From: Oscillospiraceae bacterium
Lineage (GTDB): Bacteria; Bacillota; Clostridia; Oscillospirales; Oscillospiraceae
Reading direction: 5' to 3'
NCBI GenBank assembly: GCA_017458085.1
Contig: JAFTGE010000012.1
Span: 176 to 64,175 of the forward strand
DNA: 64,000 nt
Below, piece after piece: positions 1 to 64,000 of the stretch (its first letter is position 1; each line of letters begins with the position of its first letter). The position numbers were made by a program, and so were the translations under genes. The notes under the pieces are model-generated. The model worked only from the letters and a program-made list of their open reading frames with translations. It was not told the DNA's origin and searched no databases.

Positions 1-37
1 GCGAGAGCGGCGTCCTTTTCCTGTTCATCATTTATTC

Positions 38-66
38 TTGTATCTTCCGACAGGAAATGATACAAT
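38..66 (+). promoter_or_regulatory. putative sigma-A type promoter of rpiB
   Basis: TTGTAT (38-43), 17-nt spacer, TACAAT (61-66) with an extended -10 TG (aTGaTACAAT); 35 nt upstream of the rpiB ATG. Confidence 0.4.
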
Positions 67-100
67 ATAGAATCAGAAGCTTGAAACGGAGGAAACGAAC

Positions 101-529
101 ATGATAGCAATCGGCAGCGACCACGGCGGCTTCCAGCTCAAACAGGCGATCATGGCCCACCTCAAAGAGAGAGGGCTTTCCTATAAAGACTTTGGCACCT
201 ATACGCCCGACTCCTGCGACTATCCCGTCTACGGCAAGGCGGTGGCAAAGGCCGTCGCCGCCGGGGAATGTGAGCGCGGCATCCTCATCTGCGGCACCGG
301 CATCGGCATCTCCATCACTGCCAACAAGGTGCCCGGCATCCGTGCCGCCCTCTGCACCGACTGCTTTACCGCCGAGGCGACCCGCCTGCATAACGACGCG
401 AACATCCTCGCCCTGGGCGGCCGCGTGGTGGGGGAGGGCCTGGCCCTCAAAATCGTGGACACCTTTCTTGACACCCCCTTTTCCAACGATGAGCGGCATA
501 TCCGCCGCATTTCCATGATGGAGGATTGA
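101..529 (+). CDS. rpiB: ribose-5-phosphate isomerase B (RpiB/LacAB family)
   Basis: 142-aa ORF with MIAIGSDHGGFxLK N-terminus and CGTGIGISITANK motif typical of RpiB; GGAGG SD 8 nt upstream of ATG. Confidence 0.9.
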   Translation: MIAIGSDHGGFQLKQAIMAHLKERGLSYKDFGTYTPDSCDYPVYGKAVAKAVAAGECERGILICGTGIGISITANKVPGIRAALCTDCFTAEATRLHNDANILALGGRVVGEGLALKIVDTFLDTPFSNDERHIRRISMMED

Positions 530-533
530 GTCC

Positions 534-1661
534 TTGGCACGTGTACAGGAATTTTATAAGGGCAAGCGCAAACGCCGCAACTATGCCTTCCTCCCGTTCC
601 TGATCCTGCTGGGGCTGCTGGCGGTGGTGCTGGTGCTGTTCTACGGCATGCAGAAATACGCCGTCATCTCCAAGGACGGCGTCACCGTGGAGATGCCCAT
701 TTTAAGCGACGGCGGCAATGTCACCGTCGACGCCCAGGGCCACACGGTGCGCAGCTTTGACCCCGTCAGCGTCCCGGTGCAGTTTGAAGCGCCGGATTAC
801 AGCTATGTCAAACCTGCCGACGGCACGAACCTGCCCCAGGTGCGGGCCATCTTCATCCCGTCGGAGAACATCAACGCCAACAAGATCATTGAATACGCGG
901 CGCGTCTGGTGGCGGGCAACGCCCTGGTGCTGGAAATGAAGCCGCGCTCCGGTATCTGCCTGTGGGACACCCATACCCAGATGGCGGAGAAGTACAGCCT
1001 GAATATGCCCACGGACATTACCGCCTCCATTCCGGAGATCATCAGCCAGCTCAAGGAGAAGGATATCTATCTGGTGGCACAGATCAGCTGCTGCATCGAC
1101 GAGCTGCTGCCCACGCGTACGACGGCCTACTGCATCCACACGGAGCTGGGCCTGAACTATACCGACGGCCTCGGCACCTGGCTGGACGCCTACAACCTGG
1201 AGCTGCGCACCTGGATCGCGGAAATGGCGCAGGAGCTGTATGACCTCGGTTTTGACGAGGTGGTGCTGGCCGATGTGGCCCATCCGTCCCTGGCCGAGGC
1301 GATCCCGCTGGTCTATACGCGGGACATCTCCACCTCCCGCAGCACCGCCGCCGCGGTCTGCGGGCTGGCTGCCGGCGTTGCCAATGAGCTGCGCAACCGG
1401 GATAAGGTGCTGAGCATCTACTGCAACACCCGTGAGGCCCTGGTGCGGGATGACCTGACCACCGGGCAGAACGCGGTTTTGTTCATGAAGCTCTATGACC
1501 GGGTGTACCTCTCCACGGACAAGTTCACCTATTCCTATAACGTGGAGGATATTCAGAATAACGTCCTTTCCGGCTCGGTCTATGACCGGCTGGTGCCCGT
1601 GGTCATCAACTATATCCCCGACAACACCAGCTGGGTGCTGGTGGACGGCCCGGAGGAATAA
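534..1661 (+). CDS. membrane-anchored hypothetical protein, possibly a degenerate DUF4015-like TIM-barrel (glycoside-hydrolase-like) fold
   Basis: 375-aa ORF, TTG start 9 nt after GGAGGA; basic N-terminus then one TM helix (FLPFLILLGLLAVVLVLFY); ...LGFDEVVLADVAHP... resembles the GFDEIQxDYIRFP segment of DUF4015 proteins (recollection, not searched). Confidence 0.6.
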   Translation: MARVQEFYKGKRKRRNYAFLPFLILLGLLAVVLVLFYGMQKYAVISKDGVTVEMPILSDGGNVTVDAQGHTVRSFDPVSVPVQFEAPDYSYVKPADGTNLPQVRAIFIPSENINANKIIEYAARLVAGNALVLEMKPRSGICLWDTHTQMAEKYSLNMPTDITASIPEIISQLKEKDIYLVAQISCCIDELLPTRTTAYCIHTELGLNYTDGLGTWLDAYNLELRTWIAEMAQELYDLGFDEVVLADVAHPSLAEAIPLVYTRDISTSRSTAAAVCGLAAGVANELRNRDKVLSIYCNTREALVRDDLTTGQNAVLFMKLYDRVYLSTDKFTYSYNVEDIQNNVLSGSVYDRLVPVVINYIPDNTSWVLVDGPEE

Positions 1662-1696
1662 AAAATCCAAGGCGTTTCCGCCTTGGATTTCCCTTT
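1659..1696. terminator. bidirectional intrinsic terminator
   Basis: 12-bp perfect stem AAATCCAAGGCG (1663-1674) / CGCCTTGGATTT (1679-1690), loop TTTC, A-run on the 5' side and T-rich on the 3' side; sits between convergent ORFs. Confidence 0.8.
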
Positions 1697-1699
1697 CGA

Positions 1700-1783
1700 T
1701 CACATACCGGTCAGCATACAGATCACACCGATCAGCATGCCGACAACAAGTAAGGCCGACGGATTATAACGAAGATCTTCCAT
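1700..1783 (-). CDS. 27-codon hydrophobic micro-ORF (MEDLRYNPSALLVVGMLIGVICMLTGM), not in the ORF track
   Basis: ATG at 1783 preceded by AAGGAGAG with 7-nt spacing; one predicted TM helix; stop TGA at 1700-1702, followed by the 1663-1690 terminator. Confidence 0.35.
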   Translation of the reverse strand: MEDLRYNPSALLVVGMLIGVICMLTGM

Positions 1784-1881
1784 TGTATGCTCTCCTTTTC
1801 GTTTTATGTTGGATGGTTTTCAGACGCGTCAAAACGGAAAAGGTTCCCGGAGCCGGAAGATTTTTCTTGAGGAGGAAGCTT

Positions 1882-3222
1882 GTGAAGAGAACAGGCAAGG
1901 AGCTGCCGATCATTCTGGCGGCGCTGGCGGTGCTTGCCGCGCTGGGCTACGGCGGTGCGCGCTGGCATCAAAATAAGGTTTGGGAAGAAAACCTCGCCGC
2001 GGCGCAAAGCTGCTATGAGGCGGGGGACTACGCCGCGGCAAAGGAATGGTTCCAAAAAAATGGCATGACCGACGAGATGGCCGACTGTGACGCACAGCTT
2101 GCGCGCCTGCAAAAGGAAGCGGATTACGCGTCGGCGGAGCGGCTGCTGGCGGAGGGCAAGTACCTGGACGCCAGGGACGCCTTCCTCACCCTGGGGGAGA
2201 CACAGCGGGCGCAGGACTGCGACTATGCCCGGGCGCTTTCCATGCTGGAGGCGGAGCGTTATGACGAGGCGATCGCGCTGCTGGAGGCGCTGGGGGACTA
2301 CCCCGGCGCTGCGGATACCATTACGCGGATGAAGGACGCCCTCTACGATAAGGCGCTGGAGGCCACCTATGCCTGCCGTATGGACGAGGCCATTGCCCTC
2401 TGGAATCAACTGGGCGACTACCGCGATGCCGTGACGCTGTGCCGCCGCTGCAACGAGCGCATTGTCACCATGGCGCAGGGAAATGTCGAACCGGTCAGAT
2501 ATCCCGGGTACACGGGCATGGACATTGGGAGCGGCACGCTCTATTGGCACCGCGTTGGCGAGGTCTATGTGCCCAAGGAGGTCGGACCGGAAACGCGCTG
2601 CATGATCTTCTTCCCCGGCGGCTATGACGAATCGCTGCCCAATAACTATATGACCGAGTACATATATTCCGACTCGCCTCCCAACGCGATCATGCTCTTC
2701 TGCTATGCCAACGGCCTGTATCACATGCCGGATAAGATCGAGGACGCCTACCGCGTGCTGGAGGAGGCAGCGCTGGAGAACGATGTCTTTATCCACGATC
2801 TGGTCCTGTGCGGGGCCAGCAACGGCGCTTACACCGCCTGCATGACGGCGGCGCAGCTGTATGAGGATCACGGTGTCTGCGCCAGCTATGTCCTGACCTT
2901 TGACGCCGGGATGCACTGGCAGATCGAGAGCCAGAATCTTTCCCCCGAACAGTGCGACAGCGCTGCCGCGGCCGGAACCGCTTTCCTGCTGCTCGAGGGC
3001 GGGGGCGTCGGCATGAATGTGCGCGCCATTGAGCTGATGGTTGCCCACGGCGTTGACGTCACCGTTGTCGAGTGCGCAGCCGCCGGACACTACGGCATCA
3101 TCTACGACGCCATGGCCTACGGCATGATCGACTGGACCCTGGGCCAGGGCGACCGCCCGGAAAACAGCAACTACACCTACTATAAGCTCGATCGCAATTC
3201 CACCTATCCCTGGACAAAATGA
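1882..3222 (+). CDS. membrane-anchored protein with helical (TPR-like GDY) repeats and a C-terminal alpha/beta-hydrolase-like domain
   Basis: Track ORF 1495-3222; I prefer GTG 1882 (GAGGAGGAA SD 4-5 nt upstream, then TM helix LPIILAALAVLAALGY). Repeated A..GDY..A motifs; C-terminal GASNG fits a G-x-S-x-G nucleophile elbow. Confidence 0.6.
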   Translation: MKRTGKELPIILAALAVLAALGYGGARWHQNKVWEENLAAAQSCYEAGDYAAAKEWFQKNGMTDEMADCDAQLARLQKEADYASAERLLAEGKYLDARDAFLTLGETQRAQDCDYARALSMLEAERYDEAIALLEALGDYPGAADTITRMKDALYDKALEATYACRMDEAIALWNQLGDYRDAVTLCRRCNERIVTMAQGNVEPVRYPGYTGMDIGSGTLYWHRVGEVYVPKEVGPETRCMIFFPGGYDESLPNNYMTEYIYSDSPPNAIMLFCYANGLYHMPDKIEDAYRVLEEAALENDVFIHDLVLCGASNGAYTACMTAAQLYEDHGVCASYVLTFDAGMHWQIESQNLSPEQCDSAAAAGTAFLLLEGGGVGMNVRAIELMVAHGVDVTVVECAAAGHYGIIYDAMAYGMIDWTLGQGDRPENSNYTYYKLDRNSTYPWTK

Positions 3223-3225
3223 AAA

Positions 3226-3278
3226 CAGGGGCTGTGAAGAAAAGGCGAGATTTATCTCACTTATCTTCACAGCCCCTG
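3226..3278. terminator. long palindromic terminator-like element, GGGGCTGTGAAG stem family (copy 1)
   Basis: 15-bp perfect arms CAGGGGCTGTGAAGA (3226-3240) / TCTTCACAGCCCCTG (3264-3278), 23-nt loop with an inner GAGA-ttta-TCTC hairpin; between convergent genes. Confidence 0.7.
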
Positions 3279-3291
3279 GTTGGTTTCAGGC

Positions 3292-4074
3292 TCAATATCG
3301 CGGGCAGACGCTGTCGGCCAGCTCCATCACAAGCGCGCGGGCAGCCCGCTCCCGCTCCTCCATGGTCAGCTCCGGCTCAGCCTCAAGCTCTTCTTCCTCC
3401 ACGACTTCGGCCTCCACCGTCTTGCGGTGGTGGCGGCGCACAAAGAAGGCCACGGGAATCCCGGTGCAAAGCAGCGAACCGATGAGCTTGACCACATTCG
3501 ACACGCGGTCATAGCCCTCCCAGAAGAAGGGGAGCAGGCAGTCAAGCAGGCCAAAGCCCAGGCAGCCGAGCACAACGGCAAGGATGCTGCGCCTGTTCAA
3601 AATCTTTTTCAGCGGCATGTCGGGAAACACCGTCTTCGCCGCCAGCGTAAAGACCAGCAGCGCAATCAGCGCGATGGCAAGCCAGCCCAATACCGTCGAC
3701 GCCACCGGGGACAGCACCGCCGACCAGAGGGAGGACGCAAGCGCGATCAGCACCGTGCCGATGGCCCACAAGGGCACCGCCACCACCGCGCGCACACCCA
3801 CCGGGGCAGACTTCACCAGCCGCCGCACCGCGGGTTTTATCCCGCGGCGGCTCTCGTCGCCCTGCTCCTCGCCGCCATCATCGGCTCCGGCGCCGCCGTC
3901 GTCGTCGACCTGGGCCGCGCCCAGGTCCAGGGTCTGCACCAAGGCGTCCGGCCCATCATGTAAAATGTCGTCAGGCGAGGAAAACGCGCCGCCGACCAGC
4001 ACGCCTGCCGCCGCGACCGCAGCAACAGCCGTGGCCGCCGCCTTGCCGTTGATGGTCTTCTTTTTTTCTGCCAT
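3292..4074 (-). CDS. hypothetical multi-pass membrane protein with an acidic low-complexity N-terminal region
   Basis: Track ORF 3292-4149; ATG 4074 (MAEKKKTING...) follows GAGAAGGA; Asp/Gly/Glu-rich stretch, then 4-5 hydrophobic helices and an acidic tail. Confidence 0.6.
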   Translation of the reverse strand: MAEKKKTINGKAAATAVAAVAAAGVLVGGAFSSPDDILHDGPDALVQTLDLGAAQVDDDGGAGADDGGEEQGDESRRGIKPAVRRLVKSAPVGVRAVVAVPLWAIGTVLIALASSLWSAVLSPVASTVLGWLAIALIALLVFTLAAKTVFPDMPLKKILNRRSILAVVLGCLGFGLLDCLLPFFWEGYDRVSNVVKLIGSLLCTGIPVAFFVRRHHRKTVEAEVVEEEELEAEPELTMEERERAARALVMELADSVCPRY

Positions 4075-4187
4075 AGGCTCACCGTCCTTCTCTCGGGTTT
4101 GTCCATAAATAAGACGAAACTGCAAAAACAATTGTTCCCCTAACATCAATGCCGGGTCTTTCGATCCGGCATTGCGTGGGTTTTGGA

Positions 4188-4430
4188 TTATTTATCCAGA
4201 TAGCACCTGAGCAGCTCCTGCATCAGCTCATCCCGGTCAATGCGGCAGATCAGCGTGCGGGCGTTGTTGTAGTTGGTGATGTAGGTCGGGTCCTCCGAGA
4301 GAATATAGCCCACGATCTGGTTAATGGGGTTATAGCCCTTTACCATCAGCGAGTTATAGACAGAGGAAAGGATCTCACGCATCTCCGCCTTGCTGTCCAG
4401 TGCGGCAAACTTTCTGGTCGCGTCTTCCAC
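4188..4430 (-). CDS. ireB: IreB family regulatory phosphoprotein (UPF0297)
   Basis: 80 aa; KGYNPINQIVGYILSEDPTYI...ARTLI..IDRDELMQELLRCYL closely matches my recollection of B. subtilis YrzL / enterococcal IreB; GTG start 7 nt after AAGGAGGG. Confidence 0.85.
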   Translation of the reverse strand: MEDATRKFAALDSKAEMREILSSVYNSLMVKGYNPINQIVGYILSEDPTYITNYNNARTLICRIDRDELMQELLRCYLDK

Positions 4431-4464
4431 GGCTTCACCCTCCTTTTCTCGATTTAATACCTAT

Positions 4465-4492
4465 ATTATAGCAGAAATCGATGTCAAGTAAA
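4465..4492 (-). promoter_or_regulatory. putative promoter of ireB
   Basis: Minus-strand TTTACT (4492-4487), 16-nt spacer, TGc-TATAAT (perfect -10 at 4470-4465). Confidence 0.5.
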
Positions 4493-4534
4493 GGGACAAT
4501 CCGCTGGAAATTGTTTAAGAAAGCTTAAATTTTT

Positions 4535-7228
4535 TCAACGCATGACCGCGTCGAAGCGTTCCTTGAGCGCCTGCAGCACCGCCGCCATCGTCTCCTCGGC
4601 GTGCTCGTCGGTGAGCGTCTGCTCGTCCGAACGCATGGTCAGCGAGAAGGCCACGGACTTCTTGCCCTCGGCGATGTGATGGCCGGTGTAGACGTCAAAG
4701 AGCGTGCAGTCCTTCAGGTACTTGCCGCCGCTGGAGAGAATGCAGTCGGCCAGCTCGCCCACGGGGATGGCCGCGTCGCAGACGACGGCCAGATCACGGG
4801 TAACGGACGGGAAGCGCGGCAGCGGCTGGTAAACCGGCAGGCCGCCGCGGACGGCAAACAGCGCGTCAAAGCTCAGCTCCGCGCAGTAAAGCTCCGCGTC
4901 CACGCCGTAGTTTTCGGCCACGGTCGGGTGGATCTGGCCGAGCACGCCCAGTTCCTTTTCGCCGGAGAAGACGCGGGCGCAGCGTCCGGGATGGTAAGAG
5001 GCATTGTCCCGCTCGGCGGCAAAGCGCACATCCTTCACGCCCAGATCGCGCAGCAGGCACTCCACCCAGCCCTTGAGCGTGAAGAAGCTCAGCTTCGGGC
5101 CATAGGCGCCCAGGGAGACGATGCGCGGCTCATCGGCCATGCCGTCGGGACGCTTGAGGTAGATGCGGCCGATCTCGTAGAGGGCGGCGGACTTGTTGCG
5201 GTAGTTGTAGTTGCGGGTCAAAATCTCCAGCATGGAGGGCAGGATGGTGGTGCGCATGATGGAGGTATCCTCGCCCAGGGGGTTGAGGATGCGCAGGCTG
5301 TCACGCAGCGGGGAATCGACCGGCATGCGGATCTTGTCGTAGTAGCTGGGGCTGATGAAGGAGTAGGTGATGATCTCATCCAGGCCCATGCTGCGGCAGC
5401 ACTGACCGATCTGGCGCTCAAACTGCTGGGTTTCGGTGTAGCCGCCGGCGGTGGTAATGCCGCCGGAGAACTTGGTGGGGATCTCGTTATAGCCGTAGAA
5501 GCGGGCAACCTCCTCGGCGATATCGGAATAGTGCACCACGTCGGCACGCCAGGAGGGAACATAGATCGTATCGCCCTCCAGCGTAAAGCCCAGGCGCACC
5601 AGAATATCCCGCATGGTGTCCTCGTCAATGTCGGTGCCGAGCAGGGCGTTGATCTTCTCCGGCTCAAGCTTGAGGGTGGTCTGCTTGAGCGCGGTGGGCA
5701 CCACGTCGATGACGCCCTCGACCACCTCGCCGGCGCCGAGCAGCTCGATCAGCTCGCAGGCGCGCTGGATGGCCTTGTAGGTGTTCTGGGGGTCGAGGCC
5801 CTTTTCATAGCGGGAGGAGGCGTCGGTGCGCATGCCCAAGGCGGTGGCGGTGCGGCGGATGGAGGCGCCGTCGAAGTTGGCGCTTTCAAAGAGCACCATG
5901 GCCGTGTCGCCGACGATCTCGCTGTTGGCGCCGCCCATGACGCCGGCCACGCCCACGGGCTTGTCGGTATCGCAGATGCAGAGCATGTTGGTGCTCAGCT
6001 TGCGCTCGTTGCCGTCCAGGGTCTGGATGGTCTCGCCCTCCTTGGCGCAGCGGACATGGATCTCCTGATTGTTGACGCAGGCAAAGTCAAAGGCGTGCAT
6101 GGGCTGGCCGTACTCGATCATGACGTAGTTGGTGATATCGACCACGTTGTTGATCGGGCGCATGCCTGCGTTGCGGATACGCTCGCGCATCCAGGCGGGA
6201 GACGGGGCGATTTTGACGTTCTTGACCATGCGCGCGGTGTAGCGCAGGCAAAGCTCCGGCTCCTCGACAATGACCTTGGCCAGGTCGTTGATGTCGCCGC
6301 CGGCGGTGGCCTTGACCACAGGCTCATGGAGCTTGAGCTCCTTACAGAAGGTGACGGCGGTCTCGCGGGCCAGGCCGATCATGCACAGGCAGTCGGGACG
6401 GTTCGGGGTGATCTCAAACTCGACCACATGGTCGTCCAGTCCCAGCATCACGGCCACATCGTCGCCGGGCTTGCAGTCCTCATGCAGGACGAGGATGCCG
6501 TCGGCAATGCAGTGGGGAAACTCCTCCTGCTTTGCCCGCAGGTCGTCCAGGGAGCAGATGTGATTCTTTGCCGTGTCGTAGGCGACCAGATCGCCCACAT
6601 GGACATTCTGGCAGTCACAGAGAGCCACAGCCTCGTCCTTACCGGTGGAGACCGTCACGTTCCAGAGGTTGATGTCAGCCGCTTCCACGGCCTTGACCGC
6701 GGCGGCCACGACCTTGCCGAAAATCTTATCCCCAGCCTGAATGTCGGCGGCGATGGAGGGCTTTTCGGGGTCGATGGGGTGATAGTCGCCCAGGATGGCC
6801 GCGGGCTTGATGACGCCGTAGGCAAAGTCGTGCGTGGTGCAGTCGAGCTCCTTGAGGGAGCAGAGCATGCCCTCGGACGCCACGCCGCGCAGCTTGCCCT
6901 TGGTGATCTTCACGCCGCCGGGCAGCAGCGCATTGTGCAGGGCCACGGGGACGAGATCGCCCACATGGACGTTCCAGGCGCCGGTGCAGATCTGGACAGG
7001 GCTTTCCAGCCCCACGTCGAGCTGTGCTACCAGCATATGATCGGAGTTGGGGTGCTTATCCAGGGCGGTGATGAGGCCGACCTTGACGTTCTTCATCTTG
7101 ACGCTCAGGTCCTCGGTCACCTCGACCTTGGAGCCGGAGACGCTCATGGCCTCGGCAAAGTCGCGGTCATTGACCTCGTCCAGACTGAGGTCGACAAACT
7201 CATTGAGCCATTTTCTCGATAAATTCAT
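4535..7228 (-). CDS. pheT: phenylalanine--tRNA ligase beta subunit, with a ~110-aa internal insertion
   Basis: 897 aa; N-terminal MNLSRKWLNEFV..., tRNA-binding OB domain, B3/4, B5 and FDX-ACB-like C-terminus in canonical order; directly downstream of pheS. Confidence 0.95.
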   Translation of the reverse strand: MNLSRKWLNEFVDLSLDEVNDRDFAEAMSVSGSKVEVTEDLSVKMKNVKVGLITALDKHPNSDHMLVAQLDVGLESPVQICTGAWNVHVGDLVPVALHNALLPGGVKITKGKLRGVASEGMLCSLKELDCTTHDFAYGVIKPAAILGDYHPIDPEKPSIAADIQAGDKIFGKVVAAAVKAVEAADINLWNVTVSTGKDEAVALCDCQNVHVGDLVAYDTAKNHICSLDDLRAKQEEFPHCIADGILVLHEDCKPGDDVAVMLGLDDHVVEFEITPNRPDCLCMIGLARETAVTFCKELKLHEPVVKATAGGDINDLAKVIVEEPELCLRYTARMVKNVKIAPSPAWMRERIRNAGMRPINNVVDITNYVMIEYGQPMHAFDFACVNNQEIHVRCAKEGETIQTLDGNERKLSTNMLCICDTDKPVGVAGVMGGANSEIVGDTAMVLFESANFDGASIRRTATALGMRTDASSRYEKGLDPQNTYKAIQRACELIELLGAGEVVEGVIDVVPTALKQTTLKLEPEKINALLGTDIDEDTMRDILVRLGFTLEGDTIYVPSWRADVVHYSDIAEEVARFYGYNEIPTKFSGGITTAGGYTETQQFERQIGQCCRSMGLDEIITYSFISPSYYDKIRMPVDSPLRDSLRILNPLGEDTSIMRTTILPSMLEILTRNYNYRNKSAALYEIGRIYLKRPDGMADEPRIVSLGAYGPKLSFFTLKGWVECLLRDLGVKDVRFAAERDNASYHPGRCARVFSGEKELGVLGQIHPTVAENYGVDAELYCAELSFDALFAVRGGLPVYQPLPRFPSVTRDLAVVCDAAIPVGELADCILSSGGKYLKDCTLFDVYTGHHIAEGKKSVAFSLTMRSDEQTLTDEHAEETMAAVLQALKERFDAVMR

Positions 7229-7243
7229 CTGCTTCTCCCCCTT

Positions 7244-8269
7244 TTAAAACTGCTCCAGGAACCGGACGTCGTTTTCAAAAATCAAACGCAGATCCGTGAT
7301 CTTATACTCGCCCATAGCCAGGCGCTCCAGCCCCATGCCGAAGGCCCAGCCGGAGTACTCGTCCGGGTCGATGCCGCAGCCGGAGAGCACCTTGGGGTGC
7401 ACCATGCCGGCGCCCAGCACCTCGATCCAGCCCTCGCCCTTGCAGGTGGGGCAGCCCTTGCCGCCGCACTTGTGGCACTGGATGTCCAGCTCACAGCTCG
7501 GCTCGGTGAAGGGGAAGTGGTGCGGCCGGAAGCGGGTGACGGTGCCCTTGCCGTAAATTTTCTCCACAACCAGATTCAGCGTGGCCTTGAGGTCGGCCAT
7601 GGTCACGCCCTTGTCAATGACCATGCCTTCGATCTGGTGGAACATCGGGGAATGGGTGGCGTCGACCTCATCCTTGCGGTAGACGCGGCCCGGCGCGATC
7701 ATGCGGATGGGGAGGGTCTTGGTCTCCATGGCGTGCACCTGCATCGGGGAGGTCTGGGTGCGCAGGAGGATCTTGCCGTCCTCGGTGAAATAGAAGGTAT
7801 CCGTCCAGTCGCGGGAGGGATGGCTGTCCTCAATGTTGAGCTTGGTAAAGTTATATTCGGCCAGCTCCACCTCGGGGCCTTCGACGATCTCAAAGCCCAT
7901 GCCGATGAAGATATCCTTGATCTGGTCGAGAACGTTATACATGGGGTGCTTGTGACCCAGGCGAACCTCCTCCCCGGGGAGGGTGACATCCACGGCCTCG
8001 CGCTCCAGCTTCATCTCCATCATCTTCGACGTCAGCTCCGCGCGGCGCTCATCGATGGCCTGTTCGATCTCACTGCGCAGTTGGTTTGCCAGCTGGCCCA
8101 TGGCGGGGCGCTCCTCAGCCGAGAGAGAGCCCATCTGCCGCAGAATGCCCGTCAGCTCGCCCTTCTTGCCCAGGTACTTGACGCGCAGGGCTTCCAGCAG
8201 CTCCGCGCTGTCACACTCGACAATGGCCTTGATGGACGATTCCCGAAGGTCTTTCATTCGTTCTTTCAT
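7244..8269 (-). CDS. pheS: phenylalanine--tRNA ligase alpha subunit
   Basis: 341 aa; class II motifs (...FRPHHFPFTEPS..., GxGLERLAM); AGGAGAAG SD. Confidence 0.95.
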   Translation of the reverse strand: MKERMKDLRESSIKAIVECDSAELLEALRVKYLGKKGELTGILRQMGSLSAEERPAMGQLANQLRSEIEQAIDERRAELTSKMMEMKLEREAVDVTLPGEEVRLGHKHPMYNVLDQIKDIFIGMGFEIVEGPEVELAEYNFTKLNIEDSHPSRDWTDTFYFTEDGKILLRTQTSPMQVHAMETKTLPIRMIAPGRVYRKDEVDATHSPMFHQIEGMVIDKGVTMADLKATLNLVVEKIYGKGTVTRFRPHHFPFTEPSCELDIQCHKCGGKGCPTCKGEGWIEVLGAGMVHPKVLSGCGIDPDEYSGWAFGMGLERLAMGEYKITDLRLIFENDVRFLEQF

Positions 8270-8283
8270 TGTCCCACTTCTCC

Positions 8284-8515
8284 TGTAAAAAAATAAAAGC
8301 TTTCATCCCCATTTGGGACGAAAGCAAAACTTCCGCGGTACCACCCACGTTCGGCCCCTGGGGGCCGCGCTCATGGTGCTTAACGCGCACCGCACGCCGG
8401 TGATTGGCCGGAGCTCCCGGGCGAACCAAGCGCCTGTCTTTCCCAAGGGCTTTCAGCCGCCGACCCCCGGTCTCTGATAAAAACAGCCTGCGCTATTTTC
8501 CCGTTCATTGCAATA
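8284..8515 (-). promoter_or_regulatory. T-box riboswitch leader (Phe specifier) with terminator, controlling pheST
   Basis: Minus-strand T-box sequence AACGTGGGTGGTACCGCG (8334-8351). It is followed by an 11-bp terminator stem GCTTTCGTCCC/GGGGATGAAAGC and a TTTTATTTTTTT run (8287-8325). An AGAGA box and a candidate UUC specifier (ggTTCg) lie in stem I. Confidence 0.85.
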
Positions 8516-8524
8516 CCAAATGAA

Positions 8525-8553
8525 AACTTATCACATTCGGGCATATTTTGCAA
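8525..8553 (-). promoter_or_regulatory. putative promoter of the pheST T-box leader
   Basis: Minus-strand TTGCAA (8553-8548), 17-nt spacer, TAAGTT (8530-8525). Confidence 0.45.
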
Positions 8554-8624
8554 GAGGAAATTGCGCATTTCGTTTCAGCCTCGCGGCATAGAGTGTAGCA
8601 AACCATGCTTATACGGAGGTATCC

Positions 8625-9185
8625 ATGAAACGCTTCATTCTCCCCCTGCTTCTTGCGCTCTCCCTCCTGCTGACCGGCTGCGGCAAAAACAAGGCCGAGG
8701 AGGACTTCGCCGCCTTTTCCGAACGGCTCAATCATCTCGAGAGTCTCTCCTTCACGGCAAAGGTACGCGCCGAGTACGAAAACAAAACCGCCCGCTTTAC
8801 CCTTTCCTATCAGGAGGACGCGGACGGCGGCGTCGTCACAGTGCTCGCCCCGGAGCTGATCGCCGGCGTCAGCGCACACGTCCGTCCCGACGGCACCACG
8901 CTCCAATACGACACGGTGGTGCTGGACACAGGGTCGCTGGATTCGCTGGGCTTAAGTCCCTTATCGTCGCTGCCGGTGCTGCTGCATACCATGCGCATGG
9001 GTCACTGCGACAGTCACTGGGAGGAGGACGGAAAAACAGTTTTGCAGCTGATCCCCGATGACGATCTCAAGTGTACCGTCTGGTTTGAAAAGGGCAGCAT
9101 GCGGCCCCTGCGCGCCGAGCTCATCACCGACGGCCGCGTTACGGTGGTCGTGGAGATCAGCGACTGGGTCGAAACCAAGGCATAA
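8625..9185 (+). CDS. lipoprotein of unknown function
   Basis: 186 aa; signal peptide with lipobox LLLTGC; GGAGG SD. Confidence 0.7.
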   Translation: MKRFILPLLLALSLLLTGCGKNKAEEDFAAFSERLNHLESLSFTAKVRAEYENKTARFTLSYQEDADGGVVTVLAPELIAGVSAHVRPDGTTLQYDTVVLDTGSLDSLGLSPLSSLPVLLHTMRMGHCDSHWEEDGKTVLQLIPDDDLKCTVWFEKGSMRPLRAELITDGRVTVVVEISDWVETKA

Positions 9186-9189
9186 AAGG

Positions 9190-9214
9190 AAGCCTCCCCG
9201 TTCAGGGGAGGCTT
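9190..9214. terminator. hairpin between convergent genes
   Basis: AAGCCTCCCC (9190-9199) / GGGGAGGCTT (9205-9214), loop GTTCA; weak T-tract. Confidence 0.55.
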
Positions 9215-9219
9215 ATATC

Positions 9220-10593
9220 TTATCGTGCCAGTTTTTTCGGCGCTGCACGCCTGGACAGCACCGGCTCAACAGAGACGGCCTTCATCTCTCGCGCATAGAG
9301 CCAGAGCAGAAGCGAATCGGCAAACAGCCAGGCCACCGGATTGGCAAAGCACACGGCCGTAAAGCCCAATCTGCCCACAAGCCCAAAGGCCACCAGTGCC
9401 CGGGCGATCAGCTCGGCAAGGCCGGCGCCCATGGCCTGCCTGGAAAAGCCCATGCCCTGCAGACCGTTGCGGAAAATAAAGATGACCGAGAGCATCGGAT
9501 AGAAGGCGCTGTTGACGGTCAGATAGCGGTGCACATCCCGGAGAATCTCCACCTCGGAAGCGCTGACAAAGAGGGTGGCGATGGCGGTGCCGGCGGTGAA
9601 GTTCACCAAGAAGGCAAAGGCACTGTAGAGCATGGTCACGCCCAGGGTTGCCCAGATACCGCGGCGGATGCGGTCGATCTTCCCGGCGCCGAGGTTCTGG
9701 CCGCAGTAGGTGGCCATGGCCACGCCGGCCGTCTCCATCGGAGCGGAGACGATGTTGTGCACCTTGGACGCGGCGGAAACCGCCGCCACAGCCCCGGCGC
9801 CCAGACCGTTGACCGCGCTCTGCATCAGGATCGACCCCACCGCCGTAATGGAAAACTGCAGGCCCATGGGCACGCCAACCATGGCGATGAATCCCATGCG
9901 GCGCAGGTCCGGCTTGAGGTTTGAAGCGCTCAGACGGAGCATGGGCACCTTCCGGCGCATATAGACCAGGCAGGCCAGGCCCGAGGCAAGCTGCGACATA
10001 ACCGTGGCATAGGCCGCGCCCTCCACGCCCATGTGCAAATACTTCATGAAGGCGATATCCAGCACAATATTGACAAAGACCGCGCCGATCAGAAAGTTCA
10101 GCGGCGTGCGGCTGTCACCCAGGGCGCGGAGCACAGACGAGCTGAGGTTATAGAGCATCGTTGCGCCGACGCCGAGGAAAACGATCAGGATATAGCGGTA
10201 GGCGTCGTCGAAGATCTCCGCCGGGGTGTTCATGGCGCGCAGCAGATCATCCGTCCAGAAGTAGGTGACGAACATGATCAACGCCGTAATGCCAAAGCCG
10301 AGCCAGACCAGCTGACCCGTACGGCTGCGCACAGCGTCGGCGTCGCCCGCGCCAAAGCTCTGGGCCACGGGAATGGCAAAGCCCGAGCAGACGCCCAGCG
10401 CGAAGCCGAGGATCAAAAAGCTCAGCGCGCCGGTGGAGCCGACGGCGGCAAAGGCGTTCAGGCCCAGGATGCGGCCGACCAGAATGCTGTCGGCCAGATT
10501 ATAAAACTGCTGAAAAATGTTTCCGATCAGAAGCGGGACGCAAAAATGCAAAATCCCCTTGAGCGGAGAACCATTCGTTAAATCTCTTGTCAT
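9220..10593 (-). CDS. MATE family efflux transporter
   Basis: Track ORF 9220-10809; ATG 10593 gives MTRDLTNGSPLKGILHFCVPLLIGNIFQQFYNLADSILVGR, the usual MATE N-terminus; 12-TM-like hydrophobicity. Confidence 0.85.
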   Translation of the reverse strand: MTRDLTNGSPLKGILHFCVPLLIGNIFQQFYNLADSILVGRILGLNAFAAVGSTGALSFLILGFALGVCSGFAIPVAQSFGAGDADAVRSRTGQLVWLGFGITALIMFVTYFWTDDLLRAMNTPAEIFDDAYRYILIVFLGVGATMLYNLSSSVLRALGDSRTPLNFLIGAVFVNIVLDIAFMKYLHMGVEGAAYATVMSQLASGLACLVYMRRKVPMLRLSASNLKPDLRRMGFIAMVGVPMGLQFSITAVGSILMQSAVNGLGAGAVAAVSAASKVHNIVSAPMETAGVAMATYCGQNLGAGKIDRIRRGIWATLGVTMLYSAFAFLVNFTAGTAIATLFVSASEVEILRDVHRYLTVNSAFYPMLSVIFIFRNGLQGMGFSRQAMGAGLAELIARALVAFGLVGRLGFTAVCFANPVAWLFADSLLLWLYAREMKAVSVEPVLSRRAAPKKLAR

Positions 10594-10908
10594 ATAAAAA
10601 ACCAACTTTCCAAGCCGAGGAATTGGGACGCGCGTTCGGATTGGCGGCCCCCGGCTTTGAGCCCATATTTTAGTCCTCCGGCCAGAAAAAACAAGAGCAA
10701 AAGTCCACAAACTTTTGGACACTTTCCACACATTTAGTAATCGATTTTTGTGCGATTCCTCCAAAAAACAAGCCAGCTGATTACAATTAGTATAATTCTT
10801 CCCGGCCATTTGCCGTCAGGCTTCCTACGATCCCATGGAAATTTACCAAGGATTCCCTGCGGTCAATGCTCTGCCTGACAGGAGATGTTGCCGCACAAAT
10901 CTGACTGC

Positions 10909-10938
10909 GCAAAAAAACGACCGCATTCGCGGTCGTTT
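10909..10938 (-). terminator. intrinsic terminator downstream of galK-ridA
   Basis: AAACGACCGC (10915-10924) / GCGGTCGTTT (10929-10938), loop ATTC; 7-nt U-run on the minus strand (10911-10917). Confidence 0.75.
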
Positions 10939-10939
10939 C

Positions 10940-11119
10940 ATACTATTTTTCAATAAAAAGTAGACACTTTTTATTGAAAAGGCGCCGCTTGATGCGTCGC
11001 CCATCTGCGCGAAAGCGCAGATGACGTCTGCTCTGCATAAGTTCGGCTTAGCGAAATCAAAGCTTTCGAGCCTCACTTATCATACAGTTTCCGACGCGCT
11101 TACGCGCTATGAAAAGTAG
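10940..11119. repeat. 180-bp structured intergenic repeat, copy A
   Basis: Aligns without gaps to 57918-58097 in the same orientation with 5 substitutions (manual alignment). Internal hairpins: CAATAAAAAGT-agac-ACTTTTTATTG, CATCTGCGC-gaaa-GCGCAGATG, GGCT..GAAATC-aaa-GcTTTC..AGCC, CGCG-ctta-CGCG. Confidence 0.9.
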
Positions 11120-11214
11120 ACGTTGTCTACTTTTCATGGGAAACTAGTATCATGCGTAGACAAACCTCAAAAAGAGCGTCATTCCGAGCCAGTACGCCCG
11201 GTTTTGTTTCCCGT

Positions 11215-11592
11215 TCAGTCCTTGAGCACTGCGACGAACTCGATCTCGCACAGGACGTTGCGCGGCAGGGTCTTGACCGCCACGCAGGAGCGCGCGGGCT
11301 TGCCGGTGAAGTACTTGGCGTATACGCCGTTGAAGGCGGCAAAGTCGCCCATGTCGGCCAGGAAGCAGGTGGTCTTGATCACGTCCTCAAACGTGACGCC
11401 GTTGGCCTCCAGGATGGCCTGAATGTTGGTGCAGCAGCGCTCCGCCTGCTGCTCGATGGTGTCGCCGTCAATGGCGCCGGTCTCGGGGATAAAGGCGCAC
11501 TGACCGGAGGCAAAGAGAAAGCCGTTGGCAGAAATGGCCTGGGAGTAGGGCCCGATCGCGCCGGGCGCCTTGGGGGTATTGGTTACTTTCAT
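11215..11592 (-). CDS. ridA: RidA family reactive-intermediate deaminase (YjgF/TdcF)
   Basis: Track ORF 11215-11799; ATG 11592 gives MKVTNTPKAPGAIGPYSQAI...VKTLPRNVLCEIEFVAV, a full-length RidA. Confidence 0.9.
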   Translation of the reverse strand: MKVTNTPKAPGAIGPYSQAISANGFLFASGQCAFIPETGAIDGDTIEQQAERCCTNIQAILEANGVTFEDVIKTTCFLADMGDFAAFNGVYAKYFTGKPARSCVAVKTLPRNVLCEIEFVAVLKD

Positions 11593-11615
11593 GTTGGTGT
11601 TCCTTTCCGTTTTAT

Positions 11616-12797
11616 TCAGAGTTTTATCGCACCGTAGGGACGGATCTGCATCACGTGGCAGCTGCCCGTGCCGAAGACCGCCTCCACGCTCCGGCGGAAT
11701 TGATCCAGCAGGTCGTTGGGCACAAAGGCCTGAACCGTGCCGCCGAAGCCGCCGCCGTGAATGCGGAAGGCGCCGCGGCCGCCCAGCACATGCTCGCACA
11801 GGGCCAGGGCCACCGCCGCGGCCTGCTCGCCGGTGCTGCCGGTAACGATCACGTTTTGCAGGTACAGCCAGGAGGACAGCCCCGACTCGCGCTCAAGCCG
11901 GAGGAAGCGGTCAAAATCCCCGGCCTCCAGCGCCTCGACGCTGGCGTCGACCCGGCGGTTTTCGTTAAAGATATGGATGGCGCGCAGCACCGCGCGGTCG
12001 CCCACCTCGGCACGGATCTCATCCAGCCGCGCATAGAAGGCCTGCTCATCCACATCGCGCAGCGCATCCTCGCCGAACATACGCGCCACAGCGCCAAGCT
12101 CGCCGGGAATGGCGGCGTACTCATGGGTGAGATTGGCATGGTCGGACTTGAGGTCGATCATGCACAGGCTGTGGTCCACAGCGGCAAAATCGAAGGGCAC
12201 AGGTTTGACCACCGGCGCGGCGGGGTCTTTAAAGTCGATGCTGATGATGCCGCCCCAGGCGGAGGCCATCTGATCCATCAGGCCGCAGGGCTTGCCGAAG
12301 AAGCGGTTCTCGGCATACTGTCCCATGATGGCAAGGTCGGCGGCAGTCAGCGCGCCGCCGCAGAAAAGGCCGTTGACCACCGCGGCCATGAGCACCTCAA
12401 AGGCCGCCGAGGAAGACAGACCGCTGCCCTGGAGGACGTGGGAGGTGACACAGGCGTCAAAGCCGCCCACTGTGTAACCGCGCTCGACCGCTCCGGCGCA
12501 GATGCCCCGCACCAGCGCGGCGGTGCGTCCCTTCTCCTGCTCGACGGGAACGAGCCGGTCCAGCTTCACCGTAAACAGCTCATAGCCCTCGGACTTGACA
12601 CGCACGGTGTCCGTCCCGTTGGCGGCCGCTGCCGCCAGCATATCCATATTCACCGACGCCGCCAGCACCTTGCCGTGCTGATGGTCGGTATGATTGCCGC
12701 TGATTTCCGTTCTGCCGGGAGCCGACCAAATGCCGGGCTCGGCGTCCCCGAAAAGCGTGTGAAACTGAGAAACAAGCGCCTCGGTTCTGCTGCTCAT
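11616..12797 (-). CDS. galK: galactokinase (GHMP kinase)
   Basis: Track ORF 11616-12908; ATG 12797 after AAAGGAGAGGG; APGRTEISGNHTDHQHG signature and GGGFGG motif. Confidence 0.9.
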   Translation of the reverse strand: MSSRTEALVSQFHTLFGDAEPGIWSAPGRTEISGNHTDHQHGKVLAASVNMDMLAAAAANGTDTVRVKSEGYELFTVKLDRLVPVEQEKGRTAALVRGICAGAVERGYTVGGFDACVTSHVLQGSGLSSSAAFEVLMAAVVNGLFCGGALTAADLAIMGQYAENRFFGKPCGLMDQMASAWGGIISIDFKDPAAPVVKPVPFDFAAVDHSLCMIDLKSDHANLTHEYAAIPGELGAVARMFGEDALRDVDEQAFYARLDEIRAEVGDRAVLRAIHIFNENRRVDASVEALEAGDFDRFLRLERESGLSSWLYLQNVIVTGSTGEQAAAVALALCEHVLGGRGAFRIHGGGFGGTVQAFVPNDLLDQFRRSVEAVFGTGSCHVMQIRPYGAIKL

Positions 12798-12842
12798 GTC
12801 CCTCTCCTTTCGATGGTTCCTGTTGTTTTTCTTTGCGCTGTG

Positions 12843-12872
12843 AGCATACCCCTTTGACCCGCTGCTTGTCAA
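12843..12872 (-). promoter_or_regulatory. putative galK promoter
   Basis: Minus-strand TTGACA (12872-12867), 18-nt spacer, TATGCT (12848-12843). Confidence 0.45.
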
Positions 12873-12961
12873 CCAAAATCGTTGCGGCCGGTGTTGGAGG
12901 GGCAGCACGTTATGTTAACATAATCTTGTTACCGTAATATCATTTCCATAATAACAAAAGA

Positions 12962-13024
12962 GCTGAAGCAAAACGGACCACCGCGGATTGTGCCAGCAAC
13001 GGAGTTTGAGCGTTTTGCTTCAGC
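12962..13024 (-). terminator. terminator of the HlyD-like unit (large-loop hairpin)
   Basis: 14-bp arms GCTGAAGCAAAACG (12962-12975) / CGTTTTGCTTCAGC (13011-13024), 35-nt loop; T-rich tract follows on the minus strand. Confidence 0.6.
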
Positions 13025-13033
13025 CCTTTTATT

Positions 13034-14110
13034 CTATTTCATGCCCGGGTGCTTCTTTTCCCACCGGCGGCGGGCACGCACGCGCACCGCCTCCTCCACG
13101 CTGTCGCGGGCCTTGGGGAGCCATTCGTCCTCCATGCGCGTCTTGCCGCGTACCAGGAAGCGGATCAGCGCGTATAACGCCAGGACGGCCGGCACGGTCG
13201 CCAGCAGCATCGCCCCGGCCAAGAGCTGCGCGGCGCTGTCCTCGCTGGCGCGGGCCGCGTTCTCCCAATAGGGCAACGTCACATTGCCCTTCCGCATGGA
13301 GCGTTCAGTCCGGTTTTTCAAAAGCTTGAGCAGGCGATCGGCCTCATAGCGGTGGCTGTTGTCCACCAGCTCCGCGGTCTTGATGGGGAATTTTTCCTCT
13401 ACCGCGCTGTAGACAAAGCCCTTCACCGGTTCGGCCATCACCAGCTCATAGCAGACGATCCCCGGCTCCGTTTCCGTCAGGCGGCAATAACCCTCCCAGC
13501 TCATGTAGATGCACATGCCGCCGTCGTCCGCGCTCTTGGAGAAGCGGTCGCTCTCCCGCTCATAGACCCCGGCTACCACGAAGGGCGTGCCGTTGATGGA
13601 AAAGCTCATGCCGGTCAGCTCCGTGCCGCCGAAGAGCAGCCACGCCGTCTCCCGATCCAGCAGCACCCGGTCATCCATGACGTCGTCCGGGCTGAGATAA
13701 TTGCCGCTGAGAAGCTGCAGCGGGTGAAAGTCGAAAAAGCGCCCGCCGACGGCCACGGCCTGCACCTCGCCGCTGCGCCGTCCGGCGCTGACCTTGACCT
13801 TGCCAAAGCTGCACCAGGCATCGGTGTACAGGCCGGTGTCCTTTTGCGGATCGAGGGAGGCGCCGATGAGCTTTTGCGCCATGTCGTTTCTGAAGGCATA
13901 GAGCCGCTCCATGCTCAGGCCGTCTGCCGTGGGCATGAAGCAGGAAATCTGGGCAAAGGCGGTGTCATTCTCGCCCTGCCAGCGCCGGGCGGCCTGCTGG
14001 CTCGGCAGCGCTTTTTTCACGCCGTTTAAGGCCAGCAGGCAGACGCCGCAGCCCAGCAGAAGCAGCAGGCACAGCCCGAGCAGCCAATGTTTTCGTAACG
14101 TTCGGATCAT
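13034..14110 (-). CDS. two-TM protein with a MacB/FtsX-type periplasmic core domain ('half permease')
   Basis: 358 aa: TM1, ~280-aa extracytoplasmic domain with GGRFFDFHPLQLLSGNYLSPDD...VLLDRETAWLLFG...INGTPFVVAGVYE (MacB_PCD-like pattern), one further TM, basic tail. TM3-TM4 of FtsX permeases are missing. Confidence 0.6.
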   Translation of the reverse strand: MIRTLRKHWLLGLCLLLLLGCGVCLLALNGVKKALPSQQAARRWQGENDTAFAQISCFMPTADGLSMERLYAFRNDMAQKLIGASLDPQKDTGLYTDAWCSFGKVKVSAGRRSGEVQAVAVGGRFFDFHPLQLLSGNYLSPDDVMDDRVLLDRETAWLLFGGTELTGMSFSINGTPFVVAGVYERESDRFSKSADDGGMCIYMSWEGYCRLTETEPGIVCYELVMAEPVKGFVYSAVEEKFPIKTAELVDNSHRYEADRLLKLLKNRTERSMRKGNVTLPYWENAARASEDSAAQLLAGAMLLATVPAVLALYALIRFLVRGKTRMEDEWLPKARDSVEEAVRVRARRRWEKKHPGMK

Positions 14111-14111
14111 A

Positions 14112-16082
14112 TCAGCCGTTGTCCGCCATTCTTACCAGATCGCCGCTCTTGAGCGGCGCGGAGCTTGTGGTGATCACATAGTCGCCGCCGGACAGATCGG
14201 CAACGACTGCGGAGTTGTTGTCGTCGTTGGCCAGCACCTCGATGCTCACACGCTTGGCGGAGTAGCGGTTGCCCAGCGGGGAGCTCTTGGCGCTCACGGC
14301 CAGCACGAAGCTGCCGTTGGAGTCGCTCTTGATGGCGGAGTTGGGGACGATCAGGTCGTAGTTGGCGCTTTTCTGCCCCACCGAGATGGTCATCTCCGCG
14401 CCGGTGGTCACATCGCCCTCCAGATCAAAGGTCAGCACCTTGTTGGACTGGGGGTTCTTCGGGTCGGTGCGGATGGTGGTGAGCGTGGCGGTCACGCTGT
14501 TGCCCCAGTAGTAGTTGGAGACGGTGGCGCTGTCACCGATGCGCAGGCGCTGGGCCTGGTCATTGGTGACGGAGAAGCTGAGCGTATGGCCCATGTCGGG
14601 CACTTCGATGGAGCACAGCACCTTATCCTTCAGGACCGTGTCCCCGGCGGTGCACTCGATGGTCTCGACGGTGCCGCTGACATTGGCGGTGATGACGTTC
14701 TCCTCATCCCCCGCGAGGGACTTGATCTTCTCCTGCTGGAGCTTGATGCGCTCGGCCTGCTGCTGCAGATCAATGTAGGAGACCGCCGCGGTCTTTTCGT
14801 TGTTCTCAATGGCCGTGTAGTAAGAATTCTGGGCATATTCCAGGTTGCTCTTTGCAACCTCAACGGATTGCTGCTTGGCTTCATAGGCGGTCTTGTACGA
14901 CTTTGCCGCCGTCGGGATCATGCTGTCCCGTTTCTCGATCGCGCGGAAGTAACGGTCCTTGGTCAAATTATACTTGTTGAATGCTGTGATATACTCGGTG
15001 CTTTCAAGCAGATCATTGTGCTCCTTTACCGCCCCGTCCAGTTCTATTCTGGCTTGACTGAGCGCTGCCGAGTCCGTGGCCTGTGGCGTGATGAGCGCGC
15101 TCGTCTCGCTGTTGACCTCGGCCGCGCTTCCCAGCAGGAGGATGCCTCCCGCGCCGCGGTTCAGGCTAAAGGCCACCGTCTCTGCGCCTGTGTCCCCGGC
15201 AGGCTCCTGCACCTGGGCCGGAGTCGGCGGCGTTTCCTCGGCAGGCTCCTCGCTCGACGGCATTTCCGACGGAGCTTCGGCACCCAAGGCGTTGGTTTCA
15301 CTTTGAGAATTTAGACCGTTCTCCTCTCCATCATCAGCCGGATCAGGGGTCGGGGTCGTCTCCGGGGCAGGCGTCACGATCGGTTCGGCAGGCTGTTCAG
15401 TGTTGCTTTCCTCCGCGATCAGCGTTCTGACCTTCAGGATGGCAGCCTGCACCCTTGCGTCCGCTTCGTCGTGCTGGGCCTGATACTGCTGAAAGTCCCT
15501 TTCCGCTTCGGAGAGGGCAGCTTCCGTTTCCCGCAGCTCATTCTCCGCCGCGGCAAGCTGCGCGCTTGCTTCGCTGCTTGTGAGCGAGGCCGTGCCGAGC
15601 GCGCGCTCATAGGCTTCCTTGGCCTCTGTGCACTCATCCTGTGCTTTTTCCAGGGCACGCTGTGCGTCCTTGATGGATTTCTGATAGCTTGAATAGTCAT
15701 AATTCGGAATGCTCACGGCACTTTTCTGGTAGGCATACTGGAGATCGCGCAGGGTCTCGCGGGCCTGCTCGAGCTCGGTGGCGTCACCCTCGCCCAGGAC
15801 AAAGAGCACATCGCCGGCGTTGACCTCCTGGCCGACCTTGACCATGACGGAACGGATGGTGCGCGTCTCGGTGGCCTTGACGTTGTGGCTGCCGTTGGCT
15901 GTGACGGTGCCGCTGCCGCGAACCTTCGCCACGATGTTCCCGCTCTGCACCTGGGCGGTCGCCACCTCGGGCAGGGAGCGGTTCATGATCGTATTGGAGA
16001 AAAAGGTCAGCACCAGCAGCACGGACAAAAAGATAATGGCCGCATTCTTGACCCATTCACGGTTTTTGACTGTTGTTTCCAT
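14112..16082 (-). CDS. HlyD-family periplasmic adaptor (membrane-fusion protein) with a very long coiled coil and a Pro/Thr/Glu-rich insert
   Basis: 656 aa; N-terminal TM, lipoyl-like half motifs (V.VGQEVNAGDVLFVL ... NVSGTVETIECTAGDTVLKDKVLCSI), heptad-rich middle, beta-barrel C-terminus; GAGGTGA SD. Confidence 0.8.
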   Translation of the reverse strand: METTVKNREWVKNAAIIFLSVLLVLTFFSNTIMNRSLPEVATAQVQSGNIVAKVRGSGTVTANGSHNVKATETRTIRSVMVKVGQEVNAGDVLFVLGEGDATELEQARETLRDLQYAYQKSAVSIPNYDYSSYQKSIKDAQRALEKAQDECTEAKEAYERALGTASLTSSEASAQLAAAENELRETEAALSEAERDFQQYQAQHDEADARVQAAILKVRTLIAEESNTEQPAEPIVTPAPETTPTPDPADDGEENGLNSQSETNALGAEAPSEMPSSEEPAEETPPTPAQVQEPAGDTGAETVAFSLNRGAGGILLLGSAAEVNSETSALITPQATDSAALSQARIELDGAVKEHNDLLESTEYITAFNKYNLTKDRYFRAIEKRDSMIPTAAKSYKTAYEAKQQSVEVAKSNLEYAQNSYYTAIENNEKTAAVSYIDLQQQAERIKLQQEKIKSLAGDEENVITANVSGTVETIECTAGDTVLKDKVLCSIEVPDMGHTLSFSVTNDQAQRLRIGDSATVSNYYWGNSVTATLTTIRTDPKNPQSNKVLTFDLEGDVTTGAEMTISVGQKSANYDLIVPNSAIKSDSNGSFVLAVSAKSSPLGNRYSAKRVSIEVLANDDNNSAVVADLSGGDYVITTSSAPLKSGDLVRMADNG

Positions 16083-16096
16083 GATTCACCTCACGT

Positions 16097-16196
16097 GAGT
16101 GTGGGGGGTGAAGTGTGGAGCGCCGCCGGGACGATTCCAATCGTCCGCTTCGCGGACACAACAACTCCAAACTCCACTCTCCTAACTCCACACTGT
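16097..16196. repeat. nested GTGGAG/CTCCAC palindromic intercistronic element, copy X
   Basis: Shares TGTGGAGCGCC(g/t)CCGG, AACTCCACTCT and AACTCCACACT blocks in the same order with 25350-25426; starts 3 nt after the upstream gene's stop codon. Confidence 0.8.
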
Positions 16197-16198
16197 TC

Positions 16199-17074
16199 TT
16201 AGCCTTTCACGCTGCCTGAATTCGCAATGCCCTCGACGAGGTATTCCTCCCCGTGCAAGAACAGCAGCAGCGACGGGATCATATAGACCGTGGCCATGGC
16301 GAAGGCCAGGCCGATCTCCCCGGCGTTGACCGAGGACAAAAACACGCTCAGCGGCTGCTTGTCCATATCCTGCAAAAGGATCAGCGGCTGCTCGACCATG
16401 TTCCAGTAGTCGATGAAGACCAGAATCGCGATCGAGTACAGCGCCGAGCGGCACTGGGGCAGGCAGATCTTTGTAAAGATCTCCCACTCCCCGGCCCCGT
16501 CGACCTTGGCGGCCTCGATGAGCGAATAGGGAATGCGCCGCATGAACTTGGTCAGCAGAAACACCGAGAAGGGCGCGAAGATGCCGGGCAGAATGATGGC
16601 CCAGGGCTTGTTGAGCAGGCCCAGCCACTCGCTGACCAGATAGTTCGAGACCAGCGTCACCTGATAGGGCATGAGCATCAGGATGACATAGAAGAAAAAG
16701 ATGCCGCTGCGTATCCTGCCGCGCCAGCGGGTAAAGCTATAAGCGGCTACGGAGGCCACCGCCACCTGGAAGATGACAATGGGCACCACCAGCAGAATGC
16801 TGTTCCACAGCTTGAGCAGGTAGTCCGGGGACTTGATGAGTCCCGTGATGTACTGCGACAGCGTCACCTTGTCGGGGATGAACTTGAGGTTCACCGTCTT
16901 GGAGACGTAGCCGCCCGTGGTAGTGGAAAAAATCATGCCGTAGTTGGACTTGATTTCTGCCTCGGACATGAAGGAGTTGGTGATGGTCAGGACCGTCGGC
17001 AGCAGAAACAGCACCGCGAACACCAGGCACAGCACGAACATCGCGCCCCGACCAAACAGTCGTTTCTTTTTCAT
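16199..17074 (-). CDS. carbohydrate ABC transporter permease (MalG-like)
   Basis: 291 aa, 6 TM, EAA-loop region (IEAAKVDGAGEWEIF); ATGA overlap with the upstream permease. Confidence 0.9.
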   Translation of the reverse strand: MKKKRLFGRGAMFVLCLVFAVLFLLPTVLTITNSFMSEAEIKSNYGMIFSTTTGGYVSKTVNLKFIPDKVTLSQYITGLIKSPDYLLKLWNSILLVVPIVIFQVAVASVAAYSFTRWRGRIRSGIFFFYVILMLMPYQVTLVSNYLVSEWLGLLNKPWAIILPGIFAPFSVFLLTKFMRRIPYSLIEAAKVDGAGEWEIFTKICLPQCRSALYSIAILVFIDYWNMVEQPLILLQDMDKQPLSVFLSSVNAGEIGLAFAMATVYMIPSLLLFLHGEEYLVEGIANSGSVKG

Positions 17075-17958
17075 CCCTCCACGTCCTTTCCGAACCAGTC
17101 CTCCACCTTGAACAGCAGCGCGATCAGCACCACCATCACGATGGCCATGACCACCGCCGCGGCCGACAGCTTCTGATAGTCCAGCGAACGGAAGGTATTG
17201 TTCATAAAGTGCTGAAGCATGTACAGGCTCTCGTAAGGGTAATCCCCGGTGAGCAGATAGACCTCCCGGAAGACCTTGAAGGAGTTAATGAGCGAGAGGA
17301 TGGTGACAAAGAGCACCGTGGGCGAAAGATAGCGCAGCTTGATGGCGAAGAACTTATACAACTCCGACGCGCCCTCCACATCCGCCACCTCCAAGAGCTC
17401 CTTGGGGATGTTGGCCAGGCCCGCCATGAACAAAATCATGTTATAGCCCAGGTTCTTCCACAAAAACAGCAGCAGCACGACAACCATGCTGTGCTCGGAC
17501 TGGAGCCAGTCGACACGCTGGGCGCCAAAGAGCATGATAAACTCGTTGACGGTGCCGTTATAGTTAAACAGCACCTGCCAGATCAGCACCACCGATGCCA
17601 CCGGCACCATCATGGGGCTTAAAAAGAAGGTGCGGAACTGGCTCTTGCCCGGGATGCGGCATTCCAGCATCAGCGCCAGCACGATAGCCAGCACCACCGC
17701 CAGCGGCACCGCCATGGCGGAAAACTTGAGGGTATTGCCGGCGGCCATCTTAAAGGCGGAATTCTGGAACAGCCGCTTGAAATTATCCAGAAACACGAAG
17801 TTTTTCGACGTCACGCCGTCGATCATCGAGTAGTAGACCACCACGCCGAAGGGCAGGATGAAGAACAGCCCCACGCCCAGCAGACTCGGGGACAGGAAGC
17901 AGAGGCTGGTCAGAAAGTCCCTGCGTTTGATTTTTTGTTTCTCTTTGCGTCTGTCCAT
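17071..17958 (-). CDS. carbohydrate ABC transporter permease (MalF-like)
   Basis: Track ORF 17071-17988; ATG 17958 has a GGAAAGGGAAG SD, ATG 17988 has none; EAA-like LEVADVEGASELYKF. Confidence 0.85.
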   Translation of the reverse strand: MDRRKEKQKIKRRDFLTSLCFLSPSLLGVGLFFILPFGVVVYYSMIDGVTSKNFVFLDNFKRLFQNSAFKMAAGNTLKFSAMAVPLAVVLAIVLALMLECRIPGKSQFRTFFLSPMMVPVASVVLIWQVLFNYNGTVNEFIMLFGAQRVDWLQSEHSMVVVLLLFLWKNLGYNMILFMAGLANIPKELLEVADVEGASELYKFFAIKLRYLSPTVLFVTILSLINSFKVFREVYLLTGDYPYESLYMLQHFMNNTFRSLDYQKLSAAAVVMAIVMVVLIALLFKVEDWFGKDVEG

Positions 17959-18091
17959 GCGGCTTCCCTTTCCGGGTTCTTTCGACATAATTCGGTAGAC
18001 ATAATGATATTATACCATAAGTGCCTGTGCTCTGCAAGCGTTCCCCCCGGCGAAAAACATCACCGGGGGAAAATCATGGCTTTATGACCGC

Positions 18092-20527
18092 TCAGCGCTG
18101 CTCGTTGACGTAGATGTTGACCTTGCTCTGCACCAGGCGGGCAACCTCCTCGGCGGACTTCTGTCCGGCAAAGTAGGGCGCGGCCTGCTCAGAGACGATG
18201 TTCAAAATCTCCTGATTGTAGTCGGCCATCTTGGTGGTGGAGAGGATCAGGTCGCGGATCTGCTCAACCTGCTCGGGCTCGAGCGCGTAGATCTCCTTGA
18301 CCTTGTTCTCGGTGGAATCCCACATGCTGTAACGGGCGATGGGGATCTTCTCGCCCTCGTCGTCCAGCAGGAGCTTACCGTCGGGGTCCTTCTGATATTC
18401 CACGGTGGTGGCCTGCTCGGCCTTTTCATCAAAGACGTCCACACGGCTGGGCAGAGAATAGCCCTTGGACTGGTAATCCTTGGTGAAGTAATTGCGCAGG
18501 AATTCCCAAATCGCGTCCTTATAGGGGCTCTTGCTGCTCATACCGTAGCTGGAATCGGTAAGGCTGATCATATTGCCGGTGCCGTGCATGGTGGGGTAAC
18601 CGATATAGGTGACCTTGCCGCCCATGAACTGGGGGAAATTATTATAGAAGATATCCTCGATGCTGTAGGCCGAGGTCTGCACCAGCATCTGCTTGCCCTG
18701 AGCGAGGCGGTCCTCGGTGCTCTCGGCGGAGGACCAGTCAAAGTTTTCCCAGTCGAATTCCGCAGGGAAGGAATTGGCAAACTGCAAGAGCTTGACAAAC
18801 TGCTCGCCGTCGAAGCTGCACTTGCCGGTGGCCCAATCCACAAAGTCGTTCATGTCCAGGGCCAGGCAGGTCTGGAGGATGCCGTCACGGGTGGTGTACT
18901 GGTCAAAGGCGGTGCAGCCGTCGGGCATGGAAGCCAGCGCCGCGTTGAATTCGTCGTAGGTCCAGCCCGGCTCGTCGCCGACCACGGAGGCCGCGCCGAT
19001 GACGGAGTTGACCATGAAGCCGGAGACCGTGCGGCAGAGCTTGCCGTCGACCTCCATCGCGGAGAGGACATTGGGGAAGAAGTCGGAGCGGTTCAATGCC
19101 TTGTCCGCGTCGATGTAGGGGTACAGATCCTCCAAAATGCCCTTGGAGGCCAGCTGCGTGTAGTTCAGCCCGTCCAGGCAGAAGATGTCGGGGATATTGC
19201 CGGAGAGGATCTCGGTGTTGAGCTTGGTCTGGCCGGCGTCCCAGCCGTCGGAGTCGTTGTTGTACTCGGAGTAGTCGCTGACCTCGATGCGGTACTTGTC
19301 GTTGTGGCGGTTAAAATCAATGACCATTTCCTGCATGCGGTAGTCCGCATACAGAACCGCCATGGTGATGGTCTCCTTATGCGGCACAGAGTCATAAGGC
19401 ACCTTGCCGACCTGCACCAGCTCGTTGGTATAGGTCTGGTCGGAGTCGTTCCACTGACTGATCATGCCGGTGACGGTGCCGTCGGCGCTCACATCCAGGA
19501 CATTGACATTGTTGCCGTTGACGTCGCAACTGAGCCAGTTGAAGAGCTTTTCGGACTGGTCGGCGCCGAGCCGATAGCCGTAGAAGCCGGAGCCGTTGGT
19601 GTAAAACAGATCGTATTCGCCGTTGCCGGGAACCGCGCGGTAGGCGTCAAAGTTCACGGGCACGCCGTCCTTGAGGCGGCCGGTGTCGGGATCGAGGATG
19701 CAGAGCATCTGCTGTTCGCCGTAAACGACGGCACCGATGCGGCCGTCGCCCAGCCGGAAGATCCCGTCGATATAGTCTTGGGTTTCCACTGTGTAGGCGT
19801 CGGAGCCGTCGGGTGCGATGGCGCGCAGACCCATGCCGGTGGAGACGATGACGTTGCCCTTGTCGTCAAGCTGCATGCGGTAGGCTTCCAGCCAGCTGTC
19901 CTCGGGCACCTCGATGGGGGCGGTGGATCGCTCATTGCCGTTTTGATCGAACCAGCGGATGTAGTACTTCTGCTCATAGCGCTGATTGGCCCAGTAGTCC
20001 TCGGAGTAGAGTACGACGTTGCCGTCGCCCTCCTGCCAGGAGTTGTAGACCGACTCAATGGTCACAAAGCCGTCGTCGGTAAAGCGCAGACCGGCCAGGC
20101 CGCTGCCGGAGAAAAACTCCCGGCGGCCTTGCTCGTCGACCTCGGGAGGCATGGAGCTGTACCCCTCGACCTTGCTGACCTTGCCCTTGTTGTCACGGAA
20201 GTACAGGAAGGTGCCGAAGACGTCGAACTCGCCCTCGTAGCGGGGGGAGACATTCTCGTCATGTTCACGCTCGCCGATCTTCTCCTCGGTGGTGTAATAG
20301 ATGCCGTCTTCGGAATAGCTGACGACGTTGATGTAGTTCTTGCTCTTTTCCTGCAGGGGCAGGAAATTGGCCGCGTAGACGAATTCCGGCGTCGGCTCGT
20401 TGGACGCCTTGCCGGGCTTGGCCGCAGCCGTGCCGCCGCTGTTGTCGCCGCCCTTGCCGCAGGCGGTCAGCGCCAGCAGCATCACCGCCGCCAGCACCAG
20501 GCACAGTACGCGTTGGATCTTCTTCAT
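18092..20527 (-). CDS. large extracellular solute-binding lipoprotein (N-terminal ~340-aa beta-rich domain + family-1 SBP domain)
   Basis: Track ORF 18092-20545; ATG 20527 after GGAAGGAGAA; lipobox LALTAC; C-terminal half has the SBP_bac_1 pattern and ends ...AEEVARLVQSKVNIYVNE. Confidence 0.8.
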   Translation of the reverse strand: MKKIQRVLCLVLAAVMLLALTACGKGGDNSGGTAAAKPGKASNEPTPEFVYAANFLPLQEKSKNYINVVSYSEDGIYYTTEEKIGEREHDENVSPRYEGEFDVFGTFLYFRDNKGKVSKVEGYSSMPPEVDEQGRREFFSGSGLAGLRFTDDGFVTIESVYNSWQEGDGNVVLYSEDYWANQRYEQKYYIRWFDQNGNERSTAPIEVPEDSWLEAYRMQLDDKGNVIVSTGMGLRAIAPDGSDAYTVETQDYIDGIFRLGDGRIGAVVYGEQQMLCILDPDTGRLKDGVPVNFDAYRAVPGNGEYDLFYTNGSGFYGYRLGADQSEKLFNWLSCDVNGNNVNVLDVSADGTVTGMISQWNDSDQTYTNELVQVGKVPYDSVPHKETITMAVLYADYRMQEMVIDFNRHNDKYRIEVSDYSEYNNDSDGWDAGQTKLNTEILSGNIPDIFCLDGLNYTQLASKGILEDLYPYIDADKALNRSDFFPNVLSAMEVDGKLCRTVSGFMVNSVIGAASVVGDEPGWTYDEFNAALASMPDGCTAFDQYTTRDGILQTCLALDMNDFVDWATGKCSFDGEQFVKLLQFANSFPAEFDWENFDWSSAESTEDRLAQGKQMLVQTSAYSIEDIFYNNFPQFMGGKVTYIGYPTMHGTGNMISLTDSSYGMSSKSPYKDAIWEFLRNYFTKDYQSKGYSLPSRVDVFDEKAEQATTVEYQKDPDGKLLLDDEGEKIPIARYSMWDSTENKVKEIYALEPEQVEQIRDLILSTTKMADYNQEILNIVSEQAAPYFAGQKSAEEVARLVQSKVNIYVNEQR

Positions 20528-20645
20528 TGGGAATTCTCCTTCCATATGTTCACCGCGTCGGGGCGCGGTATGTTTCCACGGCTGTCATTATAGCATAGCT
20601 TATTCCCGAAGTGTCTTAAGCTTTCTTAAATCCGCGCAAAACCGT

Positions 20646-20674
20646 TTGTCAGGTGCTTTTTTCCATGCTACAAT
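20646..20674 (+). promoter_or_regulatory. putative promoter of two-component operon 1
   Basis: TTGTCA (20646-20651), 17-nt spacer, TACAAT (20669-20674). Confidence 0.55.
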
Positions 20675-20708
20675 AAGCACAAATCACTTGAATGAAAGGG
20701 AAACCGTC

Positions 20709-21398
20709 ATGGAAAACCGCTCCCGAATTCTTATCGTCGACGACGATCCCGATATCCGCAACGTCCTGTATTACCTCCTGCGCGACCGCTATGCCGTCAG
20801 CCTGGCCGCGGACGGGCCAGACGCCCTGCGCAGGCTTCAGGCTGAGCCGGACACGGACCTTGTGGTGCTGGACGTGATGATGCCCGGCATGGACGGCTAC
20901 GAGACCTGCGAGGGGATCCGCGCGCGCTCGAATGTTCCCATTCTCTTTCTGACCGCCAAGTCCGCCGAGGCCGACCGCGTCGCCGCCTATTCCAGCGGCG
21001 GGGACGATTTCCTCTCCAAGCCCTTCTCCCAGGGGGAGTTCCTGGCCAAGGTGCAGTCCCTGCTGCGTCGGTATAAGGAGTACCGCGGCAAGCCCGCGGC
21101 GGCCCTGGTGCTGGACAATCTGGAGGTCGATCTTGCCGCGCGCAGCGTAAAAAATGCCGGGCGCGACGTGGTGCTGACCGACACGGAGTATGCCATCCTG
21201 GAGTACCTGATCCAAATGCGGGGCAGCACCGTCACGGCCGCCCAGATCTACGAGGCGGTCTGGAAGGAGAAATTTCTCCCCGGCTCCGGGAACACCGTCA
21301 TGGTGCATGTGCTGAACCTGCGGCGCAAGATTGAGGCCAACCCCTCCGCGCCGAAAATCATCCGCACCGTCTGGGGAAAGGGCTACCAAATTGATTAA
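20709..21398 (+). CDS. OmpR-family response regulator
   Basis: Track ORF 20400-21398; ATG 20709 gives MENRSRILIVDDDPDIRN...; receiver DD..D..MPGMDG plus winged-helix ...IRTVWGKGYQI. Confidence 0.9.
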   Translation: MENRSRILIVDDDPDIRNVLYYLLRDRYAVSLAADGPDALRRLQAEPDTDLVVLDVMMPGMDGYETCEGIRARSNVPILFLTAKSAEADRVAAYSSGGDDFLSKPFSQGEFLAKVQSLLRRYKEYRGKPAAALVLDNLEVDLAARSVKNAGRDVVLTDTEYAILEYLIQMRGSTVTAAQIYEAVWKEKFLPGSGNTVMVHVLNLRRKIEANPSAPKIIRTVWGKGYQID

Positions 21399-22725
21399 AG
21401 CAAAGCTTCAGAGCATTCGCCTGTCCCGCTCTCTGCGGGCGAAGCTCCTGTATGTAAGCCTCCTGGGGCTGGCACTGGGGGCGCTGATCTTTTTCGCGCT
21501 CAGCCGCGTCGGTCTGAGCGCGGTCAACACGCTGTACATGAGCGACGAGAACGTCAGCCGCCGCAAGGCGCGGATCTATATGGACTTCTCCTCCTACGTT
21601 TCCGCCAACAACGTCACCGGGCGCGACGTAGCTGCCGTGGCCCGCTGGACGGCGACGCACGACTATGTGACCATCTACCTCTTCGGCACCGGGCGGGAGC
21701 AGCAGCTCTACGGCGGGGGCGAGGTGCAGCCGGGCAGCGCCCATCCCAGCTATGACCCCACGCTGCACGGCAAGCTCTACCCCATCCGCTTTGCCGACGG
21801 CCTGTATCAGATCGCCATTGACGACAATTCCCAGCTCCGCCAGCGGCAGCTGGTTTACGCCGGGGCCTTCTTCGTGGCCTGCCTGTGCTTCCTGATCCTG
21901 CATACCTGGTACACCGGGCGCCTGGCCCGGCGGATCATTGACCTGTCGCACGAGGCCGCCAAGGTCAGCGCCGGGGATCTGGACAGATCCATCGCCGCCA
22001 AGGGCGCCGACGAGATCGGCGCGCTGGCCGCCTCCATGGACGAGATGCGCCGCGCCGTCATCGAGCGCATGGGCAACGAAACCCGCGCCTGGCAGGCCAA
22101 CGCCGAGCTCATTACCGCCGTCTCCCACGATATCCGCACACCCATGACCTCCCTCATCGGTTATCTGGGGCTTTTGTGCGACAGCGATTTTGCCGACACC
22201 GATTCGAGCCGCCAGTTTGCCGCCTCCGCCTACGGCAAGGCCATGGAGCTCAAGGATCTGACGGACCAGTTGTTCCGCTACTTTTTGGTATACGGCCAGA
22301 AGGAGCTGGCGCTGAACCGGGAGCGTCTGGACGCGCGGTCGCTGCTGGAGCAGCTGCTGGGTGAGGCGGAGTTTGATTTAAACGACGCGGGCTTCACGGT
22401 GCGCCGCATCGACTTTAAAGGCGACTGCGTCCTGGATGTTGATCCCCTCTACCTCAAGCGGGTGCTGGACAATCTGGTCTCCAACGTCAAGAAATACTCC
22501 GACCCGGCCCAGCCCGTGGTCATGCTCTCGGAGCACACCGCGGACACCCTGTCTTTGACGGTATCCAACGCGGTCTCCCAAAACCGGGAGCGCAAAGAGA
22601 GCACCAAAATCGGCCTGCGCACCTGTGAAAAGATCCTCACCGCCATGGGCGGCAGCTTTACCACACACGCAGATCCCGAACACTTTGCCGCGGAGCTGAC
22701 GCTGCCGACGGTTCCATCCGCCTGA
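21391..22725 (+). CDS. sensor histidine kinase (2 TM, HAMP, HisKA, HATPase_c)
   Basis: H-box SHDIRTPMTSLIGYL; TTG 21391 overlaps the RR stop (start uncertain; track ORF opens at 21331). Confidence 0.85.
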   Translation: MIKAKLQSIRLSRSLRAKLLYVSLLGLALGALIFFALSRVGLSAVNTLYMSDENVSRRKARIYMDFSSYVSANNVTGRDVAAVARWTATHDYVTIYLFGTGREQQLYGGGEVQPGSAHPSYDPTLHGKLYPIRFADGLYQIAIDDNSQLRQRQLVYAGAFFVACLCFLILHTWYTGRLARRIIDLSHEAAKVSAGDLDRSIAAKGADEIGALAASMDEMRRAVIERMGNETRAWQANAELITAVSHDIRTPMTSLIGYLGLLCDSDFADTDSSRQFAASAYGKAMELKDLTDQLFRYFLVYGQKELALNRERLDARSLLEQLLGEAEFDLNDAGFTVRRIDFKGDCVLDVDPLYLKRVLDNLVSNVKKYSDPAQPVVMLSEHTADTLSLTVSNAVSQNRERKESTKIGLRTCEKILTAMGGSFTTHADPEHFAAELTLPTVPSA

Positions 22726-22730
22726 ACGGG

Positions 22731-22775
22731 AAAAAGACAGGGCGTGCTGCATCAAGCAGCACGCCCTGTCTTTTT
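22731..22775. terminator. bidirectional intrinsic terminator
   Basis: 20-bp perfect arms AAAAAGACAGGGCGTGCTGC / GCAGCACGCCCTGTCTTTTT, loop ATCAA; A-run and T-run are part of the arms; between convergent genes. Confidence 0.85.
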
Positions 22776-24054
22776 ATTGCGCCTCACGCGCCCGCTTCAT
22801 CAGCCGGAGCACCGGGACAAAGCACAGCAGCAGGACCACCGCCGCGGCAAGGTAGATGCCCGGCGTCGGCACGGTCTTGACCTGGCCGAGGTCGATGTAG
22901 GTGCTGTCGCTGTTTTTGATGACCGCCGCGCCGATCCACGGCCCGATGATCATCGGCAGCAGCACCGCGAAGATCATGCGGATGCCCTGGAAATGGCCTA
23001 CCCGTTCGGCGGGCGTCCAGTCACGGATATTCGCGCCGAGCGCGGCGGACATCATCATGTACCCGCTCATCATCACCGTCCCGGCCACCATGACCCCGGC
23101 GCTTTGGCGCACAAAGTACATGCCCACAAGCCCCAGAAGCATCACCGCCGCCGCGGGGAAGACGAAGCGGAGCTTGCCGAAGCGGTCGATGAAGCGGCCG
23201 GACACCACACTCACCAGCGACGCGAGGATCAGCACCACCCCCAGGACGATCGCGTAATCCGTGATGCCGAGGAAGTTTTGAATGTAGATGATCAGATAGG
23301 GGAAGAACACCTGCACCGCCACGGAAAACAGGCAGAAGGCTGCAAAGGAGAGGTACAGCTCCGGGTTTTCGCGCACCACGTCGGGCCGCAGGCCGTAGAG
23401 CAGGTTTTTAAAATACCCGTCGCCGGCGGTCTTGACCGCCTCGTCCTTCACCAGAAGCACCGCGATCACACCGACCGCGCTCACCGCGAGGCCGAAGATG
23501 CCGAAAAATTCCTTCCACCGCCCCTGCTGGGTCAGGCCGTCAAAGAGGCCGAAGATGATGAGCATGGAGATCAGCGGCAGAATGGCCAGCACGCTCTCGG
23601 CCCGGCCGCGGTTTGTCTCGTCGGTGATATCGGTGACATAGGCGTTGAAGGCCGCGTCATTGGCGGTGGAGCCGAAGAAGGTCATGACGCAGTCCATGAT
23701 CACCACCAGCGTGGCGGCGGCCGCGGAAGAACTTACCCCCGGGAGCAGCCGCGCGGCGTTCTCCGGCGTAATGAAGCCGAAGGCCGCCGTGGACAGGCCC
23801 CACAACACATAGCCCAGGCAGATAAAAGCTTTGCGCTTGCCCAGCTTGTCCGACAGCGCGCCCATCAGCAGCGTCGTGGCCGTGGCCGCCGCGGCGCTCC
23901 AGCCCACCATGGCCGCGATGTATTTCGGGTCGGTGGAGATGGTGTTATACAAAAACACGTTGAAGTACATGTTCTCGATCGTCCAGGCAAACTGCCCGAA
24001 CAGGCCGATCAAAATCAGCACCAGCCATTTTCTGGCCCCCAGCTTTGTCGTCAT
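22774..24054 (-). CDS. MFS transporter
   Basis: Track ORF 22774-24072; ATG 24054 after GAAAGGAGA; 12-TM profile, ...GALSDKLGKRKAF... loop 2-3 motif. Confidence 0.85.
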   Translation of the reverse strand: MTTKLGARKWLVLILIGLFGQFAWTIENMYFNVFLYNTISTDPKYIAAMVGWSAAAATATTLLMGALSDKLGKRKAFICLGYVLWGLSTAAFGFITPENAARLLPGVSSSAAAATLVVIMDCVMTFFGSTANDAAFNAYVTDITDETNRGRAESVLAILPLISMLIIFGLFDGLTQQGRWKEFFGIFGLAVSAVGVIAVLLVKDEAVKTAGDGYFKNLLYGLRPDVVRENPELYLSFAAFCLFSVAVQVFFPYLIIYIQNFLGITDYAIVLGVVLILASLVSVVSGRFIDRFGKLRFVFPAAAVMLLGLVGMYFVRQSAGVMVAGTVMMSGYMMMSAALGANIRDWTPAERVGHFQGIRMIFAVLLPMIIGPWIGAAVIKNSDSTYIDLGQVKTVPTPGIYLAAAVVLLLCFVPVLRLMKRAREAQ

Positions 24055-24114
24055 CTCTCTGTCTCCTTTCAAGGCTCCCCTGTAAGGGCATTGCGCCCTT
24101 CACTTGTGGAGCGG

Positions 24115-25326
24115 TCACGCCCCCACGATGCCGAGGATCACCTGGACCGCCTGATCCATATGCTCGACCGTGATGTGCTCATACGGCCCGTGGAAGGCTG
24201 CGCCGCCTGTGCCCAGATTCGGGCAGGGCAGGCCGCGGAAGGAAAGCTGCGCCCCGTCGGTGCCGCCGCGGATGGGCCGGACCACGGGCTCCAGGCCCGC
24301 TTTTTCGATGGCGGCCTTCGCCCGATCTACGATTTCCATGTGGCCGCCAATGATTTCGGCCATGTTGCGGTACTGCTCGGTGAGGGTGAGGGCGACGGTG
24401 CCCGCGCCGTATTTTTCGTTCATCGCGCGCTCAATATCGCGCAGCGTGTCGCAGCGGGCCTGGAAGCGCCCGGCGTCATGGTCGCGCACAATGTATTTCA
24501 GCTCCGCCTCGCTGACCGAGCCGGACATGTCCGTCAGGTGGAAAAAGCCCGCGTAGCCCTCGGTCCTGGCCGGGATCTCCTCCGGCGGCAGCAGGGCGTT
24601 GATCTCCATGGCGACGAGGCTTGCGTTGACCATGATGTCCTTGGCGCTGCCCGGGTGGACATTGACACCCTTGACCGCAAAGCGTGCGCCGGCGGCGTTG
24701 AAGGTCTCAAAGTTGATTTCCTCCACCGCGTCGCCGTCGACGGTGTAGGCAAAGTCCGCGCCGAAGCGCTCGATGTCCAGCAGGGCCGCCCCGTGGCCGA
24801 TCTCCTCGTCCGGGGGGAAGCAGACGGCAATGCCGCCGTGGGGCGCGCCGCTTCGGATCAGTTCTTCGCACGCGGTCAGGATCTCCGCCACGCCCGCCTT
24901 GTCGTCGGCCCCCAGAAGGGTGGTGCCGTCGGTGGTGATGAGCGTCTGGCCCACGCAGTCTGAAAGATCGGGAAACTGCACGGGACTCAGCACCCGGCCG
25001 CTCTCGCCCAGAACCACATCGCCTCCGTCATAGTCCGGGTGCAGCACGGGCTTGACGCCGGTGCCGCTAAAGTCCGGGGCCGTGTCGATGTGGGCGATCA
25101 GACCGATCACCGGCTTGTCCTCCATCCCCGGTGTCGCCGGGAGATAGCCGTAGGTGTAGGCGTGCTCATCGCTGTACACGCGCTCCAGCCCCAGCGCCTC
25201 CATCTCCTCTGTCAGCAGCCTCACCAGGTCAAACTGCTTTTTTGTGCTGGGGGTCACATCTGCGCTGTCCTCGTTGCTCTGGGTATCCACCGCCGCATAG
25301 CGCAGCAGCCGTTCGTATGCTTTCAT
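24115..25326 (-). CDS. pepT: peptidase T (tripeptide aminopeptidase, M20B)
   Basis: MKAYERLLRYAAVDTQS..., IGLIAHIDTAPDFSG, GGTDGAQLSFRGLPCPNLGTGG..FHGPYE; ATG 25326 is better spaced from AGAGG than TTG 25332. Confidence 0.9.
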   Translation of the reverse strand: MKAYERLLRYAAVDTQSNEDSADVTPSTKKQFDLVRLLTEEMEALGLERVYSDEHAYTYGYLPATPGMEDKPVIGLIAHIDTAPDFSGTGVKPVLHPDYDGGDVVLGESGRVLSPVQFPDLSDCVGQTLITTDGTTLLGADDKAGVAEILTACEELIRSGAPHGGIAVCFPPDEEIGHGAALLDIERFGADFAYTVDGDAVEEINFETFNAAGARFAVKGVNVHPGSAKDIMVNASLVAMEINALLPPEEIPARTEGYAGFFHLTDMSGSVSEAELKYIVRDHDAGRFQARCDTLRDIERAMNEKYGAGTVALTLTEQYRNMAEIIGGHMEIVDRAKAAIEKAGLEPVVRPIRGGTDGAQLSFRGLPCPNLGTGGAAFHGPYEHITVEHMDQAVQVILGIVGA

Positions 25327-25349
25327 TTCCAATAACCTCTTTTCTTAAT

Positions 25350-25426
25350 TGAAGTGCGGAGATGTGGAGCGCCTCCGGCGCGATGAAAGCGGATACCATA
25401 ACTCCACTCTTCAAACTCCACACTCT
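25350..25426. repeat. nested GTGGAG/CTCCAC palindromic intercistronic element, copy Y
   Basis: Same block order as 16097-16196 with a shorter central part; ends 4 nt before the stop codon of the upstream (ylmH-like) gene. Confidence 0.8.
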
Positions 25427-25429
25427 ACT

Positions 25430-26173
25430 CTATAAAAAGATTTCCGTCGTCACAAAGAGCCTGCCCTTGCGGGAGTTCCCGCCCAGCTCGGTCAGCCTGC
25501 CTTTCCCCGCGCCGCGCAGGGAAAGAATATCCCCCTCCTTGATGGGCGCGTCGGTTTTCAGGCATTCGGTATAATTCAGGCTCACGTTCCCGGCAGCGAT
25601 CTGCCGGGCCGCCTCCGTGCGCGACAGGCGGAACATGCCCGCGCACACCGCGTCCAGCCGCAGGCTCATCACCGTAAAGCTGCGCGCCTCCACCTTCCGC
25701 GGCTTCTGTGCAATCGCGTCCAGCGGCACCTGCTCGGCCTTGACGCCGTAACGCCCCACCTTCTCGATGCTCAGCAGATGGCGCAGGACGCTCGGTTGAC
25801 ATAACACATATGCCGCGGGGCCGTCCACCAAGATGTCCCCGACCCACTCGCGCCCGACGCCCATGCCGAGGATGGCGCCCATATAGTCGCGGTGTCCCGG
25901 CTCGCCGAAGGCGGCGGTCAGCTTGATGGCACAGATATGCTCGGCCTCGTCGAATTCGTCTTCCTCCATATACTCCGGCAGGAAAAAGGCCATGGTGCGC
26001 TCGGCATCGGCATGGCCGCCGCGAAACAGCATCCGTGAGGCGCGCAGATTGACGTCGTGCTCCAGGGCATAGCGCTCCGCCGGGGAGAGAAAGCCGCTGT
26101 TGGTCAGGCAGTATTTCTGCTCGCAGCGCCGGGCCAGATCCTCGCCCCGCTTTAACAGTTCATTGTTTTCCAT
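25430..26173 (-). CDS. YlmH-like RNA-binding protein with C-terminal S4 domain
   Basis: 247 aa; ...GEPGHRDYMGAILGMGVGREWVGDI... middle domain and an S4-like end (LRLDAVCAGMFRLSRTEAARQIAAGNVSLNY...IKEGDILSLRGAGKG); its ATG lies inside the last 14 nt of the upstream gene. Confidence 0.8.
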   Translation of the reverse strand: MENNELLKRGEDLARRCEQKYCLTNSGFLSPAERYALEHDVNLRASRMLFRGGHADAERTMAFFLPEYMEEDEFDEAEHICAIKLTAAFGEPGHRDYMGAILGMGVGREWVGDILVDGPAAYVLCQPSVLRHLLSIEKVGRYGVKAEQVPLDAIAQKPRKVEARSFTVMSLRLDAVCAGMFRLSRTEAARQIAAGNVSLNYTECLKTDAPIKEGDILSLRGAGKGRLTELGGNSRKGRLFVTTEIFL

Positions 26174-28757
26174 CTTTCAATTTCGTCGTGTGCGCGCCCT
26201 GGTTGCTCTTTTTCAAAACCTCGTCGATCTGCGCCAGCACGCCCTCCACTTCTCCGATAAATTCCTGTGACGAGCACCGCAGCACGCCCGAGCGCAGGGC
26301 CGACAGGCGGATGAGGTTGTCGCTTGTCACCACGCGCACGGCGTAGTTTTTGCCGATCTCGTCGGCCAGCTTCTCGATGTAGGCGTCGCCGGTCTCCCCG
26401 TCCTTGGTAAAGGCCACGCTGATCTTGTGGTACTCGCTCCTGGAGCCGGGGTTACCCGGCGTGCGGAAGCCGTCGAACACCAGCACCAGCCTTTTGCCCG
26501 TGAAGCCCGCGTAGCCCGAGAGCATGTCCATCAGCCGCTCCCGCGCCAGATCCAGCCGCTCGGCGGCGAGGGCTTTCAGCTCCTCCCAGGCAAAGATCAG
26601 ATTGTACCCGTCGACGATCAGGTATTCTTTTTTCGGCGCGGGCAGAGGTCTTTCGACCGCCGCGTTGACCTGCTTGGCGCGGTACTCCGGCCTTTTGATC
26701 GGGCCGAACTCCCGCTCCATGATGGCCTCCAGCTCCCGCTCGTCGATGTCGAGACTGCGCCAGCGTTTGAGCGGTGCGGCCACGGTCTCCGTCCTGGGCT
26801 TGAGGCAGCTTTCCAGGTGCATGTAGTCCTTCACCTGATCCCAGGGGATGTTCACCCCCGCGCCGTGGGCGCAGAAGACCGAGTCGGCGGGATTTTCCTC
26901 ATCCCGCCGGGGATCGTAGCCGATCTGCCGCACCAGCTTCTCCTGCTCGGCCACCGGGCGGTAGCCGCCGGGGGAAAGACTGAGTCTGCCCCGGCCGTGG
27001 GTGTAGGCCAAAAGCTCCTCCATGTATTCGTTCATAGCCGTCACCGGCGCGCCGCCGGTCAGACGCATCAGCTCCCCCGCATCCTCGGGGGAGTCAAAGC
27101 TGCCGTTCATGGCCCGCACGTCGCTGATGGCGCGACCGATCTCCGTGGCCGGCACCTCGATCACAAAGCTGTACCACGGTTCGAGCAGCACGCTTTTGGC
27201 CTGCATCAGGCCCTGCCGCACGGCGCGGTAGGTGGCCTGGCGGAAGTCGCCACCCTCGGTGTGCTTGAGGTGCGCCCGGCCCGCGGCGAGGGTAATGCGC
27301 ATGTCCGTAATGGGCGCGCCCGTGAGAACGCCCCGGTGCCGCTTTTCGGCCAGATGCGTGAGGATCAGGCGCTGCCAGTTGCGGTCCAGGCTGTCCTCGG
27401 GGCAGATGCTGTCAAAGCTCAAACCGCTGCCTGCGGGCAGGGGCTCCATCAGGAGGTGCACCTCGGCGTAATGGCGCAGGGGTTCAAAGTGGCCCACGCC
27501 CTCCACGGTGTCGGCGATGGTCTCGCGGTACATGACGCGCCCGGTATCCAGCGCAACGACGGTATCAAAGCGCTCAAGCACCTGGCGTTTGAAGACGTCG
27601 GCCTGGATCTTGCCCATGAGCTGGACGCTGATTTCTTTTAACTGTCCGTTCCAGACGATGTGCAGCTGGGGGTCCTCCTGATCCAGCTGCATGAGCTTAG
27701 GCAGCAGGGCCATGGGATCGGTGCCCGCTTCGAGCAGCAGCCGGTAGCTCATCACAGGCTCTAAAACCGGCGACTCGGAGTCCGCCGCCGCGCCGAGGCC
27801 CTGACCGGGCCGCGTCTGGCTCAAGCCCAAAGCGGCGCAGACCGCGCCCGCGGGCACCGTCTCCGCCGTTTCAAATTTTGCCCCGGAATAGAGGCGCAGC
27901 TGCGTGACCTTCTCCTCCCGGCTTTCCCCGGTCCCGTCGGCATAGCGCAGCAGCGACCGCACGCGAAGCTCCCCGCCTGTGACTTTGAGCCAGGTCAGGC
28001 GGTTGCCCTGCGCGTCACGGGAAATTTTATAGACTTTGGCGGAAAAGGCTTCCCCATAGTCTCTCCCGCGCGTCAGGCGCTCGAGCGCCCGCAAAAATTC
28101 CTCCACGCCCTCGGTTTTCAGTCCCGAGCCGAAAAAGCAGGGAAACAGCCGCCGTTCAGCAATCAGCGCCGCAAGCGTCTGGTCATCCAGGCCGCCCGTT
28201 TCCAGATAGCGCTCCATGGCCTCCTCGTCACAGAGGGCCGCGGCCTCATGAATCGCCGCCGTGTTCTGGGTAAAGTCCACGCAATCGGCCGAGAGCCGCC
28301 GGTTGAGCTCAGCCATCAGCGCGGCCTTGTCCGCGCCGGGCAGATCCATCTTGGTGACAAACACAAAGGTCGGCACCTTGTTGTGCTCCAAAAGCCGCCA
28401 CAGGGTCTCCGTGTGCGCCTGCACGCCGTCTGTGCCGCTGATGACCAGCACCGCGTAGTCGAGCACCTGCAAGGTGCGCTCGGCCTCAGCGGAAAAATCC
28501 ACATGCCCCGGCGTATCCAGCAGGGTCACCGTCGTCTCGCCCAGGCTCATTCTGGCCTGCTTGGCAAAGATGGTGATGCCCCGCTCCCGCTCCAGACTGT
28601 GGTGATCCAGGAAGCTGTCCCGGTGGTCGACCCGGCCCAGCTTTTTCAGTTTTCCCGACAGGTACAGCATCGCCTCGCACAGCGTCGTCTTGCCGGCGTC
28701 CACATGGGCGAGGATGCCCAGTACCCGTTGATTACTCTGACTGTTCATGGTCAGCAT
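26160..28757 (-). CDS. translational GTPase (TetM/TetO/EF-G-like) fused to a C-terminal YacP/Rae1-type NYN ribonuclease domain
   Basis: Single ORF. G1 AHVDAGKTT, G2 RGITI, G3 DTPGH, G4 TKMD; domains II-V in TetM-like order. The last ~155 aa (26163-26627) carry LIVDGYNLIFAW, LVLVFDG, FTKDGETGDAYIEKLA and VVTSDN, matching B. subtilis YacP. Start uncertain (ATG 28757 or 28748, TTG 28790; no SD). Confidence 0.85.
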   Translation of the reverse strand: MLTMNSQSNQRVLGILAHVDAGKTTLCEAMLYLSGKLKKLGRVDHRDSFLDHHSLERERGITIFAKQARMSLGETTVTLLDTPGHVDFSAEAERTLQVLDYAVLVISGTDGVQAHTETLWRLLEHNKVPTFVFVTKMDLPGADKAALMAELNRRLSADCVDFTQNTAAIHEAAALCDEEAMERYLETGGLDDQTLAALIAERRLFPCFFGSGLKTEGVEEFLRALERLTRGRDYGEAFSAKVYKISRDAQGNRLTWLKVTGGELRVRSLLRYADGTGESREEKVTQLRLYSGAKFETAETVPAGAVCAALGLSQTRPGQGLGAAADSESPVLEPVMSYRLLLEAGTDPMALLPKLMQLDQEDPQLHIVWNGQLKEISVQLMGKIQADVFKRQVLERFDTVVALDTGRVMYRETIADTVEGVGHFEPLRHYAEVHLLMEPLPAGSGLSFDSICPEDSLDRNWQRLILTHLAEKRHRGVLTGAPITDMRITLAAGRAHLKHTEGGDFRQATYRAVRQGLMQAKSVLLEPWYSFVIEVPATEIGRAISDVRAMNGSFDSPEDAGELMRLTGGAPVTAMNEYMEELLAYTHGRGRLSLSPGGYRPVAEQEKLVRQIGYDPRRDEENPADSVFCAHGAGVNIPWDQVKDYMHLESCLKPRTETVAAPLKRWRSLDIDERELEAIMEREFGPIKRPEYRAKQVNAAVERPLPAPKKEYLIVDGYNLIFAWEELKALAAERLDLARERLMDMLSGYAGFTGKRLVLVFDGFRTPGNPGSRSEYHKISVAFTKDGETGDAYIEKLADEIGKNYAVRVVTSDNLIRLSALRSGVLRCSSQEFIGEVEGVLAQIDEVLKKSNQGAHTTKLKDGKQ

Positions 28758-28889
28758 TTTAGCAGGAACCGCTGCAAGAATCAATGCCAAATACGGAGGA
28801 TAATTCCTGAGCTGGTTGCAAATAATTCAATATTATGTAACCCTTCGGGCAAATGCTGAAAATTTTCCTATGTTTTTTGAAACTTTGAC

Positions 28890-28918
28890 TGTTCATTCTG
28901 TAAAACTCATGTTATAAT
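28890..28918 (+). promoter_or_regulatory. putative extended -10 promoter of two-component operon 2
   Basis: TGtTATAAT (28910-28918) with weak -35 TGTTCA (28890-28895) at 17-nt spacing. Confidence 0.4.
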
Positions 28919-28983
28919 TAAGTGATAAATTGCAACCACCATTGACTGTTTCCATCTTACCGATAAAAAAGGGGTCACGCTTC

Positions 28984-29673
28984 ATGAAGAAAATACTTGT
29001 CTTGGAGGACGAATCCAATATCCGCAGCTTTGTGGTCATCAACCTGCGGCGCAGCGGCTTTGAGCCGATCGAGGCCGCCAGCGGGGAGGAAGCCCTCGAA
29101 AAGCTGAAGGTCAACCCGGACATCTGTCTGGCACTGCTGGACGTGATGCTGCCGGATATCGACGGCTTTGAGGTCTGCCGCCGTATTCGGGCCTCCGGCT
29201 CGAAGATGGGCATTATCATGCTCACCGCCAAGAATCAGGAAATCGACAAGGTCACGGGCCTGATGACCGGGGCCGACGACTATGTCACCAAGCCCTTCTC
29301 CCCGGCGGAGCTGACCGCCCGTGTGGACGCGCTGATCCGCCGCCTCGGTGTCGACGAGGATGAGAAGAACGCCTCGGAGCTTGTCAGCGGGCCCTTCCTG
29401 CTCAACACCCGCAACCGCACCCTGGAAAAGGACGGCCAGCGGCTCAAGCTGACGCAGATCGAATACCTGCTCATCAAGCTCTTTATGGAGAATCCCGGCA
29501 AGGCCATGAGCCGCGAGGATATCCTCTCCGCCGTCTGGGGCAGCGACTTTACCGGCGAGCTCAAGACCGTGGACGTCAACATCCGGCGCCTGCGCATCAA
29601 GATCGAGGACGACCCGACCGAGCCCGAGTACCTGACCACTGTCTGGGGCTACGGGTATAAGTGGGGATACTGA
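28984..29673 (+). CDS. OmpR-family response regulator
   Basis: Track ORF 28930-29673; ATG 28984 gives MKKILVLEDESNIR...; ...LTTVWGYGYKW winged helix. Confidence 0.9.
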   Translation: MKKILVLEDESNIRSFVVINLRRSGFEPIEAASGEEALEKLKVNPDICLALLDVMLPDIDGFEVCRRIRASGSKMGIIMLTAKNQEIDKVTGLMTGADDYVTKPFSPAELTARVDALIRRLGVDEDEKNASELVSGPFLLNTRNRTLEKDGQRLKLTQIEYLLIKLFMENPGKAMSREDILSAVWGSDFTGELKTVDVNIRRLRIKIEDDPTEPEYLTTVWGYGYKWGY

Positions 29674-29683
29674 CTTGCGTTTT

Positions 29684-29799
29684 GTTTCAATGGCACAGCC
29701 ATTGAAACGAGGCTTTACAGCCCTCTGCGCGCACTCGCTTTGCTCGCACACTGGAGGGCTGAGAAATGTTTTTTCCGAGGCGCATGTCCTCGGAAAAAA
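29684..29799. other. three consecutive stem-loops filling the RR-HK spacer
   Basis: H1 GTTTCAATGGC-aca-GCCATTGAAAC (29684-29708); H2 CAGCCCTC...GAGGGCTG (29718-29761); H3 TTTTTTCCGAGG-cgcatgt-CCTCGGAAAAAA (29769-29799). Confidence 0.8.
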
Positions 29800-29826
29800 C
29801 GGATTTAAATCAGGAAGTACATTTAT

Positions 29827-30822
29827 ATGTTTGGCAATTTGAAAACGCAACTGCTGCTGTCGAGCATTGCGGCGCTGGCGCTGCTGCTGATGGGCATCTG
29901 GGCGTCCAGCCACGGGCTGGCCGGCTGGGCCACGGCGATCTTCATCGTGGTCTGCGCCTATGTTATCGCGCTCAACGTCTGGTTCTGGCGCTTTGTCTGC
30001 GCGCCGCTGAGCCGTCTGACCGCCCACGCCCACCGCATTTCCGAGGGCAGCTACGGCGTCAAGACCGAGGACTTTGACGACGACGAGATCGGGGAGCTGG
30101 CCGAGGAGATCAACAACATGTCCGAAAAGGCCGGCATCGCCGAGAAGGCCCGCACGGAGTTTATCTCCCAGGTCTCCCACGAGCTGAGAACTCCCCTGAC
30201 CGCCATCACCGGCTGGGCCGAAACCATTGCCTTTGACCCCGACGTCAAGGGCGATTCGCTCAAGGGTGTGAATATCATCTCCAAGGAGGCCGAGCGCCTG
30301 ACCAACATGGTGACGGAGCTTTTGGAGTTTACCCGCATTCAGGACGGGCGCTTCAATCTGCGCGTCGAGCTGATCGATATTGCCGCCGAACTGGAGGATG
30401 CCCTGTTTACATACGGGGAGCTGATGAAGCAGGCCGGCATGACCGTCAGGTATGTCGCGCCGCCGACCGAGATCCCCCTGATCCCCGCCGATCCCGAGCG
30501 GCTCAAGCAGGTGTTCTTGAACCTGCTGGACAATGCCATGAAGCACGGCGGCGACGGCGGGCGGATCGACGTGTCCCTGCGCGCGGAGAATGGACGCGTG
30601 CGCGTCAACGTGCGCGACTACGGCCACGGCATCCCGGAGGCGGAGCTGCCCCACGTCAAGGAGAAGTTTTACAAGGGCAGCTCGAAAAACCGCGGCACGG
30701 GCATCGGCCTTGCCGTCTGTGACGAGATCGTCACCCGCCACGGCGGAAGGCTCGACATCTCCAACGCGCCCGGGACCGAGGGCGGCTGCCTTGTCTCGGT
30801 CACCTTACCCATGGCAAAATAA
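29827..30822 (+). CDS. sensor histidine kinase (2 TM without a sizeable external loop, HAMP, HisKA, HATPase_c)
   Basis: 331 aa; H-box SHELRTPLTAITGW; N/G boxes LLDNAMKHG, GTGIGLAV. Confidence 0.85.
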   Translation: MFGNLKTQLLLSSIAALALLLMGIWASSHGLAGWATAIFIVVCAYVIALNVWFWRFVCAPLSRLTAHAHRISEGSYGVKTEDFDDDEIGELAEEINNMSEKAGIAEKARTEFISQVSHELRTPLTAITGWAETIAFDPDVKGDSLKGVNIISKEAERLTNMVTELLEFTRIQDGRFNLRVELIDIAAELEDALFTYGELMKQAGMTVRYVAPPTEIPLIPADPERLKQVFLNLLDNAMKHGGDGGRIDVSLRAENGRVRVNVRDYGHGIPEAELPHVKEKFYKGSSKNRGTGIGLAVCDEIVTRHGGRLDISNAPGTEGGCLVSVTLPMAK

Positions 30823-30836
30823 AGGAGTAACTCGCT

Positions 30837-31790
30837 TTGAGCAACAAGAACGATTCCTGTGCATTTAAAACATCCATCGGCGGGCAGGCCCTGATCGAGG
30901 GCATCCTCATGCGCGGGCCGAAAAAGCAGGCCATTGTCTGCCGCACGGCCGACGGCCTCGTGGAGACCACCGAGGAGCTCAGACTCATCAAGGACCGCTA
31001 TCCCATTCTGGGCTGGCCGCTGATCCGAGGCTGCGCCACCTTCCTTGACTCCATGGTCAAGGGCATGAAGGCCCTGACCTATTCGGCCAGCCTTGTGCCG
31101 CTGGAGGAGCAGGGGGAGCCGGACAAGCTCGATCAATGGATCGAGAACCACTTTCCCGAGGATAAGGCCCAGAAGCTCATCATCGGCGTGGCCGTCGTGA
31201 TGGGCATTGCGTTGAGCCTGTTTCTGTTCATCTTCCTGCCGGCCTTCCTTGTCGGCCTTATCCGTCCGCTGACGAAGAGTCTCTTTGTCCGCAACATCTC
31301 CGAGGGCCTGGTGCGCGTGGCGATCCTGCTCGGCTACATGAAGGCGGTCACCTATGTCAGCGATGTCAAGCGCCTGTTTTCCTACCACGGGGCTGAGCAC
31401 AAGACCATCTTCTGCTACGAGCACGGCAAAGAGCTGACGGTGGAAAACGTGCGGGGCGAGTCACGCTTCCATCCCCGCTGCGGCACGAGCTTTCTGCTGG
31501 TGGTCGTGGTGGTGAGTATTCTGGTCAATTCCGTGGTGCGTCTGACGGGCACCTTCGCCCGCATGGGCGCGCACCTGCTGCTGCTGCCGGTCGTGGTCGG
31601 CATCAGCTATGAGATCAACCGCTGGTGCGGCAAGCATGACAACTGGCTGTCTGCGGCGCTGTCGGCGCCCGGCAAGTGGCTGCAGCGCATCACCACCAAC
31701 GAGCCGGACGACAGCATGATCGAGTGCGCCATCCGCGCCTTGCAGCTGGTCATTCCGGAAGAAAAGGGCAGCGACGCCTGGGGGAGTTGA
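30837..31790 (+). CDS. DUF1385 domain-containing membrane protein
   Basis: 317 aa; ...IGGQALIEGILMRGP... and ...YHGAEHKTI..., ...HPRCGTSFL... motifs as I recall for DUF1385; TTG start 9 nt after AAAGGAG; usual partner of prmC. Confidence 0.8.
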   Translation: MSNKNDSCAFKTSIGGQALIEGILMRGPKKQAIVCRTADGLVETTEELRLIKDRYPILGWPLIRGCATFLDSMVKGMKALTYSASLVPLEEQGEPDKLDQWIENHFPEDKAQKLIIGVAVVMGIALSLFLFIFLPAFLVGLIRPLTKSLFVRNISEGLVRVAILLGYMKAVTYVSDVKRLFSYHGAEHKTIFCYEHGKELTVENVRGESRFHPRCGTSFLLVVVVVSILVNSVVRLTGTFARMGAHLLLLPVVVGISYEINRWCGKHDNWLSAALSAPGKWLQRITTNEPDDSMIECAIRALQLVIPEEKGSDAWGS

Positions 31791-31796
31791 ACACAA

Positions 31797-32651
31797 GTGA
31801 AGACTTATAACGATTTATATATGACCACCCGCTCGACGCTCAAGCGCCAGGGCGTGGAGGCTTACGCGCAGGAGGCGCGGATCCTCGTCTCCGCCGCCGC
31901 GGGCAAGACCGTGACGGAGCTGCTGCGCGACCTGAATCTCTACACCACGCCGCAGGTGGAAAACGCCGTCACGGACTACACCGCCCGCCGTCTGCGGGGG
32001 GAGCCGGTGGCCTACATTACCGGCGCGTGGGAGTTTTACGGGCTGCCGATGAAGGTGACCTCCGACGTGCTGATCCCGCGGCCCGACACCGAGGTGCTGG
32101 TCGATGCGGTCAAGGACGTGCTGATCGGCTACAAGATGGACGCGCGTGTGCTGGATCTGTGCTGCGGCAGCGGGTGCATCACCTGTGCGGTGGGCCACGA
32201 GCTCCCGGCGACAAAGCTGGTGGCCGTGGACTTGAGCGCAAGCGCGCTGGAGGTCTGTCGCGCAAACATCAATCTCAACCGCCTGACGACACGCGTCATC
32301 TGCATGCAGGCCGACGCCACCGCCGCGCCGCCGCTGGGTATCGGCAGCTTTGACGTGATCGTCTCCAATCCCCCCTACATAAAGAGCGCGGAGATCGAAA
32401 CGCTCGACCGCTCGGTCAAGGACTATGAACCGATCTGGGCGCTGGATGGCGGTGCGGACGGGCTGCGCTTTTACAAGAGCATCATCAAATATTGGAAGTC
32501 CCTGCTGCGTCCGGACGGCGTGCTCATCTTTGAGGTGGGCGAGGGGCAGGCTGACGACGTGGCCGACATGCTGCTGGCCGCAGGCTTTGATTCCTGCTCC
32601 GTGCGGCGCGACACCCGGGGAACCGAGCGCTGCGTCATCGGCAGAATGTAA
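31797..32651 (+). CDS. prmC: peptide chain release factor N5-glutamine methyltransferase
   Basis: 284 aa; SAM motif [10 protein letters not shown] and catalytic NPPY (VSNPPYI). Confidence 0.9.
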
Positions 32652-32703
32652 TCGATTCACTCACATAGATCATGGCCGCCTGGCGGCAGAATGGAGAAAA
32701 CAA

Positions 32704-33825
32704 ATGGCAGATAAGAAGAAAATTCCCGCGGTCGTTATGCGCGACAAGAGCGATAAGAAAAAGGCGCTGGAAACGGCCATCGCCAAGATTGAGAAGGACT
32801 ACGGCAAGGGCACCATCATGCGCCTGGGCGACGATCTGTCCGTGAATGTGGAGGCGCTGTCCACCGGCTCGCTGTCGCTGGACCTGGCCCTCGGCATCGG
32901 CGGCGTTCCCCGCGGCCGCATTGTGGAGATCTACGGCCCCGAGGCCTCCGGTAAAACCACCCTGGCCCTGCACGTGGTGGCCTCCGCGCAGAAAAATGGC
33001 GGCGACGCGGCCTACATCGACGTCGAGCACGCCCTGGAGCCTGCTTACGCCCGCGCCCTCGGCGTGGACATCGACAGTCTGCTGATCTCCCAGCCGGACA
33101 CCGGCGAGCAGGCCCTGGACATTGCCGAATCCCTGGTGCGCTCCGGCGCGGTGGACGTGGTTGTGGTCGACTCTGTGGCCGCGCTGATCCCCCGTGTTGA
33201 GCTGGAGGGCGAGGTCGGCGACACCGTGGTCGGCGCCCTGGCCCGCCTGATGAGCCAGGCCATGCGCCGTCTGGCCGGCGCCATCGCCAAGAATAACTGC
33301 ACCGTCATCTTCATCAACCAGCTGCGCCAGAAGATCGGCGTCATGTACGGCAACCCTGAAACCACACCCGGCGGTCTGGCCCTCAAGTACTATTCCTCCG
33401 TGCGCATTGACGTACGGCGTATCGAAACCCTCAAGGTCAACGGCGAGATGGTCGGCAACCGCACCCGCGCCAAGGTGGTCAAGAACAAGGTTGCGCCTCC
33501 CTTCCGTGAGGCGGAGTTTGACATCATGTACGGCGAGGGCATCTCCAAGATCGGTGAGATCGTCGATCTCGCCGTCAAGCTTGAGATCATTGACAAGGCC
33601 GGCGCCTGGTTCACCGTGGCCGGGCAGCGCATTCAGGGCCGCGACGGTGTGAAGGCCTACCTGTCTGAAAATCCCGATGTCTGCGACCAGATCGAGCAGG
33701 AGATCCGCGACAACGCGCACAAGCTCATGGCGCCCCAGGCCATGCGTGCTGCCCAGGCCGCAGGCCGCGCCAACGCTCCGGCCCCGGCTGTGGACGTCAG
33801 CGCCGCGGACTTTGACCAGGACTGA
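32704..33825 (+). CDS. recA: recombinase RecA
   Basis: Track ORF 32425-33825; ATG 32704; Walker [10 protein letters not shown], ...[23 protein letters not shown]... Confidence 0.97.
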
Positions 33826-33843
33826 TTTTCACCCGGCTGAAGG

Positions 33844-34455
33844 ATGATTGTTTCAGCAATCAAACAGACCTCCCCCGGCAGGCTCACCGTCTGTTTTGAC
33901 GAGGGGGAGGATGTTCCCAGCACCCTCGGCGTTGTGACCGACTGGCGGCTCTTCGCCGGCCGCGAACTGGACGGGAAAGAAGTTGAGCGGCTGCGCCTTG
34001 ACTCTCACCGGGCGCTCTGCCGTGAGCGGGCGCTGACGCTGCTTGGCCAGCGGCCTATGTCCCGCAGGGAGCTGGAGACCAAGCTCCGGCAGAAGGGCGT
34101 GGACGACGAGACTGCCGCCTGGTGCGTTACCTGGCTGCAGGACAACCGCCTCATCGATGAGGAGAGCTACGCCGCCGCCATCGTGCGCCACTACGGTGCC
34201 AAGGGCTACGGCGAAGGCCGCGCCCGCCAGGAGCTTCAGCGCCGCGGCATCCCCCGTGAGCTGTGGGAGGATGCCCTGGCCGCCCGTCCCGAGGATACCA
34301 CGAAGCTCGACCGATTCATTTCCCAGCGCCTGCGCGACCCCGACGATCGGGACGAAGTGCGCAGGGTCACCGCCGCGCTCTACCGCCGCGGCTTTTCCCG
34401 CGAGGAGATCCGCGATGCGCTCGAGCGCTTTCACGCGGAATATATTGAGGAATAA
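33844..34455 (+). CDS. recX: recombination regulator RecX
   Basis: 203 aa directly after recA; three-helix-repeat pattern with the typical ...ALTLLGQRPMSRRELETKLRQKG... segment. Confidence 0.8.
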   Translation: MIVSAIKQTSPGRLTVCFDEGEDVPSTLGVVTDWRLFAGRELDGKEVERLRLDSHRALCRERALTLLGQRPMSRRELETKLRQKGVDDETAAWCVTWLQDNRLIDEESYAAAIVRHYGAKGYGEGRARQELQRRGIPRELWEDALAARPEDTTKLDRFISQRLRDPDDRDEVRRVTAALYRRGFSREEIRDALERFHAEYIEE

Positions 34456-34458
34456 CCC

Positions 34459-35781
34459 ATGGAAAAAACGTTTGCAATGATTTCGCTCGGCTGTGCCAAG
34501 AATCTGGTCAACAGCGAGCAGATGCTCTATCTCATGAGCGAGGCGGGCTACACCCTGACGGCCGACCCCGACGGCGCCGACCTCGCCATTGTCAACACCT
34601 GCGGCTTTATCGACGCGGCCAAGGCCGAGGCCATCGACAACATTCTGGAGATGGCTGAGCTGAAAAAGGCCGGGCGTCTGCAGGGCCTGATCGTGACAGG
34701 GTGCCTGGCCGAGCGGTATAAGGACTCCATTCTGGCCGAGATGCCGGAGATCGACGCCGTGCTCGGTGTGAGCAGCTTCAAGGACATTGTCGACGCCGCC
34801 GACACGGTCATGGCCGGAAGCGGCGCCAGCCTCTTTGACGACCAGAGCGCGCCCATTGACGAGATCCCCCGCGTGGTCACCACCGGGCCGGGCTGGGCCT
34901 ACCTGCGCATCGCCGAGGGCTGCGACAACTACTGCGCCTTCTGCGCCATCCCCGACATTCGCGGGCGCTACCGCTCGCGCACGATGGAGAACATTCTGGC
35001 CGAGGCCGAGGATCTGGCCGCCCACGGCGTCAAGGAGCTCATCGTCATCGCCCAGGACATCACTCGCTACGGCAGCGACCTGTACGGCAAGAACTCCCTG
35101 GCCGAACTCTGCCGCAGGCTCTCCGCCATTGAGGGCATCCGTTGGATCCGGCTGCACTACCTCTATGTGGATCAGTTCGACGAGGAGCTGATCGAGGAGA
35201 TCGCCACCAACGATAAAATTGTCAAGTATCTGGATATCCCCATCCAGCATATCAATAACCGTATTCTCAAGCGCATGAACCGCCGCGGCACCGGGGACGA
35301 TATCCGCGCCCTGTTCCAAACGCTGCGCCAGCGCGTTCCCGGCCTTGTGCTGCGCACCAGCCTCATCGCGGGGCTTCCCGGCGAGGGTGAGGCGGAATTT
35401 GAGGAATTGTGTACCTATCTGCGCGAGGCAAGGCTGGAGCGCGTCGGCGTCTTCCCCTTCTCCCCGGAGGAGGGGACTCCTGCCGCCGCCATGCCCCATG
35501 TGGATTTTGAGGAAGCCCAGCGCCGGGCCGATCTGATCCTGGAGCTGCAGGGGCCGATCATGGAAGACTTCTGCCAGCGTCTGGTGGGTCGTACGCTCGA
35601 CGTGCTGTGCGACAGCTTCGACGAGGAGAGCGGCCTTTATGTCGGCCGATGTTACGCCGATTCCCCCGACATTGACGGCCAGGTCCTCTTTACCGGACGA
35701 TGTACCGAGGGGGAGATGGTCCCGGTGCTGATCGAGAGCACCGAGGACGGAATTCTCTACGGCACGATGAAAGGAGCATGA
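34459..35781 (+). CDS. rimO: ribosomal protein S12 methylthiotransferase RimO (radical SAM)
   Basis: 440 aa; N-terminal LGCAKN, radical-SAM CDNYCAFC, C-terminal TRAM. Confidence 0.9.
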   Translation: MEKTFAMISLGCAKNLVNSEQMLYLMSEAGYTLTADPDGADLAIVNTCGFIDAAKAEAIDNILEMAELKKAGRLQGLIVTGCLAERYKDSILAEMPEIDAVLGVSSFKDIVDAADTVMAGSGASLFDDQSAPIDEIPRVVTTGPGWAYLRIAEGCDNYCAFCAIPDIRGRYRSRTMENILAEAEDLAAHGVKELIVIAQDITRYGSDLYGKNSLAELCRRLSAIEGIRWIRLHYLYVDQFDEELIEEIATNDKIVKYLDIPIQHINNRILKRMNRRGTGDDIRALFQTLRQRVPGLVLRTSLIAGLPGEGEAEFEELCTYLREARLERVGVFPFSPEEGTPAAAMPHVDFEEAQRRADLILELQGPIMEDFCQRLVGRTLDVLCDSFDEESGLYVGRCYADSPDIDGQVLFTGRCTEGEMVPVLIESTEDGILYGTMKGA

Positions 35782-35786
35782 GCGGT

Positions 35787-36308
35787 ATGTTCAGTACCAC
35801 CGCCAATAAAATCACTGTCGCGCGCATTGTCCTGATCCCCGTGTTTCTGGTGCTGGCCTACACGGGCCACAGCGTCGGCGCGCTGATCGTGTACCTCGTC
35901 GCCTGCGCCTCCGACGCGCTGGACGGGTACATTGCCCGCCACTACAACCAGATCTCGAACTTTGGCAAGTTCATGGACCCGCTGGCCGACAAGATGCTGG
36001 TGCTGGCCGCCATGTGCTTCTTCGTGGAAAACGGGCAGATGCCCGGCTGGGCCGTCGCCATCGTGCTGTTTCGGGAGTTCGCCGTATCCGGCCTGCGCCT
36101 GGTCGCCGCCGAGCGCGCGCGCGTGATCGCCGCCGCCTGGTCCGGTAAGATCAAAACCACCGTCACCATGGTGGGTCTGGCCGCGATGATGGTCTTTAAC
36201 CTCCCCGCCGTCAACATCACCGTCACCGTGCTGATTATCCTGACCACCGTATACTCCGGCGTGGAGTACTTCATGAAAAACTACGACGTTCTGCGCGACG
36301 CAGACTGA
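35787..36308 (+). CDS. pgsA: CDP-diacylglycerol--glycerol-3-phosphate 3-phosphatidyltransferase
   Basis: CDP-alcohol transferase motif DALDGYIARHYNQISNFGKFMDPLADK; ATG 35787 is 10 nt after AAAGGAG (ATG 35778 also possible). Confidence 0.85.
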   Translation: MFSTTANKITVARIVLIPVFLVLAYTGHSVGALIVYLVACASDALDGYIARHYNQISNFGKFMDPLADKMLVLAAMCFFVENGQMPGWAVAIVLFREFAVSGLRLVAAERARVIAAAWSGKIKTTVTMVGLAAMMVFNLPAVNITVTVLIILTTVYSGVEYFMKNYDVLRDAD

Positions 36309-36351
36309 CTTAACTGTACCGCCGCCAAGTGCGGCAGATTGGAGAATAACT

Positions 36352-37803
36352 ATGTATCTATACAATTCCGCCACCCGTAAGAAACAGGAGTTTGTGCCCA
36401 ACCATCCCGACATCGTCAAGATGTACACCTGCGGCCCCACGGTCTACCACTTCGCGCACATCGGCAACCTGCGCTCCTATATCATGGAAGACATACTGGA
36501 GAAGTACCTGCGCTACCTGGGCTACAATGTCAAGCGTGTCATGAACATCACCGATGTCGGCCACCTGACCTCCGACGCCGACGAAGGCGAGGATAAGATG
36601 CTCAAGGGCGCCAAGCGCGAGCACAAGTCCGTGCTGGAGATTGCCAAGTTCTACACCGACGCCTTCTTTGACGATTGCGCCAAGCTCAACATCAAGACCC
36701 CCGACGTGGTCGAGCCCGCCACTAACTGCATTGACGACTATATCCGCATCATCACCAAGCTCATGGACACCGGCTACGCCTACTTCGCCGGCGGCAACGT
36801 GTACTTTGACACCTCCAAGCTTGAGCGCTACTACATCTTCAACGACTTCAACCAGGACGATCTGAACGTCGGCGTGCGCGAGGGTGTCGAGGAGGACACC
36901 AACAAGCGCAACAAGAACGACTTCGTGCTGTGGTTCACCAAGTCCAAGTTCGAGGATCAGGCCCTCAAGTGGGATTCCCCCTGGGGCGTGGGCTACCCCG
37001 GCTGGCACATCGAGTGCTCCGGCATCTCGATGAAGCACCTGGGCGAGGATCTGGACATCCACTGCGGCGGCATTGACAACGCCTTCCCCCACCACACCAA
37101 CGAAATTGCCCAGTCTGAGTCCTATCTCGGCCACCATTGGTGCAATTTCTGGATGCATGTCCTCCACCTGAACACCACCTCCGGCAAAATGAGCAAGTCC
37201 AGCGGCGAGTTTTTGACCGTCTCCCTTCTTCAGGAGAAGGGCTATGACCCCCTGGCCTACCGCTTCTTCTGCCTGCAGAGCCATTACCGCAAGATCCTGG
37301 TCTTCTCCTGGGAGAACCTCGATAACGCCCAGGTCGCCTACAACAAGCTGATCGCGCGCATCGCCGCCCTCAAGCCCGGCGACGGCGAGGTCGATGCCGA
37401 AGCCTTGGCCGCCCTGCAGGAAAAGTTCCGCGCCGCCATGGACAACGACCTGAACACCTCCCTGGCTGTCACAGCGGTGTACGATGTGCTCAAGGCCAAG
37501 ACCAACGACGAGACCAAGCTGGCTGCCCTGGCCGACTTTGACCGCGTGCTGAGCCTGGGCCTGATCGAGAAGGCCGCCGCCAAGCGTGAGGAGCTGAAAA
37601 AGCAGGCCGTCACCGCGGGCGAGTTTACCATCGTGTCCGAGTCCGGTGAATCCGATCCCGAGGTTGAGGCCAAGATCCAGGCCCGTCAGGATGCCAAGAA
37701 GGCCAAGAACTTTGCCGAGGCCGACCGCATCCGCGACGAGCTCAAGGCCGCCGGCATCGAGGTCACCGACATCCCCCACGGCGCCAAGTGGAAGCGCGTA
37801 TAA
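36352..37803 (+). CDS. cysS: cysteine--tRNA ligase
   Basis: 483 aa; HIGN (HFAHIGNLRSY) and KMSKS motifs. Confidence 0.95.
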   Translation: MYLYNSATRKKQEFVPNHPDIVKMYTCGPTVYHFAHIGNLRSYIMEDILEKYLRYLGYNVKRVMNITDVGHLTSDADEGEDKMLKGAKREHKSVLEIAKFYTDAFFDDCAKLNIKTPDVVEPATNCIDDYIRIITKLMDTGYAYFAGGNVYFDTSKLERYYIFNDFNQDDLNVGVREGVEEDTNKRNKNDFVLWFTKSKFEDQALKWDSPWGVGYPGWHIECSGISMKHLGEDLDIHCGGIDNAFPHHTNEIAQSESYLGHHWCNFWMHVLHLNTTSGKMSKSSGEFLTVSLLQEKGYDPLAYRFFCLQSHYRKILVFSWENLDNAQVAYNKLIARIAALKPGDGEVDAEALAALQEKFRAAMDNDLNTSLAVTAVYDVLKAKTNDETKLAALADFDRVLSLGLIEKAAAKREELKKQAVTAGEFTIVSESGESDPEVEAKIQARQDAKKAKNFAEADRIRDELKAAGIEVTDIPHGAKWKRV

Positions 37804-37819
37804 GCGAACACCATATAAA

Positions 37820-37873
37820 AAGGGGCTGTGAAGGTCCGGCGAGTGTTACCTTGCCTTTTCTTCACAGCCCCTT
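37820..37873. terminator. long palindromic terminator-like element, GGGGCTGTGAAG stem family (copy 2)
   Basis: 14-bp arms AAGGGGCTGTGAAG (37820-37833) / CTTCACAGCCCCTT (37860-37873), 26-nt loop containing GGCGAG as in copy 1; between convergent cysS and noc-like genes. Confidence 0.7.
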
Positions 37874-37876
37874 GTA

Positions 37877-38704
37877 TTATGTTCCGGCGCGGCTTTTCGG
37901 GATGGAGATGGTGAGGATCAGTGTGTCCTCGGTTTCCTCGCGGTGCACGCCTGCGTCGATTCCGCCCTGCTTCATCAGATCCAGGCTGCGGTTGAGACTG
38001 TTGAGGAAGACGCGCACATCCTTTAAAACGAGCGTGCGCTTTGGCTCCGGCTTGTCCGCGGGCGTCTCCTCCGGCGCGGAAAGCAGCGCCTCAATGTATT
38101 CCTCCGCCGCGGCAACGGTCAGATTGTTCTCCGCCATGTAGGCCAGCGCCATGCGCTGGGCGTTCGGATCGTTCAGACGCAGCAGCGCCCGGCCGTGCCG
38201 TTCGCTCAGTCCCTGATCCCGCAGCCCCTCCAGCACATCCCGCGGCAGCTTTAACAGCCGCAGCTTGTTGGCCACGGCGGATTGGGACTTGCCGATGCGC
38301 CGGGCGGCCTCCTCCTGACTGAGCCCGAACATGCGGATCAGGCGGCTCAGGCCCACGGCCTCCTCAATGAAGTCCAGGTCCCGACGCTGGAGGTTTTCCA
38401 CCAGGGCGATGAGACTGGCGTCCTCCATGTTCACGTCCAGCAGAATACACGGAACCTCCGCCAGTCCAGCCAGCTTTGCCGCCCGCAGCCGCCTTTCTCC
38501 TGCGACCAGCTCATAGCGCCCGCCGCGGCAGCGCACCGTCAGCGGGTTGAGGATGCCGTAGCTCTGAATGCTCTGGCTCAGCTCCTCCAGCGCCTTGTCG
38601 TCGAAGCGTTTTCGCGGCTGGACGGGGTTGGGCGCGATTTCCTCCGTGGGCAGCCACACAATATTTCCCCGCCGCACATTCGGTCGGGAACGCAATGCTT
38701 GCAT
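37877..38704 (-). CDS. ParB-family protein of the Noc (nucleoid occlusion) type, orphan (no ParA)
   Basis: 275 aa; ParB box ELVAGERRLRAA, HTH GKSQSAVANKLRLLKLP, and C-terminus KDVRVFLNSLNRSLDLMKQGGIDA...LILTISIPK resembling the B. subtilis Noc tail; ATG 38704 is 7 nt after GGAGG. Confidence 0.8.
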   Translation of the reverse strand: MQALRSRPNVRRGNIVWLPTEEIAPNPVQPRKRFDDKALEELSQSIQSYGILNPLTVRCRGGRYELVAGERRLRAAKLAGLAEVPCILLDVNMEDASLIALVENLQRRDLDFIEEAVGLSRLIRMFGLSQEEAARRIGKSQSAVANKLRLLKLPRDVLEGLRDQGLSERHGRALLRLNDPNAQRMALAYMAENNLTVAAAEEYIEALLSAPEETPADKPEPKRTLVLKDVRVFLNSLNRSLDLMKQGGIDAGVHREETEDTLILTISIPKSRAGT

Positions 38705-38792
38705 CAAAAAGCCTCCTTATCTTGTGGTTTGATGATGCAAGCATATACCAGATATAGCGAGAAAGCGGGCGAAAGCACAGCAGCCGGGAAAT

Positions 38793-39683
38793 TTATTTCC
38801 GGGCGCCGGGATTGAGCACGGCGATGGCCGCCAGGACCAACGCGATCCCGACGAGGGCGGTCAGCGTGGGCCGTTCGTGAAAGATAAAAACGCCGAACAG
38901 GGCGGCCACCACCGGCTCCACGGTGGCGAGGATGGCGGCCCGGCCGGGCTCGGTTCTCTGCAGGCCCTTGGTGTAGGAAAGATAGGGCGTGACGGCCGTG
39001 ATGAGCGTGGCCACGGGGATAAGCCATAAAAGCGTGCCGGCCGGGGCGCTGCGCAAAACGGTCGCGAAGCCCGGCAGATCGCAGACAAGGAGACTGCCCA
39101 GCGCGGCAAAAACGAAGGTCCAGGTCGTGACGGTCAGCGGGGGATAACGCCGCAGGGCGACGGTGGCGAGGATGCTGTACATGGCATAGCCAAAGCCCGC
39201 GCCAAGACCGACCAGCAGTCCGGCCGCGCTTAGTCCGCCGCCGGAAATCCCCGACACCAGCACGCACCCGCCAAAGGCCAGCGCCAGCGCGACAAGCTTC
39301 CTTGCCGTGAGCCTTTCGTGAAACAGCAGTGCCGACAGCAGCATCACCCATATCGGCGAGGTGTAAAGCAAAATCGCTGCCGTGGCCAGCGGCATCAGCT
39401 CAATGGCCCGGAAGTAGCACAGCGAGAAGAACAGCACGCTCCCGATGCCGAGCCCGAGAAACAGCGGGATATCCCGCCGTGTGATCCAAAAGTGTGCCCG
39501 ATCGGTGACGGCAAGGACGACCGCGAAGATCAGCGCCCCCAGCACAAAGCGCACCATCGCCACATGTGGAGAAGTCAGACCCAGACGGTTCATGGCGCGG
39601 GAAAAGATGCCCATGCTGCCCCAGAAGGTTCCGGCCAGCAGGATCAGGAGGGAACCCGAGCCGGTCTTTTTGTTGAAATTCAT
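38793..39683 (-). CDS. DMT-superfamily transporter (EamA family)
   Basis: Track ORF 38793-39899; ATG 39683 after GGAGG; 10 TM, two EamA repeats. Confidence 0.85.
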   Translation of the reverse strand: MNFNKKTGSGSLLILLAGTFWGSMGIFSRAMNRLGLTSPHVAMVRFVLGALIFAVVLAVTDRAHFWITRRDIPLFLGLGIGSVLFFSLCYFRAIELMPLATAAILLYTSPIWVMLLSALLFHERLTARKLVALALAFGGCVLVSGISGGGLSAAGLLVGLGAGFGYAMYSILATVALRRYPPLTVTTWTFVFAALGSLLVCDLPGFATVLRSAPAGTLLWLIPVATLITAVTPYLSYTKGLQRTEPGRAAILATVEPVVAALFGVFIFHERPTLTALVGIALVLAAIAVLNPGARK

Positions 39684-39811
39684 GGCGATGCCTCCAATCT
39701 CTGTCGGGCATTGTAGCATATGGGGAAAAGCAATGCAAGCGGTCGATTTTGCTTGTATAAGGGCGCTGCTCGTGCTATGATGAGCACATCTGTTACAGGG
39801 AGGGAAAAAAG

Positions 39812-40333
39812 ATGGAGATCCGCCGGGCGGGGAAGGAAGAATTTGAGGCCGTACGCGCCTTTTACTATGCGGTGATCGACGCCATGCAGACCGCGCCATA
39901 CAGACCCGGTTGGCAGAGGGACATCTATCCGGAACCGGAGTTTCTCCGCGCTTCCGTTGAGCGGGGTGAGCTGTTCCTCGGCGAGGAGAGCGGCGAGACT
40001 GTGGCGGCCATGGTGCTTAACCATGACTGCAACGAAGGCTACGCCAAGGTCGCCTGGCCCACGAAGGCCGCACCCGGCGAGGTGCTGCTGATCCATGCCC
40101 TCTGCGTATACGCACCCTGCGCGGGCCGTGGTCTTGCCAAGGAACTGGTGCGCTATGCGATCGACGAAGCCCGGCGTCTGGGGATGAAGGCCATGCGCCT
40201 GGATGTGCTCAAGGGCAATGTCCCGGCGGAGCGGCTGTACCCGGCCTGCGGCTTTCGGTATGTGGACACGGTCGTCATGTTCTACGAGGACACGGGCTGG
40301 ACGGATTACGAGATGTACGAGCTTGCCCTGTAA
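39812..40333 (+). CDS. GNAT family N-acetyltransferase
   Basis: 173 aa; acetyl-CoA motif ...CAGRGLAKELVRYAIDEAR... Confidence 0.8.
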   Translation: MEIRRAGKEEFEAVRAFYYAVIDAMQTAPYRPGWQRDIYPEPEFLRASVERGELFLGEESGETVAAMVLNHDCNEGYAKVAWPTKAAPGEVLLIHALCVYAPCAGRGLAKELVRYAIDEARRLGMKAMRLDVLKGNVPAERLYPACGFRYVDTVVMFYEDTGWTDYEMYELAL

Positions 40334-40339
40334 AAGCCC

Positions 40340-40368
40340 TTGCGAAACCGGGGCGGATTCGTTATAAT
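40340..40368 (+). promoter_or_regulatory. putative promoter of the AGCS transporter gene
   Basis: TTGCGA (40340-40345), 17-nt spacer, TATAAT (40363-40368). Confidence 0.55.
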
Positions 40369-40405
40369 TCTAATGTTAAAAGCAATTTCTGGGAGGAAAG
40401 CGTTT

Positions 40406-41818
40406 ATGATCAATGCCATTGACAATGTCGTCAATGCCATCAGCGGCGTGCTGTATCAGCCCTATGTGGTGCCGCTGATCCTGGTGTTGGCGGGCCTGTA
40501 TTTTACCATCCGCACCAAGGGCATGCAGTTTCGCCTGTTTGCCGAGTCCATCCGCGTCGTCAGCCAGAAGCCTGTCAACCTGGGCAACACCTCATCCTTC
40601 GGCGCGCTGATGGTGTCCACCGCGTCCCGCGTCGGCACCGGCAACATCATGGGCGTGTCCACGGCGCTTTGTCTGGGCGGCCCCGGCGCCATCTTCTGGA
40701 TGTGGATCACCGCCATCCTCGGCGGCGCCAGCGCCTTTGTGGAGTCCACCCTGGCGCAGATCTATAAAAAGCGCGACGCCGACGGCGGCAGCTACGGCGG
40801 CCCCTCTTATTACATGCAGGACGCGCTGGGCCAGCGCTGGCTGGGCGTGATCTTCTCCGTTGTGCTGATCCTGACCTATGTGGTCGGCTACAACATGCTG
40901 GCCGCCTACAACACCCAGAGCACCTTTGCGGTCTTCTCTTTCTATACGGCCCGCACCCCCTATGTCATCGGCGCGGTGCTGGCGGTTCTGTTCGGCTTCT
41001 GCGTGCTGGGCGGCGGCAAGCGCCTGACCAAGGTGACGGAGGTTCTGGTTCCGGTCATGGGCGTGATCTATGTGGCGGTTTCCCTCTTCGTGGTCATCAC
41101 CCATATCGGCAGCTTCGGCGCGGTCTTCGGCAGCATCTTCCGCTCCGCCTTCGATTTTAAGGCCATCTTCGGCGGCTTCACCGGCTCCTGCATCATGTGG
41201 GGCATCAAGCGCGGTCTGTACTCCAACGAGGCCGGCATGGGCTCGGCTCCCAACGCGGCTGCGGCGGCGGACGTGCAGCACCCCGTACAGCAGGGCCTGG
41301 TGCAGATGCTCTCCGTGTTTATCGACACGCTGCTGATCTGCTCGGCCACGGCCTTCCTCTGCCTGTTCTCCGGCGTGGAGCCCACGGCGGACGCGGCCGG
41401 CGCGGCCTATGTCCAGGCGTCTACGGCGGCTGCCCTGGGCGGCTTCGGCCCGGTGTTCATCACCGTTGCCGTGTGCCTGTTTGCCTTCACCACTCTCATC
41501 GGCAACTACTACTACACGGAGGGCTGCCTGCGCTTTATCATGAACCGGGAACCCAGCCCCGCCTTCATGCTGGTCTTCCGCCTGTGCGCGACCGTGCTGG
41601 TCTTCGTCGGCGCGATCATTTCTGCGGGTCTCGCGTGGGATTCTGCCGATCTGCTGCAGGCCCTGATGGTCATCATCAACGTGCCTGTGATCGTGATCCT
41701 CACCAAGCCTGCCATCGCCGCGCTGCGCGATTATGAGTGGCAGCGCCGCAAGGGGAAGCTCCCGACCTACCGGGCCGAGGCCAACGGCGTTAAGGGCACC
41801 GACTTCTGGCGCAGCTGA
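40406..41818 (+). CDS. alanine/glycine:cation symporter (AGCS family)
   Basis: Track ORF 40340-41818; ATG 40406 after GGGAGGAAA; typical N-terminus ...VVPLILVLAGLYFTIRTKGMQFRLF... and ...GLYSNEAGMGSAPNAAA... Confidence 0.9.
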   Translation: MINAIDNVVNAISGVLYQPYVVPLILVLAGLYFTIRTKGMQFRLFAESIRVVSQKPVNLGNTSSFGALMVSTASRVGTGNIMGVSTALCLGGPGAIFWMWITAILGGASAFVESTLAQIYKKRDADGGSYGGPSYYMQDALGQRWLGVIFSVVLILTYVVGYNMLAAYNTQSTFAVFSFYTARTPYVIGAVLAVLFGFCVLGGGKRLTKVTEVLVPVMGVIYVAVSLFVVITHIGSFGAVFGSIFRSAFDFKAIFGGFTGSCIMWGIKRGLYSNEAGMGSAPNAAAAADVQHPVQQGLVQMLSVFIDTLLICSATAFLCLFSGVEPTADAAGAAYVQASTAAALGGFGPVFITVAVCLFAFTTLIGNYYYTEGCLRFIMNREPSPAFMLVFRLCATVLVFVGAIISAGLAWDSADLLQALMVIINVPVIVILTKPAIAALRDYEWQRRKGKLPTYRAEANGVKGTDFWRS

Positions 41819-41833
41819 CTTGCTTGAGCATAG

Positions 41834-41865
41834 AAAAACACCGGCTCGACTGAGCCGGTGTTTTT
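41834..41865. terminator. bidirectional intrinsic terminator
   Basis: AAAAACACCGGCTC / GAGCCGGTGTTTTT, loop GACT; between convergent genes. Confidence 0.85.
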
Positions 41866-42878
41866 CAATTCTCACGATCCAGGAGAAGATCGATGAGCTG
41901 CTCGTTGGAAAGCCCCGCGATATAGTCCGCAGCGGCGATTCCCGCAAGCCGGTCGGTCAGATCTTCACGCGTCATTCTTGCGTTGAGCAGATATGCCGCG
42001 AGGACTGCCGGATCGCCACGGGAGAAGAAATCCCCCCGGAATTCCAGGGACAGGATGCGTCCGGCGTCAAGCGAAATCTGCGCCTCCACGGTGCCGCAGC
42101 CCTCGATCCGGCGCTTGCGCGTCAGATCGCAGCGCTTCGACTGGCCAAAATTCCAGTCCCAGCTGCCGTATCGTGCGCGGCGAAGTACCTCCACCGCGTC
42201 AAGCTCGGCAGGGGAGAGCGCGACGGGAAGCAGCGTCTGCCCCTCGCGCAGCGCTTCCAGCAGCCGTGCGCGAAAATCGCTGAGACACAGATCGGTATAG
42301 GGGCCGGAGAGCAAGGGCCGAATATTGGTGACCCGGCTGCGCACGGAGGGAATCCCCTTGGCCTGCAGCTTTGTTTCATCGACCCGCAGCACGCGGGAGA
42401 GCATGTTCAGGTCGGTGGCGAAGAGAATCGCGCCGTGGTTCATGACACGGCCATGGCGCTGATATTGGGCGCTGCCGCTGCATTTGAGGCCGCCCACGGT
42501 CAGATCGTTGCGCCCGCTGACTTCCGCATCCAGACCGAGGGCGCGCAGCGTCCGGCACAGGGGCTGGCAGAAGCGGTGCAGATCGTCAGCGCCGTCGGCA
42601 GCGTCTCCGATGAGCGTGTAGTTGAGATTTCCCAGGTCATGATAGACGGCGCCGCCACCGCTGCGGCGGCGGACAACGGGAATGTCGTGCGTCTGCACGA
42701 AGTCAGTGTCTATCTCGGCATAGGTGTTTTGATAGCGCCCGATGATGACGCTGCTGCGGTTCTGCCAGAGAATGCAGGCGCGGCTGCCGGGCTCGAGCGT
42801 GTCAAAAACATACTGCTCAAAGGCGAGATTCCAGGCCGGATCAGTGCTGCCGGTGTCAAAGAGAAGCAGCTCGCTCAT
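41865..42878 (-). CDS. lplA: lipoate--protein ligase
   Basis: 337 aa; ...RRRSGGGAVYHDLGNLNY... and ...GSAQY... LplA motifs. Confidence 0.9.
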   Translation of the reverse strand: MSELLLFDTGSTDPAWNLAFEQYVFDTLEPGSRACILWQNRSSVIIGRYQNTYAEIDTDFVQTHDIPVVRRRSGGGAVYHDLGNLNYTLIGDAADGADDLHRFCQPLCRTLRALGLDAEVSGRNDLTVGGLKCSGSAQYQRHGRVMNHGAILFATDLNMLSRVLRVDETKLQAKGIPSVRSRVTNIRPLLSGPYTDLCLSDFRARLLEALREGQTLLPVALSPAELDAVEVLRRARYGSWDWNFGQSKRCDLTRKRRIEGCGTVEAQISLDAGRILSLEFRGDFFSRGDPAVLAAYLLNARMTREDLTDRLAGIAAADYIAGLSNEQLIDLLLDREN

Positions 42879-43486
42879 GTCTGTGAAACCTCCCGCAGCA
42901 GCGCTGCCACCGCCTCGGCAATGATTGCGTGGCCCTCGGGAGAGGGATGAATCCCGTCAAGATACAGCGTCCGACGGGGATTTGCTCCCGCGTCGGTAAA
43001 CACGGGCCGCAGGTCGAGCGCGGGAATCTGAAACACCGCACAGTACTGCTTGAGCCAGTCGCCGTAGGCATCCAGAACCGGCGCAACGGCAGCAGGATCG
43101 GCGAGGGCGCGCCAGGACTCAGGCACGGCGTCTGTAACGCTCCGGGGCGGGATCAGCGCGACGGGGCAGACGCCCGCGGCCAGCAGCTGCTGAAAAATCG
43201 CGGCGGCGCAGGCGCGGGCGGCGCTGTCGGTCCCGGCGCAAAAAATGTCGTTATACCCGCCGCAGATGAGGACCATGCTCTGTGCTGCGGCGGCACGGTC
43301 CCTCTCCAGCGCCGGCAGCAGCCGCCCTTGGAGACGGGCAAGCATGCCGGGCAGGGTATCCCCGTTGACGCCGAGGTTTTGAACCGGCCAGCCCAGTGCT
43401 TGCGCGCAAAGCTCCGTCCAGCGCTGCCGCGGCGTCACGCCATAGCCATATACAAAGCTGTCGCCCACACAGTACAGCTGCATCAT
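42875..43486 (-). CDS. SGNH/GDSL-family hydrolase
   Basis: 203 aa; block I CVGDSFVYG, later GGYND and C-terminal DGIHPS; stop overlaps the lplA start (ATGA). Confidence 0.8.
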   Translation of the reverse strand: MMQLYCVGDSFVYGYGVTPRQRWTELCAQALGWPVQNLGVNGDTLPGMLARLQGRLLPALERDRAAAAQSMVLICGGYNDIFCAGTDSAARACAAAIFQQLLAAGVCPVALIPPRSVTDAVPESWRALADPAAVAPVLDAYGDWLKQYCAVFQIPALDLRPVFTDAGANPRRTLYLDGIHPSPEGHAIIAEAVAALLREVSQT

Positions 43487-43502
43487 ATGCCTCTCCTTCT
43501 GA

Positions 43503-43532
43503 AATACCCTGCCCGAAAACGGGCAGGGTATT
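43503..43532 (-). terminator. terminator after the split transketolase genes
   Basis: 13-bp arms AATACCCTGCCCG / CGGGCAGGGTATT, loop AAAA; short T-tract on the minus strand. Confidence 0.6.
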
Positions 43533-43550
43533 GTTATACGATCGAAAGTG

Positions 43551-44477
43551 TCAGGCTTCGAGTACCTTTTTCACAATGCTTTCGGCATCCAGACCGTATT
43601 CGCGCATCAGCTCCTCCGGCTCACCGGACTGACCGAAGACGTCCTGCACACCCACGCGGATGAGCTTGGCAGGCAGCTGGCCGTCTACAAGCACGGAAGA
43701 GATCGCGTCGCCGAGGCCGCCGATGGTGCTGGCCTCCTCGGCCGCAACCAGCTTGCCGCAGCGCTTGGCGTACTCCCGCACGCAGTCGGCGTCCAGGGGC
43801 TTGATGGTGTGCATGTTGATGACAGCCGCGCTGACGCCCTGCTCAGCCAGCAGATCGGCGGCCTTGAGCGCTTCAGCCACCATGATGCCGCAGGCGAAGA
43901 TCGCCACGTCCGACCCCTCACGCAGGACATTGGCCTTGCCGAGGGTGAAGGGCTTGACCATGTCGCCCTCAAAAACGGGGGTGGCCATACGGGCCAGGCG
44001 GATGTAAACCGGGCCGTCCATCTCCGCTGCCGCGGCGACGCAGGCGTAGGTTTCATTGGCGTCGGCGGGCACCACAACGGTCATGCCCGGCACCACGCGC
44101 ATCAGAGCGATATCCTCAATGCACGCATGACTGCCGCCGTCGGGACCGACGGTAATGCCGGCGTGGGTCATGGCGAGCTTGACATTGAGGCGGGGATAGG
44201 CGATGGAGTTGCGGATCTGCTCAAAGGCACGGCCGATGCCGAACATGGCGAAGGTGGAGCAGAAGGGAACCAGCCCCGTGGTGGACATGCCGCCGGCAAT
44301 GTCGACCAGATCGGCCTCGGCAATGCCGACGTTGTAATGCCGGTCGGGGTAGGCGTCCTTGAAAATACTGGTCATGGTGGCGTGGGCCAGATCAGCGTCC
44401 AGCACCACGACCTTGTCGTTGGTTTTGGCCAGTTCGACGAGAGCCTCGCCGTAGGCCTGACGTGTCGCTTTATTCAT
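43551..44477 (-). CDS. transketolase, C-terminal (pyrimidine-binding) subunit
   Basis: Track ORF 43551-44501; ATG 44477 (MNKATRQAYGEALVEL...) overlaps the upstream stop (ATGAATAA). Confidence 0.9.
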   Translation of the reverse strand: MNKATRQAYGEALVELAKTNDKVVVLDADLAHATMTSIFKDAYPDRHYNVGIAEADLVDIAGGMSTTGLVPFCSTFAMFGIGRAFEQIRNSIAYPRLNVKLAMTHAGITVGPDGGSHACIEDIALMRVVPGMTVVVPADANETYACVAAAAEMDGPVYIRLARMATPVFEGDMVKPFTLGKANVLREGSDVAIFACGIMVAEALKAADLLAEQGVSAAVINMHTIKPLDADCVREYAKRCGKLVAAEEASTIGGLGDAISSVLVDGQLPAKLIRVGVQDVFGQSGEPEELMREYGLDAESIVKKVLEA

Positions 44478-45294
44478 TCTTTGCCGCCTCCAATTCTGCA
44501 ATAGCTGCAGCGCACTGCTCCTTCGACGGAGCCTTGCCGTGCCAGCCGACCTGGTTTTCCATGAAGGAAACGCCCTTGCCCTTGACGGTGTGTGCCAGGA
44601 TGCAGCGGGGCTTGCCCGGTGTGGCCGGGGTGTTCAGCGCGGCGATGACCGCCTCGAGATCGTTGCCGTCTTTGAGCTCGATCACGTCCAGCCCAAAGGC
44701 GCGGAGCTTGGCGTTCAGGTCGCCGAGAGACATGACCTCGTCGTTCGTGCCGTCGATCTGCAAACCGTTCCAGTCAACGAGGAAGGTGAGATTGTCCAGC
44801 TTGTAGTGACTGGCGGCCATGAAGGCCTCCCAGACCAGACCCTCCTGCAGCTCACCGTCGCCGGTGAGGGCATAGACATGAAAGCTCTTGCCCTGATGCT
44901 TGGCGCCCAGCGCCATCCCAACGGCGAGGGAAACGCCCTGCCCCAGGGAGCCGGTGGCCACGTCCACGCCGGGCAGCTTCTTGCTGTCGGGGTGGCCCTG
45001 CAGACGGCTGTGCAGCTTACGCAGCGTCCACAGCTCCTCCACCGGGAAAAAGCCCCTGTGGGCCAGCACCGAATAATACACCGGCGCCACATGGCCCTTG
45101 GAGAGCACGAAGCGATCGCGGTCCGGATCCTTGGGATTGGCGGGATCCACGTTCATCTGCGTAAAATAGGTTGCCGCCACCAGCTCTACGCTGGACAGCG
45201 ACCCACCCGGGTGGCCGCTTCCGGCCTCGGTGATCATCTTGACCACGTCCATGCGGATCTCACGGCAGAGATCCTTTAACTGTCTTGTTTCCAT
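44470..45294 (-). CDS. transketolase, N-terminal (TPP-binding) subunit
   Basis: 274 aa; ...AGSGHPGGSLS..., ...GDGELQEG... Confidence 0.9.
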   Translation of the reverse strand: METRQLKDLCREIRMDVVKMITEAGSGHPGGSLSSVELVAATYFTQMNVDPANPKDPDRDRFVLSKGHVAPVYYSVLAHRGFFPVEELWTLRKLHSRLQGHPDSKKLPGVDVATGSLGQGVSLAVGMALGAKHQGKSFHVYALTGDGELQEGLVWEAFMAASHYKLDNLTFLVDWNGLQIDGTNDEVMSLGDLNAKLRAFGLDVIELKDGNDLEAVIAALNTPATPGKPRCILAHTVKGKGVSFMENQVGWHGKAPSKEQCAAAIAELEAAKNE

Positions 45295-45382
45295 GCTGTA
45301 CTTCCGGGAGCCGCACGGCCCACGGAATACTCCTTTCCTTCAGATCTTTAATGTTTTATTGAGACATAAAAGGAATAACGGA

Positions 45383-46438
45383 CTAATCTGCGCTCCGCTC
45401 CGATTTTGCTTCCGAAGCCGGAGGGGAGCAGGAACTGCGGTAAAGAATCATGCTGGGCATGGTGACGATCTTGGTGGGAAGAACGCCGGCATCCAGCGCC
45501 TCGAGCAGAATCTCGGCCGCGGTTTCACCCTTTTCGACACTGGGCTGCCAGACGGTCGTCATGGCGGGGGAGACGTGGCGCGCAAACACATTGTCGTCAA
45601 AACCCGCCACGGAAATATCCTCCGGAATCGAGAGACCGCAGTCGGCAATGGCCTTATATACGGTCATGGAAATGACCCCGTTCAAGGCCAGAATGGCCGT
45701 CGGCTTCTCTGCCTGATACAGCAGATGCTTGGTGACGTTGACGGTGCGCTCCTCATTCATGTTGTCGAGCGTGACGACGAAGCGCTCATCAAAGGGCAGG
45801 CCTGCCTCCGTCAGCGCGCTTTTATACCCGAGGAAACGGTTATAGGAGGAGGCAAACTTATAATCATAGGCGATGTAGGCGATGCGCCGGTGCCCAAGGG
45901 TGATGAGAAAGCTGGTGATATCTCTGGCCGCGGCAAAGTCGTCAATATCCACATGCGCGCAGCTGTCTATATCGGCATTGTCGGTACACTCACCGATCAG
46001 GACCATGGGGACCGAAGCCCGGGACAGATCACGCATGACAGGGTTGGTGCTGTCCATGCCGATGAGAATGAAGCCGTCGACGCGGTGCCGGGCATACATG
46101 TCGATCAGCATGGCCGAGTCCGAGGTCTCAAAGACCATCAGCAGGTGATACCCACGGGGCAGAAGCCGGGAGGAGATTCCCAGCATGATATCGGAGTAAA
46201 TGGTGTTCTGAAAAAAGTTTTCGTGGCGCTGGGAAACGATGATCCCGATCACATGGGACGAGGCCGCATCGGTGGAAACCGCGGTGGGGTGCCGGGGAGA
46301 GAAGCCCTGAGCCACACGCATGACCTTTTCTTTTGTCTTAGCGCTGACATAGCCCTTGCCGCTGAACACGCGGGAGACGGTTGCGGGACTGACACCGGCC
46401 TCTCTGGCTATGTCGTAAATGGTTCGGTTTACACTCAT
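45383..46438 (-). CDS. LacI-family transcriptional regulator
   Basis: 351 aa; HTH TIYDIAREAGVSPATVSRVFSG plus a periplasmic-binding-like sugar domain. Confidence 0.9.
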   Translation of the reverse strand: MSVNRTIYDIAREAGVSPATVSRVFSGKGYVSAKTKEKVMRVAQGFSPRHPTAVSTDAASSHVIGIIVSQRHENFFQNTIYSDIMLGISSRLLPRGYHLLMVFETSDSAMLIDMYARHRVDGFILIGMDSTNPVMRDLSRASVPMVLIGECTDNADIDSCAHVDIDDFAAARDITSFLITLGHRRIAYIAYDYKFASSYNRFLGYKSALTEAGLPFDERFVVTLDNMNEERTVNVTKHLLYQAEKPTAILALNGVISMTVYKAIADCGLSIPEDISVAGFDDNVFARHVSPAMTTVWQPSVEKGETAAEILLEALDAGVLPTKIVTMPSMILYRSSCSPPASEAKSERSAD

Positions 46439-46511
46439 TCGATCACCCGGTTATGATTATATTCGTTTTGCTCGAAATTTCAAGAGCAATCGGAAAGAAA
46501 CGCCGCCTGCT

Positions 46512-46549
46512 TGAAAACGCCGCGGCCTTGGATGCAAAGGCCGCGGCGT
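46512..46549 (-). terminator. terminator of the TRAP/aldolase operon
   Basis: 13-bp GC-rich arms ACGCCGCGGCCTT / AAGGCCGCGGCGT, loop GGATGCA, TTTTC follows on the minus strand. Confidence 0.75.
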
Positions 46550-46565
46550 CGCTGCTTATGATGGT

Positions 46566-47525
46566 TCAGGTGCGGCGATTGGCGGGCTCCCGCCCTTCGA
46601 GAACATCGATCACCTGCTGGGCGGTCATGCTGCCGCAGCGTTCGCCGTTTTCGTAGGTCTCGCCGCCGTTGTGAGGCGTGGCGATCACATTGGGCAGACG
46701 CAGCAGGGGGGTGTTCTCCGGCGTGACGGGCTCATGGACGAACACGTCGCTTGCAAAGAATCCGACCTGCCCGCTGACCAGCGCGTCATACATGGCCTGC
46801 TCGTCCACGACCTCACCCCGGGCCTCGCTGACAAAGATCACGCCCGGCTTGGTTTTGGCAAGTGTTTCGGCGTTGATCATGCCCTCGGTGTCGGGCAAAA
46901 GGGGAACGTGCAGGGAGATGATGTCGCTTTGCCGCAGAATGGTGTCGAAGTCGGCCAACTCCACATTCAAAAGCCGTGCGGCCTCGACATTGGGGGCGAC
47001 ATCGTAGGCGAGCACGCGGCAGTCGAAACCGCTGAGCTTCTTGGCGACCAGTTGGCCGATATAGCCAAAGCCTATGATCCCCACCGTCCGTCCGGCCAAT
47101 TCATAGAAGATTGCCTGCTCCCACCGACCCTGCTTGGTGCTGGCATTGAGATTGGCCATATCACGCAGCGCGCAGAGCATGAGCGCCAGGGTGTGCTCTG
47201 CCACGGGGTTGGCGTTGATGCCGGGGCAGTTGGTACAGATGATGCCGCGGCGCCGGGCGGCTTCGGTGTCAACCGAGTTCATGCCGACCCCATAACGCGC
47301 GATCACCTTCAAGCGCGGGGCGGCGGCCATAGCCTCCTCGCACCAGGGCTCGGAATCGGCGATGACGGCGTCCGCGTCATGTGCGGCGGCCTTGAGTTCT
47401 TCAAGGGTGTAGTCCCGATCCAATTCGATGAATTGCAGCTGGCATCCGTGTTCCCGGAGCATGCGGCAGGCAGAGGGACTAAAGCGCTCGAAATAGGGCT
47501 TGGCGATCAGAACTTTTTTTGTCAT
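46566..47525 (-). CDS. D-isomer-specific 2-hydroxyacid dehydrogenase family protein
   Basis: Track ORF 46566-47573; ATG 47525 after AGAGGTGAG; NAD motif GIIGFGYIGQ; catalytic-region ...SEARGEVVDE... and ...TPHNGG... Confidence 0.85.
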   Translation of the reverse strand: MTKKVLIAKPYFERFSPSACRMLREHGCQLQFIELDRDYTLEELKAAAHDADAVIADSEPWCEEAMAAAPRLKVIARYGVGMNSVDTEAARRRGIICTNCPGINANPVAEHTLALMLCALRDMANLNASTKQGRWEQAIFYELAGRTVGIIGFGYIGQLVAKKLSGFDCRVLAYDVAPNVEAARLLNVELADFDTILRQSDIISLHVPLLPDTEGMINAETLAKTKPGVIFVSEARGEVVDEQAMYDALVSGQVGFFASDVFVHEPVTPENTPLLRLPNVIATPHNGGETYENGERCGSMTAQQVIDVLEGREPANRRT

Positions 47526-47545
47526 GGACAGTCTCACCTCTGCGG

Positions 47546-48832
47546 TTACTTCATCAGCACAGCGGGCAGCCACGTGGTCAGGGACGGGATGTAGGTGATG
47601 AGGATCAGCACAACGACCGCGACGACCACGAAGGGCAGAATAACCTTGTACATAACGGAAAGCTTGACCTTGCCGACATTGGAGACGATAAAGAGCATCA
47701 TGCCCACCGGCGGGGTCAGGGTGCCGACCATGAGGTTAAAGCAGACCATAACGCCAAAGTGGATATCGCTGATACCGAAGGCCCGGGCGACCGGCCAGAG
47801 GATCGGCACCATCAGCAGCAGGGCGGGGGAGGCGTCCAGCAGCATGCCGATCAGCAGCAGAAGAATGTTGACAAACAACAGGAAGAGGTACTTGTTGTTG
47901 ATGTAGGCCATGCAGAAGTTCGTCAGTGCCTGTGCCACGCCCAGGGTTGTGATGGCCCAGGCCATGGCGGTAGCGATGGCGATGATGAACAGCACGTTGG
48001 CAGCGGCCTTGGCCGAACGGATGCAGGCGCGCCAGAAGGACTTGAAGCTCAGCTGGCGGCGGCACAGGGCCACGATGGTGGAATAGACCACGGCGATGGC
48101 GCTGGACTCGGTGGCGGTGCAGATGCCAAGGGTAATGGTGCCCATGATGATGATCGGCAGCAGCAGCGCGGGCAGGGTTTCCCATGTCGCCCTGGCGATC
48201 TCCCTGCCGGAGGCGCGTTTTTCACGGCAAGGGTATTTACGCTTGAGGGAGATGTAGTAGCAGAAGGCCATGTAAGCAATGCCCAGTAGAATACCGGGGA
48301 TTGCGCCGGCCATAAACATCTTGCCGACGGACACCGTACCGACGCAGCCGGCGTAGATGATCATGATGTTGCTGGGGGGAATGATAGGGCCAATGATGGC
48401 CGAGGCCGCAGTAACAGCGCTGGAGAACTCCTTGTCGTAGCCGCCCTCTGTCATCATCTGAATCTCGATGGGGCCGAGACCGGCGGCGTCCGCCGCGGCG
48501 GAGCCGGAAAGCCCTGCGAAAAGCATGCTTGCCAGAACGTTCACATGGGCAAGCCCGCCGCGAATGTGGCCGACGAGCCGCTCGCAGAAGATGACGATAG
48601 CCCTTGTGATGCCGCCGACAGACATGATGTCCGCCGACAGGATGAACAGCAGGATGCACACGTAGGTGTACACGTCGATGCCGGAGAACATTTTCTGGGG
48701 GATCATGGACAGATCGCCGCCGAGCAGCTTGAAGGCAATCACCGTCAACGCGCCCATGCCGAAGCCCACCGGCGTGCCGAGCAGCATAATGACAAGGAAG
48801 ATGAGCAAAAGAACCAAAGCCATATATGCCAT
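47546..48832 (-). CDS. TRAP transporter large permease (DctM)
   Basis: Track ORF 47546-48928; ATG 48832 after AAAGGAG; 428 aa, many TMs. Confidence 0.9.
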   Translation of the reverse strand: MAYMALVLLLIFLVIMLLGTPVGFGMGALTVIAFKLLGGDLSMIPQKMFSGIDVYTYVCILLFILSADIMSVGGITRAIVIFCERLVGHIRGGLAHVNVLASMLFAGLSGSAAADAAGLGPIEIQMMTEGGYDKEFSSAVTAASAIIGPIIPPSNIMIIYAGCVGTVSVGKMFMAGAIPGILLGIAYMAFCYYISLKRKYPCREKRASGREIARATWETLPALLLPIIIMGTITLGICTATESSAIAVVYSTIVALCRRQLSFKSFWRACIRSAKAAANVLFIIAIATAMAWAITTLGVAQALTNFCMAYINNKYLFLLFVNILLLLIGMLLDASPALLLMVPILWPVARAFGISDIHFGVMVCFNLMVGTLTPPVGMMLFIVSNVGKVKLSVMYKVILPFVVVAVVVLILITYIPSLTTWLPAVLMK

Positions 48833-48836
48833 GTGA

Positions 48837-49433
48837 TCAGCTCCTTTCTTCCGCGTCATTCCGGGCGGTGGGATCGGGCTCCTCATGCCGCGGGAAGGAA
48901 CGCTTCCTGCCGGCTTCAAAGGGCTCAAGCTCGCCGGAGAACACGCCGATCATCTCCGTCAGGATCTCAAAGCCCACCAGGATCGAGCCCACCACCGGCG
49001 CCGAATAGAGAAGCGTCCCGGGGGCGCGGAGCATGGAGGACTTATAGATCTTGCGAATCTTGCAGACGTAGAGACCGTACTTAATGGCGACAACAAGCAC
49101 CATGACCATCAGCACGCGGGTCAGCACGTAAAGGATCAGACGTCCTGGCCGATTCATGCGTCCGTAGATAATGTCCACCTGGGCCATGGAGCCCTCGCGG
49201 AAGCAGATGCTGATCACACAGTAGCAGATCCAGACCATGGAGTAACGTGCCAGCTCTTCTGTCCAGCTGATGGAAATATCGGAAATCTTGACGAGAACGT
49301 AACGGTTGAAGACCTGAAGGAACACGTCGGCGGCGTTAATGACCACCAGGATAACCGCCACAATTTCGAGGATCCAACAGATGATGTCGGATATCTTGTT
49401 CATGCCGAAGTATACTTTTCGCAGCGTTTTCAT
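48837..49433 (-). CDS. TRAP transporter small permease (DctQ)
   Basis: 198 aa, 4 TM, immediately upstream of dctM; AAGGAG SD. Confidence 0.85.
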   Translation of the reverse strand: MKTLRKVYFGMNKISDIICWILEIVAVILVVINAADVFLQVFNRYVLVKISDISISWTEELARYSMVWICYCVISICFREGSMAQVDIIYGRMNRPGRLILYVLTRVLMVMVLVVAIKYGLYVCKIRKIYKSSMLRAPGTLLYSAPVVGSILVGFEILTEMIGVFSGELEPFEAGRKRSFPRHEEPDPTARNDAEERS

Positions 49434-49469
49434 AGCTTGCTCCTTGCCTGAGGTTTTATTGTGAAATCA

Positions 49470-49506
49470 GATATAAGCGATTGGCTTTAAGCCAATCGCT
49501 TATATC
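49470..49506 (-). terminator. near-perfect 37-nt palindrome between dctP and dctQ (partial terminator / mRNA stabiliser)
   Basis: GATATAAGCGATTGGCTT / AAGCCAATCGCTTATATC; 32 nt downstream of the dctP stop. Confidence 0.5.
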
Positions 49507-49537
49507 TTACCGTCTTGCCGGGAATTACAAAAGATGC

Positions 49538-50638
49538 TTAGCGGTTCGCGGCAATAGTGGCAAGGAACTCGTCCACGATCTGATCGCCGACCTGACCGCG
49601 CAGATACTCCTCGCAGGCGGGACCGTAAGCGGCATGCCAGGCATCCAGCTCCTCGGCAGTGGGGACGTAAACGGTCATGCCGTTGTCCTCGAGGGACTTG
49701 ACGCCGTTGGCGAGGATATCGGTGACAACGTCACGCGCGGCGGCCTGAGCGACAGCGGCGGCCTCGTCGACGACGGCGCGCTGGGCGTCAGACATCCGCT
49801 GATAGAGAGCGTCGTTGAAGTAAACGGCGGTCATGGAGGGGATGTGCTCGTCCATGACGATCCAGTCCTGAACCTCATAGGTCTTGTCCTGCAGGATGTT
49901 GGGGATGGTGTTCTCGTGGCCGTCGACAACGCCGTTCTGCATGGCAACGTACATCTCGGAGCCGGGCATCGGAACGGGGTTGGCGCTGATGGCCTCAACC
50001 ATCTTGATGTAGATGGGGGAGTCCATCACGCGGAAGGTCAGGCCCTTGGCCTCGTCGACCGTGTGGATCTGATAGCCCTTGGTGGTGAAGCAGCGCATAC
50101 CGCCGGAGACGACGCTCAGCACGCGGATGCCGGTCTCCTCTGCGGTCTTGGCGAACAGCTGGGCGGCCCAGTCGGTGTCGGCCGTTGCGTTGACCTCGTC
50201 ATTGTTCAGGAACGCGCCGGGCATGCAGAAGACCATGGTTTCGGGATAGTAGTTGTTGATCAGGGAGAAGTCGTAGGCGCCCATCTCAACGGTGCCGGCG
50301 GCGATGGCGCCGACAACGTCATTGGCGGAGCCCAGCGTGTCGGAGGGGTAAAGCTCAACCTTGATCGAGTCGCTGTGGCTTTCCACATACTCTTTGAAAG
50401 CGGTGGCGTACATAACCTCGCGGGAAGCGGTCGGCTCAAGGTCGCCGGGGGTGCGGCCGAACTTGATGACGATCTGCTCCTCAGCGGGTGCGGCGTCGGC
50501 GGCAGGCGCGGCGGCGTCGGCGGCGGGGGCAGCGGCAGCGGGAGCCTGTGTGGCGGCGGGAGCGGAGGACTGCTGTCCGCAGGCGGCCAGCGCCAGGATC
50601 ATGCAAAGTGCCATGACAAGTGCGAGTACCTTTTTCAT
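49538..50638 (-). CDS. TRAP transporter substrate-binding lipoprotein (DctP family)
   Basis: 366 aa; lipobox LALAAC followed by an Ala/Pro-rich linker; AAAGGAGAA SD. Confidence 0.9.
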   Translation of the reverse strand: MKKVLALVMALCMILALAACGQQSSAPAATQAPAAAAPAADAAAPAADAAPAEEQIVIKFGRTPGDLEPTASREVMYATAFKEYVESHSDSIKVELYPSDTLGSANDVVGAIAAGTVEMGAYDFSLINNYYPETMVFCMPGAFLNNDEVNATADTDWAAQLFAKTAEETGIRVLSVVSGGMRCFTTKGYQIHTVDEAKGLTFRVMDSPIYIKMVEAISANPVPMPGSEMYVAMQNGVVDGHENTIPNILQDKTYEVQDWIVMDEHIPSMTAVYFNDALYQRMSDAQRAVVDEAAAVAQAAARDVVTDILANGVKSLEDNGMTVYVPTAEELDAWHAAYGPACEEYLRGQVGDQIVDEFLATIAANR

Positions 50639-50701
50639 TGTGTTTCTCCTTTTAAAATATTTTTTCTGCCATCATGACAGAGAAATACAAACGGTTGCCG
50701 G

Positions 50702-51514
50702 TCATGTTCCGGCCTTATCCTGCCAGGCGGCAACGCCTGCGGCCTTTACCTGCTGCAGCGCGGCCTGGTAGTGATAGATGTCGCTGCCACAGATGAGCAT
50801 GTTGACGCCCTTACCGATCAGCGTCTGGATGGTCTCCTCCGTGGGGGGCAGGGCGGGAGCCATGATGCCGATGCCCTTGGGCGCTGCGGCCTTCACCAGC
50901 GTAGCCATGATCTCCTCGGTGTTGCTGTTTTTCATGTCGTAGCCGGAGGGCCGGTTGGTGGACATCGAGTAGTCCGCCGGGCCAAAGTTGATGGCGTCAA
51001 TTCCCTCCACCGCGAGCAGCTCGTCCAGATGGTCCGTGAATTCAAAATCCTCACACATGGGAATGACCAGCTCGGTTGCGTTGGCGGTCCTGACAAATTC
51101 CTGGCCGTCCAGCCCCATACCAAACTGCGCGGCGCGGACGGTGGTGTCAAAACCGCGGCGACCCAGTGGCGGGAACTTCGCTGCGCGCACGCACAGCTCC
51201 ATATCCTCCACTGTGCGTACATGGGGGATGATCACGCCCTCGGCCCCCATCTCCAGCGCCTTACGGATCTGGATCATGTCGGGCTGTGTCACGCGAACCA
51301 GGGGACTGATCCCGGCGGCGCGGGCGGCGAGGATCGCCTCGCGCAGGCTGGTGGTCTCCCAGGGGCAGTGTTCCGCGTCAATAAACGCGAAGTCAAAACC
51401 GGCGTAGGCCAGACACTCGATCAGCTGCGGAGAGTTGGTGTACATGGTCATGCCAAAAACGGGGCGAGTCTTCATTTTCTCTTTCAGGGTATTGACATAA
51501 ATGGGATTTTTCAT
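50702..51514 (-). CDS. HpcH/HpaI-family class II aldolase (2-keto-3-deoxy / 4-hydroxy-2-oxo acid aldolase)
   Basis: 270 aa; ...GFDFAFIDAEHCP..., ...VRV..., ...GVIIPHV..., ...FPPLGRRGF... Confidence 0.85.
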   Translation of the reverse strand: MKNPIYVNTLKEKMKTRPVFGMTMYTNSPQLIECLAYAGFDFAFIDAEHCPWETTSLREAILAARAAGISPLVRVTQPDMIQIRKALEMGAEGVIIPHVRTVEDMELCVRAAKFPPLGRRGFDTTVRAAQFGMGLDGQEFVRTANATELVIPMCEDFEFTDHLDELLAVEGIDAINFGPADYSMSTNRPSGYDMKNSNTEEIMATLVKAAAPKGIGIMAPALPPTEETIQTLIGKGVNMLICGSDIYHYQAALQQVKAAGVAAWQDKAGT

Positions 51515-51707
51515 GCGATTCCTCTTTGTTCCGGTGCGCTCGGCGGCACAACGCCGCTCGGGGGACCCTGATTTGATACTTCGACTATAAGAGCGAATGA
51601 AATAAAAGTCAATAAACAGGACAATGTTTCCTAAATTGTTTCACATTTTTGGCATTATCGTGAAAAACGAACCGGGCCGATTTGCATATTTCGACTACGA
51701 TGTTTCA

Positions 51708-51739
51708 GAATATTTCACAATAAAATGTGTGAAATATTC
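51708..51739. promoter_or_regulatory. perfect 12-bp inverted repeat (candidate operator)
   Basis: GAATATTTCACA (51708-51719), spacer ataaaatg, TGTGAAATATTC (51728-51739), in the AT-rich divergent control region. Confidence 0.6.
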
Positions 51740-51766
51740 GACAAACAACAAAAAAGGAGGAATAAA

Positions 51767-51958
51767 ATGGACATGATCAATTGGACGCAATTGAGTCGGG
51801 CGAGTGGAATGAAACAATATGTGAAACAAAAAACTGTTTCCTACATGAGCTGGCCCTCAACTCCGGCGCAGAGGCGCTTCCCGGCGAAAAACGAATTGCC
51901 GAAAGAATCTTGTATATTGACGGCTGGCGGCAAAGACCTTTATAATATGAACATCTGA
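51767..51958 (+). CDS. 63-codon ORF with a consensus SD in the control region (coding status doubtful)
   Basis: AAAGGAGGAATAAA-ATG; AT-rich codons unlike the neighbours; its 3' end contains the 51917-51946 promoter. Confidence 0.25.
   Translation: MDMINWTQLSRASGMKQYVKQKTVSYMSWPSTPAQRRFPAKNELPKESCILTAGGKDLYNMNI
51917..51946 (+). promoter_or_regulatory. putative promoter of the 51997 dehydrogenase gene
   Basis: TTGACG (51917-51922), 18-nt spacer, TATAAT (51941-51946). Confidence 0.55.
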
Positions 51959-51996
51959 AATATCATATCAATACAGTGGAAAGGTGAGGGAGCACC

Positions 51997-52959
51997 GTGG
52001 CAAAATATAAGGTTGTAATCACCGACGAATGGAGCGAAAGCTACGATATTGAACGGGAGGTCCTGCGCCGGGTAGACGCAGAGCTTGTCGTCTGCCGGAC
52101 CCGCAGCGAGGATGAGGTCATCGCTGCCTGCCGGGATGCCGACGGCCTTCTGGTGCCGCTGACGGATATCAATGCGCAGGTCGTCGCGGGGCTGGAAAGG
52201 TGCCGCGTTGTCAGCCGCTATGGTGTCGGCTATGACAATGTCGATGTGGACGCCTGCACAAAGCGGGGTATCTGGGTCTCCAATGTGCCCGGTTACTGCG
52301 CTGACGATGTGGCCGAGCACGCGCTGGCTCTGCTGTTTTCCTGCCTGCGGAAGACGGCGCTGCGTGACCGACTGATCCGACAGGGAAGCTGGAACCTTTC
52401 GGCTGCGGGCAGCTTCCGCCTGGCCGGGAAGACCGTCGGCCTTATCGGAGGCGGCGGGATCGCCCGTGCCCTGATGAAGAAAATGGGCGGCTTTGATGTA
52501 AGGCTGCTGGTCTATTCGCCCCATGTGCCGCAGGAGATGCTTGACGAATATGGCGCGCGGAAGGTTTCCTTGGAGGAACTGTTGAGGGAGTCGGATGTGG
52601 TAAGCCTGCATGTGCCTGCCAACGACAAAAACCGCGGCATCATAAACGCCGAGACGCTTGCCCTGATGAAGCCCGGCGCCATTCTGATCAACACGGCTCG
52701 CGGCGCGCTGGTGGACGATGCGGCGCTGATTGCGGCGTTGCAAAGCGGAACGATTGCCTTCGCGGGCCTGGATACCCATAACTTTGAGCCGCTGCCGAAG
52801 GACTCGCCCTATTTCGGGCTGGACAATGTGGTGCTCACTGACCACACCGCCTATAACACGCCCGAGGCCGTAAAGGAGCTCAAGCGGCGCGCAGCGGAGA
52901 ATGTTGCGGCGGTGCTTGAGGGAAAGGCCCCCAACACCCCGGTCAACCATATCGAATAA
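51997..52959 (+). CDS. D-isomer-specific 2-hydroxyacid dehydrogenase (CtBP/PGDH-like)
   Basis: 320 aa; GTG start after GGAAAGGTGAGGGAG; NAD motif GLIGGGGIA; ...NTARGALVDD... Confidence 0.85.
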   Translation: MAKYKVVITDEWSESYDIEREVLRRVDAELVVCRTRSEDEVIAACRDADGLLVPLTDINAQVVAGLERCRVVSRYGVGYDNVDVDACTKRGIWVSNVPGYCADDVAEHALALLFSCLRKTALRDRLIRQGSWNLSAAGSFRLAGKTVGLIGGGGIARALMKKMGGFDVRLLVYSPHVPQEMLDEYGARKVSLEELLRESDVVSLHVPANDKNRGIINAETLALMKPGAILINTARGALVDDAALIAALQSGTIAFAGLDTHNFEPLPKDSPYFGLDNVVLTDHTAYNTPEAVKELKRRAAENVAAVLEGKAPNTPVNHIE

Positions 52960-53048
52960 ATAAGGCTGCCTCAAAGCACCCGAAAGATGGTCAAGCATCG
53001 CAGGGGAGGCCCTTGCCCCGCCCGCACGGGAAAATAACAATAAATGTA

Positions 53049-53086
53049 CAAATCCGAGGCAGAATCACGAATCCGCCTCGGATTTG
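53049..53086 (+). terminator. terminator after the dehydrogenase gene
   Basis: 12-bp arms CAAATCCGAGGC / GCCTCGGATTTG, 14-nt loop, T-rich tail. Confidence 0.6.
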
Positions 53087-53189
53087 TTCGTTGAATTTGG
53101 GGTGGCTGCTGCCGGGAGAGGCAAGGGTCTCCCCTACACCGTCGACGGAGTATTTGCGTTTTCAGGGCAGTCCCTTTTTATGAAATGGA

Positions 53190-53217
53190 TTGACTTTTTT
53201 GATCGGTTGTTTATAAT
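53190..53217 (+). promoter_or_regulatory. putative promoter of the 2-oxoacid dehydrogenase operon
   Basis: TTGACT (53190-53195), 16-nt spacer, TATAAT (53212-53217); TATAATCATAA recurs at 53231-53241. Confidence 0.55.
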
Positions 53218-53266
53218 CATAAGTAGAAGATATAATCATAAATGCTGTTTCAAGGAGGAATCGGAC

Positions 53267-54226
53267 ATGAGTCTGAGAGACGATCCTAAGCTGGCGGCGT
53301 CGATGTACGCTTCTATGTACCGCATCCGCCGGTTTGAGGAGGAAGTGTTTGAGTTCTATAAGCGCGGCCTGATGCCGGGCCTGGCCCATCTGTATATCGG
53401 GGAGGAGGCCGTGGCCGTGGGTGCCTGCGCCGCCATCCGCGCTGACGACTATGTGGGCAGCACCCACCGCGGCCACGGACACCTGCTGGCCCGCGGCGCG
53501 GACAGCCGCCGCATGATGGCCGAAATTCTCGGCAAGGAGACCGGCTACTGCCGGGGCAAGGGCGGCTCTATGCACATCATGGACATGAATCTCGGCATTC
53601 TCGGCGCCAACGGCATTGTCGGCGGCGGCATTCCCATCGCCACCGGCGCGGGCTACAGCTGCAAATACCGCGGCACCGATCAGGTGGTGCTCTGCTTCTT
53701 TGGTGACGGCGCCGCCAACGAGGGCACCTTCCACGAGAGCATCAACATGGCCGCGGCCTGGGATCTGCCGGTGGTGTATATCATCGAGAATAACCACTAC
53801 GGCATCACCGTCAGTGTTGACCGCGTGACCAAGGAGCACGACCTGGCAAAGCGCGCCCTCGGCTACGGCATCGACGGCTACACCGTCGACGGCAACGACG
53901 TTGAGACCGTGTACGACACGGTGGCCAAGGCGGTGGCCAAGGCCAGAGCGGGCGGCGGGCCGAGCATTGTCGAGTGCAAGACCTACCGTCAGCACGGGCA
54001 CAACGGCGGCGACAACGGCGCCTACCGCCCGGAAGGGGAGCTCGATGCCTGGAAGCAGCGCGACCCGCTCAAGCTTTTCCGTGAGGCCGGGTATCTGCCG
54101 GAGGAGAAGCTGCGCGAGATCGAGGAGTCTGTGGAGGCTGAGATCCGTGATGCCTGCCGCTTTGCCGAGGAAAGCCCCTATCCCGACGCAAGCGAGCTGA
54201 TGCAGGGCATCTTCTATGAAGGCTGA
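53267..54226 (+). CDS. TPP-dependent 2-oxoacid (acetoin/pyruvate-type) dehydrogenase E1 alpha subunit
   Basis: Track ORF 53084-54226; ATG 53267 after AAGGAGGAA; ...GKGGSMH..., TPP motif GDGAANEG...ENN. Confidence 0.9.
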   Translation: MSLRDDPKLAASMYASMYRIRRFEEEVFEFYKRGLMPGLAHLYIGEEAVAVGACAAIRADDYVGSTHRGHGHLLARGADSRRMMAEILGKETGYCRGKGGSMHIMDMNLGILGANGIVGGGIPIATGAGYSCKYRGTDQVVLCFFGDGAANEGTFHESINMAAAWDLPVVYIIENNHYGITVSVDRVTKEHDLAKRALGYGIDGYTVDGNDVETVYDTVAKAVAKARAGGGPSIVECKTYRQHGHNGGDNGAYRPEGELDAWKQRDPLKLFREAGYLPEEKLREIEESVEAEIRDACRFAEESPYPDASELMQGIFYEG

Positions 54227-54239
54227 GGAGGGCAGAAAC

Positions 54240-55220
54240 ATGCGTAAAATTTATTACCGCGACGCCATCCGCGAGGCATTGGACGAGGAGATGGCGAGAG
54301 ACCCCATGGTCATGCTCATCGGCGAGGATGTCGGACCTAACGGCGGCACCTGGAAGGAAAACCGCGGTCTGTGGGAAAAGTACGGCGACCTGCGGCTCAA
54401 GGACTCGCCCATCAGTGAATCGGGCTTTGTGGGTATGTGCGTCGGCATGGCGCTGACGGGCATGCGTCCCATCGCCAAGGTGATGTTCTCGGACTTCTTG
54501 CTGGTGGCCATGGATCAGATCGCCAACCAGATGGCGAAGATCACCTACATGTCCGGCGGGCAGAAGCCGGTGCCCATGGTGCTGCGGACTACCATCGGCC
54601 TTGGCCGCGCCAGCGCCGCCCAGCATTCCCAGAATCTGACCGCGCTGCTGGCCCATTTCCCGGGGATGAAGATCGCCATTCCCTCCGACGCCTATACAGC
54701 CAAGGGATTGTTAAAAACGGCCATCCGCGATAACGACCCCGTGGTCGTCATTGAACACCGGATGCAGTATGGCAAGGAATACGACATGCCCGACGACGCC
54801 GACGAGAATCTCCTGCTGCCCCTGGGCAAGGCCGCCGTGGTGCACCCGGGCGAGGACGTGACCGTGGTCACCTGCTCCTACATGGTGGAAAAGTGCGTGG
54901 CCGCCGCGAAGAAGCTCGACGGGGAGGGCATTCACGCCGAGGTCATCGACCTGCGCTCCATCAAGCCCCTGGACAAGGAGACCATCATCCGCTCGGTAAA
55001 AAAGACCGGCAGACTGCTCCTGGTGGATGAGGGCTATACCAGCTTCGGCATCACGGGGGAGATCGGCTTTAGCATCATGCCCGATGTGTTCTACGATCTG
55101 GAAGCGCCCATGCAGCGGCTGTGCGCGCCGGACGTGCCGGTGCCCTTCAGCCCCGTGCTGGAAAAGCTCATCATCCCCAATGAAACCACCATCGCCGAGG
55201 CGATCCGGAAGATGCTGTAA
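54240..55220 (+). CDS. 2-oxoacid dehydrogenase E1 beta subunit
   Basis: Track ORF 54216-55220; ATG 54240 after GAGGAGGG; transketolase-like pyrimidine and C-terminal domains. Confidence 0.9.
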   Translation: MRKIYYRDAIREALDEEMARDPMVMLIGEDVGPNGGTWKENRGLWEKYGDLRLKDSPISESGFVGMCVGMALTGMRPIAKVMFSDFLLVAMDQIANQMAKITYMSGGQKPVPMVLRTTIGLGRASAAQHSQNLTALLAHFPGMKIAIPSDAYTAKGLLKTAIRDNDPVVVIEHRMQYGKEYDMPDDADENLLLPLGKAAVVHPGEDVTVVTCSYMVEKCVAAAKKLDGEGIHAEVIDLRSIKPLDKETIIRSVKKTGRLLLVDEGYTSFGITGEIGFSIMPDVFYDLEAPMQRLCAPDVPVPFSPVLEKLIIPNETTIAEAIRKML

Positions 55221-55232
55221 GGAGAGAGCGCT

Positions 55233-56522
55233 ATGGGAAAAGTTATCATCATGCCGAAGCTCGGTTATACCCAGGAGGAGGGACGGCTCGTCAAATGGCA
55301 CAAGGCCGTGGGCGACACCCTGACCAAGGGGGAGCCGTTCTTTGACGTACATACCGATAAGAGCGTCATCACCGTCGACGCAACCGAGGACGGCACGGTT
55401 TTAAAGCTCGTGGCGGAGGAGGATACCCTCATGCCCGTGTTCACGCCGGTGGCCGTGGTGGGTCAGGCGGGGGAGGACCCGGACGCTCTTTTGAAGGCCC
55501 ATGTCATGGATGTGGCCCCCGACGCCGAGGTGCGCGGGGACAGCGCGGCGCCTGCCTCGGCTTCGACTGCTCCGGCGGCCAAACCCGCCGAGAAGCTGCG
55601 CCTGACCCCCAAGGCCCGCAAGCTGGTGGCTGACGAGGGCTATGACCTCGCCTCCATCGCGCAGATTCCGGGCACCGGCTTTGAAGGCGGCATCACCGCG
55701 AAGGATATCAAGGCGTCGCCCCTTGCGCGCAAGATCGCAGCCGCCGCGGGCACACCGCTCCCTGCTGCCGGAGCGGGCCGGGTGATGGCGCAGGATGTGG
55801 CGGCGGCCGCCGCCGACGGAGACAAGCGCGTGGCCTCCGTGATCCCCTACGCGGGCGTGCGCCGCATCATTGGCGAGCGCCTGGCCGAGAGCAAATTTAC
55901 CGCGCCCCATCTGTATTTTACGGAGTCTGTAGATACGACCAATCTGACGGCCCTGCGCGCCCAGATCAATGCCGGCGGCGATGTGAAGATCTCCGTCTCC
56001 GACCTGCTGATCATGGCTGCGGCCAAGGCTTTGCAAAAGTACCCGGAGGTCAATGTCTCCCTCCAGGGGGATCAGATCCTCTGCTATGAGAGCATCAATG
56101 TCGGCGTCGCCGTGGCCGGGGACAACGGCCTGGTGGTGCCGGTGGTGAAGAATGTGCAGGACAAGACCATCACCATGGTCGCCCGCGAGAGCCGGGATCT
56201 CATTGTCCGCGCGCAGAAGGGCCGCCTGCGGCCCGAGGAGTATAACGGCGGCACCTTCTCCATCTCGAACCTCGGCATGTTCGGCATCGAAAATTTCACC
56301 GCCATCATCAATCCCCCGGAGTCCGCGATCCTCGCGGTCAGCTCCGTGCGCAAGACCCCCGTTGTAATACCCGATGAAAACGGCCTTGACACCCTTGCTA
56401 TCCGCCCCATGATGCACATCAATCTGACCGTTGACCACCGGGTGATCGACGGCCTGCTTGCCGCCCGCTTCGTGGGCTGCCTCAAGGAACTGCTGGAAAA
56501 CCCCGTGCGGCTGCTGCTGTGA
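55233..56522 (+). CDS. dihydrolipoamide acyltransferase E2 (lipoyl domain, subunit-binding domain, catalytic domain)
   Basis: 429 aa; lipoyl-Lys context VHTDKSV, PSBD ...LTPKARKLVADEGYDL..., catalytic DHRVIDG. Confidence 0.9.
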   Translation: MGKVIIMPKLGYTQEEGRLVKWHKAVGDTLTKGEPFFDVHTDKSVITVDATEDGTVLKLVAEEDTLMPVFTPVAVVGQAGEDPDALLKAHVMDVAPDAEVRGDSAAPASASTAPAAKPAEKLRLTPKARKLVADEGYDLASIAQIPGTGFEGGITAKDIKASPLARKIAAAAGTPLPAAGAGRVMAQDVAAAAADGDKRVASVIPYAGVRRIIGERLAESKFTAPHLYFTESVDTTNLTALRAQINAGGDVKISVSDLLIMAAAKALQKYPEVNVSLQGDQILCYESINVGVAVAGDNGLVVPVVKNVQDKTITMVARESRDLIVRAQKGRLRPEEYNGGTFSISNLGMFGIENFTAIINPPESAILAVSSVRKTPVVIPDENGLDTLAIRPMMHINLTVDHRVIDGLLAARFVGCLKELLENPVRLLL

Positions 56523-56532
56523 GGATTTTGTC

Positions 56533-57918
56533 ATGAGCTACGATTTTGACGTGATCGTCGTGGGCGGAGGCCCCGGCGGTTATGTGGCCGCCATCCGCCT
56601 GGCCCAGCTGGGCAGGCGCGTGTGCCTGGTCGAGAGGGAAAAGCTCGGCGGTACTTGCCTGAACGTGGGCTGTATCCCGGCCAAGACCTATGTAAAAAGC
56701 GCCTCGCTGCTTTCTGAGCTCCGCAGGGCGGAGCGCTTCGGCATCCGCTGCGAGGGCGCGGCCGCGGCTGAGATCGATATGCAGAGCCTTGCCGCCCGGC
56801 GTGAGGGCGTTACCAAACAGCTGGTGTCCGGCGTACAGGGGCTTCTGCGGGCAAACGGCGTGAGCGTGCGCACGGGCAAGGCCCGCTTTTATGACCGGCA
56901 CACCCTGAGTCTCGACGGCGAGAAGCTCACAGCGGCGGCCTTCGTGCTGGCTACCGGCTCGGAAAACCGCCTCCCCGCGTCCATCACCGTGGAAGAGGGA
57001 ACAGAAATCCTCGATAACGCAGGCTTCTTCGCGCTTGACCGTGTGCCGGAATCGCTCGCGATCCTCGGCGGCGGCGTGGTCGGGATGGAGTTTGCCTATG
57101 TGATGAGCAGCTTCGGCTGCAAGGTCTCCGTTGTGGAGATGGCCGACCGTGTGCTGCCGCTGTCGGACCGGGAGCTGGCCGATTTAGCGAAAAAGCGCCT
57201 GGAAAAGGCGGGGGTCCGCTTTTATTTAAACGCGGCTATCACCGGTCTGTCGCCCTGCTGTGTCCGCTTTACACAAAACGGGGAGCAAAAGGAGCTGCAC
57301 GCGGAGAAGCTTTTGAGCGCCCTGGGCCGCAAGCCCCGGATCGAGGGGCTGGGCCTGGAGGAGATCGGGCTGGAAATCCGCGACGGCGCTGTCTGCTGTG
57401 ACGATACGCTGCGCACAAATCTGCCGCACATCTTCGCCGTGGGCGACGTCAACGGTAAAATGATGCTGGCCGGAACAGCTTCTCACGAGGGGATCGTGGC
57501 GGCGGAAAATCTCTGCGGCGCGTGCCGGTCGGTGGACTATGCATCCATCCCCGTCTGCGCCTATATGGAGCCGGAGATCGCCGGTGTGGGCTTGACCGAG
57601 GAGGAAGCCCGCGCCCGATTCGGCGACGAGATCCGTGTCGGCCGCTTCCCGCTGCTGGCCAGCGGCCGCGCCCTGACCGAAGGGGAAACCGAGGGCCTGT
57701 TCAAGCTTATCACGGATGCGCGCTACGGCGAGATTTTGGGCGTCCACCTCTATGGCAGCCACGCGACCGAGATGATCGGAGAGCTGGCGCTGGCCATCCA
57801 GATGGAGGCCACGGTGGACGAGCTGCTGCATCTGGTGCATCCCCACCCCACGCTCAGCGAGGCGGTGGGGGAAGCTGCCATGGCAGCCAAAACCGGCAGA
57901 GCGATCCATGCCCTGTAA
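56533..57918 (+). CDS. lpdA: dihydrolipoyl dehydrogenase E3
   Basis: Track ORF 56458-57918; ATG 56533; GGGPGGY FAD motif, redox CLNVGCIP, C-terminal HPHPTLSE. Confidence 0.92.
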   Translation: MSYDFDVIVVGGGPGGYVAAIRLAQLGRRVCLVEREKLGGTCLNVGCIPAKTYVKSASLLSELRRAERFGIRCEGAAAAEIDMQSLAARREGVTKQLVSGVQGLLRANGVSVRTGKARFYDRHTLSLDGEKLTAAAFVLATGSENRLPASITVEEGTEILDNAGFFALDRVPESLAILGGGVVGMEFAYVMSSFGCKVSVVEMADRVLPLSDRELADLAKKRLEKAGVRFYLNAAITGLSPCCVRFTQNGEQKELHAEKLLSALGRKPRIEGLGLEEIGLEIRDGAVCCDDTLRTNLPHIFAVGDVNGKMMLAGTASHEGIVAAENLCGACRSVDYASIPVCAYMEPEIAGVGLTEEEARARFGDEIRVGRFPLLASGRALTEGETEGLFKLITDARYGEILGVHLYGSHATEMIGELALAIQMEATVDELLHLVHPHPTLSEAVGEAAMAAKTGRAIHAL

Positions 57919-58097
57919 TACTATTTTTCAATAAAAAGTAGACACTTTTTATTGAAAAGGCGCCGCTCGATGCGTCGCCCATCTGCGCGAAAGCGCAGAT
58001 GACGTCTGCTCTGCATAAGTGTGGCTTAGCGAAATCAAAGATTTCGAGCCTCACTTATCATACAGTTTCCGACGCGCTTGCGCGCTATGAAAAGTAG
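57918..58097. repeat. 180-bp structured intergenic repeat, copy B
   Basis: 175/180 identical to 10940-11119 by manual alignment; begins at the last base of the lpdA stop codon. Confidence 0.9.
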
Positions 58098-58113
58098 TAT
58101 GACAAGGGAAAAC

Positions 58114-58146
58114 AAAAACGGAGTGAGTTTTGCTCACTCCGTTTTT
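58114..58146. terminator. bidirectional intrinsic terminator
   Basis: AAAAACGGAGTGAG / CTCACTCCGTTTTT, loop TTTTG; between convergent lpdA and the DUF1292 gene. Confidence 0.85.
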
Positions 58147-58155
58147 TGCAATGAT

Positions 58156-58446
58156 TCAGAAATCTTTTCGGCGGGCTTGTTCCTCGGTCCTTTGCAGCAT
58201 GTCGGACAGATACACGTTAAAAACCGATTCGATCACCGACTGTTCGGTCACGATGGAAAGGGCAGCGCGGCCATCCTCACAGGGACGGATCTCAAAAACC
58301 AGGGCCTGGTTTTCCCCCATGCCGGCGGGCCTTTCCAACGGGGAAAGCACGGCGTACTCCCGGCCCTCCAGCCGGACAGCGGCTACGCGCTCAAAGCGCA
58401 TTTCCTGCCCGTCGGCGCTATACAGTGTCAGAATATCCTCGCTCAC
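58156..58446 (-). CDS. DUF1292 (UPF0473) family protein
   Basis: 96 aa; ...DGQEMRFERVAAVRLEGREYAVLSP...ALVFEI... pattern of DUF1292; GTG start after GGGAGGTGG, overlapping the RpiR stop (GTGA). Confidence 0.75.
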   Translation of the reverse strand: MSEDILTLYSADGQEMRFERVAAVRLEGREYAVLSPLERPAGMGENQALVFEIRPCEDGRAALSIVTEQSVIESVFNVYLSDMLQRTEEQARRKDF

Positions 58447-59318
58447 GGTTCCACCTCCCGCCGGTTGGACACGTTCGTATGCTGCATGATGCTGATGAAG
58501 TGCTCATGGTCGGTGTTGATGAGCGCGGTAAAGAGGATGTCGATGAGGTTGAGGGTGGAGATCCGGCTGGACATGCCGCCCAGACGATCCCATGATTCGC
58601 TGGACTGTACAAAGAGATTATATGTGCACTGCTGTATCAGTCGGTTATCCGACAAGGAGGTCAGCGACACCGTTGTGACACCCGCGCGCTTGAGTGTGGC
58701 GGCAGCCTCAATGACGTCCTCGGTTTCGCCGGTGTAGGAGATCATAAAGGCAAGCGCGTCGTGAGGCGTTGCCAGGGCGTTGATCAGCATGGTCAGACGA
58801 TCGCCGTAGGCTGTGGAGGGAATGCCGAGACGCATGCATTTGAGCTGTGCGTCCTCGGCCACCACGTTGGAGGGGCCGATGCCGTAAAAGTCAATGCGGC
58901 TGGCATGCGTCATCAGAGCGATCACGTCGGAGATGACGTCAGGATGGTTGAGATTACTGGTGTCGATGATGGATTTCGCGTTCTGGTCGGAGACCTTGCG
59001 GATGATACCGGTGACGGTGTCATAGCGGTCGACGGGAGCCTGGGCGCCCTCGATGATGTTGATGCGGGCGTAGTTGGCGATCTCCGCGGACAGCTTGAGA
59101 CGGAAATCTGTATAGCTGTCGATCCCGAGCTTGCGGCACAGACGCTTGACGGTGGTCGTGGAGGTGAAGGTCTTTTCGCCCAGCTCCACGATGCCCATGT
59201 TGGACACCTCCTGCAGATTGGAAAAGATAAAATCCACAATATGCCGCTCTGAGGGCGAGAGATCCTTGATCTGCCGCATCCGGTTCAGCAGGCCGGTATC
59301 ATGTTCATAGCTTATCAT
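58443..59318 (-). CDS. MurR/RpiR-family transcriptional regulator (HTH_6 + SIS)
   Basis: 291 aa; N-terminal HTH ...SERHIVDFIFSNLQEV..., SIS region ...IDFYGIGPSNVVAED... Confidence 0.9.
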   Translation of the reverse strand: MISYEHDTGLLNRMRQIKDLSPSERHIVDFIFSNLQEVSNMGIVELGEKTFTSTTTVKRLCRKLGIDSYTDFRLKLSAEIANYARINIIEGAQAPVDRYDTVTGIIRKVSDQNAKSIIDTSNLNHPDVISDVIALMTHASRIDFYGIGPSNVVAEDAQLKCMRLGIPSTAYGDRLTMLINALATPHDALAFMISYTGETEDVIEAAATLKRAGVTTVSLTSLSDNRLIQQCTYNLFVQSSESWDRLGGMSSRISTLNLIDILFTALINTDHEHFISIMQHTNVSNRREVEP

Positions 59319-59327
59319 GGGGTCCTC

Positions 59328-60056
59328 CTATTTGGTCTCCAGAATGGCGGGGTTGTCCCTTGCCTCGGCGATGACGGAAGCATACAGCGTGTCCTTCAGA
59401 TTCTTTTCCGCCCGGTTGAGATAGGTGCGCATCAGGTCCTCATCGCCCTTGAACCAGGCCAGCTTTGCCACACGATACTGGCAAATGCCGCGCATGACGT
59501 CGTTTTTGGTATGCTCGGCCCGGCCAATCAGCTTCTTGATCAGGGCCGTATCGTGGTCGATGTATACGCCGATAATGGTGTCAGCCTCCCGGGCAATATC
59601 GGCATAGGGCTCCGTCTCAAGCAAACGGCCCTTGGCCAGAAATGCTATCAGCGCGTCACGCAGACGCCGGGCGTTTTCCCCATCGCCGCTCTCGGCATAA
59701 AAGGAGATGCCCTTCTGATAATATTCCAGCCGGTCGTTGGGTTCCAGACGCATGGCGGAAAGCGCGTCCAGCGTTTCGCGGGCAAGTGCGTCGTCCCCCA
59801 TGGCCATGGCTGCGTCAAGCCGCCACAGGGTCAGGATGGGCTTTCGGAACACCGTGGCAAGACGCCGATTGTTATCCAGCCGTTCCAATGCCTGTGCGGG
59901 ATTGACGGCCAGCAGCCGCTGCATTTCAGCCGCCGCGTGCTCCCGCAGAGAGACCTGCACCCGCAGCAGCAGATATACCAGCGCCGCCGATACCAGCATC
60001 AGCGGAATCAGGAACGGGTGGGCGGCGAGATATGCGCCCAGCTCACGAACGATCAT
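59328..60056 (-). CDS. hypothetical membrane-anchored all-helical (TPR-like) protein
   Basis: 242 aa; one N-terminal TM (FLIPLMLVSAALVYLLL), remainder helical-repeat-like; no family recognised. Confidence 0.55.
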   Translation of the reverse strand: MIVRELGAYLAAHPFLIPLMLVSAALVYLLLRVQVSLREHAAAEMQRLLAVNPAQALERLDNNRRLATVFRKPILTLWRLDAAMAMGDDALARETLDALSAMRLEPNDRLEYYQKGISFYAESGDGENARRLRDALIAFLAKGRLLETEPYADIAREADTIIGVYIDHDTALIKKLIGRAEHTKNDVMRGICQYRVAKLAWFKGDEDLMRTYLNRAEKNLKDTLYASVIAEARDNPAILETK

Positions 60057-60060
60057 GAGA

Positions 60061-60453
60061 TCATTCCGCCAGCGGCGGGAAGCGCAGCAGCGTGCCCTGG
60101 GTGGTCTCTATGGCCATGTCCGCCAGCTCCGCGGCGCTCAGCTCCGTGTTGAAGGAAATCTCAGAATAGGCGGAGGTGTTGATACCCGCCACACAGCACC
60201 AGTCCGGATGCTCCAGACAAATGGCCGCAGCCTCCCGGAAGGGGGAGCCGCCCGCTACGTCGCAGCTGAAAAGAACCTGCGCATCGCCGACCGCGGCCAT
60301 GGCCTCGGCCAGCTTCCGGCGCAGAATCTCCAAATCGTCCTGCTCGTTAAAATCCACGTAGAGAAAGTCCTCAAGCTCGCCCACCAGCATGGCCAGATTG
60401 CGCTGCATTCCGCTGGCATAGCCGCCGTGACCCAATACGATAACTTTTGTCAT
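60061..60453 (-). CDS. PTS EIIA component, mannose/fructose/sorbose family
   Basis: 130 aa; MTKVIVLGHGGYASG with the phospho-His context of EIIA-Man; GGAGGA SD. Confidence 0.85.
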   Translation of the reverse strand: MTKVIVLGHGGYASGMQRNLAMLVGELEDFLYVDFNEQDDLEILRRKLAEAMAAVGDAQVLFSCDVAGGSPFREAAAICLEHPDWCCVAGINTSAYSEISFNTELSAAELADMAIETTQGTLLRFPPLAE

Positions 60454-60556
60454 GATATCCTCCGATCCGCCGCAGCAGCGGCAACAGATGTCAGGTGAGT
60501 ATTAGTATACCACATACGCCGTAAAACAGCGATTTTTTTTCAGAACAAAGAAATTA

Positions 60557-60583
60557 CCCTCCGCCGCATGAGGCAGCGGAGGG
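60557..60583 (-). terminator. terminator after the SIS gene
   Basis: CCCTCCGCCGC / GCAGCGGAGGG (one mismatch), loop ATGAG; T-rich tract follows on the minus strand. Confidence 0.55.
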
Positions 60584-60597
60584 CTGGGAAAATGCGC

Positions 60598-61359
60598 TTA
60601 CATGTTGGAGTTGGCGAAAACCAGACGGCGGTAATCCGCGTAGACCTCGTGCATGTACTCCTTGGGGACCTCGACCACATTGGGGGAGACGAAGATAAAC
60701 ATCTTGTGACCCTTCTTTTCCAGACGCAGCGCTGTCTCAGAGGCGATCGCCTGGGAGATGGTAATCACCGCGACGGTGGAGGAGGCGCCGACCTTCTGAT
60801 AGTAGCCGGGAATGGGAACAAGAGCATCCTCCAGAGGGCAGCAGTTGTCGATCATGACGTCGGCCAGATCGCCCAGCTTTTTGCCGGAGGAATGGGTGGC
60901 CGTAGCCTTGCGGTAGTTCTCGCCGCTGGTAACGGCGATGACCTTCAGCCCGCGCTCCTTGGCGTACATGGCCGCCTCAATGGGGGCCGCATTCAGTCCG
61001 CCGTGGGAATAGACGATCATTACTTCGCCTTCCTGGAAGTTGTAGCTCTGCAGGAAGTTGGCAATGTAACCCTCCTGCCGCTCAATCCAGAGAAGCTCTC
61101 TGGCGCCGCCGGGACCGATGACATTGTTCCACATCAGCCGCGGGTCCATGCAGGGATGCCAGCCCACTACGCCGCCGTAGCGGGGGAACACGTCCTGGAC
61201 GGGCAGAACGGAATGACCGCTGCCAAACAGATGGACGAGCTTGCCGGAGGCGATCGCCTCGGCGCACAGGTCGGCGGCTGCGCGGATATTCTCAGTCTGC
61301 TCGCGGTCGATCTTCTCGATCACGTCGGTAATTCTGCTGAGATACTCAAGTTGAGCCAT
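60598..61359 (-). CDS. SIS-domain protein (UPF0309-like sugar-phosphate isomerase/deglycase-type)
   Basis: 253 aa; ...KLVHLFGSGHS..., ...VMIVYSHGGLNAAPIE... SIS pattern. Confidence 0.75.
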   Translation of the reverse strand: MAQLEYLSRITDVIEKIDREQTENIRAAADLCAEAIASGKLVHLFGSGHSVLPVQDVFPRYGGVVGWHPCMDPRLMWNNVIGPGGARELLWIERQEGYIANFLQSYNFQEGEVMIVYSHGGLNAAPIEAAMYAKERGLKVIAVTSGENYRKATATHSSGKKLGDLADVMIDNCCPLEDALVPIPGYYQKVGASSTVAVITISQAIASETALRLEKKGHKMFIFVSPNVVEVPKEYMHEVYADYRRLVFANSNM

Positions 61360-61389
61360 GAAATGGATTCCTCCTAATACAGTATGTAA

Positions 61390-62274
61390 TTAAACAAAGG
61401 CACCAATGCCGGGGATAAAGCCGATCGCTGTCAGTACAGCCGCCAGCAACAGGATGATACCCATGATTGCCAGAGGAGACCAGTTCTTTTTAGCGTAGAG
61501 ATTGTACACAAAGAGAGTCAGTCCCAGAGGAACGATCTTCGGGAAGACGCTGTTGAGCAGATTGTCGAGGTTGAAGACGGAGATGGTGCCGTCCACATAG
61601 CTCTTGGAAGCCTCGTCAAACACCTGGGTAGCGGTCTTGATGTCGATGTTGAGGGAGCAGGTGACAAAGTTGGCGGTCAGGGCGCCCACAACGATCAGGC
61701 CCAGGACGGTGATGGCGTTCATGATCTTATCCAGCTGACCGGACATCATGAAGCGCTGCACGCCTTCCAGACCGGCCTTGTAGCCGAGCTTGAACAGACG
61801 CCAGCTGAGCAGATACGTGCCCAGCGGGTACACAAGCATGTACAGCAGGGCGCCGACCCACGGGGCGGTGGTCAGACCCTGGGCGATGGACAGGCAGATG
61901 GTCAGCAGCAGGGGGATAATGGTGGCAACCCACAGGGAGTCACCGATGGCGGAGGTGGGGCCGATGAGGGCGACCTTCGCGTCCTGAATGGCCTCGGCCG
62001 TGCCGACGCCGTTGGCCAGCTGCTCCTCCATGCCGATGGCGATGCCGTTGCAGACGGAACCGACCTGAGACTCGGTGTTGAACAGGGTGATATGACGCTT
62101 GAGGCCCTCGGCCTTCTCTTCCTTCGTATCATACAGCTCGTCAATGACGGGGGCCATGGACTGACCGAATGCCATGCCCAGCATCGTCTCGGCCTGCTGA
62201 GAGCAGCCATTCCAGAAGAACCACTGCTTGAAGGAATTCTTTAATGTCTTTTCACTGACGGTTTTCGTGGCCAT
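61390..62274 (-). CDS. PTS EIID component, mannose family
   Basis: 294 aa; N-terminal ...FFWNGCSQQAETMLGMAFG..., typical of IID. Confidence 0.9.
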   Translation of the reverse strand: MATKTVSEKTLKNSFKQWFFWNGCSQQAETMLGMAFGQSMAPVIDELYDTKEEKAEGLKRHITLFNTESQVGSVCNGIAIGMEEQLANGVGTAEAIQDAKVALIGPTSAIGDSLWVATIIPLLLTICLSIAQGLTTAPWVGALLYMLVYPLGTYLLSWRLFKLGYKAGLEGVQRFMMSGQLDKIMNAITVLGLIVVGALTANFVTCSLNIDIKTATQVFDEASKSYVDGTISVFNLDNLLNSVFPKIVPLGLTLFVYNLYAKKNWSPLAIMGIILLLAAVLTAIGFIPGIGAFV

Positions 62275-62276
62275 GA

Positions 62277-63053
62277 TTAAGCAACCTCCTTCTTCTCAAG
62301 GATGGCATAGTAGATGACGGCAACGAGAACGGCGATCACCGCGACAGCCATCGTGGACATGCCAAAGTAGGTGGCAAGAACAAAGCCGGCCAGGAAGATG
62401 GCCCAGTGCACGGGCTTCTTGACCAGGAAGGCCAGAATGATGCCCATACCGAGGGCAGCCATCATGCTGCCGAAGGCACTGATACCGGTGGTAAACCAGC
62501 CGGGGATGGAGATGCCGTTGGCAGCGCCCGCAGCACGGATGGCGCTGAGGACGATGACGGCGGGAACGAAGCGGCAGAGAAAGCCGATGCACTGACCGCC
62601 GATGATGTTGGGCATCCACATCTTCTTGCAGTCGCCGGATTCGGCAACCTTGTTGGCCCAGCGGTTGATGAAGACGTCCAGCGCATAGTGGACATTCCAC
62701 ATCGTTCCGCCGACCACGCCGCCGACACCGGCACCGGCGAAGGCCAGACCGATCAGCGCCGCGTTGTCACCCACAGTGCCCTTGAGGGCCAGCGCCATGG
62801 CGGTGCCGATGTAGGTGGCGTAGGACAGATCCCAGGCGACGGCGCCGCCGGGCGTGACGTTTGCCAGATATGCGATCTGCAGGGGGATGCCGACGACCAT
62901 CGCGGTGGAAACATCACCCATGATCAGACCGACGACAAAGGAAGCGACCAGCGGTCTGCCAAGGCAATACCAGCCGATGGTGTTGCCGACGATGGATCCG
63001 ATCGCGCCGAGGTAGCAGAACAGCGCAATCAGGATCACTTGCAATGTGCTCAT
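62277..63053 (-). CDS. PTS EIIC component, mannose family
   Basis: 258 aa, multi-TM, immediately upstream of IID; AAAGGAGGAAA SD. Confidence 0.9.
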   Translation of the reverse strand: MSTLQVILIALFCYLGAIGSIVGNTIGWYCLGRPLVASFVVGLIMGDVSTAMVVGIPLQIAYLANVTPGGAVAWDLSYATYIGTAMALALKGTVGDNAALIGLAFAGAGVGGVVGGTMWNVHYALDVFINRWANKVAESGDCKKMWMPNIIGGQCIGFLCRFVPAVIVLSAIRAAGAANGISIPGWFTTGISAFGSMMAALGMGIILAFLVKKPVHWAIFLAGFVLATYFGMSTMAVAVIAVLVAVIYYAILEKKEVA

Positions 63054-63124
63054 AGATTTTTCCTCCTTTTCAAATTCTCTATTGCTTGTGGGAATGAACC
63101 CAGTTAAGCCAAATCCGGACAGGT

Positions 63125-63619
63125 TTACTTGATCTGCTTGCGGACCTCCTGCCAGGTCCTCGCCGCCGTTTTGGGCACGGTCTGATAAATCAGATTGACT
63201 CCGTCGGCCGCGATTTCGTCAAAGAGCTTGACATCGTCCACGCTGGCGAAGAAAACGCTGCCGCCGCCCTTGGTGAGATTATACTTGGTGTCGGGGCGCT
63301 TGGCCGCATTGCCGATCACCACCGTGTCACAGGACTTCAGCTCCTCCCGCAGATTCTGCAGATCCGCCGGGAAGCGCGTGACGAAGAGACGGTTTTTCTC
63401 GCTCTCTTCGGCAAAGAGCTTCTTTGCCTCATCCATGGTGACCACATGCGCCTTATACTGAGCGGGGATACCCATGAGCATGATGGACTGCAGCGTCGGG
63501 TTGGAGGCGAGCTTGTCGTCGATCGCGACGATCTCCCCGATTTTCCAGAAGCCGCACCAGGCCGTGACGATCTGGCCGTGAATCAAACGGTCGTCAATCC
63601 GCACATAATTTTTTGCCAT
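63125..63619 (-). CDS. PTS EIIB component, mannose/sorbose family
   Basis: Track ORF 63125-63697; ATG 63619 after GAAGGAGGAG; VRIDDRLIHGQIV phospho-His motif. Confidence 0.9.
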   Translation of the reverse strand: MAKNYVRIDDRLIHGQIVTAWCGFWKIGEIVAIDDKLASNPTLQSIMLMGIPAQYKAHVVTMDEAKKLFAEESEKNRLFVTRFPADLQNLREELKSCDTVVIGNAAKRPDTKYNLTKGGGSVFFASVDDVKLFDEIAADGVNLIYQTVPKTAARTWQEVRKQIK

Positions 63620-63663
63620 CGATTCTCCTCCTTCTGTGAATGATGAACGAAAGGTCCTCTCTG

Positions 63664-63696
63664 TGATAAAAATACCACGATCCGGAGATCGTGGCA
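63664..63696 (-). terminator. terminator-like hairpin in the PTS leader (possible attenuator)
   Basis: Minus strand GCCACGATC-tccg-GATCGTGGT followed by ATTTTTAT, about 45 nt upstream of the IIB start. Confidence 0.5.
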
Positions 63697-63757
63697 ATAC
63701 GATGTTAATTTTTAACTAAAATCGGCAAATCTTGACGCGATATTTCAGTCACTATGC

Positions 63758-63786
63758 TTGAAAAAAGGGGCTAACGACCGTATAAT
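63758..63786 (+). promoter_or_regulatory. putative promoter of the 63814 gene
   Basis: TTGAAA (63758-63763), 17-nt spacer, TATAAT (63781-63786). Confidence 0.5.
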
Positions 63787-63813
63787 GCAATCAGAAATGA
63801 TGGAAAGGGAAGG

Positions 63814-64000
63814 ATGAAAATGAAGGAGATCCGCCTCTCCGGAAGGTCAGAGCGCATAACGGCCTGGCTGGTCACCGCCCTGCTGACGGCGCTGCTGCTG
63901 TTCCTCCTGCGCGCGCTGCGAAATGACCCGTCGGCAAGGCTCCTGCTGCTGCTCATCGGACTCGTGGTCCTGGCGGCGACGCTGTTTTATCTGTTGAGCG
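63814..64000 (+). CDS. partial CDS (5' end) of a small-TM membrane protein; runs off the window
   Basis: ATG after GGAAAGGGAAGG; MKMKEIRLSGRSERITAWLVTALLTALLLFLLRALRNDPSARLLLLLIGLVVLAATLFYLLS (two hydrophobic helices); open to the window end. Confidence 0.45.
   Translation, partial: MKMKEIRLSGRSERITAWLVTALLTALLLFLLRALRNDPSARLLLLLIGLVVLAATLFYLLS

Follow-up and report, generated by a model that had tools for sequence, protein, structure and literature searches.

The window analysed here, a stretch of 64,000 nucleotides from an Oscillospiraceae bacterium, carries on its minus strand a gene in which a translational GTPase and a Rae1/YacP-type nuclease are joined in one polypeptide (Table 1). From the N terminus on, the protein comprises a five-domain EF-G/TetM-like GTPase and a folded extension of 45 residues, from which about 60 flexible residues lead as a tether to a complete Rae1/YacP NYN domain. 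On balance, it is rather likely to be a ribosome-docked, GTP-gated endoribonuclease of the Rae1 type, active on the mRNA of ribosomes that have stalled or collided, and a ribosome-targeted nuclease of this kind appears as the best-supported reading of the sequence.

Table 1. Features of the fusion gene, its promoter region and the downstream ylmH-like gene (positions in the window).
Feature	Position	Strand	Basis
Promoter-like site	28756..28784	-	Consensus scan: -35 TTGATT (28784-28779), 17-nt spacer, extended -10 TGcTAAAAT ending at 28756
Fusion gene, limits of the first-pass annotation	26160..28757	-	Uninterrupted ORF; 865 codons plus stop (26160-26162)
GTPase (G) domain, residues 10-228	28074..28730	-	Pfam GTP_EFTU, E 3.5e-48
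Domains II and III, residues 238-403	27549..28046	-	Pfam below cut-offs; fold from AlphaFold2 and Foldseek
Domain IV, residues 406-521	27195..27542	-	Pfam EFG_IV, E 5.8e-17
Domain V, residues 523-605	26943..27191	-	Pfam EFG_C, E 4.2e-15
Family-specific C-terminal extension, residues 606-650	26808..26942	-	Conservation and AlphaFold2; sequence ...GYDPRRDEENPADSVFCAHGAGVNIPWDQVKDYMH
Flexible tether, residues 651-711	26625..26807	-	Low conservation and AlphaFold2
Rae1/YacP-type NYN endoribonuclease domain, residues 712-865	26163..26624	-	Pfam NYN_YacP
14-nt overlap ATGGAAAACAATGA	26160..26173	-	Direct reading; holds the ylmH-like start and the fusion stop
YlmH homologue, 247 aa	25430..26173	-	Pfam YlmH_RBD; alignment to 8s1p_V

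The frame is open throughout from 26160 to 28790, which bears out the single uninterrupted ORF of about 865 codons described in the first-pass annotation. That annotation had also raised a hidden frameshift or stop, or two separate genes, as what would speak against a fusion. However, the architecture is encoded by one ORF in 80 of the 81 loci examined and an identical protein is on record from an ENA metagenome scaffold of 94 kb, so an assembly artefact is excluded and the gene is real. Homologues of 864-866 aa cover 100% of the protein; among the best 150 clusters at 50% identity, most have a length of 830-1000 aa and matches covering residues 10-850, and the same Pfam set is carried by thousands of database proteins. 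Such numbers, together with the constancy of the single ORF, place the fusion under selection. It is common in gut Clostridia, including the cultured Agathobacter rectalis, Flavonifractor plautii and Monoglobus, and the family ranges widely across Oscillospiraceae, Lachnospiraceae and Monoglobales. The fusion had already been noted by Atkinson in 2015 (PMC4342817) and by Matelska in 2017 (PMC5499597); the earlier statement that no characterised example was known thus stands as to characterisation, these reports being without it, but not as to the fusion itself.

Comparison with Pfam recovered the GTPase domains and NYN_YacP, although EF-G_D2 (residues 238-315) and EFG_III (residues 333-403) gave weak matches below the cut-offs. 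The G motifs can be read in the translation (G1 AHVDAGKTT, G2 RGITI, G3 DTPGH with His85, and G4 TKMD). All four motifs and the catalytic His85 are invariant in a sample of 46 diverse family members (identity 39-53%), the invariant positions being G22, K23, T24, T62, D81-H85, K136 and D138. The AlphaFold2 model agrees with the EF-G fold, and Foldseek matched about 690 columns to EF-G (E 1.7e-51). The assignment of the motifs and of the five-domain order to an EF-G/TetM-like GTPase is confirmed. EF-G provides the best structural and PDB sequence matches, but the protein scores 258 bits against the EF-G model TIGR00484 (cut-off 659), its domain IV loop I is four residues shorter and it bears extra C-terminal modules.

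Domain IV is the best-conserved domain of the family (mean top-residue frequency 0.67, against 0.59 for the G domain), with G420, G422, H423, E425, P426, L427, H429, E432, H499 and D504 invariant in the 46 members. H573 at the domain IV tip of Thermus thermophilus EF-G is aligned with H496 of the fusion, which is present in at least 90% of these members. The tip carries the family-specific motifs EGVGHFEPLRHYAEVH and GRAHLKHTEGGDFRQATYRAVRQG, near-identical in the window, in Monoglobus and in A. rectalis. It can be argued from this conservation that contact with the decoding centre matters for the function of the protein, which is predicted to bind the ribosome.

The likeness to Tet(M) and Tet(O), with which the fusion shares the five-domain order and the G motifs along an alignment of about 590 residues, raises the alternative of ribosomal protection against tetracycline or another A-site drug, in which the RNase would be an accessory, as Atkinson suggested in 2015. 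Related to this, tet_protect is the top NCBIfam model (383 bits), many members are annotated by NCBI in the TetM/TetW/TetO/TetS family, and the domain IV loop aligned with loop III of Tet(M) has the same length, substitutions in loop III being tolerated if its shape is kept (PMC4750697). However, the tet_protect score is half of the curated cut-off (775), every curated cut-off for ribosomal protection proteins is missed, the Tet(M)- and Tet(O)-specific models by far, and identity to Tet(M) is 29%. The domain IV loops differ: LYYSPVSTPA of loop III is replaced by RAHLKHTEGG, in which H496, K498, H499 and T500 show little or no variation across the family. Moreover, the Tet(M) C-terminal helix gives way to a longer, different folded extension followed by tether and nuclease, and the invariant nuclease site is of no use for displacing a drug. 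The gene belongs to the chromosomal core rather than to a mobile element, and its promoter-proximal, probably leaderless start differs from the leader peptide of tet(M). The candidate of a classical tetracycline ribosomal-protection protein, which had been kept in view from the beginning, was rejected on its curated cut-offs, loop III, extension and setting, and drug protection in the broader sense is improbable.

For the extension, AlphaFold2 predicts two helices with a hairpin between them (pLDDT about 76-85). Its mean top-residue frequency is 0.59; Y614, S626, F628 and G632 are invariant, and C629, G634 and H647 are kept in 90% or more of the members. Tet(M) is without this folded extension. 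On the other hand, it occurs in relatives that have no NYN domain (Ligilactobacillus salivarius pMP118, P0262 and P0266). The protein of pMP118 (WP_164920261, 644 aa) is an example of these relatives, which are 47-48% identical to the fusion over residues 12-649, share its domain IV tip motifs (partly retained in L. salivarius as GKASNVHTVGGDFRQA) and end directly after the extension, with neither tether nor nuclease. Their existence indicates that the GTPase also does something by itself, which counts against the main reading. The L. salivarius gene adjoins rpsN, which encodes S14.

The tether is the least conserved part of the protein (frequency 0.29) and its length differs between homologues. 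Its pLDDT is below 50 at residues 655-672 and 685-708, and a helix is predicted at 673-684, corresponding to the one short semi-conserved helix of the region (ERELEAIMEREFGP, about 672-685). The limit of about 650 residues first proposed for the GTPase part agrees with the end of the folded extension, and the linker of about 60 residues corresponds to the tether itself, but domain V and the NYN domain are separated by about 106 residues in all.

The NYN domain has a confident AlphaFold2 fold and matches Pfam NYN_YacP at residues 713-854 (E 2.7e-39, 135 bits against a cut-off of 24.6). Its C-terminal 140 residues align from end to end with the crystal structure of Bacillus subtilis YacP/Rae1 (PDB 5mq9, also 5mq8; E 6.7e-23, 38% identity over 140 aa), a member of the same NYN_YacP family. 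The acidic motifs VDGYN, VFD, ETxD and TSD are retained, and the putative active-site residues D716, D762, D791 and D813 are invariant in 46 of 46 diverse members, so that the whole-length likeness and the kept acidic residues, originally noticed by eye, are confirmed. Whereas B. subtilis Rae1 is a single-domain protein of 170 aa that binds the ribosome transiently, the domain forms here the C-terminal fifth of an 865-aa protein and is joined to a GTPase predicted to be the ribosome binder. The usual firmicute context of rae1, the cysS-mrnC-yacO-yacP operon (PMC5499597), is also different, as cysS lies here about 8 kb away and is not followed by those genes.

Rae1 cuts mRNA only where ribosomes have stalled (PMC12407103), and its action on collided ribosomes leads to tmRNA substrates (PMC13622287). 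This restriction is what one would expect of a nuclease fused to a ribosome-binding GTPase, and the idea of a nuclease for stalled ribosomes, already put forward in the first-pass annotation, is strengthened by it. The same annotation had taken A-site cleavage by Rae1 as established; that model was revised in 2025 and withdrawn by its own authors, and a GTPase delivering an A-site RNase is consequently not the natural geometry. Besides, the revised cut position and the factor-binding site of one ribosome are far apart, which counts against the main reading: the tether must reach the neighbouring ribosome of a disome, or the cut site of the fusion differs.

According to the reading preferred here, the EF-G/TetM-like body in its GTP form would occupy the factor site with domain IV inserted toward the decoding centre, thus selecting ribosomes with a free or abnormal A site, i.e. 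stalled or collided. The NYN domain, on its tether behind the folded extension, would then cut mRNA on or beside the selected ribosome. The truncated message would lead to rescue via tmRNA, or via RQC after subunit splitting, and the factor would be released upon GTP hydrolysis. In eukaryotes, Hbs1-Dom34 is a GTPase-delivered factor for stalled or collided ribosomes. In neither this factor nor the nucleases SmrB and Cue2, to our knowledge, is a translational GTPase joined to a nuclease within a single chain. All of them have folds unrelated to the fusion and are functional analogues only; SmrB of Escherichia coli and the eukaryotic Cue2 recognise ribosomes that have stalled or collided and set off their rescue (PMC13622287).

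The stop codon of the fusion lies 14 nt inside a gene for a YlmH-type protein, as first described; the junction (...AAAGATGGAAAACAATGA), read directly, has its ATG at 26173, and upstream of this start no Shine-Dalgarno sequence can be made out. The product has three domains (N-terminal, RRM-like in the centre, S4 at the C terminus), as has B. subtilis YlmH (PDB 8s1p). It matches YlmH_RBD (E 4.6e-9, 36.9 bits against a cut-off of 23), falls just below the S4 cut-off (20.2 against 22.8) and below that of the cyanobacterial equivalog TIGR03069, and gives a full-length alignment, at residues 14-244, with chain 8s1p_V (E 2.5e-28). The arginine equivalent to R182 (SLRLD), whose replacement in R182A inactivates B. 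subtilis YlmH (PMC11317155), is retained. Instead of a ylm/dcw context, the gene has the overlap with the fusion. A ylmH neighbour is present in 47 of the 81 loci, and 39 of these 47 show the 14-nt overlap, in the exact form ATGGAAAACA(A/G)TGA in 30. This adjacency outlasts all other synteny in six otherwise rearranged loci, which together with the overlap supports the main reading. Nevertheless, 31 loci whose downstream sequence extends for at least 0.95 kb have no ylmH there but unrelated neighbours; the linkage proposed earlier is therefore conserved in part of the family and is not a property of the whole.

In the clade of the source organism, the fusion gene and ylmH lie on one transcript and their translation is probably coupled, so that the nuclease and a downstream rescue factor would be made together, YlmH being an S4-domain factor that works on 50S-peptidyl-tRNA complexes. 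B. subtilis YlmH is a factor of RQC and possibly of 50S biogenesis. However, the routes from Rae1 to tmRNA and from MutS2 to RqcH/RqcP/YlmH are reported to be independent in B. subtilis (PMC13622287). This independence and the loci without ylmH count against the main reading, and a combined cleavage-plus-RQC module is a new hypothesis rather than an extension of established knowledge. From the module originally proposed, the anatomy and the stalled-ribosome nuclease survive; the A-site geometry and a family-wide link to YlmH do not.

A different, unlikely explanation is a factor for ribosome biogenesis or turnover: the GTPase would act on immature, damaged or idle subunits, the NYN domain would trim or cleave rRNA or tRNA instead of mRNA, and YlmH would serve in the second role proposed for it, on 50S particles without P-site tRNA. 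Most particles pulled down with B. subtilis YlmH are 50S subunits of this type with H68/H69 displaced, from which a biogenesis role was suggested by the authors (PMC11317155), and the operon shared with mrnC and yacO was what first tied the YacP family to the processing of rRNA and tRNA (PMC5499597, PMC4342817). An RsgA-like GTPase gene two genes upstream of the fusion in Robinsoniella points the same way, but no biogenesis gene is found among the conserved neighbours in the loci compared. Moreover, the sole demonstrated activity of the family is translation-dependent mRNA cleavage (PMC12407103, PMC13622287), and the strong conservation of domain IV speaks for the decoding centre of a 70S or 30S particle in an mRNA/tRNA context.

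Concerning the chromosomal setting, recA, prmC, cysS and pheST surround the fusion, and neither a mobile element nor a tet leader nor a defence-system match was found at the locus. This core, housekeeping setting is counted in favour of a nuclease for stalled ribosomes. It tells against a regulated translation shut-off or defence device, in which a toxin-like nuclease would act on ribosomes under stress or during infection by phages, cutting mRNA, tRNA or rRNA there, and YlmH or some other factor would modulate it. RelE and other ribosome-dependent mRNA nucleases act in this way, the Rae1 preprint speculates on defence against foreign mRNA (PMC13622287), and a BrnT/BrnA toxin-antitoxin pair lies directly upstream of the fusion in A. 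rectalis. Nevertheless, PADLOC gave 0 matches, most loci have no conserved antidote-like partner, and the spread of the family over three clostridial groups and its conserved, constitutive-looking promoter are also unfavourable, so that such a device, whichever the modulator, seems very improbable.

The promoter-like site ends 7 nt short of an ATG at 28748, which lies three codons into the ORF as first annotated. Because the conserved promoter is placed there, this ATG rather than 28757 is probably the true start, and the short distance suggests a transcript that is probably leaderless. In 28 loci, namely 27 related ones and the source contig of the window, the pattern TTGnnn-N17-TGnTAnnnT precedes an in-frame ATG by 6-8 nt, and direct reading of the window gives the same match; comparison of the related loci revealed no conservation in the remaining intergenic region.

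The gene under study occupies a single open frame on the minus strand (26160..28790), which gives 865 residues when read from the ATG at 28757 and joins a translational GTPase of the EF-G/TetM type to a C-terminal nuclease. The first-pass annotation had described an uninterrupted reading frame with these two parts, and the Pfam search that it proposed found GTPase, EFG_IV, EFG_C and NYN_YacP domains, domains II and III being weak (see the table). The NYN_YacP match reaches 135.3 bits against a cut-off of 24.6 and covers positions 1-144 of the 166 of the profile. Over the C-terminal 140 residues there is an alignment, free of large gaps, to YacP/Rae1 from B. subtilis (crystal structure 5mq9, E 6.7e-23), in which D716, D762, D791 and D813 match the acidic motifs VDGYN, VFDA, ETAD and TSD of Rae1. 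The C-terminal part is thus Rae1/YacP-like and has kept the acidic residues, as had been proposed.

Domain organisation of the fusion protein (residues counted from the ATG at 28757)
Feature	Residues	Match
GTP_EFTU	10-228	Pfam E 3.5e-48
EF-G domain II	238-315	Pfam, weak
EF-G domain III	333-403	Pfam, weak
EFG_IV	406-521	Pfam E 5.8e-17
EFG_C	523-605	Pfam E 4.2e-15
C-terminal extension	606-650	
Tether	651-711	
NYN_YacP (PF05991)	713-854	Pfam E 2.7e-39

The protein has the G1-G4 motifs, the catalytic histidine and the domains II-V in EF-G order that characterise the EF-G superfamily, a placement based on the Pfam matches, on invariant motifs and on AlphaFold2 and Foldseek. The AlphaFold2 model (mean pLDDT 78) contains five EF-G-like domains, a confident NYN fold and a small folded extension (helix 605-612, hairpin 626-637 and helix 639-645), and the tether is predicted to be disordered except for one short helix (673-684). 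This model matches EF-G across about 690 columns in Foldseek (E 1.7e-51). No other copy of an NYN, YlmH or GTPase gene is present within the window.

A frameshift or a chimeric frame is rejected as the origin of the fusion because an identical protein is on record from an ENA metagenome scaffold of 94 kb, 80 of 81 loci (80 fetched loci and the window's own contig) encode GTPase, tether and nuclease as a single open frame, and thousands of database proteins share the arrangement; this rejection extends to the hidden frameshift for which a check had been advised. The sole locus with the GTPase and nuclease parts out of frame belongs to Lachnospiraceae bacterium UBA3316 (L072), and this broken frame could reflect a pseudogene or misassembly. 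GTPase, EFG_IV, EFG_C and NYN_YacP are found together in each of the best 120 database relatives (74-100% identity) and in each of another 120 proteins retrieved by a profile built on distant members. Among the 150 best clusters of a 50%-identity library, most have 830-1000 aa and match across residues 10-850, and 141 species were positive when one genome per GTDB species was searched with the tether and nuclease only. The nearest relatives come from Candidatus Limivicinus and other Oscillospiraceae MAGs, and the cultured gut carriers include Agathobacter rectalis, Monoglobus pectinilyticus, Flavonifractor plautii, Sellimonas catena, Robinsoniella peoriensis, Coprococcus and Drancourtella. Of the fusion and the stand-alone Rae1, only the former matched in the PLSDB records of Monoglobus and Agathobacter, which cover part of these genomes. 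The member from Agathobacter rectalis (L085:5983-8784) has a low-complexity insertion of 25 residues (NAADTADTAHTADVACTADTARTW...) between G2 and G3 and a longer tether; immediately upstream of it, on the opposite strand, is a BrnT/BrnA toxin-antitoxin pair.

Conservation was analysed in an alignment of 46 diverse fusion proteins with 39-53% identity. The P-loop, the switch threonine, DTPGH with His85 and the K and D of G4 (TKMD in the window) are invariant in 46/46, and so are the nuclease aspartates D716, D762, D791 and D813. At the tip of domain IV, G420, G422, H423, E425, P426, L427, H429, E432, H499 and D504 are invariant, whereas H496 and K498 are kept in at least 90% of the members. The C-terminal extension follows the same pattern, with Y614, S626, F628 and G632 invariant and C629, G634 and H647 kept in at least 90%. 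Compared by module, conservation is highest in domain IV (0.67, against 0.59 in the G domain) and lowest in the tether (0.29).

Many members, and also nuclease-free relatives from L. salivarius, bear the NCBI label 'TetM/TetW/TetO/TetS family' (database proteins P0020, P0054, P0059, P0285, P0304, P0345 and H2-H25), which would imply tetracycline resistance through ribosomal protection, yet their scores amount to half of the curated cut-off. However, all Tet-specific and EF-G models of NCBIfam remain far under their cut-offs with the fusion protein: the best one, tet_protect (NF012153), gives 382.8 bits against 775, NF033148 gives 233.9 against 1100, the Tet(M) model 197 against 1420, and the model of EF-G proper (TIGR00484) 257.7 against an equivalog cut-off of 659.4. 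The identity to a genuine Tn916-type Tet(M) is 29%. The functionally central loop III of Tet(M), LYYSPVST, whose residues L505-Y-Y-S508-P509-V510 displace tetracycline, is replaced by RAHLKHTE in the fusion (within an aligned stretch RAHLKHTEGG), and H496, K498, H499 and T500 of this stretch are invariant or nearly so throughout the family. Loop III has the same length in both proteins, so its sequence alone is not decisive for its function (PMC4750697). Besides, Tet(M) has a short C-terminal helix right after domain V, whereas the fusion has a folded extension of 45 residues that is absent in Tet(M). On the grounds of the curated cut-offs, loop III and the C-terminal helix, membership in the tetracycline ribosomal-protection proteins is rejected, and the label is not justified by curated criteria. 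A true antibiotic-protection role, in keeping with the label, is considered very unlikely. The mislabelling is likely to yield false positives when the resistome of gut metagenomes is surveyed and has probably inflated resistome counts, the family being abundant in dominant gut Clostridia of humans and animals.

The GTPase subfamily with its extension also occurs without the nuclease, in a protein of 644 aa encoded on the megaplasmid pMP118 of Ligilactobacillus salivarius UCC118 (L084:4974-6908) and in the clusters P0262 and P0266. Tether and nuclease are likewise missing from P0254 and P0255. These nuclease-free relatives keep the motifs of the domain IV tip and the C-terminal extension, with 47% identity across residues 12-649. 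The gene on pMP118 adjoins a divergent rpsN (ribosomal protein S14).

The gene downstream of the fusion (25430-26173, minus strand) encodes a protein of 247 aa with the layout of YlmH, that is, an N-terminal domain, the YlmH RNA-binding domain and a C-terminal S4 domain. It scores 36.9 bits with YlmH_RBD (cut-off 23) and falls just short with the Pfam S4 model (20.2 against 22.8), and over its full length it aligns with B. subtilis YlmH in the cryo-EM structure 8s1p (chain 8s1p_V, residues 23-254; E 2.5e-28). R182 in the S4 domain of B. subtilis YlmH is needed for binding to the 50S subunit, which its mutation abolishes (PMC11317155), and the equivalent arginine is kept here within an aligned and identical SLRLD. 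A protein of the YlmH family would act together with RqcH when 50S-peptidyl-tRNA is alanine-tailed. From the junction sequence (GATGGAAAACAATGA) it follows that ylmH starts 14 nt ahead of the stop codon of the fusion. This sequence and the alignment to 8s1p bear out the 14-nt overlap with a YlmH-type S4 protein that had been noted.

A conserved linkage of the two genes had also been expected, and it was found in part of the family. ylmH is immediately downstream of the fusion in 47 of the 81 loci, and in 39 of these 47 the overlap is 14 nt, with the exact ATGGAAAACA(A/G)TGA in 30 of the 39. Wider synteny is also kept in most of the linked loci, so shared ancestry accounts for part of the linkage. 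Nevertheless, ylmH is the sole retained neighbour in six loci (L022, L023, L053, L058, L059 and L063), which speaks for the two genes being kept together as a unit. On the other hand, ylmH is missing in 31 loci having at least 0.95 kb of downstream sequence, among them all those of Lachnospiraceae, Flavonifractor and Sellimonas; their downstream genes all differ, and clustering of the flanking ORFs revealed no partner gene common to them. The link is therefore real and limited to part of Oscillospiraceae. A Shine-Dalgarno sequence is not evident at ylmH, so that ribosomes completing the fusion gene may be needed for its translation, and to judge from the sequence the overlap may hint at a link between mRNA cleavage and ribosome-associated quality control (RQC).

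Upstream of the fusion, at 28746-28784 on the minus strand, a -35 element (TTGATT), a spacer of 17 nt and an extended -10 element (TGnTAnnnT) are followed by an in-frame ATG. The distance from promoter to ATG is 6-8 nt in the window and 27 related loci, and promoter and ATG are the only sequences conserved upstream of the gene. In the window and in L002, L004-L007, L012, L014, L016, L017, L021, L024, L025, L027, L029, L030, L032-L038, L041, L043, L044 and L052 the conserved pattern is TTGATT-N17-TGnTAnAAT. The -10 element of the window ends at 28756, the ATG at 28757 lies inside it and the one at 28748 just past it. Thus, the true start is probably 28748, with a product of 862 aa, and the transcript probably begins at or beside the start codon, so that the fusion-ylmH operon looks leaderless. 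Neither a regulatory RNA nor a leader peptide was found upstream of the fusion, and Rfam had no matches in the window.

The setting is that of an ordinary chromosome, with pheST, a two-component system, DUF1385, prmC, recA, recX, rimO, pgsA, cysS, peptidase T and transporters as neighbours. An origin in a mobile element or plasmid is unsupported in view of these core genes; the PLSDB matches in Monoglobus and Agathobacter are to large non-mobilizable replicons bearing housekeeping genes. A reading as a defence system is equally unsupported, as PADLOC had no match for either the fusion or the YlmH protein among anti-phage systems, and a toxin or defence role is hardly to be expected. In many Firmicutes the stand-alone rae1 is found within a cysS-mrnC-yacO-yacP operon (PMC5499597). 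The fusion differs from this single-domain norm by its N-terminal region of 711 residues and by the neighbour of cysS, which in the window (36352-38707) is followed by a convergent ParB-like gene instead of mrnC-yacO(rlmB)-yacP.

Vescimonas fastidiosa MM35 (L089, pMM35_01 498499-539947), a cultured member of Oscillospiraceae with a CysS 80% identical, shares the RR-HK-DUF1385-prmC-recA-recX-rimO-pgsA-cysS block with the window and has neither the fusion nor ylmH at the equivalent position. From this comparison, the fusion-ylmH-pepT block is an insertion or deletion between close relatives. In MM35 a VCBS-repeat gene adjoins the response-regulator gene in place of the block. In Robinsoniella peoriensis (L086) and a Clostridia MAG (L088) the fusion is followed at 2-3.5 kb by greA on the same strand, a proximity that may be due to chance, as these are two contexts of Lachnospiraceae type. 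Robinsoniella also has an RsgA-like GTPase gene two genes upstream of the fusion.

The fusion has been mentioned twice in the literature without characterisation (Atkinson 2015, PMC4342817; Matelska 2017, PMC5499597), and full-text searches gave no paper that characterises it and none on the ylmH overlap; the first-pass annotation likewise knew of no characterised example. The family size, the invariant catalytic sites, the failure as a ribosomal-protection protein, the extension common to the nuclease-free relatives, the clade-limited yet persistent ylmH overlap and the leaderless promoter are new here. Cleavage by Rae1 in the A site, which the first-pass annotation took as established, is a proposal that its own authors have since explicitly set aside (PMC12407103). 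According to a 2026 preprint, Rae1 acts on collided ribosomes to make tmRNA substrates, does so independently of MutS2/RQC and binds only transiently, for which reason there is no structure of it on the ribosome (PMC13622287). The observation of the fusion is confirmed, while its interpretation as a ribosome-surveillance module is partly supported: the anatomy and the operon in one clade speak for it, and the A-site premise and a family-wide ylmH link do not stand.

The GTPase, domain IV, extension and nuclease are intact and conserved, the tether is flexible, the context is one of housekeeping genes and one clade has the operon with ylmH. We lean, by a narrow balance, towards a Rae1-type nuclease that docks on stalled or collided ribosomes and is gated by GTP. 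By analogy with its families, the fusion would bind the factor site of the ribosome and place domain IV within or close to the A site, its substrate would be mRNA, and rescue after the cut would proceed via tmRNA or RQC. A role in biogenesis or turnover, directed at rRNA or tRNA in place of mRNA, seems unlikely. For the ribosome-docked nuclease, we estimate from polymer scaling that a disordered tether of 60 residues would typically span 60-70 Å, with a maximum of about 190 Å, which could bring the nuclease either to the side where mRNA enters the same ribosome or to the interface with a neighbouring one. With the GTPase on the trailing ribosome, cutting at the interface would make the fusion compatible with the -12 cut site.

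It is tentatively conceivable, though doubtful, that the fusion is a bacterial factor in which one polypeptide unites a no-go-decay nuclease with a translational GTPase. The GTPase body would dock either on the stalled ribosome or, in a collision, on the trailing one, and the tether would allow the Rae1 domain to cleave the mRNA at the ribosome-ribosome interface; in the clade of Limivicinus type the overlapping, possibly translationally coupled ylmH would tie this cleavage directly to the clearance of 50S-peptidyl-tRNA. If true, the Rae1/tmRNA and RQC rescue routes, separate in B. subtilis, would be merged, and, because the GTPase could be locked on the ribosome, the fusion would for the first time allow a Rae1-type nuclease to be captured on its substrate for structure determination. 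That a Rae1 domain is permanently joined to a GTPase of ribosome-binding type supports the view of Rae1-type nucleases as ribosome-directed. The main value for the ribosome-rescue field lies in testing how these nucleases engage ribosomes, for which a GTPase-dead or GDPNP-locked fusion that could be trapped on ribosomes offers an experimental handle.

Finally, long antisense ORFs of 404-739 aa (26427-27641 and 22744-24963 on the plus strand, 28975-30741 on the minus strand) each overlap real genes; their codon-position GC pattern is unlike that of coding sequence, so they are shadow ORFs, usual at a genome GC of 62%.
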